Shown piece by piece: positions 1 to 34,273 of a DNA stretch of 34,273 nucleotides. Position 1 is the first letter of the stretch. The number at the start of each line of letters is the position of its first letter. This DNA comes from a virus. The stretch lies in the UHGV virus genome UHGV-0115609; one strand, given 5' to 3'. The translations under genes were made by a program, and so were the position numbers. A model generated the notes under the pieces. The model was not told the origin of the DNA and made no database searches. It saw only the letters and a list, made by a program, of their open reading frames with translations.

Positions 1-354
1 TCTGGCAGCCTGAGTTCACAGATAAAACACTCTCCAGGAAACCCGGGGCGGTTCAACACCGATTTACGTGCTCTTTATGACAAGCATAACGTTGCTGGGA
101 TCACGGCATCGCAGACAAACCGTGAAGGTGGCGCGTCAGAAGTTGCCACAATGATGCACGCTGCCGACAACATCGAAAAAGTACGTATTGCTGACCTGGT
201 AATAACGATCAACAAAACCGAAGAAGAAGAAGCGAAAGGAGAGGCTCGTCTCTACTTTGCTGGTTCACGTAACCAGCAGGGAGGGATCAGCATTCGCGTT
301 AAACAAAACCTCGAACAAATGCGCTTCATTGAGCGAATCTTAGACGTTACCTAA
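1..354 (+). CDS. Replicative DNA helicase (DnaB-like), C-terminal fragment; 5' end lies outside the window
   Basis: Frame 1 is open from base 1 to the stop at 352-354. The tail (...ITASQTNREGGASEV..., ...RLYFAGSRNQQGGISIRVKQNLEQMRF) resembles the C-terminal region of DnaB-family helicases; a primase gene follows immediately, as in helicase-primase operons. Confidence 0.55.
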   Translation, partial: SGSLSSQIKHSPGNPGRFNTDLRALYDKHNVAGITASQTNREGGASEVATMMHAADNIEKVRIADLVITINKTEEEEAKGEARLYFAGSRNQQGGISIRVKQNLEQMRFIERILDVT

Positions 355-435
355 AAAATAAGCGTGGAGAACACCTCCACGCTTGATTCATTGGTGAAAC
401 AACTTTTCTTTTGCCAAACCACAAAAGAAAAACAC

Positions 436-1617
436 ATGAGCCTTTATGTTATATCAACATTTAGGTTGGTCACAATATTGCCTGTTAAAAGTGGAATTAT
501 CGTGAGCGAGCTGAAAGAGCTAATTACCGAATTAGATTTTGAACAATGGTTGGATACTGAAGGTATCGTTTATCGACGTGGAGGCGTGAGTACTCGCGGT
601 CGTGAAGTGAATATCAAGGAGTGTCCGGTATGCGGCAGCTCCAACTGGAAGGTATATTTCAATCTGACCAGTGGTGTCGGCAAATGCTTTGCTGGTGATC
701 ATCCCGAAGAGATTCAGTTCAATAAGCTGGTCTTCCTCAAGCACTACAGCGGCAAATCACGACGACAGTTCGAGGAATATGTGCAGAACGCCCTTCTTTC
801 CCAGGGGTGGGCACCAAAGAAAGAAGAGATAGTGCTTGCAAGCACAGTCGAGTTAGAGGGACCACTTGCACTCCCTCGTCATTACGAACTTCCTATAGAT
901 GGCCGTCTTCCAGACTATCTGGTTGAACGAAACATATCGCCTGAAATGGCAAAGTATTTTGACCTACGATACTGCGTCGAAGGTAAGCACGCCTATGTAG
1001 ATCCGTATACAGATCAGGTTAAAGGACAGATATTCGATATGCGAATACTGATACCGGTTTACGATCTGGATGGGGTAATGAAGACATTTCAGGGACGAGA
1101 CATTACCGGTACAGCAGAACGCCGCTATCTCTTTCCTATGCAGCTTCCAGCTTCAGGTAAGTTTCTCTACAACGGCCATAATGCGGTCGGCAAACAGACT
1201 GTAGTTGTCTGTGAGGGGGCGTTCGATGTTATGGGAGTTAAACGAGCTATTTTTGATGAAGAAACATTACGTGATTACGTGGAACCGATAGGAACGTTCG
1301 GGATGCATCTATCTGGTAACACCACTCAGGATGCAGAAGATCAGTTGGGCGCGTTCCTGACGCTCAAGGCGCGTGGATTACGTAATGTGATCATGATGTG
1401 GGATAGTGAAAAGCAAGCTATACGCAACACTATGGCCGCAGCCAGGCGACTGACCAGTATTGGTCTTAATGTCAAAGTAGCATGTTTGGGCGAGGAGGGA
1501 CTCGACCCAGGCGATGCAACGCCAGAACAAATTATCAAAGCCTATTATCGGGCAAAACCGTATACCAAACAGTTGGAGTTGCAAAGCAAGGTTTTGGGCA
1601 TTAAGGCGCTATCGTAA
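436..1617 (+). CDS. DNA primase (DnaG-type: zinc-binding domain plus TOPRIM domain)
   Basis: Cys-rich zinc-finger-like segment KECPVCGSSNWKVYF...GKCFAGDH and TOPRIM-like VVVCEGAFDVMGV. Start placed at ATG 436 (MSLYVIS), preceded by AAAAGAAAAACAC, a context repeated at other gene starts here, rather than at GTG 364 which lies inside a hairpin. Confidence 0.8.
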   Translation: MSLYVISTFRLVTILPVKSGIIVSELKELITELDFEQWLDTEGIVYRRGGVSTRGREVNIKECPVCGSSNWKVYFNLTSGVGKCFAGDHPEEIQFNKLVFLKHYSGKSRRQFEEYVQNALLSQGWAPKKEEIVLASTVELEGPLALPRHYELPIDGRLPDYLVERNISPEMAKYFDLRYCVEGKHAYVDPYTDQVKGQIFDMRILIPVYDLDGVMKTFQGRDITGTAERRYLFPMQLPASGKFLYNGHNAVGKQTVVVCEGAFDVMGVKRAIFDEETLRDYVEPIGTFGMHLSGNTTQDAEDQLGAFLTLKARGLRNVIMMWDSEKQAIRNTMAAARRLTSIGLNVKVACLGEEGLDPGDATPEQIIKAYYRAKPYTKQLELQSKVLGIKALS

Positions 1618-1692
1618 CAAGTGCCGCTAAAATAAGTAGATGATTACTTATCTTTCTGTAAGAATACTTTCATCTGTTAGCTAGGAGTTGGT

Positions 1693-2475
1693 ATGAAAGA
1701 CGAAATTCAGAAATTAGCCTGCGACATCATTGATAAAACTGGTTTAGAAATCAGCGAGTGCAATCGGCTAGACATCATTGAAAAAGCCGTAAAAACAGCA
1801 ATGGATCATATCGCCACTCGTTTGGTTGAGATCCCGCTACCAGGGTTGCCTTATCTGAAAGTTGAGTTACACGTATGGGGAGAACCTTCTTGTGCACGGC
1901 GTTCTGCATTAGTTGTTTTTATTAGCAAAGAAAACCCGCTCAGTCTTAAAGTGCAGGTTGGGGCATGGATGGATGGCAAAGTGATCTACACAAATACCGT
2001 TTTTTGTGCGTCAAATGACAGTATTATTGAAGAGGCTATTCAAGAATCACTTCTAACTATGCATAGCTTAGTTTTGCTGGAAGACAAGCAAAACTACGAA
2101 GAGTACTTACGGTCGATAAAAGGTGAGAGAACATTGTCACTTAAAGCCGATTTCGTTACCCCGACAAACCTGTTGGAAGTCTTGCTTAATAAAGGGGCTA
2201 ATGATGCTGTAAACCTAATCAGGGAGAGCGAATATTCGACTCTTTGGGACATGTGCAAAAGCCAGTTGGATCTTGTGCATATCATTGTTGATGCGGGTAA
2301 GGCGTGTGATGGCGTAATGGCGGAATTTGCTGGGAAGGTGGTCAGGATTGCTAACGAATTACCGATGATAGAGCAAGAGGCTAAATCATACGCCACCAAT
2401 CATGTCACAGAGCTTCTTGCCCCCTATCGCTTAGAAAGCAATCAGCGCAAGATGATTAGCTGGGGAAGTTGGTAA
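1693..2475 (+). CDS. Hypothetical protein (260 aa)
   Basis: Long ORF with ATG start preceded by GGAG (ctaggagttggtATG); no recognisable motif. Confidence 0.6.
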   Translation: MKDEIQKLACDIIDKTGLEISECNRLDIIEKAVKTAMDHIATRLVEIPLPGLPYLKVELHVWGEPSCARRSALVVFISKENPLSLKVQVGAWMDGKVIYTNTVFCASNDSIIEEAIQESLLTMHSLVLLEDKQNYEEYLRSIKGERTLSLKADFVTPTNLLEVLLNKGANDAVNLIRESEYSTLWDMCKSQLDLVHIIVDAGKACDGVMAEFAGKVVRIANELPMIEQEAKSYATNHVTELLAPYRLESNQRKMISWGSW

Positions 2476-2530
2476 TCTCTCAGTGTGTCGTTTTTTACGC
2501 AAAGAATGATAGGTAAGTACAAGATTATTT

Positions 2531-3013
2531 GTGGCGGTGGTTGTGAAAGCTGATTTGTCAAAAATCCCCTCTATTTCAGGAAATAATGGTTATTCACTTC
2601 GTTGTGAGGAAGTAAAGATAAACGGTGAGTCGGCATATTGCAGCTACTCCGTTTGCCAGCACACCATTCTTGCCTTCAAAGAAAACCGTCTTCCTCGAAC
2701 TTCATTCCAGTCGTGCGCAACCGTTATCAAAGCAGGCAAATGCAAGGCGTTAAAAATGATGGTTGAAGAGATTCGTAAAGGAGAATCTCTGTATTTCGAA
2801 GATATGACCGCACTCATTAAGGAGGTTGAAGAACGGAATAAACAAGCCAGAACTATAAAACGAAAACGTGACAGTGTAACGATTAATAGCATGGTTAAGA
2901 AGAGCGCCACATCACAAACAGCGATCACTGACGTGTATGCGGCGTTGCTTGAAGAAACAACAAAAGAAACACATGAGCAAATCGATCAACATATGGAGGC
3001 AAAACAACAATGA
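2531..3013 (+). CDS. Hypothetical protein, Cys-rich N-terminal part; start uncertain (GTG 2531 or internal ATG 2756)
   Basis: ORF in the same orientation as its neighbours, its stop overlapping the ligase start (ATGA at 3010-3013). No clear RBS before 2531. Confidence 0.45.
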   Translation: MAVVVKADLSKIPSISGNNGYSLRCEEVKINGESAYCSYSVCQHTILAFKENRLPRTSFQSCATVIKAGKCKALKMMVEEIRKGESLYFEDMTALIKEVEERNKQARTIKRKRDSVTINSMVKKSATSQTAITDVYAALLEETTKETHEQIDQHMEAKQQ

Positions 3014-4332
3014 AAAAGTTGATCGCACTTAAGCATAAGCTGGACGAAATGAAAGCTATGGGAACCAATGCAAAAAAAGAGGCATTGGCCAACATGGATG
3101 ACTTTGAACAAAGCATGGTTTCATTGATGCTCAACCCTTTCATCCGTTTTGGGGTAAAGAAATACAAAGTGGCAGAGCCGCTTAGTGAGTCCGTCCCAAG
3201 TGACGAAAAAGCCATTGATGTACTGAATAAGCTGGCCTCTCGCGAGCTGACGGGGAACGCAGCAATAGCAGCTGTTGAGTCTATCGTGGCGTCAATGTGC
3301 GCCGATGGGCAGGACGTGTTCCGTCGTTTCCTCTTAAAAGACCCGAAAGCAGGTGTTGGGATTAGCCTATGCAACAAGGTTTTTGAAAATCCCATTCCGA
3401 AATTCGAGGTGCAGCTGGCGTCACCGTATAAAGAAAAAGGCGACAAATACCCCTTCAAGCCAAATCCTAAAGCAAAATGGCCGATGATTGGCAGTCTTAA
3501 GCTCGATGGTTTGCGAGTAATTTGCGAGGTTATTGTTGACGAGGAAGAGGTTAACTTCCTTTCTCGTACTGGTAATCCAATCACGTCTCTCGATCACCTA
3601 AAGCCAGCAATGCTCGAATTAGGCAAACTTTCAGGCCACAAACACATCTTCTTCGATGGTGAAGGAACAGCCGGTTCATTTAACCAGTCCGTATCTGCAT
3701 TGCGCAAAAAGAACGTGCAGGCAATTGGCGCTATTTATCATGTTTTCGACTTCTTCCTACCGGAATGGCGGGCACAGGCTAAATCCAAAGAGTATGCAAA
3801 GACAGGTATGAAGCTGAAAGAGCGCCTGGCTATTCTCGTGGCGTTGTTCAAAAACGATCGCAGTGAAGGCTACGCACAAGACATTCACCTGCATCCGTTC
3901 TATATCATCCATAGCCACGAAGATTTCATCGAACGCTTCATGAAACGCCTGGACGATAACGAAGAAGGGGAGATGGGCAAAGATCCGAACTCTGTTTACG
4001 AGTTTAAACGTACCCGCAGCTGGTGGAAGTTAAAAGACGAAGATTCAGAAGATGGTGAAATTATCGACTTTGAGCCGGGCGACCCGGACTCTGGTTTTGC
4101 CAACACACTTGGAAAAATTGTTATTCGTCTTGAAAACGGCGTCATCGTTCGTGCGAGCGGCATTAAGCATAAATATCTGGACGAGATCTGGAACAACAAA
4201 GAGAAGTACCGTGGTCGTATTGTCGAGGTTCATTGTCACGAGAAAACACCTGATGGCAGCTTACGCCACCCACGACTGAAATGGCCGCGTTGCTTACGCG
4301 ATACCGAAGATCGAATCGGAGATAAAGAATGA
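3010..4332 (+). CDS. ATP-dependent DNA ligase
   Basis: Adenylation motif I KxDGxR present as SLKLDGLRVI; size (440 aa) fits phage ATP-dependent ligases. Translationally coupled to neighbours (ATGA overlaps at both ends). Confidence 0.8.
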   Translation: MKKLIALKHKLDEMKAMGTNAKKEALANMDDFEQSMVSLMLNPFIRFGVKKYKVAEPLSESVPSDEKAIDVLNKLASRELTGNAAIAAVESIVASMCADGQDVFRRFLLKDPKAGVGISLCNKVFENPIPKFEVQLASPYKEKGDKYPFKPNPKAKWPMIGSLKLDGLRVICEVIVDEEEVNFLSRTGNPITSLDHLKPAMLELGKLSGHKHIFFDGEGTAGSFNQSVSALRKKNVQAIGAIYHVFDFFLPEWRAQAKSKEYAKTGMKLKERLAILVALFKNDRSEGYAQDIHLHPFYIIHSHEDFIERFMKRLDDNEEGEMGKDPNSVYEFKRTRSWWKLKDEDSEDGEIIDFEPGDPDSGFANTLGKIVIRLENGVIVRASGIKHKYLDEIWNNKEKYRGRIVEVHCHEKTPDGSLRHPRLKWPRCLRDTEDRIGDKE

Positions 4333-4544
4333 TCGTATTAAGTAAACGGGAGAAAGAAACGCTTCATGAAATAAGTAAGTGGCCGGAGTTCCCTGAGTAC
4401 TGGAAGCCTAAAACGCGAGCTAAGTTAGAGCGTTTAGGGTTGGTTGCAAACGTTTCTGAAACGCGGTGTTCGGCCAACTACCAGTTAACTGATAAAGGGA
4501 AAGTATTGCTAAAGCAATTAGTAGAATCAGGAGTGTTAAAATGA
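4329..4544 (+). CDS. Hypothetical small protein (71 aa)
   Basis: ORF overlapping the ligase stop (ATGA at 4329-4332) and the next small gene; coding-like composition. Confidence 0.5.
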   Translation: MIVLSKREKETLHEISKWPEFPEYWKPKTRAKLERLGLVANVSETRCSANYQLTDKGKVLLKQLVESGVLK

Positions 4545-4693
4545 TTCCATACATCTCATTAGCTTTTATGGGTGGCTTCCTTATCGGCTTCGGCATCTGT
4601 CGTGATTTAATTAAGCAGGAACTTAAAACCAAAACACTGTGCATCGGAAAGCGTGTGTATCGGGTAGTTCATGAAACAAAGGTTAGAAAATGA
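4541..4693 (+). CDS. Small predicted membrane protein (50 aa; below the ORF-track cutoff)
   Basis: ATG 4541 preceded by AGGAGTG; hand translation MIPYISLAFMGGFLIGFGICRDLIKQELKTKTLCIGKRVYRVVHETKVRK with a hydrophobic N-terminal segment; ATGA overlaps with both flanking genes. Confidence 0.45.
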   Translation: MIPYISLAFMGGFLIGFGICRDLIKQELKTKTLCIGKRVYRVVHETKVRK

Positions 4694-4980
4694 GCAATTT
4701 AACTTCTTGGGACTGGTGGTTGGCCACCTATTTCTTAGCGGCCGGAGTCGCATTCGCCTTTTACGTAGGTCAGTTAGTCGTAAAACTGTTGCTGATAAAA
4801 TTTGCTAGTCATAAACGTATCGATGATGGTCTGTGGCGTCTTGGCACCCTGGTGGAAACTCGCTACGGGCAACTTAAGGAGAACGAAACCATTACTATCC
4901 AAGCGAAACGGTTCACTGCCACCATCACAAGAACACCTAGTCGTAGAGTGGCCTTGATCAAAAAAGTCACAACCGAATAA
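4690..4980 (+). CDS. Hypothetical membrane protein (96 aa)
   Basis: N-terminal hydrophobic helix WWLATYFLAAGVAFAFYVGQLVV; coupled to the upstream small ORF. Confidence 0.55.
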   Translation: MSNLTSWDWWLATYFLAAGVAFAFYVGQLVVKLLLIKFASHKRIDDGLWRLGTLVETRYGQLKENETITIQAKRFTATITRTPSRRVALIKKVTTE

Positions 4981-5185
4981 AAATACAATGATAAGTATTT
5001 ACTTACTTATCTTTTATGTATAAGATGACTTTGTTTTCGTTGAGACGCGACTGTTTGAACTTAAATACAAGTGCAAACGAAGAAGTCTATCTGGCAGTAG
5101 CCTAATAAGCCAAACACCAGCGAGGTCAGTTTCCAGCCTCGTTACCGAAATGGGACACACTGAGCGAGTGTGATTGCAGAACGCA

Positions 5186-5209
5186 GGAGGGAACATTCAT
5201 GTTCCCTCC
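5186..5209 (+). other. Perfect hairpin GGAGGGAAC-ATTCAT-GTTCCCTCC (9-bp stem)
   Basis: Directly visible inverted repeat in the non-coding leader of the tRNA cluster; encloses a GGAGG...ATG arrangement. Confidence 0.5.
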
Positions 5210-5370
5210 GATGAAGTAACAGAATGGGCGGTTGGTATATTTTCAACTCCATATGACTCCCGGATTCTTAGCCACTGACCGCCCATCCTGTTACGTCATT
5301 TTGTTCAATTATGTCGTTTATACTGGGTTAAAAAGCGGCGACGTAGCCCGGCTGGTATGGTTAGCCAGCA

Positions 5371-5492
5371 CACAACGTTGAGGCCATTACATTTTTATCA
5401 ATTCTAAGGTTCTATTCACAGAGATACCGGCGAGCGTTGATATGTAACATGTTGGGCAAACATTCAATCGGAGTAGTGGCCTCAACGTTGTG
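5371..5492 (+). ncRNA. Long hairpin H1 (stem about 20 bp, loop about 82 nt) in the tRNA-cluster leader
   Basis: Left arm CACAACGTTGAGGCCATTAC (5371-5390) pairs with right arm GTAGTGGCCTCAACGTTGTG (5473-5492) with one G-U-type mismatch. Confidence 0.45.
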
Positions 5493-5758
5493 AAGACAGG
5501 ATTGTTGTGTAGGTTTAACCACTGTTGCCATTGGTGCCTGTTTTCACAACAAATGATTCCATACATCACATTGTATAAATTACAAAGTAGGTGCTGTCCT
5601 CAGAAACATCATCTACTTAAAGATTTTGCCTTCTACTATTGAGCGAAGTCGAAAGCGTCTGGCACTAACGAAAAGTGCAAGTAGCGGTGCGTTTCCTGGC
5701 AGAAACTAAACCGTCGCGATTGGCACTGTTGAGTAATAAATACTGGCAGTGCTGAATT

Positions 5759-5833
5759 GATGGTGTAGCTCAGCGGTAGAGCAGTTGGCTGTTAACCAAC
5801 TGGTCGGTGGTTCGAATCCACCCACCATCGCCA
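5759..5833 (+). tRNA. tRNA-Asn (anticodon GTT)
   Basis: Cloverleaf by hand: acceptor GATGGTG/CACCATC, D-arm GCTCAGCGGTAGAGC, anticodon stem GTTGG/CCAAC with loop CTGTTAA, T-arm GGTGG-TTCGAAT-CCACC, discriminator G, encoded CCA. Confidence 0.85.
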
Positions 5834-5838
5834 ATTTA

Positions 5839-5925
5839 GGGGAGTTAGTCCGTAGGGGCAGCGGGGTAGACTGTAAATCTACTGTCATTGCGACTCGGGT
5901 GGTTCGACTCCATCACTCCCCACCA
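5839..5925 (+). tRNA. tRNA-Tyr (anticodon GTA), type II with long variable arm
   Basis: Acceptor GGGGAGT/ACTCCCC, anticodon stem GTAGA/TCTAC with loop CTGTAAA, long variable arm, T-loop TTCGACT, encoded CCA. The anticodon arm closely resembles E. coli tRNA-Tyr. Confidence 0.75.
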
Positions 5926-5929
5926 AATT

Positions 5930-6005
5930 GCCGGTTTAGCTCAGTTGGTAGAGCGCCTGCCTTGTAAGCAGGATGTCAGCGGTTCGATCCCGTTAACCGG
6001 CACCA
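5930..6005 (+). tRNA. tRNA-Thr (anticodon TGT)
   Basis: Acceptor GCCGGTT/AACCGGC, D-arm AGCTCAGTTGGTAGAGC, anticodon stem CCTGC/GCAGG with loop CTTGTAA, T-loop TTCGATC, encoded CCA. Confidence 0.8.
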
Positions 6006-6006
6006 A

Positions 6007-6095
6007 CACAACAGGTAAGAGCATTGGGCGAATCGGCGATACTGACCCACAAGCCCGTAAATCGATAGAGTCAGACCAGTGCTCTTACCGTTGTG
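6007..6095 (+). ncRNA. Long hairpin H2 starting 1 nt after the tRNA-Thr CCA
   Basis: Left arm CACAACAGGTAAGAGCATTGG (6007-6027) pairs with right arm CCAGTGCTCTTACCGTTGTG (6076-6095), with one bulge and one mismatch. Confidence 0.45.
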
Positions 6096-6145
6096 AGGAA
6101 GTGCAGCTCTTTGAAGCAACCAGAAGATAAGCATCTGGCTTCACA

Positions 6146-6228
6146 ACACAACGATAAGATCATTACGGTTAATCGTCGTTCATGTGCACAATGACTGGTC
6201 GAAAGGTAGTGATCTTACCGTTGTGGTG
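6146..6228 (+). ncRNA. Long hairpin H3, paralogous to H2
   Basis: Left arm CACAACGATAAGATCATTAC pairs with right arm GGTAGTGATCTTACCGTTGTGGTG; shares the CACAAC...GTAAGA...CGTTGTG framework with H2. Confidence 0.4.
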
Positions 6229-6369
6229 GATTCGCAGACTGATGCGATAGCTTTCTTGGATGTTAGGGAAATGCGGCCGCAAATCTTCCCTTTCGCGAGC
6301 GGTGATCGTCCGTAGTCCTAATTGGCTGCACCGTATGCCGGAGATTCAGTACCGGCCACCACAACGGCC

Positions 6370-6456
6370 GGAGAGTAGGGAGCATGGTGCTCAAGCGGTC
6401 TTGAAAACCGTCCCATTGCGCAAGCGATGATGGTTCGATTCCATTACTCTCCGCCA
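6370..6456 (+). tRNA. tRNA-Ser (anticodon TGA), type II with long variable arm
   Basis: Acceptor GGAGAGT/ACTCTCC, anticodon stem GCGGT/ACCGT with loop CTTGAAA, long variable arm, T-loop TTCGATT, discriminator G, encoded CCA. Confidence 0.75.
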
Positions 6457-6457
6457 G

Positions 6458-6537
6458 ACACAGCGTTGAGCGGTTTGGCCTTTTAATCACCCAGATTAAG
6501 ACTCCGCTAACATAAACCAGACCGCTCAACGCTGTGA
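6458..6537 (+). ncRNA. Long hairpin H4 starting 1 nt after the tRNA-Ser CCA
   Basis: Left arm ACACAGCGTTGAGCGGTTTGG (6458-6478) pairs with right arm CCAGACCGCTCAACGCTGTGA (6517-6537) with one mismatch; the arm sequence resembles H1. Confidence 0.45.
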
Positions 6538-6611
6538 TAGACAATTACGGCAGACGTTCTTAACCATAGCTTGCTAACATCCTAGCAACACTTTTTTTCA
6601 GCGCAAAATTC

Positions 6612-6636
6612 AAAGGGGCTTCGGCCCCTTTTTTGC
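6612..6636 (+). terminator. Rho-independent terminator closing the tRNA region
   Basis: AAAGGGGC-TTCG-GCCCCTTTTTTG: GC-rich stem, tetraloop and T-tract. Confidence 0.8.
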
Positions 6637-6677
6637 AACTGAAAGAGTCAAGTCTACGAACTTTGTAGGAAGAAATA

Positions 6678-7028
6678 ATGACCAGCAAAGATAACACACC
6701 ACTAAAAGTCACCCCTGAACACATTGAACAACTCATTCAAAGTGAACATTATTTCACTGCATATGATGCCAGCCACGGGGATAACTTCATCTCCGTTTAC
6801 AATTCAAAAACAGATATCGACAAATGTCATGAGTCGTTAAAACTCTTAACGTTCTGCGTTATGGTTCTCAAAAATGGATATACCGTAACGGGAAAATCTG
6901 CGTGCGTAAGACCAGAAATCTTCAACTTTGATGTTGGTCGCGAGTACGCTCGAAAAGATGCTATCGATCAAATCTGGCCCCTGGAAGGCTATCTCCTGAA
7001 GCAAAAGTGGCATGAGGCAAAGCAATGA
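6678..7028 (+). CDS. Hypothetical protein (116 aa)
   Basis: ORF with RBS-like GGAAG upstream of the ATG; its stop overlaps the start of the glutaredoxin gene. Confidence 0.55.
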   Translation: MTSKDNTPLKVTPEHIEQLIQSEHYFTAYDASHGDNFISVYNSKTDIDKCHESLKLLTFCVMVLKNGYTVTGKSACVRPEIFNFDVGREYARKDAIDQIWPLEGYLLKQKWHEAKQ

Positions 7029-7270
7029 CGATCACTATCTACGGACGAGATAACTGCTCATACTGCAAACGTGCGGTCGAGCTGGCGAAGCAACTAAAGG
7101 GACATGGCTACGGTGATTATGAGTACATCGACATCACCACTGCCGGTATCGACAAGGAAAAACTAAGTGAAATTGTTGGTAAACCGGTAGAGACTATCCC
7201 CCAAGTGCTGATCGATGGCCAACCGATTGGCGGATACACAGAACTGGCTGCATACGTCAGCACCCTCTGA
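7025..7270 (+). CDS. Glutaredoxin-like protein (NrdH/Grx-type thiol-disulfide oxidoreductase)
   Basis: 81 aa with IYGRDNCSYCKRA (CxxC active site after a beta-strand) and C-terminal PQVLIDGQPIGGYTEL, the glutaredoxin fold signature. Confidence 0.75.
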   Translation: MTITIYGRDNCSYCKRAVELAKQLKGHGYGDYEYIDITTAGIDKEKLSEIVGKPVETIPQVLIDGQPIGGYTELAAYVSTL

Positions 7271-7274
7271 TTTT

Positions 7275-7300
7275 AACGGCTCACAGGAGCCGTTTTTATT
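7275..7300 (+). terminator. Rho-independent terminator after the glutaredoxin gene
   Basis: AACGGCTC-ACAG-GAGCCGTT followed by TTTTATT. Confidence 0.75.
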
Positions 7301-7349
7301 CCCACCAAACTCACTCCCGTTTCCCTTAAAATTCAAAAAACAACGTCAA

Positions 7350-7382
7350 AATGATTCCATACCTACTATGTATGGAATCATT
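7350..7382. promoter_or_regulatory. Perfect 13-7-13 inverted repeat AATGATTCCATAC-CTACTAT-GTATGGAATCATT; candidate recombinase core site or operator
   Basis: Seen directly in the sequence, about 100 bp upstream of the tyrosine recombinase gene. The geometry matches the arm-spacer-arm layout of tyrosine-recombinase core sites. Confidence 0.45.
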
Positions 7383-7480
7383 AGTAAAAATGAGTTACTT
7401 TTACTCTTGATCCTATAAGAATCTATGCCTAATATACTGTTTACTTATACAGTACATCGGCGTAACTCGGTGATTGTCAT

Positions 7481-8584
7481 ATGAAAAATAGCTTTGACAG
7501 AGCACGCGCTGCGGAGAACACCTCAAAAGAGGCGATAGAGTATCTCGAAAGAGCATCTCAAATGCAGGCCGTTACGATCTCCCAGGTCAGCAATGACATG
7601 AGATTCTCGGACGCATTCATGTTATTCACTCGCTTATCTCTGCTGATAACCAGACGTCGGCCAGAGATCGCTGTTCATTGTATTTTGATACATGTTTTGC
7701 CGCACATTGCCGATGTAAAAGTAAGTGACATTAATAGGTTCATGGTGAACCAACTGGTCAACCCACTAATACTGGATGGCAAAATTGTTATGGGTCGCCG
7801 CGTTTTCTCTCTGATGAAGCAGTTCCTTAGCTGGTGCGCCTTCCAGGGGATGATAGACGTGTCACCGTTAAACGATATGTCACTTAACAAAGTTGCCGGT
7901 GGCGCAAAGCCCACACCTCGCGAGCGGAAGCTGACCGACGCAGAGGTATGGGTGTTCTGGAATATATGGGACTACTTCAATGTGTGTGCTGGTACAAAAT
8001 GGGCGGCCAGGCTATGTCTTGTATCCGCAAGACGACCTGACGAAGTACTGCGTGCTAAAAAAAGTGAGTTCAATCTTAAGCGTGGGGTTTGGAATCAAGG
8101 CAAGAGGAACAAATCTGCCCGTGAGCATTCTCTGCCTTTAAGCTCATTAATGCGCACTTGTATTGAAGAGTTGTTCGAATATGGTAAAGACAGCCAGTGG
8201 CTCGTGCCTTCGAATAAAAAAATCGGGAAAGACCTTCCTATGTCTAAAGTGGCAATAGCCCAGGCATTACGTCGTATTCTGGAACGACCAGAACTGATGG
8301 AGCTTGAGCCATTTACACCCCGAGATTTGCGCCGTACTGCGCGTAGTTACTTCCCAGCATTAGGCATAAGCCAGGAGGTATCACGTAAAATCATGAACCA
8401 CAGTCTTGAGGGGATAGATCGGGTCTACGACCGGCACGATTATATGGACGAGATGCGAGACGCCTTAGAAAGTTTCTCGACGTACATCGCATCAATCGTA
8501 GAGCAACCGGATTTAGACGAAATTGACCACAAATTTAAGGGAGATCGTCTATCAACAGAGCTTATTCGTGTAAATTTTTCATAG
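7481..8584 (+). CDS. Tyrosine site-specific recombinase (phage integrase family)
   Basis: C-terminal catalytic region with the conserved pattern: TPRDLRRTARSY (box I Arg), IMNHSLEGIDRVYDRHDY (His-x-x-Arg and Tyr nucleophile); size 367 aa. Confidence 0.8.
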   Translation: MKNSFDRARAAENTSKEAIEYLERASQMQAVTISQVSNDMRFSDAFMLFTRLSLLITRRRPEIAVHCILIHVLPHIADVKVSDINRFMVNQLVNPLILDGKIVMGRRVFSLMKQFLSWCAFQGMIDVSPLNDMSLNKVAGGAKPTPRERKLTDAEVWVFWNIWDYFNVCAGTKWAARLCLVSARRPDEVLRAKKSEFNLKRGVWNQGKRNKSAREHSLPLSSLMRTCIEELFEYGKDSQWLVPSNKKIGKDLPMSKVAIAQALRRILERPELMELEPFTPRDLRRTARSYFPALGISQEVSRKIMNHSLEGIDRVYDRHDYMDEMRDALESFSTYIASIVEQPDLDEIDHKFKGDRLSTELIRVNFS

Positions 8585-8965
8585 AGACTTTATGGCCTCA
8601 ACAACCTTTTGTGATGCGCCTTTCTCTTTACCGAATCGCTCGTTATATGCAGCAAGAACCTGTTTTTCGTCCTCGTTAAGAGGAGCAGTGCCTTCTTTGT
8701 ATAAAAATGCTGCGAGTTCGGGTTGGCGTTCTTCCAGCACCATCATCATAAGACGACTTGGCTCAATACCCAGTGCCAGCGCCAGCGGACGAACCTTATC
8801 GATAGGCAAAGGAATTTTGCCGCTTTTAATTAAAGAAAGGTTGTTGGCGTTTTTATACCCAATTGTTTTGGCTATCTGGGCCTGGCTCATAGGTGAGGAT
8901 TCAATCAACCCTGCGATAAAAGCAGCGTAGCGACTTTCTATAAATTCAATCTTGTTATCAGACAT
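8579..8965 (-). CDS. HTH (XRE/Cro-CI-type) transcriptional regulator
   Basis: Helix-turn-helix signature MSQAQIAKTIGYKNANNLSLIKSGK; convergent with the recombinase gene and divergent from the ORF at 9217 across an AT-rich intergenic region. Confidence 0.7.
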   Translation of the reverse strand: MSDNKIEFIESRYAAFIAGLIESSPMSQAQIAKTIGYKNANNLSLIKSGKIPLPIDKVRPLALALGIEPSRLMMMVLEERQPELAAFLYKEGTAPLNEDEKQVLAAYNERFGKEKGASQKVVEAIKSL

Positions 8966-9216
8966 GGTTACAACCTTTGCGCGTTCAATTCTCTCTGGTA
9001 AGTGCTTACCGATATTACATCAAAGGTTAGGGTTGTAAAGCTATTATCATTTTTTTCGATAGGCACTTAAAAGACCGGTTAAAGGCCATTGCACGGAGAA
9101 AAATTAGCCAAAAATAGGTAAGAAAATCAACTTGCATATGATATGAATGTATTCAGTATTGATACAAATTTTAGTAGTATTCCTTACCATAGTATAAGTT
9201 AGAATGGACTGATTGA

Positions 9217-9429
9217 ATGAACACCACTATTTCCAGCCTAATCGCTCTTGAGATCGGACACGTACAGAAATTAGTTGATGAGTGTGTAGCTGACATCCTC
9301 ACCGATCTACCGAATGAGCAGATTCAGGTTGGTGTGAATGACACAACTGGATTTATATTCGAACTTAACAACAAACGCTTCACGCTTCTCAATACCGGCT
9401 CCGGGTCTTTAGCCGTCAGAATCTGTTAA
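9217..9429 (+). CDS. Hypothetical small protein (70 aa)
   Basis: ORF divergent from the HTH regulator; followed by the inverted repeat CTGCGCGAA...TTCGCGCAG (9442-9475). Confidence 0.45.
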   Translation: MNTTISSLIALEIGHVQKLVDECVADILTDLPNEQIQVGVNDTTGFIFELNNKRFTLLNTGSGSLAVRIC

Positions 9430-9527
9430 CCCCTCTTCTCCCTGCGCGAATGGCTTAGTTCCCTGTTCGCGCAGTGCTACATTAAACACACTAGTAAATA
9501 ATTTGTTTTCATAACAAAGGATTAGCC

Positions 9528-11636
9528 ATGTCTAAAAAACGTTCCATCAAAGAGGTTCAGGACTTCCGTGACAGTGTAAAACGAGTAGTCGCTCTCCTTT
9601 CAGGTAAAAACATCCCTGTTGCAGAACGAGGGGACGACGCTTATGTACGCTATAACGATGATGGAGAGCCAATTCTCGTAAACATCCCATCAATCCCGGA
9701 TAACGCAACACCGGCATTGATGAATGCTGTGCGCGGATTTCTCGATCATGAGGTTGCTCACATTTTGTTTACCGATATTCGTGTGTCCAACAAAATGAGA
9801 GAAAAAGGACGCGTTCCTTCCTGGTCGCTATGGAATGCCTTAGAAGACGTGTTCATCGAGCGAAAAATGGGTCAGGTCTTTAACGGAACAAGACGTAATC
9901 TGATGGCAACTCAGCGCCTTATAATCGAAAAAGTCTTTAAACCAAAGGCTTCAGAGGCTATTGCTTATTGTGGCAAAGATCAGCGCGCGCTTTTTCTAAA
10001 CTTCTTTCTCTGTCCGGTTGTAAGAGCCTGGGATGGCCAAGCACCGTTCGTAGATTTCATGGATGAATACTGGCCTGTCATTGAGAAACCAATTTCATTA
10101 TTAAAAGAACATGGTATCGATGTGGCCGTGCGTAACATGTCTTGCACCGAGGATTGTGTAAAGGTGGCTGCGACCATAGCTAAGATCCTCAAAGACACTG
10201 AAAGTGAAAGCAAAGGTAAGGAGTCAGCTCCGGGAAAAACTTCCGATCCTTCTGACGCTGACCAGACGGATGCCTCTGGAGAAAACAATGAAGACAACGA
10301 AGATCATGAGACACCTTCATTGTTAGATAATCACAAATCTATCAAATCAGAATCACATAGTAAGCACAAACATGATAATAACAACAGTGATGATTCAGAT
10401 AATTCTGAATCATCAGAAACAATATTCGATGATACAGAAAATGATAAAGAGGTATCAGATTCTGATGCTTCTGATAACGCGGCGTCAGAATCATTAACCG
10501 CTGACCACGAAAAAAGAAAAACGACAGAAGACGGCTCTTCAGATATCCCAACTCCGTCAAAAATGAGTCTGGAAGAGGCTTTAGAGGAGCTGGATAGCAT
10601 AGAAGATGAAGTCGGAGGCATGACAGAAGATGCTCTATCCGAAACGATTAAAAGCGAGTTAACAGAAAGCTCGAAAAGCGAATACAGGCCATACAATCGC
10701 TCATACGACTTCATCGGCTCGATTGATCAGGCAGAAGCCCATATCAAACGGCTTATTAAAACATTCTCCGATATTGATTTAGGAGGATGTCCAATCAGCC
10801 GCTATCGCATCGTTCCTGAAGGCAACCAGCTCTTCGACAAATATATTGAAAAGCATCTTTCGTCAGGTGTTTCGTCGACGCTGGCAAAAGACCTGGAGCG
10901 AGCAATAGCAAGCAGAAACAGAGTTCAGTTTATACCGGGCCAGCGTCGGGGGCGCATTCATGGTTCTAGTATCTACAGATTAGCAATGAATGATGATCGC
11001 GTGTTTCGTAAAAAAGAAGAATCTAAAGCCGTTAACGCCTGTGTTCAACAAGTGATTGATTTATCAGGTTCAATGAGGGGTATAACGATACAATTGGCTC
11101 TTGCAAGTGCATATACCATCGCCGATGCCCTTGATCGAATAAATGTTCCCAACATTATCACCGGCTTCACTACATTTGGTAGTCATATGGCGGCAGGAGA
11201 ACTTAAGGCTGTCAAGTATGAGTTCTCTCGCTTTGAATCTTTAATGCTACCTATCATCAAAAATTGGAATGAAAAGGTAAATTCTCGCGAAGTTCGCTCA
11301 CGTATGGGGTGCGTAGGCTACACATTCCCACTTCTTAATAACGTGGATGGTGAAAGCATAGCCAGCCTTGCATCGTTATTTTCCGGTCGCATGGAGGACA
11401 GGAAGATCATGCTTGTTCTGAGCGATGGCGAGCCGTGGGCTGTTGGGAGAGGTTTTGACGCTCATTTGCGTTCGGTTGCGAAGCAAATTGAAACGCAGAC
11501 TGACATTGATTTGATGGCAATTGGCATCATGACTGACGCACCGGAGAGATTTTACTCAAATCATGCCCTGGTAACGAGCGTTGATAGTCTTGGTTCATCT
11601 GTAGTTACTGAACTATCTCGTATCATTTTAAAGTGA
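9528..11636 (+). CDS. vWA-domain protein (CobT-like) with a long acidic Ser/Asp/Glu-rich low-complexity linker
   Basis: MIDAS-like motif VIDLSGSMRG in the C-terminal part; residues about 225-345 are low complexity (SDSDASDNAASES...). Immediately followed by a MoxR-type AAA+ ATPase gene, the usual partner. Confidence 0.7.
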   Translation: MSKKRSIKEVQDFRDSVKRVVALLSGKNIPVAERGDDAYVRYNDDGEPILVNIPSIPDNATPALMNAVRGFLDHEVAHILFTDIRVSNKMREKGRVPSWSLWNALEDVFIERKMGQVFNGTRRNLMATQRLIIEKVFKPKASEAIAYCGKDQRALFLNFFLCPVVRAWDGQAPFVDFMDEYWPVIEKPISLLKEHGIDVAVRNMSCTEDCVKVAATIAKILKDTESESKGKESAPGKTSDPSDADQTDASGENNEDNEDHETPSLLDNHKSIKSESHSKHKHDNNNSDDSDNSESSETIFDDTENDKEVSDSDASDNAASESLTADHEKRKTTEDGSSDIPTPSKMSLEEALEELDSIEDEVGGMTEDALSETIKSELTESSKSEYRPYNRSYDFIGSIDQAEAHIKRLIKTFSDIDLGGCPISRYRIVPEGNQLFDKYIEKHLSSGVSSTLAKDLERAIASRNRVQFIPGQRRGRIHGSSIYRLAMNDDRVFRKKEESKAVNACVQQVIDLSGSMRGITIQLALASAYTIADALDRINVPNIITGFTTFGSHMAAGELKAVKYEFSRFESLMLPIIKNWNEKVNSREVRSRMGCVGYTFPLLNNVDGESIASLASLFSGRMEDRKIMLVLSDGEPWAVGRGFDAHLRSVAKQIETQTDIDLMAIGIMTDAPERFYSNHALVTSVDSLGSSVVTELSRIILK

Positions 11637-11731
11637 ACAAAACAGCCTTAACGATAAGTAACCACTTACGATAGATAATGATATATTTATATAAGAAGTT
11701 GAACGCTCATTAGAAAACAAAGGAAAAACGC

Positions 11732-12967
11732 ATGACTACTACTGCACTGCAAAATGAAAAAAATCCTTCTGATTACCTTGTTTGCAAGTGGTGCGGAAAA
11801 TCATTTCACTATTTTAAGTCCCATGTAGCCAATGGTAATTGCGAGGGCATTCCTGAGTCAGTAAAAGATGCCGATCCTGACACCGTACTGAAAATGTACA
11901 CAACACAGTTTCCAGATGAGCCAACGCTATCGAAAAAGGCACTTGATGCAATTCAAGCTAAACGTGCCGAGCAAAAAAGCGAAATGGCCAAATCATCTGG
12001 CGTGACCAGTAGCCCAGGCTACACAGGCACAGTTGAGTACAAGACAGATCTGGTCGCAGCTCACGAACTGCTAAATGTAACGGTGAAAGAACTCGGAACA
12101 AAACGTGGGACGCCGCTCATGGTTAGCGTCAACGTCAATACGCCGTTTCCAGAGTTCGTTCCAGAAGTGAAGAAGGGCTACGTATATGGCGACTTCGAAC
12201 TGATCAAAGACATTTTCATGATGCTTGAACTTGGCATACCTGGCTATTTGTGGGGTCATGCAGGAACAGGCAAATCGTCATTGCCTACACAACTATGTGC
12301 TTTGCTCAATCGTCCGTTGATCCGTGCCCAACATACAGCATCAATGGAAGAGGCACATGTTACGGGGCAAATTCTGGCGCGTGATGGCTCTACGTATTTC
12401 GAGCCTGGCTTGCTTGCGCTCGCAATGAAGCATGGCTGGGTTTACCTCGCGGATGAATACGACTTTGCGTTTCCACAGATTCTTGGCGTGTATCAGCCAG
12501 TGCTGGAAGGTGAAGCGTTGGTCATCAAAGAGGCGACTCCAGAATGGCGTCGCATTACTCCGCATGAACGGTTTGCTTTCATTGGCACTGGCAACACGAA
12601 CGGATCTGGTGATGAAACCGGCTTGTACCAGGGTACAAACATCCAGAACGCCGCGAACTTTTCGCGTTTTGGCATCGTTTCGAATGTGAAATACATGAGC
12701 AAAGAGGCAGAGATCAACATGTTGATAAATGCCGGTATCGTGGATGAATACGCAGAAAAGATGGTTAAGTTTGCCGGTATCGTTCGCGATGGATACGAAG
12801 AACACCTTATCAGTCAGCCAATTGGCCCTCGTGAACTTTTGTTGTCGGCCAAGATTGGAATGATGCGAGGCGACTTTGTGACAGGTATTGAGCGTTCTTT
12901 CATTAACAAACTCCCTTCAGCTTCTGCACAAGCGGCTCGTGAAGTTGTTCAAAAAATATTTGGTTGA
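11732..12967 (+). CDS. AAA+ ATPase, MoxR/CobS-like
   Basis: Walker A GHAGTGKSS, Walker B-like VYLADEYD, sensor region FIGTGNTNG; paired with the upstream vWA gene. Confidence 0.8.
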   Translation: MTTTALQNEKNPSDYLVCKWCGKSFHYFKSHVANGNCEGIPESVKDADPDTVLKMYTTQFPDEPTLSKKALDAIQAKRAEQKSEMAKSSGVTSSPGYTGTVEYKTDLVAAHELLNVTVKELGTKRGTPLMVSVNVNTPFPEFVPEVKKGYVYGDFELIKDIFMMLELGIPGYLWGHAGTGKSSLPTQLCALLNRPLIRAQHTASMEEAHVTGQILARDGSTYFEPGLLALAMKHGWVYLADEYDFAFPQILGVYQPVLEGEALVIKEATPEWRRITPHERFAFIGTGNTNGSGDETGLYQGTNIQNAANFSRFGIVSNVKYMSKEAEINMLINAGIVDEYAEKMVKFAGIVRDGYEEHLISQPIGPRELLLSAKIGMMRGDFVTGIERSFINKLPSASAQAAREVVQKIFG

Positions 12968-13173
12968 TCGTGCGTAAAGGATGTTTCGGCTCTCTTATCG
13001 CTGCTTCTGAAACTGGTAAGGCTTGTCTGGTATGTCCAGACAAGACCGATTGTCACCAATCAGCAAAAGAAGTTGCGATTTCGATGTATGGGAAGTTCGT
13101 AGGCTTCCCCAATGACAAAATCAAAAAAACCATAAAGGTAAAAACACATGAAAGCACTGATGGTTCGAACTGA
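12964..13173 (+). CDS. Hypothetical small Cys-containing protein (69 aa)
   Basis: ORF overlapping the AAA+ stop and the dnaE start; weak evidence. Confidence 0.35.
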   Translation: MIVRKGCFGSLIAASETGKACLVCPDKTDCHQSAKEVAISMYGKFVGFPNDKIKKTIKVKTHESTDGSN

Positions 13174-16100
13174 CTTCTCACTTGGGGAGTCGGCTCTAAA
13201 AGCAGAAAACGCGGTGAAGATTGCCAGAGAAGCTGGCTACACCGCTGTAATTTCAGCAGATAGCATGAATATTGCGAGCGTTATTCCACTACAACGTGCC
13301 GCTGGTGACGACATGGCGGTTATTTGTGGTGTGAAACTAAACATCGTTGATGATCCCACATACGAGCACCGGGCTAAACTTGCTAAAGAGTCTAAGGGAT
13401 GTATGGAATCATTGGAGCGAGGACGTAACTACTCGTTTACCGCTCTAATTAAAAATGAGAAAGGATATCGCGACATCTGCGAACTAATGACGGTGGCCAA
13501 CACACGAGAACAGTTCTACTTTGTACCGCGTCTCTCGCTCGAACAGTTGGTTTCTACATATGCCAAAGGCAACATCATCCTGCTCACTTCCGACATCGGT
13601 AGCGTGTTCCAACGCAACGATTTTGCAAAAATCATAAGCTCACTGATTACAGCGGGCGGGAAAGACAACTTCTATAGCGTGGTTTATCCGCACCCTACCC
13701 CATTCTACGACCAGATTAACGTCCGAGCGATGAAAGTAGCCAGCGCATTGAAAATAGAGCCAGTGGCGTTCTATCCCGCTTATTACGAATCGATCGACGA
13801 TGCAGACATTAAAGACATTGCGCACATGGTTACGAACAACATAAAAATCGACCAGCCGCATCGTCTGCGTATCCCCCACCAGCGAGATAACGCCATCAAT
13901 GGTCGTCGCCATCTCCTTGAGGCGCTTAAAGCCTTCTCCGTTCGCATGGATGTGCCGGTAACAGCTGCAATGGCCTCAACAACGCAGGACTCCATTATCG
14001 ATGCCTGCACATGGCGCTGGCATGAATTGCCACCAGCACTGCCCAAGATGGCAGACGACGAACCTGCAACGCTGATGAAACTGGCTGTTGCAGGGCTGCG
14101 TAAACGTCTTACCACAAAAGAGTTTGGATACACACCACCTGCTTCTGAGAACAGGGTTTATGTTGAGCGGCTAAAGTACGAAATGGACACGCTGACTCGC
14201 CTGGGATTCTGTGGTTACTTCCTGATGGTACGCGATCTGATGAATCACAGCCGTGAAACTGGCATTCCTGTCGGGCCTGGTCGTGGTTCCTCTGCCGGTT
14301 CTCTGGTGGCGTGGTGCATAGGCATAACCAACGTCGACCCAATCCGTCACGGTCTTCTGTTTGAGCGTTTCATCAACCCTGAGCGTCTCGACTTGCCGGA
14401 TGCGGACTTGGACTTCAGCCAGGCACGTCGCCATGAGGTGATCGAGTATCTGAATGAACGCTACGGCGAAGATTACGTTGCAGGCATTCCGAACTTCACC
14501 TATCTGGGCGCGGCATCTGCACTACGTGACACCGCTCGTATTTATGGTGTGGAGTCCGCAGATATGGCGGTATCAAAAGAACTGAAGAACGTCGAGGATG
14601 ATAGCCTTCCATTGGAAGAGCTGCGCGAACAACTGGCAAGTCTCGACAAATACGCAACAAAATATCCTGATGCATTCAATGCAGCCTGCAAGTTACAAAG
14701 CCTTATGCGTGGCTTTGGTAGACATGCGGCAGGGATGATCGTAGCAGGTGTTCCTCTGACAGAACGTACACCGGTTGAGCGCCGTGGTGACGCGCGTTGT
14801 ATCGCATTTGACAAGCGTTACTGCGAGGCTATGGGCCTAATTAAGCTGGACGTGCTTGGCCTGGCAACGCTCGATCTTCTGGATAGCGCGAAACGCTACA
14901 TCAAAGAGAGTACCGGGGAAGACATCAATCTCGACGCTATCCCACTGGACGATCGCAAGGTTCTGGATGGGTTCGCTGCAGGGTACACGCAGGGCGTATT
15001 CCAGCTGGAGTCCGGCCCCATGCGTAAGTTGCTTAAAGATCTGGGCGGTGGCATCGAGCCAATGAGCTTCAAGACCGTTGTCGCCACGACCGCACTCTTC
15101 CGACCAGGCCCGATCCAATCCGGCATGTTGGACGACTATGTCTCCGTGGCCAAAGGCTTCATGGCTCCACATTCAATTCATCCGCGTCTTGAGGAAGTCA
15201 CCCGGGAGACTAATGGTGTTTTGCTCTATCAGGAACAAATCATGCAAAGTTCCCGAGTACTTGCCGGGTTCTCTATGGCCGAAGCAGACGCTCTGCGTTC
15301 CGCTATCGGTAAAAAGAACATGGATAAGATGAAAGCGATCGGCAGCGATTTTGTAGAACGAGCACAAGCAGGCTGGGTGACACTGTCACTCAAAAATGGA
15401 GGTACTGTAGAGGTTCACAAACACGCAAAACTGGATTGCTCAGACGGTAAGCGTAGAAGCTACAGCGAGGCTATTAGTGACGGCATAGACTACGTGGAGA
15501 TCGTCTCTGAACAAGAAGGTCTCAGTAAGGAAAAAGCCCAAGAAATATGGGACGCCTTTGAGAAGTTCGGTGGATATGCCTTCAACAAATCACACAGTGT
15601 TGCTTATTCTTTAATCAGTTATCAGTCTATGTGGCTAAAGACGCACTACCCTGCTGAGTTCTTCGCAGCTGCGCTCACCATTCTGGGCGAGGATAAGCAT
15701 CAGGGGCTGGTGAAGGATGCGCTGACCTATGGCATTCGCGTATTGCCACCAGACGTTAATGTGTCATCTAACCGAATTGAGATCCGCACACTCGAAGACG
15801 GCAGTCAGGCACTGTATGCGCCATTCTCTGCTGTGAAAGGCTGTTCTGAAAATGGTTGTCAGGCAATTATGCGTGCGCGTGAGAAAGTTGGTGGCAAATT
15901 CGAGTCAGTGGCACAATTCGATGAAGCGGTCGAGAAGCGTGCATGTAACAGTCGTGTACGCGAGTCGCTTCATAAAGTAGGGGCTTTTGCGTCAATTGAG
16001 CCAGGCAGTCTGCCAGCAACTGATCCTGAACGACTGCGCGACCAGGCTGAGCTGATGGGCAATCTCATCATTGACGCTGTTAAAGCATCACGTCCGTTCG

Positions 16101-16654
16101 AAATGAATCCTAAGCGTTCTGCCGAAATCAACGTACTCATGACACGTATGGCGGCTGAAATGGGCTTGGGTGAGGAGTTGATACGCCCGACTATTGGTAT
16201 TAAACCCAAAATCATGATCATTCTGGACAATGCGAACGGCAATGACGCTCGTACCGGCTACTTCATGGAGAACGGATACGACGACTTTAAGGCAAAACTA
16301 CTGACAGTTGGAGATCTGCGCATGGGCGATCTTTATGTCACGGGTGTTTGTAAGAAGGTTAAGGACAAAGAGAAAGACTATACCAAAGACGAGATAGGCC
16401 AGTTCACAGACTTTATGCGGGAAGAAATTAATCTTGTACGACCAACCTACATTTTGACGTGTGGTAGTCGTTCAACCGCACTATTTAACAATAAGAGTAA
16501 ACCATCAGATCTGATTGGTCGTAAGGAGTACTTCCCAGAGCTTGATGCAACCGTCTTCTACGGATTTAACCCGAATATCCTGTACTTCCGACCGGAAGAA
16601 GGAGAGCGACTGGAGGCCATTCTGGCTGATATCGCGGAGACAATAAATAAGTAA
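13148..16654 (+). CDS. dnaE: DNA polymerase III alpha subunit (DnaE-type, family C polymerase)
   Basis: 1168 aa. Highly characteristic region GFCGYFLMVRDLMNHSRETGIPVGPGRGSSAGSLVAWCIGITNVDPIRHGLLFERFINPERLDLPDADLDF (the PDxD catalytic region of Pol III alpha); the length matches bacterial DnaE. Confidence 0.95.
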   Translation: MKALMVRTDFSLGESALKAENAVKIAREAGYTAVISADSMNIASVIPLQRAAGDDMAVICGVKLNIVDDPTYEHRAKLAKESKGCMESLERGRNYSFTALIKNEKGYRDICELMTVANTREQFYFVPRLSLEQLVSTYAKGNIILLTSDIGSVFQRNDFAKIISSLITAGGKDNFYSVVYPHPTPFYDQINVRAMKVASALKIEPVAFYPAYYESIDDADIKDIAHMVTNNIKIDQPHRLRIPHQRDNAINGRRHLLEALKAFSVRMDVPVTAAMASTTQDSIIDACTWRWHELPPALPKMADDEPATLMKLAVAGLRKRLTTKEFGYTPPASENRVYVERLKYEMDTLTRLGFCGYFLMVRDLMNHSRETGIPVGPGRGSSAGSLVAWCIGITNVDPIRHGLLFERFINPERLDLPDADLDFSQARRHEVIEYLNERYGEDYVAGIPNFTYLGAASALRDTARIYGVESADMAVSKELKNVEDDSLPLEELREQLASLDKYATKYPDAFNAACKLQSLMRGFGRHAAGMIVAGVPLTERTPVERRGDARCIAFDKRYCEAMGLIKLDVLGLATLDLLDSAKRYIKESTGEDINLDAIPLDDRKVLDGFAAGYTQGVFQLESGPMRKLLKDLGGGIEPMSFKTVVATTALFRPGPIQSGMLDDYVSVAKGFMAPHSIHPRLEEVTRETNGVLLYQEQIMQSSRVLAGFSMAEADALRSAIGKKNMDKMKAIGSDFVERAQAGWVTLSLKNGGTVEVHKHAKLDCSDGKRRSYSEAISDGIDYVEIVSEQEGLSKEKAQEIWDAFEKFGGYAFNKSHSVAYSLISYQSMWLKTHYPAEFFAAALTILGEDKHQGLVKDALTYGIRVLPPDVNVSSNRIEIRTLEDGSQALYAPFSAVKGCSENGCQAIMRAREKVGGKFESVAQFDEAVEKRACNSRVRESLHKVGAFASIEPGSLPATDPERLRDQAELMGNLIIDAVKASRPFEMNPKRSAEINVLMTRMAAEMGLGEELIRPTIGIKPKIMIILDNANGNDARTGYFMENGYDDFKAKLLTVGDLRMGDLYVTGVCKKVKDKEKDYTKDEIGQFTDFMREEINLVRPTYILTCGSRSTALFNNKSKPSDLIGRKEYFPELDATVFYGFNPNILYFRPEEGERLEAILADIAETINK

Positions 16655-16658
16655 TAAA

Positions 16659-16686
16659 GAAAACCCGCCTGTTGGCGGGTTTATAA
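16659..16686. terminator. Bidirectional rho-independent terminator
   Basis: AAACCCGCC-TGTT-GGCGGGTTT flanked by A/T tracts, directly after the dnaE stop. Confidence 0.85.
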
Positions 16687-16957
16687 AGAATTATGGCGCT
16701 TGTTGAGGAAGTCACTCCTCTTACGCACTTTGTTTTGCCATGCCGGCAGTTAGCTTCTGCCTTTGACTATTCATGCGGCAACCCCGCATTTCGCCACAAT
16801 GGGCAATTCACTTTTATGGAATAAACTGGCCGTTGTGTCGATTTAATTAGCATGGCCTTACCATGCTAATTTATTCAACTTGTACAATCCTACAAATCTA
16901 TCCACTCAGGCTTACACCGTCTTCGTTATTGTAGAAATGAGGATCATCAGCGTTGAA

Positions 16958-17173
16958 TCAGCTTAGAGCAACGACATTTGCTGCTGCTGGGCCTTTAGCA
17001 CCATTCTCGATAGAGAATTCGACCTGCTGGCCTTCTTCCAAAGTGCGGAAATTATTACTCTGAATTGCCGAAAAATGTACAAAAACATCTTTACTGCCAT
17101 CAGCAGGAGAAATAAAGCCAAAGCCTTTATCAGAGTTAAACCATTTTACTAAACCAGTCATTTTATTAGACAT
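16958..17173 (-). CDS. Cold-shock protein, CspA family (71 aa)
   Basis: [38 protein letters not shown]... carries the RNP1/RNP2 motifs (KGFGFI, VFVHF) and is near-colinear with E. coli CspA. Start at ATG 17173 with RBS AAGAAGG; the longer ORF-track start is rejected. Confidence 0.9.
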
Positions 17174-17502
17174 AGATATTACCTTCTTAATTTTGTGAGC
17201 CACATAGTGCGGCGAGAATTTGATCTGTATAGATTGGGACTTACTTAGGCACTTAAGGAGGAGACTCACGAAGAAGGGAAATCAGAAGATAACACTGAAC
17301 TGAGACTGCTTTACTAAAACTGCTTACATAAGGTCTGTCTTGCAAACCAACGATGCTATTAACGCATACCCCTTCTTTTCATGCAACCTTTATTTTTCAA
17401 AGATAACTAATTTTTGTCACCATTGGTTTAGTAAACGTTAACGAACCAGACGATGCCAGACACCTTTACAGAGAACAGATGCCCGCCAATTGGCGGGCAT
17501 CA

Positions 17503-18066
17503 TTATGCGCATTTCGCAATATCTTTGCGGCGTTTAATCAGTTTCTCCGCAATTTGCTCTATTTCGTTGAAATCTTTCGAGACGCTGTTTCGAAGCGCCA
17601 GATTCCATTTACTCAAAGTTCGGGCATTTTGGACAATTTGATCGCCCTCTTTAAGTCGTCCGTTATTCATGAGCCATTCAGCCACATCAGCCCAATCCCA
17701 GAGAGGAGACTGGCCTTTTATGCGTTGTACAGGGCAAGGGAAGTCGCCGCTTCCGCGCTTACCGTCTTTGAGCAACGCCACTGCCTGGCGAGACAGGTCT
17801 GTCAGTTCCGCGATATCGCTTAAGCCCACAAGAGCCGAGTCGACGGATTCAACAATTGCACCGATACCGGCTGATTCAATATTGTCGACCGCAGATGCGA
17901 TAGCTGCATCAAGTGATTGTGCTTCGCGGTCAAATTCTACATAGACGGAGTTTCCATATGCGCAAATTAGCGCATCGTCACAGCCGTTTTGGTACAGCGC
18001 GTCTTCCAGTCCTTCCGTCTCATACGATACGCCTGAGAGCGTCAGAGTGAAGTTATAAAGCGCCAT
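17503..18066 (-). CDS. Hypothetical protein (187 aa), possible DNA-binding C-terminal region; candidate antitoxin-like partner of the upstream small gene
   Basis: ATG 18066 with RBS AAGGAA (the ORF-track start at 18102 is a TTG). No confident family match; the C-terminal segment SPLWDWADVAEWL resembles small DNA-binding modules. Confidence 0.5.
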   Translation of the reverse strand: MALYNFTLTLSGVSYETEGLEDALYQNGCDDALICAYGNSVYVEFDREAQSLDAAIASAVDNIESAGIGAIVESVDSALVGLSDIAELTDLSRQAVALLKDGKRGSGDFPCPVQRIKGQSPLWDWADVAEWLMNNGRLKEGDQIVQNARTLSKWNLALRNSVSKDFNEIEQIAEKLIKRRKDIAKCA

Positions 18067-18126
18067 AGTTTTCCTTTGAAGATAGTTGGACAGTTTCTGC
18101 AAAAGGCGGCTAATGCCGCCTTGAAA

Positions 18127-18351
18127 TCATTTACAACGATCAACCATTCGTTTGATCTGTTTGGCATGGTTTTCGGGATTACCCGGAGTCGACCATACGC
18201 TCATTTGGTGAGTTTTGTGTTCACCTTCTGGATTACCGCATCGCAGTCTGCAAAAACAATGTGCAGCACCACCAGCAGCTACCCAGATCCAGCCTTTACT
18301 TAATGCATAGTCAATGGCTGCTTGAATATGCTTATTCGGATGTTGCTTCAT
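18127..18351 (-). CDS. Small protein (74 aa), weak HicA-like pattern (possible toxin)
   Basis: ATG with GGAGG RBS. The segment KGWIWVAAGGAAHCF loosely fits the HicA G-x-x-x-x-x-x-x-GSHH region; the assignment is tentative. Confidence 0.4.
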   Translation of the reverse strand: MKQHPNKHIQAAIDYALSKGWIWVAAGGAAHCFCRLRCGNPEGEHKTHQMSVWSTPGNPENHAKQIKRMVDRCK

Positions 18352-18605
18352 TCGCCTCCGATAATAGTATTCTATTCACAGTGTTGACATCTGTCAACGG
18401 CGACTGAATTTCATCCGTTCATGCCACACCACCATCCATCTCATGTATGTGACCTAAAGATGGTCAGCACAGCTTACCAAAATAAGACAACTAATTATCT
18501 TCGGTGATCTCAATATCTTCCCCTGAACAAAGTTGACATGACGCCATAAACCCGTTCTCTGTTTGATATAATTGATACAGATTTTATAAGTAGGAACCTA
18601 TTAGA

Positions 18606-19037
18606 GTGAACACTGATATTTTTTCTAAAATCATGGCCGATCTGGAGTTCGACCGCGACAACCTTGAGGAAGTATGGCGTAAACAGCCACGGCTTTTAAT
18701 GGAGTATGGGTCAAAACTAGCGCAGGCAGATCGAGATGTCGCAGAGGCAAAACTTAACCTTGAAGCTGTTGAAGCAAAGCTATACGACACAGAGCGTAAG
18801 AACTTGAGTATGAACGGCATTAAGTTCAACGAGTCTGTACTGGACGCTAAGGTTAAAACAAACCCACAGTATCTGTCTAAACGGCAGAAGTTGGATGAAG
18901 CACGGCACATCGCAGACATATACAAACATGCTGTCGCCGCCTTTTCGCATCGCCGAGACATGATCGTTCAGGCGTCAAAGATGGCCATCGTTGAATTAGA
19001 GCGATTAGGCTCTGAACGCTTTATTACTCCCCGTTGA
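18606..19037 (+). CDS. Hypothetical protein (143 aa), possibly a UvsY-like recombination mediator
   Basis: GTG start with AGGAAC upstream. The gene sits directly before the gp32-like SSB, FEN and RecA genes; the role is suggested by position and size only. Confidence 0.45.
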   Translation: MNTDIFSKIMADLEFDRDNLEEVWRKQPRLLMEYGSKLAQADRDVAEAKLNLEAVEAKLYDTERKNLSMNGIKFNESVLDAKVKTNPQYLSKRQKLDEARHIADIYKHAVAAFSHRRDMIVQASKMAIVELERLGSERFITPR

Positions 19038-19154
19038 TTTTTGATAGATAATAAGTAAGTACTGATCTATCATTTAACAGCTCGAAAGAGCCACGAATGA
19101 ACGAAAGCCCAACGCGCATAGCGCCATCGGCCAAATCACAACAAGGAGAAACAC

Positions 19155-20183
19155 ATGTCTAAGACATTACTTGATTTGCTTAACAAAACTCGTGAAGACA
19201 TTGCCGCCAAACGTGGCAACAACGTTGATCTGACTCGCTTAAAAGACGGCGTCAACTATATCCGCATCTTCCCGAATAAAGACGACCCAAACGGTAAGTT
19301 CTTCCAGACTTTCGGTATGCACTACGTTAAGTATCAGAACGAGGAAGGTAAAGAAGCAACCAACGCTTATATTTGTGAGCAACATACTCACGGTCGCGCT
19401 TGTCAGCTATGCGAAATGGTGATGGAAGGTCGCGCTCGTCACAAGGGTAACAAAGCAATGGAAGAACGCATCGGTCAAATGCGTGCCACTCCTCGCTACC
19501 TGGTCAACGGCATTCTTTCTGCTCGTGAGGATTTCGCAGATGCTGAGAAATGCCAGTTAATCGAGCTGCCGTCTACTGTATTCGATGATATCTGCAAAGC
19601 AATCACCGAAGACATCGCTGATGATATCGGCAATCCACTGAGCAAAGAGGAAGGCTACGCATTCCTGATTAAACGTACTGGCTCTGGTCGCGATACCAAA
19701 TATGACGTCTCGCCTAAGCGTAAAGTCTACAAAGGCGATATCGAAGATAAATTCTGGAACACCCAGCATGATCTGATCGCATACGCAAATCAGGCTGATG
19801 AAACTCGTCTTCTGTCGACAGTTCGCACTATGGGTCGTCTGATTGGCATCGCTGCACCAACTGCCGCAGCATCTGCACCAGCAATTTCCTCAACCGCGAA
19901 AACATCGGCTGCGGCACTACCTGGATTTGGCTCTGTCACTGGTCATACAGAAGGAGCGACGGCTGTAGCAACCGCGCACACACCGGCTTCTGAACCAACC
20001 AGTCTGGTTGATGAAGAAATCCTCCGTGCCGTTGAAACTGAATTTAAACCAGAGGCAAGTTCCGCTGCCGTTGCCGTATCAGTCAAAGAGTCTGAAGCAG
20101 TCGCAGCGACATCTGTAGCAACCGCATCTGCGACGGAAGATGAAGGTCTGGATGACCTACTGAGAGAGCTGGACTCTCTGTAA
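19155..20183 (+). CDS. Single-stranded DNA-binding protein, T4 gp32-like
   Basis: NGVNYIRIFPNKDDPNGKFF resembles the gp32 N-terminal core; zinc-binding-like CEQHTHGRACQLC; Ala/Ser-rich linker and acidic C-terminal tail (EDEGLDDLLRELDSL) as in gp32. Confidence 0.65.
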   Translation: MSKTLLDLLNKTREDIAAKRGNNVDLTRLKDGVNYIRIFPNKDDPNGKFFQTFGMHYVKYQNEEGKEATNAYICEQHTHGRACQLCEMVMEGRARHKGNKAMEERIGQMRATPRYLVNGILSAREDFADAEKCQLIELPSTVFDDICKAITEDIADDIGNPLSKEEGYAFLIKRTGSGRDTKYDVSPKRKVYKGDIEDKFWNTQHDLIAYANQADETRLLSTVRTMGRLIGIAAPTAAASAPAISSTAKTSAAALPGFGSVTGHTEGATAVATAHTPASEPTSLVDEEILRAVETEFKPEASSAAVAVSVKESEAVAATSVATASATEDEGLDDLLRELDSL

Positions 20184-20200
20184 TCCCATTACGTGACCAG

Positions 20201-20230
20201 TAAGGCGTCTACGGACGCCTTACTTTTTGG
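20201..20230 (+). terminator. Rho-independent terminator after the SSB gene
   Basis: AAGGCGTC-TACG-GACGCCTT followed by ACTTTTTGG. Confidence 0.75.
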
Positions 20231-20243
20231 AAGGAATGTACCG

Positions 20244-21188
20244 GTGAATTATCTCTTCGTAGATGGCAATAGCCTGGGTTATTACCACCAACAATCTGAC
20301 AAATTGCACAACGGCGAAATGGAAGTACAGGCTGCTTTCGGCTTTGTTAAGAACGTCCGTCGTTATGCCTCCATCCTCCATGCCCGACCTATGATTCTTT
20401 GGGATGGATTTAGTGACAAGCGTCGCGACTTTTACCCGGACTACAAAGCAAATCGCGACGACGATCCTGATATGAAAAAGATGAAGGAAGGCTTTGCTAT
20501 CCAGAAGCCATACATCCTCAAAATGATGACCGCGCTTGGAGTTACCCAACTCATTGCAAAAGATGCAGAAGCGGATGATCTGGCCGGGCTGCTGGTATCC
20601 CGCATGGCACCGCAGCCAACCGTTGAACACATCTATCTGTTAACAGGCGATAGCGACTGGCTTCAGTTAGTTCGTGAAAACGTAAGCTGGGTAAGCCTGC
20701 GTGAAGACGCCAAAAACAAGCAGGTTAATTTTGAGCAATTTGCGGAGCTGACAGGATTCGCCACGCCTCGCGCATTTTTGGAAGCAAAAGCATTACAAGG
20801 CGATAAATCGGACAACATTAGCGGTGTTGGTGGCATTGGTGCTGGCGGTGCGAAAGAGCTGCTGCATGAATGGGGAAGTGTCGCAACGATGGTACGCGGC
20901 ATCAACGACGGCTCAATCGTGGTTGACAAAGGACGCCATAAGACCGCCTTCAACAAACTAGCGAAGAATGCCTTCAACGAGAAAACAGGCTGTCGAATGC
21001 TCGAAGCGTTCAAGAGAAACATCACGCTAATGAACCTGATTGAGACGAAGTTTCCGCCTACCGAAATCGAAACAATCAAAAGCAATCGTGACGTGAAAGC
21101 ATTCGAGCAACTGTGCTACGAGCTGAATTTCCGTTCGTTCCTTGAAGACCTTGAAGTGTTTGTTCTTCCATTCGAAAGGTATTGCTAA
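20244..21188 (+). CDS. 5'-3' exonuclease / flap endonuclease (RNase H-like, FEN family)
   Basis: N-terminal YLFVDGNSLGYY, acidic clusters ILWDGFSD and AKDAEADDLAG, and the H3TH-like region GDKSDNISGVGGIG. Start set to GTG 20244 (RBS GGAAGGA) because the longer ORF would read through the terminator hairpin. Confidence 0.85.
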   Translation: MNYLFVDGNSLGYYHQQSDKLHNGEMEVQAAFGFVKNVRRYASILHARPMILWDGFSDKRRDFYPDYKANRDDDPDMKKMKEGFAIQKPYILKMMTALGVTQLIAKDAEADDLAGLLVSRMAPQPTVEHIYLLTGDSDWLQLVRENVSWVSLREDAKNKQVNFEQFAELTGFATPRAFLEAKALQGDKSDNISGVGGIGAGGAKELLHEWGSVATMVRGINDGSIVVDKGRHKTAFNKLAKNAFNEKTGCRMLEAFKRNITLMNLIETKFPPTEIETIKSNRDVKAFEQLCYELNFRSFLEDLEVFVLPFERYC

Positions 21189-21454
21189 TGCTTAAATCGA
21201 TTATTAATGGCGCTACAACCACCCCCACCCAACTGGCAAAAGAGATTGTCTTTTATCGCGGTGAGTACGCTGTCATCGCACTGCCGTCAATTCTAGGCGC
21301 TGCCGGAATGAAAGCGACAGATCGCGAGTTTGGATTAGTCAGCGAGCAGGTCGTAAAAATCCTCGCTCGTGTATCCAGACTCCTTAATCACGATGCGATT
21401 GTATTCGACGAATCCGCCGCTTTAAAACGAATCAACGAAACAAAAGGAGCCTGA
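21182..21454 (+). CDS. Hypothetical protein (90 aa)
   Basis: ORF overlapping the FEN stop and ending 2 nt before the recA start. Confidence 0.5.
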   Translation: MLMLKSIINGATTTPTQLAKEIVFYRGEYAVIALPSILGAAGMKATDREFGLVSEQVVKILARVSRLLNHDAIVFDESAALKRINETKGA

Positions 21455-21456
21455 TC

Positions 21457-23796
21457 ATGGCAAAAGGAAAATCCGCACTGGCACTTGCTCTGAAAAAGAA
21501 AATCGGTAGCAACGACGAAATTCAGAAAGTAACTCATTGGATTGACACAGGCTTTCCTCCGTTAAACAAAGCTATTTCCGGTCGTTACGATGGCGGTTTC
21601 CCATGTGGTCGTATCGTAGAAGTATTCGGGCCACCAAGCGCGGGGAAATGTGTTACCGCAGACACCATGCTGCTGACGGAGCGTGGAATGGTAACAGTGA
21701 AAGAACTGTTTGAGATTGAGGGGCACAAAGCAACATGCACTACTCGCGATGTAGAGCATAACGTTGGACTCATCAATGAAAATGGCGTGATAGAGAAGAC
21801 CTCACACCTGACATGGAACAACCGTCGCAAATTCAAGCGTATTAAGCTGGCATCAGGCGGTTATATCGAGGCTACGTTCCGTCACCCAATCCGTGTGGTT
21901 GACGACTTAGGTAATGTCGTCTGGCGACATGCTGAAAAAATCAGTGTAGGCGACACGATTCCTTCAATGGTTGGCACACATCAATTCGGCGATCAGCACC
22001 TGGATGCCAATATCGCAAAACTGATGGGCTATTTAATTGCTGACGGATACGTGGCCTCTGAAAATTCAGTGAATTTTTCTAACACAGATCCTTTCATCAA
22101 GGATGAGTACTACCGCCTCATTTCGCTGGTATCAGACAAGATGCCAGTTACGAGAAAACATAACGGCTCGGAAGACCATGTGCTGTTTAGCAAAGAGGTG
22201 CGTTCGCTGCTTTTTAAAGAGTATGGTCTGGAGTATGAGAAAGCTGCTGGCAAGCAGGTTCCGTTGAGTGTGCGTCGCGCCAATAGCGAGGCTCAAATTG
22301 CATTCCTTCGCGGCTACTTTGAGCTGGAATGCCACGTCAATGATGGTCGCTGCATTGAGGTTGTGAGCGCGAGTGGGCTGCTGCTACAGCAAATTCGCCT
22401 CATGCTCCTGAATCTGGGGATTACGTCAACTATCTCTGAAAAACACGTCGCGGGTTATGAAAATACATATTACCGGCTGTCATTCAGTGGCTCTAATTAC
22501 GACCTTTTTCTGTCAACGATTGGTTTCGAATCTCCGGCACGTTTATCAGTGGCAACCAAACGGGACATTGGTTTTGACCGCACTTACTCAGGCTATGTTC
22601 CGCACATCAGCGGCTTAGTGAAATCACTCTACGAGTCGCTCACCAAGACCACCCGTGAAGACTACGCTCTGGTAGACCACGTTATTGGCCGCGGCGATCG
22701 TGTCGGAATAGACAAACTGCGAGAAATCTATGTCTCCTTCATTGGCAGAAAGAATCGTTTTAACGAGCATCTGTTTGCACAACTGGCAGCGGTAATTGGC
22801 TCTAACTTGTTCTACGACGAAGTCGTGGCTATTGAGGAAGGTGAAGCACCAACGTTCGACGTAGCGATGCCGGAAACACACTCTTTCTGGTCTAACGGGA
22901 TTATCAGCCACAACACATTCCTTGCAACAGCAGCGATGATCTCCGCTCAAAAACAAGATGGTCTGGCGGTATTCCTCGATCATGAAAACAGTTTTGACGT
23001 TGGCCTGGCTGTAGCCAATGGCCTGAACGCAGATGAGGATGACGGTCAGTGGGTATACAAGCAGCCAGATACCTTCGAAGACTCTGTAGAGTTGATCGGC
23101 ACAATACTTAAATTGGTTCGTGATGAAGAGCTTATCCCCGAATCAGCACCTATCTGTATCGTGGCTGACTCTCTTGCGTCTATGGTTCCGAACTCCAAAG
23201 CCGAGAAGTTCGAAAAGATGGCTGAAGGCACTGCCAAAGACAAAGATCAGCTAAACATGAACGACAATACGGCACTGGCTCGTGCGACGAGTGCGAACTT
23301 CCCTACTCTGGCTTTGTGGGCACGCAAATACAACGCCTGCATCATCTTCTTGAATCAGGTTCGCACAAAAATCGGTGTAATGTTTGGCGACCCTACTACG
23401 TCGCCAGGTGGAGATTCACCGAAGTTTTACGCTTCTGTGCGCATCCGTCTCGGTGCATCGGTGATGAAGGATGGGAAAGAGAAGATCGGCCAGGACGTAG
23501 GCGCAGAATGCATCAAAAACAAAGTTGCACCACCGTATGGCAAATGCACCTGGAAATTCTACTTCGATCCTACTCGTGGCCTCGACGTTATCGAGTCGCT
23601 CGTCGAGTACATGCTGGAAGAAGGATACCTGCCAAAGAACGCCAGCGGGCGAGTTGAAATTGGTGACAAGAAATACACCAAATCGCAGATCGTCGACATG
23701 TATCGGGAGAAGCCATTAGCAGAAATCATTGCTGCGTTACAGGCGATAGATGACCGACGAGAGAAGACATCACCAACAGAAGAACTAGAAGATTAA
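21457..23796 (+). CDS. recA: RecA-family recombinase precursor containing an intein
   Basis: N-extein ...PCGRIVEVFGPPSAGK and C-extein TFLATAAM...AVFLDHENSFD...QPDTFEDS...IFLNQVRTKIGVMFGDPTTSPGGDSPKFYASVRIRL are near-colinear with bacterial RecA. The P-loop GPPSAGK/T is split by a 422-aa insertion. Confidence 0.9.
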   Translation: MAKGKSALALALKKKIGSNDEIQKVTHWIDTGFPPLNKAISGRYDGGFPCGRIVEVFGPPSAGKCVTADTMLLTERGMVTVKELFEIEGHKATCTTRDVEHNVGLINENGVIEKTSHLTWNNRRKFKRIKLASGGYIEATFRHPIRVVDDLGNVVWRHAEKISVGDTIPSMVGTHQFGDQHLDANIAKLMGYLIADGYVASENSVNFSNTDPFIKDEYYRLISLVSDKMPVTRKHNGSEDHVLFSKEVRSLLFKEYGLEYEKAAGKQVPLSVRRANSEAQIAFLRGYFELECHVNDGRCIEVVSASGLLLQQIRLMLLNLGITSTISEKHVAGYENTYYRLSFSGSNYDLFLSTIGFESPARLSVATKRDIGFDRTYSGYVPHISGLVKSLYESLTKTTREDYALVDHVIGRGDRVGIDKLREIYVSFIGRKNRFNEHLFAQLAAVIGSNLFYDEVVAIEEGEAPTFDVAMPETHSFWSNGIISHNTFLATAAMISAQKQDGLAVFLDHENSFDVGLAVANGLNADEDDGQWVYKQPDTFEDSVELIGTILKLVRDEELIPESAPICIVADSLASMVPNSKAEKFEKMAEGTAKDKDQLNMNDNTALARATSANFPTLALWARKYNACIIFLNQVRTKIGVMFGDPTTSPGGDSPKFYASVRIRLGASVMKDGKEKIGQDVGAECIKNKVAPPYGKCTWKFYFDPTRGLDVIESLVEYMLEEGYLPKNASGRVEIGDKKYTKSQIVDMYREKPLAEIIAALQAIDDRREKTSPTEELED
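21649..22914 (+). mobile_element. Intein (class 1) with LAGLIDADG homing-endonuclease domain, inserted in the RecA Walker A motif
   Basis: Begins with Cys (CVTADTMLL, block A), has a TxxH block B (ATFRHP) and ends ...HSFWSNGIISHN followed by Thr (+1). Internal LAGLIDADG motifs KLMGYLIADGYV and FLRGYFELECHV. Removing it restores GPPSAGKT. Confidence 0.85.
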
Positions 23797-23799
23797 TTA

Positions 23800-23827
23800 T
23801 CAGGCGTCCAAACGGACGCCTTTATTG
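23800..23827 (+). terminator. Rho-independent terminator after recA
   Basis: AGGCGTCC-AAAC-GGACGCCT followed by TTATTG; the same stem sequence recurs at 20201 and 24939. Confidence 0.75.
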
Positions 23828-23889
23828 TATGTTGAAAATGTATAAGCACTTACTTATCATTAGCACACAATAACCACATAGGAAAACAC

Positions 23890-24078
23890 ATGATCAAACT
23901 CTATCTTATGGCAGTAGTTACAGGTCTATCTGTAGTTTTCATCTACTGTTTGCTGGTTCCGTCGCTGATCTCTGCTAAAAGCGACATTGCCGTAATGCTT
24001 GGAATCATCGTTGCTTTTGGTGCTCCTGTGATCGGGTTTATTGCAGGTCGTAAGTTTCTAAAGTCACTCATCAATTAG
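23890..24078 (+). CDS. Small membrane protein (62 aa), possible NfeD-like partner of the downstream SPFH protein
   Basis: Two hydrophobic helices (LMAVVTGLSVVFIYCLLV, VMLGIIVAFGAPVIGFIAG); located 15 nt upstream of the SPFH gene. Confidence 0.5.
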   Translation: MIKLYLMAVVTGLSVVFIYCLLVPSLISAKSDIAVMLGIIVAFGAPVIGFIAGRKFLKSLIN

Positions 24079-24093
24079 AAGGAGAAGTAAGTA

Positions 24094-24924
24094 ATGAAGA
24101 AAGGTTTACTTGCAGTTGCTCTGGCGGCTATTTGCACAATGGGTCTTACTGGCTGCGATCGCGTGGAGCCTGGATACGTTGGCATCAAAGTAAACAAATT
24201 AGGTGAAGACAAAGGGATTGGTGAAGTGGTTGGCGTTGGTCGCCAATGGACAGGTCTTAACACCGAACTTTACGTATTCCCGACCTTCAAACAAATGAAG
24301 ACCTACGACGAGCCGTTCACATTCCAGATGAGTGACGGTACTGCTATTGGTCACAAAATTGGCGTTGCGTATCTGGTTAATCGTGACAAGGTAACGACGG
24401 TGTTCCAGACCTATCGCAAAGGCGTAGACGATATCACCGAATCAGATCTGCGTCAGAAAATTGCCGACTCTCTAAACCGTTTGGCCAGCCGTATGACCAC
24501 TGACTCATTTATCGACGGTGGTAAGGCACAATTGCTGGACAACGCACTGAAAGATATTCAGAAAGAGATGTCTCCGGTTGGTATTGAGGTACTGAGCCTG
24601 TCATGGGTTGGAAAGCCTGATTACCCAAAAACTGTCATTGAATCTATTAACGCCAAAGTAACGGCTAACCAGCGTACTCTGCAACGTCAGCAGGAAGTCG
24701 AACAGCGTAAAGCTGAGGCGAATATGCTACGTGAACAGGCTAATGGTGAAGCTGATGCTATCCGTGCTCGTGCGCAAGCAGAAGCAGACGCCATTCGTCT
24801 GCGCGGTGAAGCTCTGCGTCAAAACCCGAACGTTATGGAACTGGAAGCCATCAATAAATGGAATGGCCAGTTACCGCAGTACATGACTCAAGGGGCTAAC
24901 ACTCCTTTCATTACAGTGAAATAA
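24094..24924 (+). CDS. SPFH/band-7 (stomatin/prohibitin-like) domain lipoprotein
   Basis: Lipoprotein signal with lipobox LTGC; C-terminal Ala/Glu-rich helical region REQANGEADAIRARAQAEADAIRLRGEALRQNPNVMELEAINKW typical of SPFH proteins. Confidence 0.65.
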   Translation: MKKGLLAVALAAICTMGLTGCDRVEPGYVGIKVNKLGEDKGIGEVVGVGRQWTGLNTELYVFPTFKQMKTYDEPFTFQMSDGTAIGHKIGVAYLVNRDKVTTVFQTYRKGVDDITESDLRQKIADSLNRLASRMTTDSFIDGGKAQLLDNALKDIQKEMSPVGIEVLSLSWVGKPDYPKTVIESINAKVTANQRTLQRQQEVEQRKAEANMLREQANGEADAIRARAQAEADAIRLRGEALRQNPNVMELEAINKWNGQLPQYMTQGANTPFITVK

Positions 24925-24938
24925 CTCCCCTAAAAAGT

Positions 24939-24967
24939 TCAGGCGTCCAGTTGGACGCCTTTTTTAT
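24939..24967 (+). terminator. Rho-independent terminator
   Basis: AGGCGTCC-AGTT-GGACGCCT followed by TTTTTTATC. Confidence 0.8.
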
Positions 24968-25015
24968 CGCAATTATCTTATTAAGAAAACAATTTGTTTA
25001 AAAGGATAAGAAAAC

Positions 25016-25441
25016 ATGACAGCTATTAAGAAACTCTACGATGCCGCAAACGTGGCTCTGGATGTTATTGATGATGAAGTAGCAAAAGGCTTTCCTGAAC
25101 CTGATTGGGCGCATCAGCTACGAAACGCTATCGCAGAAATGACCCCACCAGATCCAACCCCCGACGAGACAGACTGGCAGCGATTCATCCGTATGTACGC
25201 TCAGGAAATAGGTCCAACGCCAACGGCAGAGCAGGCAATGCTGCTGAAATACTTCAAAGAGGCGGGAGAGGATTTACCAATTGATGACTCAGCATATTGG
25301 TTCCACTGCGCATGGCGTAAGTATGACGTGATATTCACACAAGGCATGGGAAGCAAAGATATGGTTGTGTGGCATCTACTCCATATAGACACAGCCGTTG
25401 ACAGAGTTATTGAACAGTTTTTCCCTAACCAAGAAGATTGA
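25016..25441 (+). CDS. Hypothetical protein (141 aa)
   Basis: ORF with the recurring AAAACATG-type start context; no motif recognised. Confidence 0.55.
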   Translation: MTAIKKLYDAANVALDVIDDEVAKGFPEPDWAHQLRNAIAEMTPPDPTPDETDWQRFIRMYAQEIGPTPTAEQAMLLKYFKEAGEDLPIDDSAYWFHCAWRKYDVIFTQGMGSKDMVVWHLLHIDTAVDRVIEQFFPNQED

Positions 25442-25496
25442 TCGCCTATTCATAACTAACAAAATAAGTAAACACTAACCACAAAAGGAAAAACAC

Positions 25497-25772
25497 ATGA
25501 GAGTTTTAGTTCGAATCGTTACCAGCACTGTCTATGACGTGTTTCCGCTTTTTATGGTCAAAGCCGATGGCCTTAACGACGAAGAAACTGACGCGCTGAT
25601 CCAGCGTATTCTCGTTGGATATACAGGTTATGACGCTGATTCAGTGATGGTTGATGATGATGGTGTTTGTTGGCATAACGGCAACTGTTGGTACGTAGAA
25701 GAGACTCAACAAATCAGTGATGAAGATGCCGCACATCTTGAGCGTATTTTAAGCATCAGCACTTTTGAGTGA
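25497..25772 (+). CDS. Hypothetical protein (91 aa)
   Basis: ORF preceded by the conserved ACCACAAAAGGAAAAACAC initiation context. Confidence 0.55.
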   Translation: MRVLVRIVTSTVYDVFPLFMVKADGLNDEETDALIQRILVGYTGYDADSVMVDDDGVCWHNGNCWYVEETQQISDEDAAHLERILSISTFE

Positions 25773-25811
25773 GTTTACAGTAAAATTTATATAAGTTAGT
25801 ATCTACCTATC

Positions 25812-25991
25812 ATGAAGATTTTTATTGAATACTTGTTACTCATCGTTTCAATAGCTTTTGTCATCGACTGCATTTTCACCGGTGTCATTCGTAAAGTCTT
25901 TTCCCCGGTGAACGACGTAGTCATAAACGCTTTGGCTATCGTGCTCGTATTTAATTCAGCATTTGATGTAATCAAAGAGGTGGCAGCATGA
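25812..25991 (+). CDS. Small membrane protein (59 aa; below the ORF-track cutoff)
   Basis: Hand translation MKIFIEYLLLIVSIAFVIDCIFTGVIRKVFSPVNDVVINALAIVLVFNSAFDVIKEVAA; its stop overlaps the next start (ATGA). Confidence 0.4.
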   Translation: MKIFIEYLLLIVSIAFVIDCIFTGVIRKVFSPVNDVVINALAIVLVFNSAFDVIKEVAA

Positions 25992-26323
25992 AGGCCATCC
26001 CATTCGCTCTGTTGTTCCTTTCCTCGATCGTTGTGGCCGACACCACTGTTTATCAGTGTGAAATGTCTGTAGCCGACGTTAAGAATGGCGCTCTTACCGA
26101 CGTCATAAAAGCACCATATGGAGCGATGGTCGTAGACAGCGGCGACCAGTTCTATGTTGTGCGTGACGATCGAGTGTTGTCATCCCCATATCTCACAAAT
26201 CGTAATGGCAAATTAACCGGCGTCGGAGAAGACCACTTCGTATACAACAAATACAAGGGCTTCTATGGCGTTCACGCTTCTCAGCAAAGCTACCTTTTCG
26301 ATGACTGCAAGGAGGTTGGATAA
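25988..26323 (+). CDS. Secreted hypothetical protein with N-terminal signal peptide (111 aa)
   Basis: Signal-like MKAIPFALLFLSSIVVADT; RBS AGAGGTGG upstream. Confidence 0.55.
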   Translation: MKAIPFALLFLSSIVVADTTVYQCEMSVADVKNGALTDVIKAPYGAMVVDSGDQFYVVRDDRVLSSPYLTNRNGKLTGVGEDHFVYNKYKGFYGVHASQQSYLFDDCKEVG

Positions 26324-26535
26324 TGGCATTAACACTGGCAGGTCTGGAAATCGAGAAAACAAGCGGCTACTGGCGTGCTAAGGGTTTCAAGCAGCCTGGC
26401 ATTCTTGAGCGTCTGGAACGTGAAGATGGGTATATCGTCCACCAGCGGCGTGAATGGCGTATGTACGATCCAGAAACAGGAAAACTGACTACAAAAGCCG
26501 GAACACTTTGGGGCCTGTTGAAGAAAATACACTAA
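26323..26535 (+). CDS. Hypothetical protein (70 aa)
   Basis: ORF coupled to the upstream gene (ATAATGG overlap). Confidence 0.45.
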   Translation: MALTLAGLEIEKTSGYWRAKGFKQPGILERLEREDGYIVHQRREWRMYDPETGKLTTKAGTLWGLLKKIH

Positions 26536-26543
26536 TAGCACCA

Positions 26544-27025
26544 ACCACTGCGGTGAGTAGCCAGCTCACCGCATTCGTATCAGCTCATTATCCACTGTGG
26601 TCTGCAGTCCTCTCTTCCTACATATCTGCTAACCACTGTAGCGAGTAGACAGCCTTTCATTCGCATCAAACAACCACTATGGTGAGTATTGGAGTGAGAT
26701 GTCCAGCGGGTATCCACTATGGTGAGTAAGCCTTTGCTGTTTTCAGTGGATATCCACTCGCCACAGTGGATACGCTCAAAGATGAGGGCGACAACAACCA
26801 CTATAGACAGTAAATTTTCCAAGATACCCAGTGACCACTAACCTCGCAGCCCTTGTTTCATCAGTGTTAGTGATCACTAACATTTAATTCAGTATTTGCA
26901 TTCTACTGCCTACAGTGGTTATCAACAGATAACGATACTCACTATAGTGGATAGCGAATTACAGATATAAGTAAGGCTCACTACAGTGGATAGTGAGCCT
27001 TACTACTAACTACAGTGGTTGGGCT
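26544..27025. repeat. Iteron array downstream of repA (incA-like copy-control locus): at least 11 copies of a CCACT(A/G)T(A/G)G / C(T/C)A(T/C)AGTGG(A/T)T core in both orientations
   Basis: Visible repeats: AACCACTGCGGTGAGTAG, ATCCACTGTGG, AACCACTGTAGCGAGTAG, AACCACTATGGTGAGTA (twice), CAGTGGATA, CACAGTGGATAC, AACCACTATAGACAG, CTACAGTGGTTATC, CACTATAGTGGATAG, CACTACAGTGGATAG, CTACAGTGGTTGGG. Also contains the 16-bp perfect palindrome GTTAGTGATCACTAAC (26866-26881). Confidence 0.8.
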
Positions 27026-28079
27026 ATTTGCGAGTCTTTGCCTTGCGCAACTCTTCGAGAAGCGCCAGTTCTTCTTTACTCAACATGACCATTTTGCCTT
27101 CTTTTTCGTCAGGCACAACGTCGATAATGTCATCTTGATTCTCATCTGGGAGGCTATATTCCGTCTCATCATTATCGATTTTTGTTGATATTTGTGCCTG
27201 GCGTAACTTTGGCCGCCTATAGTGGATGATGAAGTAGACCGAGTTTCCGCGCTTAACTTCCGTGTAATCGAGATATCCTATCTCTCGCAGCTGTTCCATA
27301 GCCTTTCTTACCGTCGCATTCTGAGTAATAGTGCGACTTGTCAGATTAAGTCTGGCGCGTAAACGAGCTAGTGATATTGGTGCCGGATCAGGCGGCAAAC
27401 TTTCAATAAAAGTATAAAGCGCCTGAGCGGATTCTTTTCTTGAGAGTTCGTTTATAGCCCGGAGTTGCAGAAGAACCTTTTTGTCGAACTGGTAGAGTTC
27501 GAAAATCTTGGGATCTGCTTTCAGTTCGACCGTATCGTGCTTGACACTATATTTTGCCGTTTGCACAAGATGCGTTACGTAAAACTCATCAGAGCCTTTG
27601 CTACGGAACGAGATGGTATTTGTGGCAATACGGCTTAGCGAACTGTCCAGGCGTTTGCGTAACTTCGCTGATGACCTGGCGGTCGGAATGCCACACAGCC
27701 TTACAAACTCAACGAACGGCAACGTGACAGTATCGCCAACGACCTTGTGTTTGGCAAACGCGTGGATTATTCCCACCCACGTTTTAAAGTCGTTATCCAT
27801 ATCAAGCCGAAGGCCAGAGATCCTTATGTCTTCGTACCCTTCGGCTTTTGCCAGAGACAGCTGTTTGAGTTCAGCAGAGGCATCCATAGAGACCATTTGC
27901 CCCTTTCTTCCTCTGGATGTCGATTTCAGCGTCGGAACGAAGAGGCCCAGACGCATCAAAGCAACAGGCTGAACAGTGTTATTAGTGTTAGGAACCAACG
28001 TAACAACTTCGCCTGTCTTTTTATCTGTTTCTGAAAATGCTTCAACGATCGCTATGTTTTTATTGCCGTTTTCGCTCAT
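27024..28079 (-). CDS. repA: Replication initiator RepA (P1/IncFIB RepA-like iteron-binding protein)
   Basis: Segments [59 protein letters not shown] and [27 protein letters not shown] match my recollection of the P1 RepA family; the gene is bracketed by iteron arrays. Confidence 0.85.
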
Positions 28080-28122
28080 TCCAAATGTCTCTTGTTATTC
28101 GACGGCTTTGGTGGCCTTTGCT

Positions 28123-28243
28123 GATTACAGTGGATAGTAGCACTCATCACAGCGGTTATCCTACCGTCTATAGTGGTTTTTCTCCTCTCTATAGTGGTTG
28201 CTTTGCTCCCTATAGTGGATTATTCGCTCTCTATAGTGGATAT
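28123..28243. repeat. Six direct iterons (consensus CTCTATAGTGG(A/T)T) at 21-22 bp spacing, abutting the repA start (incC-like, probable autoregulated promoter/origin iterons)
   Basis: AGTGG/AGCGG cores at 28129, 28151, 28172, 28193, 28214 and 28235 (spacings 22, 21, 21, 21, 21), about two helical turns apart as in iteron replicons. Confidence 0.85.
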
Positions 28244-28289
28244 CGATCATGTCTGAAGGCAGATGGCGCAACGGTTTGAGGTGGGCGGG

Positions 28290-28408
28290 GATCTTATTGG
28301 GTCTTTATGGGTCTCTTTGGTTCTCTTTGTGATCTGAATTACTGGATCGGGCCTGTGGATAAAATCAGAGGATTTCAAGAACAGGTAACTCTACTCTTCT
28401 GTGGATAT
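28290..28408. promoter_or_regulatory. Origin-like module B: GATC sites and degenerate (G)GGTCTCTTTG repeats plus DnaA boxes
   Basis: GATC at 28290, 28331 and 28345; three tandem GGTCT/GTTCT-containing 11-mers (28297-28330); perfect DnaA box TGTGGATAA (28354-28362, complement of TTATCCACA) and near-perfect TGTGGATAT (28400-28408). Confidence 0.7.
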
Positions 28409-28519
28409 TTAAGGACATAAGAATCATGACTAAGAGTAGAGTTTAAAATATATCTATGTATATCAGTATGTTAATGAAGAATTAAGTCATTAAGTTATCC
28501 ATAAAAGACAATGTGCTCT

Positions 28520-28625
28520 ACTCTCTACAGTGGATATATACAGCTCTCCAGAGTGGTTGTTTTACTCTTCATAGCGGTTATTCAGCTCTCTACAGAGGTT
28601 TCTTTGCTCTCCATAGTGGATGGCA
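28520..28625. repeat. Second set of five direct iterons at 21-23 bp spacing
   Basis: Cores AGTGG 28529, AGTGG 28552, AGCGG 28573, AGAGG 28594, AGTGG 28615, each preceded by CTCT(A/C)(C/T); separated from the first set by an AT-rich stretch (28410-28510). Confidence 0.8.
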
Positions 28626-28662
28626 ACACCCTTTCAGACCAGTAACCGCAACGGCTAGAGGC

Positions 28663-28734
28663 GATCGGGGATCTCTTTGGATCTTCTATTTGATCTTACT
28701 TGGGATCTCTTATTTGGATCTATCCAGTGGATAA
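28663..28734. promoter_or_regulatory. Origin-like module A: cluster of six GATC (Dam) sites plus a DnaA-like box
   Basis: GATC at 28663, 28670, 28680, 28692, 28704 and 28717 within 58 bp, embedded in (T/G)GGATCT repeats; AGTGGATAA (28726-28734) is one mismatch from a DnaA box. Confidence 0.75.
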
Positions 28735-28821
28735 CTGGGATAAGTAAAACAGGCAAATGCAGATTAAGGTATGCCTAATGAGTTATCGTAGCATCGGCCA
28801 ATAACTACTGAAAAAACGATT

Positions 28822-29466
28822 ATGGATCTAAAACGCACGCGCTGGGTTCGTCGTCTTGAGGACGGCTCCTACACTATCGAATCAAATTCCAACCTGAATA
28901 AGCAGAAGTTGCTTTGTGACATCTGCGGTATAGCGGCGAAGTGCCCGATCTACGAAACCAGAATTAAACTTGATAAGGCTGGTGTGAATTTTCATTTAAA
29001 CAGTTGCATCAGGTACGTTCCATTGCTCGCATTTCGTAAACCGATCATCGGATTGGATGCACCCTACTTCAACACACTCCGTTCAGGTGTGACGTGGCAA
29101 GATCGTTTATCACCAGACAAGCTGATTTGCCTTGTATCCGCAGACACAGGGAAAATCATCCGTTTTGGGAAAGTAGACAAGGTTTACTCAGGCCCAGTAG
29201 ACGAAATGTTGCGGAAACACAGCCGGTTTAATCATCTCTGTATGGGTGGTGAGAAAATCGAGAAGGTAGAAGAAGTGATCCGCAAATCCTACGGACACTT
29301 CCTGACCAAAGATAGCCTGCTCACCGCAATCTACATCAGACATGTAAAACGTGAGTTCGACCTCGAATACCACAGTGAAGAAGAGCTTAACCTTGTTGAC
29401 CCACGTCCAAAAGCTGGCGTCATAAGCATAAACGCAGCGCGTAAAAAGCCCACTGAGACGTTTTAA
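28822..29466 (+). CDS. Hypothetical protein (214 aa)
   Basis: Long ORF just beyond the origin region; no motif recognised. Confidence 0.55.
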   Translation: MDLKRTRWVRRLEDGSYTIESNSNLNKQKLLCDICGIAAKCPIYETRIKLDKAGVNFHLNSCIRYVPLLAFRKPIIGLDAPYFNTLRSGVTWQDRLSPDKLICLVSADTGKIIRFGKVDKVYSGPVDEMLRKHSRFNHLCMGGEKIEKVEEVIRKSYGHFLTKDSLLTAIYIRHVKREFDLEYHSEEELNLVDPRPKAGVISINAARKKPTETF

Positions 29467-29541
29467 ACGTAATCTCAGGGTTTAACCGAGGCATAAAATA
29501 TGGTGCATTAGAAAGACACTGAGGGCTTTTAGGATTAATAC

Positions 29542-29983
29542 ATGAGTGAATTTTATTCAAGGGCAGCAACTGTGACAGACATGCCTTTTATCATGGCTGA
29601 GTTCGAGGACGGCGCACGCAAAGGTCACTTCTACGAAGAGATCCTCACATCAAAGGGGGGGGTAAAACCTTTGAGCAGCAGACCAGACTGGCAATCAAGA
29701 CGAACGAGCGGGGCCAATACTCCGGGCATTTTATCTACATCCTGCTGCATCGTTCTGATGACAAAAAGTAGGACTAATCTGGTTCTGTGCCGCACTCGAT
29801 CCGACTGGCGCACCTTGACTTGAACTCCGTGCCGTCAGTATTGTCAAAGAGCTTCGCGGAAAAGGCTATGGGTCAATGCTGGTGTCCGACATGATCGCAT
29901 CAAACCCTAGTCAGCCGATGATGGCAAAGTGCTACGTCAAATCCTCGCAAATGGCCGACATGCTGTTTCGCGACCCAAAATAA
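29542..29983 (+). pseudogene. GNAT-family N-acetyltransferase, disrupted (at least two frameshifts plus an in-frame TGA)
   Basis: Frame 1 from ATG 29542 through a G8 tract (29655-29662); protein-like sequence continues in the -1 frame (KTFEQQTRLAIKTNERGQYSGHFIYILLHRSDDKK) to an A5 tract (29763-29767), then in the +1 frame (VGLIWFCAALDPTGAP, TGA at 29816, then LELRAVSIVKELRGKGYGSMLV... with the GNAT motif A R-G-x-G-x-G) to the stop at 29981-29983. Confidence 0.55.
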
Positions 29984-30014
29984 AAAGCACCCCATACGAG
30001 GTGCTCCTGAAGAA

Positions 30015-30518
30015 TTAATCACAAGTCGTTTTGCCCGTGCCGTCTGGGTACACGATTGATTCGCACGACTTGCCATTCAAGAAGCTGTAGCTGCGAATAG
30101 TACCGTCCGGATCGCGTTCTGTGTAAGACTCCAGCTTCTTCGGATCAGCGTTCTTACGGCGCACTTCTTTCAGCTCATATTGGGCCTTGTACATCTCCTT
30201 GTAGGCTTCCTCTATGCGTTTCATTTTGATCTCCTTTGCCTCTTTGCTGCCCAGATAAGCGGCCATTTCAAGATCACAGTTGAACCTGATTTTTGGGAAT
30301 GAAGGCGCGTATCTACCCATGACTTTGGTTAAATCATTGTCGTTAGAGACATAATAGGCATGGCTTCCACACAATTTGTCGGCTCTGTCTTGGGCAATTG
30401 CTACGCTTGAAGTGGAGTAAATATCAACGTACCCGCCAGCTGACTTTTCATCTTGAGGTGGTTTTGGTACGCATCCGATCAGAGCAATGGCCATCGTCCC
30501 TATAATTACGCGTTTCAC
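30015..30518 (-). CDS. Hypothetical lipoprotein (167 aa)
   Basis: GTG start with GGAG RBS; signal peptide with lipobox ALIGC; convergent with the GNAT pseudogene across the hairpin AGCACC...GGTGCT (29986-30007). Confidence 0.6.
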   Translation of the reverse strand: MKRVIIGTMAIALIGCVPKPPQDEKSAGGYVDIYSTSSVAIAQDRADKLCGSHAYYVSNDNDLTKVMGRYAPSFPKIRFNCDLEMAAYLGSKEAKEIKMKRIEEAYKEMYKAQYELKEVRRKNADPKKLESYTERDPDGTIRSYSFLNGKSCESIVYPDGTGKTTCD

Positions 30519-30744
30519 CGTCAGTTCTCCTTTTTCGTTTGGTTGTCATCATTAAGTGACTGCGATTATAGAGTGGCTTGTAACATCTAGAAGTCTTTGC
30601 TGTCCATAAAAATAGGTATTCACTTACCTATGAATTTGCCATAATCATGTGTCTGTGAACATTCTTAATGGCCGTGTTATCTGGATTGTTCGCCTCTCAA
30701 ACACACTTAATATCTGTATCAAAATAACCACAAAGGAAAAACAC

Positions 30745-31830
30745 ATGACTTTGCCATACGGCGTCATTTCTGACTGCCACTACCACAAATGGGATGCGTT
30801 CTCCACGACGAACGCTGAGGGGCTTAACTCCAGACTTGAAATACAGTTGGAAGCAACGAAAGAAGCAGCCATCGCCATGAAGAAGGCCGGTTGTAAGTAC
30901 ATGTTGGTTGCCGGTGATACATTTCACGTCCGAGGAACTGTGTCCCCTTCTGTTTTGCATTACGTAACTGAAACGTACAAGTGGATTATCAACGAGCTTG
31001 ATCTGACAGTAGTAATGCTGGCCGGTAATCACGATCTTGAAACCAACGATTCAGTATATAGCGCCAACGCAGCAGCATCGCTGAGTTCTATCGGCGTGGT
31101 AATCGTATGTGGCAAGCGCCCACACTCAATAAAAATTGGTGATGTGACTGTCCACCTGATTAGCTGGCGTAACAATCATGCGGAGCTTATCAGCGATCTG
31201 AAAGCATTACGTAAGAGCGTAGAAGGTGACAATCATGACGTTGTTATCCATACATCCATTAACAAAGCCATTCCAACAATGCCTGACGTCGGTATCGATG
31301 CGCAGGAGTTAAAGGATATCGGCTTTCGTCTCGTGCTTAGTGGGCATTACCACAACCACAAAGAGGTCATTCCTGGAGTTATCAGTGTCGGTGCACTGAC
31401 TCATCAAAATTGGGGAGATGTTGGATCTCTGGCTGGCTACATGATCGTAAACCCGGACGGCAGTTTCAGTCACTACGAAACCAGTGCGCCTAAATTCATT
31501 AACCTGGAAGATGATGTTGCTGATGACCAAATTCGCGGCAACTACGTGCGTTTCCGCGCCGTAATTGAGAACGATGAAGAAGGCATTAAGTACCAGAACA
31601 TCCTCAAAACAATGGGTGCAAAAGGTGTCGTGTGCAACTTCATCCGTAAGTCATCAATGATGGAAGGGACAGCCAGCACAACTGAAACCAGCAAAATCGA
31701 TAGCCTGGGAGAGTCGGTATCTGCTTATTGCAAGATTGTCCACGATACTGACGGCGGATTTGATCTGAGCAAATTGGATATTTTGTGTCAGGAAATCCTC
31801 ACCGAAGCGGAGAGTTCGGAGGCTGTGTGA
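30745..31830 (+). CDS. sbcD: SbcD/Mre11-like nuclease (calcineurin-like phosphoesterase; T4 gp47 analogue)
   Basis: Phosphoesterase motifs DCHYH, AGDTFH, AGNHD and SGHYHNH in the canonical order. Start at ATG 30745 with the conserved CCACAAAGGAAAAACAC context. Confidence 0.85.
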   Translation: MTLPYGVISDCHYHKWDAFSTTNAEGLNSRLEIQLEATKEAAIAMKKAGCKYMLVAGDTFHVRGTVSPSVLHYVTETYKWIINELDLTVVMLAGNHDLETNDSVYSANAAASLSSIGVVIVCGKRPHSIKIGDVTVHLISWRNNHAELISDLKALRKSVEGDNHDVVIHTSINKAIPTMPDVGIDAQELKDIGFRLVLSGHYHNHKEVIPGVISVGALTHQNWGDVGSLAGYMIVNPDGSFSHYETSAPKFINLEDDVADDQIRGNYVRFRAVIENDEEGIKYQNILKTMGAKGVVCNFIRKSSMMEGTASTTETSKIDSLGESVSAYCKIVHDTDGGFDLSKLDILCQEILTEAESSEAV

Positions 31831-32063
31831 AGCAAAGTCGTTATGGGAGCTTTCGAGACTTTGCCATCGCGATGAAAAGACTTGAACGAGGCCAGACGGT
31901 GATGTTTCACAAGCCCTACCCGCCACAAGGAAATCCCGTAGCGTTTTATCTTGGAAGGTTAACAAGAAAAGGCGTATTGAGGCGCAGATCCTTCCCGGCG
32001 CATACGGAGTTCAGATTGAAAGAAGGCCAAAAGCTAACACACGGTATCAGAGGTGTTATATGA
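31827..32063 (+). CDS. Small basic hypothetical protein between sbcD and sbcC (start uncertain)
   Basis: ORF bridging the two nuclease genes, overlapping the sbcD stop and the sbcC start; possible GTG start; Arg/Lys-rich. Weak evidence. Confidence 0.3.
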   Translation: MKQSRYGSFRDFAIAMKRLERGQTVMFHKPYPPQGNPVAFYLGRLTRKGVLRRRSFPAHTEFRLKEGQKLTHGIRGVI

Positions 32064-33976
32064 AGTTTTTAAAGCTCCAGGTTGAGAATTTTATGGCTAT
32101 CGCCAGCGCGGAGGTCGAGTTAGATCAGCGTGGTTTAGTGCTCATTCAGGGTGTTAATAGTGATGATAGTTCCGCATCAAGTAATGGCGCTGGTAAATCT
32201 ACTTTGATGAACAGCCTGATGTGGTGTCTGTATGGCGAAACTGCGCATGGAGTCAAAGGTGACGACGTGCTGTCTACAGGCTACGAGAAAAACTGTCGTG
32301 TAATGGTGACTGTTGAGGATGAAGGCAAGAGATACGCGATCATTCGTCACCGTAAACACAAAGAGTTCAAGAACCGGCTGATCGTCCGCGGTGAAGACGG
32401 TGACATGACCAAAGGCAAGGACACGCTGACGCAGGAGTTCGTTGAACGCCTGATTGGTGCATCGAAAGAGGTGTTCATGGCGTCCATCTACGCCAGTCAG
32501 GAAGCAATGCCAGATCTACCTGGAATGTCCGACAAAAACCTCAAAACCATCGTAGAAGAAGCCGCTGGCGTTGACAGACTGACACGCGCCTACGCTATTG
32601 CTCGTGAACGAGCTAACGCAGCTGCCGCACGTATGGACGTGGTTAAAACCAAATTGGAGTCGACAATCTCGACCATTGAGGCAACACAGTCAGAAATTGA
32701 GTCAGCGAAAGCCTCCTCTGAATCATGGGAGCAAGAGCGTTCTAAACGTTATGACGATGCCCTGGCTGGGCTGGCCAGTGCCGAAGTTGAGTTAACGGAA
32801 GTTGAACTTGAGATCCGCACTCTTCCCGAACAGATACGTGATACCGAGAAGGCAATCGAAAGTGAGCGCAAAAAGTTAGCCTCAAAAGAAGAACATGACG
32901 CCAAGTTGCTCAAAGTTCGTGGTGCGATAACTGATATTCGGGCAAGCATCAAAGCTACAGAAAATAGTCAGGCTGATGCAATGAACCGCGCGCGTAATTT
33001 TAAGACCAAAGCAGAAGAGGTTGGTACTAAAGTGGGATCACCATGCCCTACTTGTGGCAAAGCCTACTGCGAAGAAGATCTATCAACGGTGAAGGAGAGT
33101 TTCATTGAACAAGCACGTCAGGAAATTGGTCAGGCGAAGACACTTGCAGAGGCAATGGCTAAACACAAAACGAATCTTGAGAAAGCGTTAAGCATTGAGT
33201 CTGCCCTTGTTAAAACGACACCTGATGTAACGGCTATCATTGCCCGGATTGAAGAGCTTACGAAACAACTCTCATCTTTGCGTCATCGTGAGAAGGAGGT
33301 TGTTGCTATTGAGTCTCTTGTGACTCGTGCTCGTACTGAGGTCGATCGTATATCAAAAGAGATTAATCCGTTTATTGCTCTTATCGCCAGACACGAAGAT
33401 AACCTGGTATCCAGTAAGTCTACCTTAAAGTCCTTAAAAGATGAGTTGAAGGCTATTAAGGAACAAACGTTGCTATTGGAAAAAGCTCGTCAGGTCTACT
33501 CTCCTGCCGGGGTGCGTTCTCATATTTTGACGTCTGTTACGCCTTTCCTGAATACACGCACTGCCGAGTATCTCAATACGTTGTCTGACGGGAATATTAC
33601 TGCTGAGTGGTCGACGATGGATACCACTAAAAAAGGTGAGTATCGCGACAAATTCAACATTAGTGTGCAGAAGAAAGGTTCAAGTAAGTCGTTCCAAACC
33701 CTCTCTGGTGGTGAGAAGCGGAAGGTTCGCATTGCGTGTTCTTTGGCATTGCAGGATCTGGTTAGTAACCGGGCGAGTAAAAACATCGATTTGTTTATCG
33801 GCGACGAAATTGACGATGCACTCGATACAGCCGGTCTTGAACGCCTCATGGGTATTCTGGAGTCCAAAGCTCGCGAGCGAGGTACTGTGCTGATTATCTC
33901 CCATAAAGAGATGAAGTCATGGTTCCGGGAAACTATTACGCTGGAAGTTAAAGAGGGGCGCAGCTATGTCGTTTAA
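32060..33976 (+). CDS. sbcC: SbcC/Rad50-like ATPase (T4 gp46 analogue)
   Basis: N-terminal Walker A NGAGKST, central coiled-coil region with CxxC zinc-hook-like SPCPTCGK, C-terminal ABC signature LSGGEKRKV and Walker B LFIGDEIDDALD. Confidence 0.9.
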   Translation: MKFLKLQVENFMAIASAEVELDQRGLVLIQGVNSDDSSASSNGAGKSTLMNSLMWCLYGETAHGVKGDDVLSTGYEKNCRVMVTVEDEGKRYAIIRHRKHKEFKNRLIVRGEDGDMTKGKDTLTQEFVERLIGASKEVFMASIYASQEAMPDLPGMSDKNLKTIVEEAAGVDRLTRAYAIARERANAAAARMDVVKTKLESTISTIEATQSEIESAKASSESWEQERSKRYDDALAGLASAEVELTEVELEIRTLPEQIRDTEKAIESERKKLASKEEHDAKLLKVRGAITDIRASIKATENSQADAMNRARNFKTKAEEVGTKVGSPCPTCGKAYCEEDLSTVKESFIEQARQEIGQAKTLAEAMAKHKTNLEKALSIESALVKTTPDVTAIIARIEELTKQLSSLRHREKEVVAIESLVTRARTEVDRISKEINPFIALIARHEDNLVSSKSTLKSLKDELKAIKEQTLLLEKARQVYSPAGVRSHILTSVTPFLNTRTAEYLNTLSDGNITAEWSTMDTTKKGEYRDKFNISVQKKGSSKSFQTLSGGEKRKVRIACSLALQDLVSNRASKNIDLFIGDEIDDALDTAGLERLMGILESKARERGTVLIISHKEMKSWFRETITLEVKEGRSYVV

Positions 33977-34226
33977 ATTAAGCCGCTCGCAGTTTTTGCA
34001 GGTATTTGCAGTGATGCAGTCGATAAAACTGATCAATGGGCATACTTCCAATGGTTCGGCTCCACGTATTCTGTGGGGCAGCAACAATATTGACGGAGTA
34101 CAATTCGCCTCGTTGCTTGGTCTAATATCCGAGACACCATTGATGCAAAGTTTGAAATCACTACCACCTGGATGTATTGCGCCGATCCTGATTAATCCTT
34201 TTGTTGAGGGGGGATATCTCCCATAA
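33966..34226 (+). CDS. Hypothetical protein (86 aa)
   Basis: ORF overlapping the sbcC stop by 11 nt; no motif recognised. Confidence 0.4.
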   Translation: MSFKLSRSQFLQVFAVMQSIKLINGHTSNGSAPRILWGSNNIDGVQFASLLGLISETPLMQSLKSLPPGCIAPILINPFVEGGYLP

Positions 34227-34273
34227 GCGCTAACTTAAGGGTTGAACCATCTGAAGAATGCGACGCCTCGGTG

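What the first reader, a model, noticed from the sequence alone, without database searches (positions are those of the whole stretch)
29542..29983. GNAT acetyltransferase gene broken at G8 and A5 homopolymers plus an in-frame stop
A recognisable acetyltransferase reading (N-terminal region, then the R-G-x-G-x-G CoA-binding motif in LRGKGYGSMLV) can be followed only by switching frame at a G8 tract (29655-29662) and again near an A5 tract (29763-29767), and by reading through a TGA at 29816. This may be a decaying cargo gene, a slipped-strand contingency locus, or in part assembly error at homopolymers. The in-frame TGA argues that at least part of the disruption is real.
Basis: seen in the sequence. 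Interest (0 to 1): 0.5.

Follow-up and report, generated by a model that had tools for sequence, protein, structure and literature searches.

The report
Decayed acetyltransferase pseudogene on a phage-plasmid
This is the dead remnant of a small acetyltransferase gene carried by an SSU5-type phage-plasmid of E. coli, broken by four separate mutations; it is an ordinary decaying accessory gene, not a genetic switch or an assembly error.

Summary
Window 29542-29983 is the syntenic remnant of the 495-nt GNAT acetyltransferase gene of Salmonella phage SSU5 (SSU5_071) and its phage-plasmid relatives. Against intact copies it carries four lesions:
- G6 expanded to G8 (29655-29662).
- One base lost from the A/G run at 29763-29768.
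- CGA changed to TGA (29816-29818).
It removes the family's invariant MLKRRGF block and strand beta6.

The last three lesions are identical in all 19 independent copies examined, so they are real and inherited. Only the G tract varies. In public assemblies the counts are G5 2, G6 16, G7 547, G8 148, G9 14, G10 4 and G11 1 contigs. No tract length restores the reading frame, so this is not a working contingency locus.

Substitutions against intact genes are mostly synonymous (25 versus 6), so inactivation is recent. Other lineages carry independent single frameshifts at the same two homopolymers, and most E. coli SSU5-like plasmids lack the gene altogether.

Verdict: an unannotated, recently decayed cargo pseudogene with a drifting poly-G tract. 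Low novelty.

The parts
29542..29983 (+). Remnant (442 nt) of a 495-nt GNAT N-acetyltransferase gene, the orthologue of SSU5_071. The start codon and an AGGA ribosome-binding site at 29531-29534 are still present.
   Evidence: Alignment with intact SSU5 and Enterobacter copies. 92-93% nt identity to 176 intact plasmid genes. PGAP annotates nothing here in identical plasmids.
29655..29662 (+). Poly-G tract. It is G8 here and G6 (AAG GGG GGT = K38 G39 G40) in intact genes, giving a +2 frameshift at the start of helix alpha2.
   Evidence: The tract length varies among copies of the same pseudogene allele: G6 in 1, G7 in 10, G8 in 7 and G9 in 1 of the 19 copies. Contig counts from exact products are G5 2, G6 16, G7 547, G8 148, G9 14, G10 4 and G11 1.
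29763..29768 (+). AAAAAG run that has lost one base relative to A6G (SSU5, L015) or A5GG (L010). This is a -1 frameshift at codons K74-K75, and it creates a TAG directly after DDKK in the original frame.
   Evidence: The lesion is fixed in all 19 copies of this allele.
29816..29818 (+). Nonsense mutation CGA to TGA (R92 to stop), in strand beta4 and upstream of the acetyl-CoA-binding loop.
   Evidence: The mutation is fixed in all 19 copies.
29855..29872 (+). Codons for R-G-K-G-Y-G, the GNAT motif A (R/Q-x-x-G-x-G/A). They are readable only in the third frame.
   Evidence: G106, K107, G108 and G110 are invariant in 14 intact homologues.
29960..29964 (+). ATGCT microhomology at the junction of a 54-bp in-frame deletion. 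The deletion removes residues 140-157 (MLKRRGFHLFDTSPKGTQ), that is the end of helix alpha4, strand beta6 and the family's invariant MLKRRGF block.
   Evidence: alignment; invariant columns; secondary structure of the model. The deletion is fixed in all 19 copies.
29983..30008 (-). Terminator-like hairpin plus T-run for the convergent 167-aa gene. It abuts the stop codon of the pseudogene.
30015..30518 (-). Intact convergent 167-aa gene of unknown function. Together with the GNAT remnant it forms the variable 1.25-kb segment 29457-30705.
   Evidence: Most E. coli SSU5-like plasmids have 225 unrelated bases in place of this segment.
28822..29466 (+). Conserved upstream 214-aa backbone gene, used here as the synteny anchor.
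   Evidence: It has 39 variable sites among the 19 copies, against 5 SNPs in the pseudogene segment.

Best explanation
The region is a non-functional pseudogene of an accessory GNAT-fold N-acetyltransferase carried by SSU5-family phage-plasmids. The substrate of the enzyme is unknown.

In one E. coli plasmid lineage the gene picked up four lesions:
- replication-slippage frameshifts at its two homopolymers (G6 and A6);
- a CGA-to-TGA nonsense mutation;
- a 54-bp deletion between 5-bp direct repeats.

Each lesion on its own removes essential parts of the fold, so no acetyltransferase can be made. At most, a peptide of 40-94 aa could be translated from the surviving start codon.

With selection gone, the lengthened poly-G tract keeps slipping. 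Its length now differs between otherwise near-identical plasmids. This is neutral drift, not a switch.

Shown here: the lesions, their fixation across copies, the tract polymorphism and the GNAT fold of intact relatives. Inferred: slippage and microhomology as the mutational mechanisms, loss of function, and relaxed selection in E. coli.
For: Synteny and alignment with intact SSU5, Enterobacter and Citrobacter genes show the four lesions.

All 19 independent copies carry the same A-run deletion, TGA and 54-bp deletion. These are 8 complete plasmids, 10 contigs from NCBI and ENA, and the window.

Translating the region with G5 through G11 never gives more than 94 aa.

The deleted 18 residues include the invariant M140-F146 block of the family and strand beta6 of a confident model (pLDDT 91). 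That model matches 598 PDB GNAT chains at E<=1e-3.

Against an intact Enterobacter copy there are 25 synonymous and 6 non-synonymous differences. Only 2 residues of the reconstructed protein are unseen in the 14 aligned intact homologues (one, H69, occurs in the intact Enterobacter copy L010), and the best identity is 136 of 146. The decay is therefore recent.

The same gene is hit independently elsewhere at the same tracts: A-run -1 in the E. cloacae complex, with its product on 124 contigs; G6 to G5; and G6 to G7.

Most E. coli SSU5-like plasmids lack the whole segment, which fits a dispensable gene.
Against: No expression or protein data are available, so residual production or use of the truncated peptide cannot be excluded.

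The reads behind this particular window cannot be inspected, so G8 versus G7 in this isolate is not proven.

No intermediate alleles of this lineage were found. The guessed products for an intact allele, a deletion-only allele and a TGA-only allele are all absent from the collection. The order of the lesions is therefore unknown.

The pseudogene segment is unusually uniform, with 5 SNPs in 533 nt against 39 in the 645-nt neighbouring gene. I attribute this to recent spread and recombination, but conservation for some other reason is not formally excluded.
Confidence: 0.93

Rival explanations
1. The locus is a functional phase-variable (contingency) locus, in which slippage of the poly-G tract switches the acetyltransferase ON and OFF.
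For: The G tract is polymorphic among near-identical plasmids, from G5 to G11. It changes between copies with identical flanking haplotypes: L020 has G6 and L024 has G7; L008 has G9 and L022 has G7. In other lineages, single and in principle reversible frameshifts occur at the G6 and A6 tracts of otherwise intact genes.
Against: In this allele no tract length restores an ORF, because three fixed downstream lesions remain. The G6 tract is not conserved in the family: it is interrupted in L011, L012, L015 and L029. Tracts of 6 are short for a dedicated switch (general knowledge).
Confidence: 0.03
2. The disruptions are sequencing or assembly artefacts at homopolymers, and the real gene is intact.
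For: Two of the four lesions lie in homopolymers. Rare tract lengths (G5, G10 and G11, on 1-4 contigs each) could include errors. The window has one private A-run indel at 28360 relative to all 7 related plasmids that align there.
Against: The TGA and the 54-bp deletion are not homopolymer errors. All three fixed lesions recur in 18 other independent assemblies from different laboratories and sources. G8 is shared by a clade with linked SNPs (L002, L003, L009 and L025), and its exact product is on 148 contigs.
Confidence: 0.02
3. The remnant has been put to another use. It might encode a small peptide (a 93-aa ORF in G8 copies), or it might act as a spacer, 3' region or terminator context for the convergent 167-aa gene.
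For: The start codon and RBS are intact. The terminator-like hairpin of the convergent gene abuts the remnant's stop codon. SNP diversity in the remnant is low.
Against: The ORF product changes completely with tract length (40, 75 or 93 aa), and the commonest allele (G7) gives only 40 aa. There is no Rfam family here. The low diversity is explained equally well by recent common descent.
Confidence: 0.02

Closest known systems
SSU5_071, the putative GNAT family acetyltransferase of Salmonella phage SSU5 (AFL46998.1), and its orthologues on pHCM2/SSU5-like phage-plasmids of Enterobacter, Salmonella, Citrobacter and Klebsiella
   Same: It occupies the same genomic position, between the 214-aa gene next to repA and the convergent 167-aa gene and metallophosphoesterase gene. 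DNA identity is 89-93%, and the reconstructed protein is up to 136/146 identical.
   Different: Those genes are intact at 495 nt and 164 aa. The window copy has a +2 and a -1 frameshift, a nonsense codon and an 18-codon deletion.
GNAT (GCN5-related N-acetyltransferase) superfamily, for example SpeG, RimL/RimJ and phosphinothricin acetyltransferase structures
   Same: The intact homologue is predicted with confidence to adopt the GNAT fold, and it carries the R-x-x-G-x-G motif.
   Different: Identity to any solved GNAT is only 8-20%. There is no NCBIfam equivalog, and the Pfam hit is marginal (21.0 versus a cutoff of 20.7). The substrate cannot be assigned.
Homopolymer-driven phase-variable genes (contingency loci) of Haemophilus, Neisseria, Campylobacter and Helicobacter
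   Same: It has an intragenic poly-G tract whose length differs between closely related isolates.
   Different: There is no ON state, the tract is not conserved in homologues, and additional fixed lesions are present. The variation is what is expected at a neutral mononucleotide run inside a pseudogene.
GNAT toxins of type II toxin-antitoxin modules (TacT, AtaT, KacT, ItaT)
   Same: They are of similar size (about 160-175 aa), have the GNAT fold and are plasmid-borne. AtaT (6ajm) appears among the fold matches at rank 49.
   Different: No adjacent small RHH/DUF1778 antitoxin gene is present, and the neighbours have no Pfam or PADLOC match of that kind. The fold match is no better than to generic GNATs.

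Membership tests
GNAT superfamily (ancestral gene) | Sequence match to a GNAT profile above the curated threshold | tested here: inconclusive
   Intact homologues pass Pfam PF00583 only narrowly: 21.0 and 23.8 bits against a cutoff of 20.7. The frameshift-corrected window product scores 20.5, just below the cutoff. PHROG 15387 'acetyltransferase' scores 1.6e-108 for SSU5_071.
GNAT superfamily (ancestral gene) | GNAT fold (b1-a1-a2-b2-b3-b4-a3-b5-a4-b6-b7) | tested here: met
   The AlphaFold2 model of an intact homologue has pLDDT 91 and this order of elements. Foldseek gives 598 PDB matches at E<=1e-3, and all 50 top-ranked matches listed are GNAT-type acetyltransferases. This was tested on the intact relative, not on the window product.
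GNAT superfamily (ancestral gene) | Acetyl-CoA-binding motif A, R/Q-x-x-G-x-G/A | tested here: met
   R-G-K-G-Y-G is encoded at 29855-29872. The G, K, G and G positions are invariant in 14 homologues.
GNAT superfamily (functional member) | An uninterrupted ORF encoding the whole fold | tested here: not met
   There are two frameshifts, one in-frame stop and an 18-codon deletion that removes beta6.
GNAT superfamily (functional member) | Acetyl-transfer activity and a defined substrate | not testable with these tools
   No biochemical data are available, and no equivalog model matches.
Pseudogene of an accessory gene | Homology and synteny with an intact gene, plus disabling lesions | tested here: met
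Pseudogene of an accessory gene | Lesions are inherited, meaning they are present in independent assemblies | tested here: met
   All 19 copies share the A-run deletion, the TGA and the 54-bp deletion.
Phase-variable contingency locus | Intragenic simple repeat with length polymorphism among close relatives | tested here: met
   G5 to G11 are observed.
Phase-variable contingency locus | At least one repeat length yields the full-length product (an ON state) | tested here: not met
   G5 through G11 give products of 40 to 94 aa only.
Phase-variable contingency locus | The repeat tract is maintained across homologues | tested here: not met
   The tract is interrupted in L011, L012, L015 and L029.
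GNAT toxin of a type II TA module | An adjacent cognate antitoxin gene (RHH/DUF1778) | tested here: not met
   The upstream 214-aa and downstream 167-aa proteins have no Pfam hit, and no small ORF of that kind is present.

The most novel reading that the evidence does not exclude
In intact SSU5-type phage-plasmids, the G6 and A6 runs of this GNAT gene might act as low-rate reversible mutational switches. Host populations would then carry ON and OFF variants of an accessory acetyltransferase. The E. cloacae-complex A-run allele, found on 124 contigs, would be an OFF variant. The E. coli allele in this window would be a switch that was locked OFF and then decayed. Alternatively, loss of the enzyme could be positively selected in certain hosts.
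Probability: 0.07. Interest if true: 0.4.

Novelty: new member of a known kind. Interest (0 to 1): 0.15.

Why it matters
The practical value is for annotation and typing. RefSeq leaves this region blank in identical plasmids, so a pseudogene label is missing. The fixed triple lesion is a clean marker for one E. coli sub-lineage of SSU5-like phage-plasmids. The G-tract length is a fast-evolving and error-prone character that should not be over-interpreted.

Biologically, the locus is a small, well-resolved example of accessory-gene decay on a phage-plasmid. The same two homopolymers are hit repeatedly in different hosts, and the gene is absent from most E. coli relatives. It raises no new mechanism.

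Tried and rejected
Searches and checks that led nowhere:
- An exact scan for the deletion junction in IMG/VR viral contigs found nothing.
- Exact look-ups of guessed intermediate alleles (lineage-specific intact, deletion-only, TGA-only) found none, so the order of the lesions could not be resolved.
- NCBIfam, PADLOC and a PDB sequence search gave no specific functional assignment for the intact GNAT. Fold search gave only generic GNAT matches.
- Rfam found no RNA family in the region.
- The promoter scan was no better than shuffled sequence: 2 found against 2.0 expected.
- A literature search found no paper discussing this gene or pseudogene.

Readings considered and rejected:
- Programmed recoding (frameshifting plus TGA read-through) was rejected. 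The required shift would differ between G6, G7, G8 and G9 alleles, and the deletion removes invariant residues anyway.
- The idea that G7 (+1) and A5 (-1) compensate each other was rejected, because a TAA follows the G7 tract immediately.
- The two 494-aa proteins placed in the cluster of the 40-aa peptide are unrelated and reflect a clustering artefact.

Full report
**What the window is.** The 901 bases around the finding match SSU5-like phage-plasmids. Identity is 100% to E. coli plasmid pAMPD01 (NZ_CP058309.1) and 99-99.9% to six further E. coli plasmids. It is about 89% to Salmonella phage SSU5 and to many Enterobacter, Salmonella and Citrobacter plasmids. Over the whole 34 kb the window is about 98.8% identical to pAMPD01, with mosaic patches, so it is a related but distinct plasmid. 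The stretch 29062-30866 is identical between the two. The finding lies about 1 kb from repA and its iterons. It sits between a conserved 214-aa gene (28822-29466) and a convergent 167-aa gene (30015-30518), which is followed by a metallophosphoesterase gene.

**Alignment with intact genes.** I aligned the region with the intact 495-nt gene of SSU5 (SSU5_071, 'putative GNAT family acetyltransferase') and with an Enterobacter hormaechei copy. The alignment shows four lesions, not three:
- AAG GGG GGT (K38 G39 G40) has become a G8 run, a +2 frameshift.
- The run GACAAAAAAG, or GACAAAAAGG, has lost one base. This gives a TAG straight after DDKK in the original frame.
- CGA has become TGA at codon 92.
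- 54 bp are missing between two ATGCT repeats, with the junction at 29960-29964.

**Are the lesions real?** I examined 18 other independent copies of this allele. Eight are complete plasmids from PLSDB and RefSeq. Ten are contigs from NCBI assemblies and ENA metagenomes, found through the neighbouring 167-aa protein. All 18 carry the identical A-run deletion, TGA and 54-bp deletion, so these three lesions are inherited and not artefacts.
- In PLSDB the allele accounts for 7 of the 183 plasmids that carry this gene. The other 176 match at 80-95% identity over 96% of the query, and most are annotated as GNAT genes. The five of them read in full (L010, L013, L014, L016 and SSU5) carry an uninterrupted 495-nt gene.
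- PGAP annotates nothing at all across the remnant.

**The G tract.** This is the only variable lesion. Among the 19 copies it is G6 once, G7 ten times, G8 seven times and G9 once.
- Each tract length produces a distinct N-terminal ORF product, so I looked those exact products up among about 15 billion proteins. They occur on 2 (G5), 16 (G6), 547 (G7), 148 (G8), 14 (G9) and 4 (G10) contigs. One G11 variant was also found.
- In a SNP table of the 19 copies, G8 is shared by a clade (L002, L003, L009, L025) that has the same flanking haplotype; two of its members (L009, L025) also share the SNP at 29664. It is therefore heritable.
- Tract length also differs between copies whose flanks are identical or nearly so: L020 has G6 and L024 has G7; L008 has G9 and L022 has G7.
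- The tract therefore changes recurrently. The rarest lengths may include sequencing errors.

**Why it is not a working switch.** Translating the allele with G5 through G11 gives products of 40, 41, 75, 76 or 92-94 aa and never a complete protein. The G6 tract is also not a conserved feature of the family. It is interrupted in intact alleles on other plasmid types and in one Enterobacter lineage.

**What was lost.** The family is small: 27 clusters at 90% identity among 5.8 billion proteins, all from enterobacterial plasmids or phage-plasmids.
- Profile matches are weak. Pfam PF00583 scores 21.0 and 23.8 bits against a cutoff of 20.7. There is no NCBIfam equivalog and no significant PDB sequence match.
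- An AlphaFold2 model built on 14 homologues is confident (pLDDT 91) and has the GNAT order of strands and helices. Foldseek finds 598 PDB chains at E<=1e-3, and all 50 top-ranked matches listed are GNAT-type acetyltransferases at 8-20% identity. No subfamily stands out.
- The ancestral gene therefore encoded a GNAT-fold acetyltransferase of unknown substrate.
- I found no sign of a toxin-antitoxin or defence context.

**Mapping the lesions on the model.**
- The G tract lies at the start of helix alpha2.
- The A run lies in the beta2-beta3 turn.
- The stop codon lies in beta4, before the R-G-K-G-Y-G acetyl-CoA loop.
- The deletion removes the end of alpha4, strand beta6 and the invariant M-L-K-R-R-G-F block.
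- Any one of these lesions should abolish function. This last point is inference from the general architecture of GNAT enzymes.

**Age and cause.** Against the intact Enterobacter copy there are 25 synonymous and 6 non-synonymous differences, one of which is the stop codon.
- The frameshift-corrected protein is up to 136/146 identical to intact proteins. Only two of its residues are unseen among the 14 aligned intact homologues, and one of them (H69) occurs in the intact Enterobacter copy L010.
- The gene was therefore under purifying selection for almost all of its divergence and died recently.
- The pseudogene segment has only 5 SNPs in 533 nt among the 19 copies, against 39 variable sites in the 645-nt upstream gene. 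This fits a single recent origin spread over recombining backbones.
- The lesion types point to replication slippage at mononucleotide runs and to a slippage or microhomology deletion between 5-bp repeats. This is inference.

**Wider pattern.** Other lineages with an otherwise full-length gene carry single frameshifts at the same places.
- A-run -1 occurs in L029 and L033. Its 77-aa product is on 124 contigs of the E. cloacae complex.
- G6 to G5 occurs in L030.
- G6 to G7 occurs in L032.
- A4 to A3, right after the G tract, occurs in L031.
- A further, unrelated frameshift was seen in P0073.
- Most E. coli SSU5-like plasmids lack the gene entirely. They have 225 unrelated bases in place of window 29457-30705.
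- The GNAT gene is thus a dispensable cargo gene that is lost repeatedly. The allele in this window is the most decayed state seen.

**Comparison with known things, and novelty.** This is an unannotated pseudogene of a known, uncharacterised, phage-plasmid GNAT gene. It resembles a contingency locus only in having a polymorphic homopolymer, and it fails the defining test of having an ON state. I found no paper that discusses it. It is a new instance of a very familiar phenomenon.

**Verdict.** Interest is low (0.15). The residual novel possibility is that the G6 and A6 runs act as reversible switches in intact alleles, or that loss of the gene is selected in some hosts. I give this about 7%.

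Noticed in passing
window 28122-28733: There are two clusters of 21-bp-spaced iteron-like repeats (core TCTCTATAGTGGAT, 9 copies) plus a duplicated 39-nt element, lying between repA and the 214-aa gene. This is presumably the plasmid replication origin. The window has a private 1-nt A-run deletion at 28360 relative to all 7 related plasmids that align there.
   Followed up: partly
window 5759-6456: ARAGORN finds four tRNA genes here (Asn-GTT, Tyr-GTA, Thr-TGT and Ser-TGA). The closely related pAMPD01 is annotated with only three (Asn, Thr, Ser), and the two sequences are not collinear here. The tRNA-Tyr therefore looks like a variable insertion.
   Followed up: partly
window 16933-17351 (-): A full-length match to the cspA thermoregulator RNA (Rfam RF01766, 187.6 bits) lies upstream of a phage-plasmid-borne cspG-like cold-shock gene.
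   Followed up: no
window 29457-30705: The GNAT remnant and the convergent 167-aa gene form a 1.25-kb variable segment. The 167-aa protein has no Pfam family and has a lipoprotein-like N-terminus. Most E. coli SSU5-like plasmids have 225 unrelated bases in place of the segment. Some Enterobacter and Citrobacter plasmids keep the GNAT gene but lack the 167-aa gene. In two E. coli plasmids (L004 and L009) homology with the window ends inside the 167-aa gene, next to an IS91-family transposase gene.
   Followed up: partly
L029-L033 (Enterobacter-type plasmids), GNAT gene: Independent single-base frameshifts occur at the same G6 and A6 runs in otherwise intact copies. The A-run allele is widespread in the E. 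cloacae complex (124 contigs), and PGAP and other callers split it into 77-aa and 53-aa 'hypothetical proteins'.
   Followed up: yes
L011, L012 and L015 (E. coli plasmids of other replicon types, e.g. IncK2/Z): Intact alleles of the same GNAT family (about 89-91% nt identity) sit near repA on plasmids that lack this backbone context. The gene has therefore moved between plasmid backbones.
   Followed up: no
window about 21460-23800 (L018 22037-24376): A 'hint domain-containing protein' gene is annotated here in pAMPD01, which may indicate an intein or Hint module in a phage-plasmid gene. The window differs from pAMPD01 by dense SNP patches in this region and in the dnaE-like gene, which suggests recombination mosaics.
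   Followed up: no
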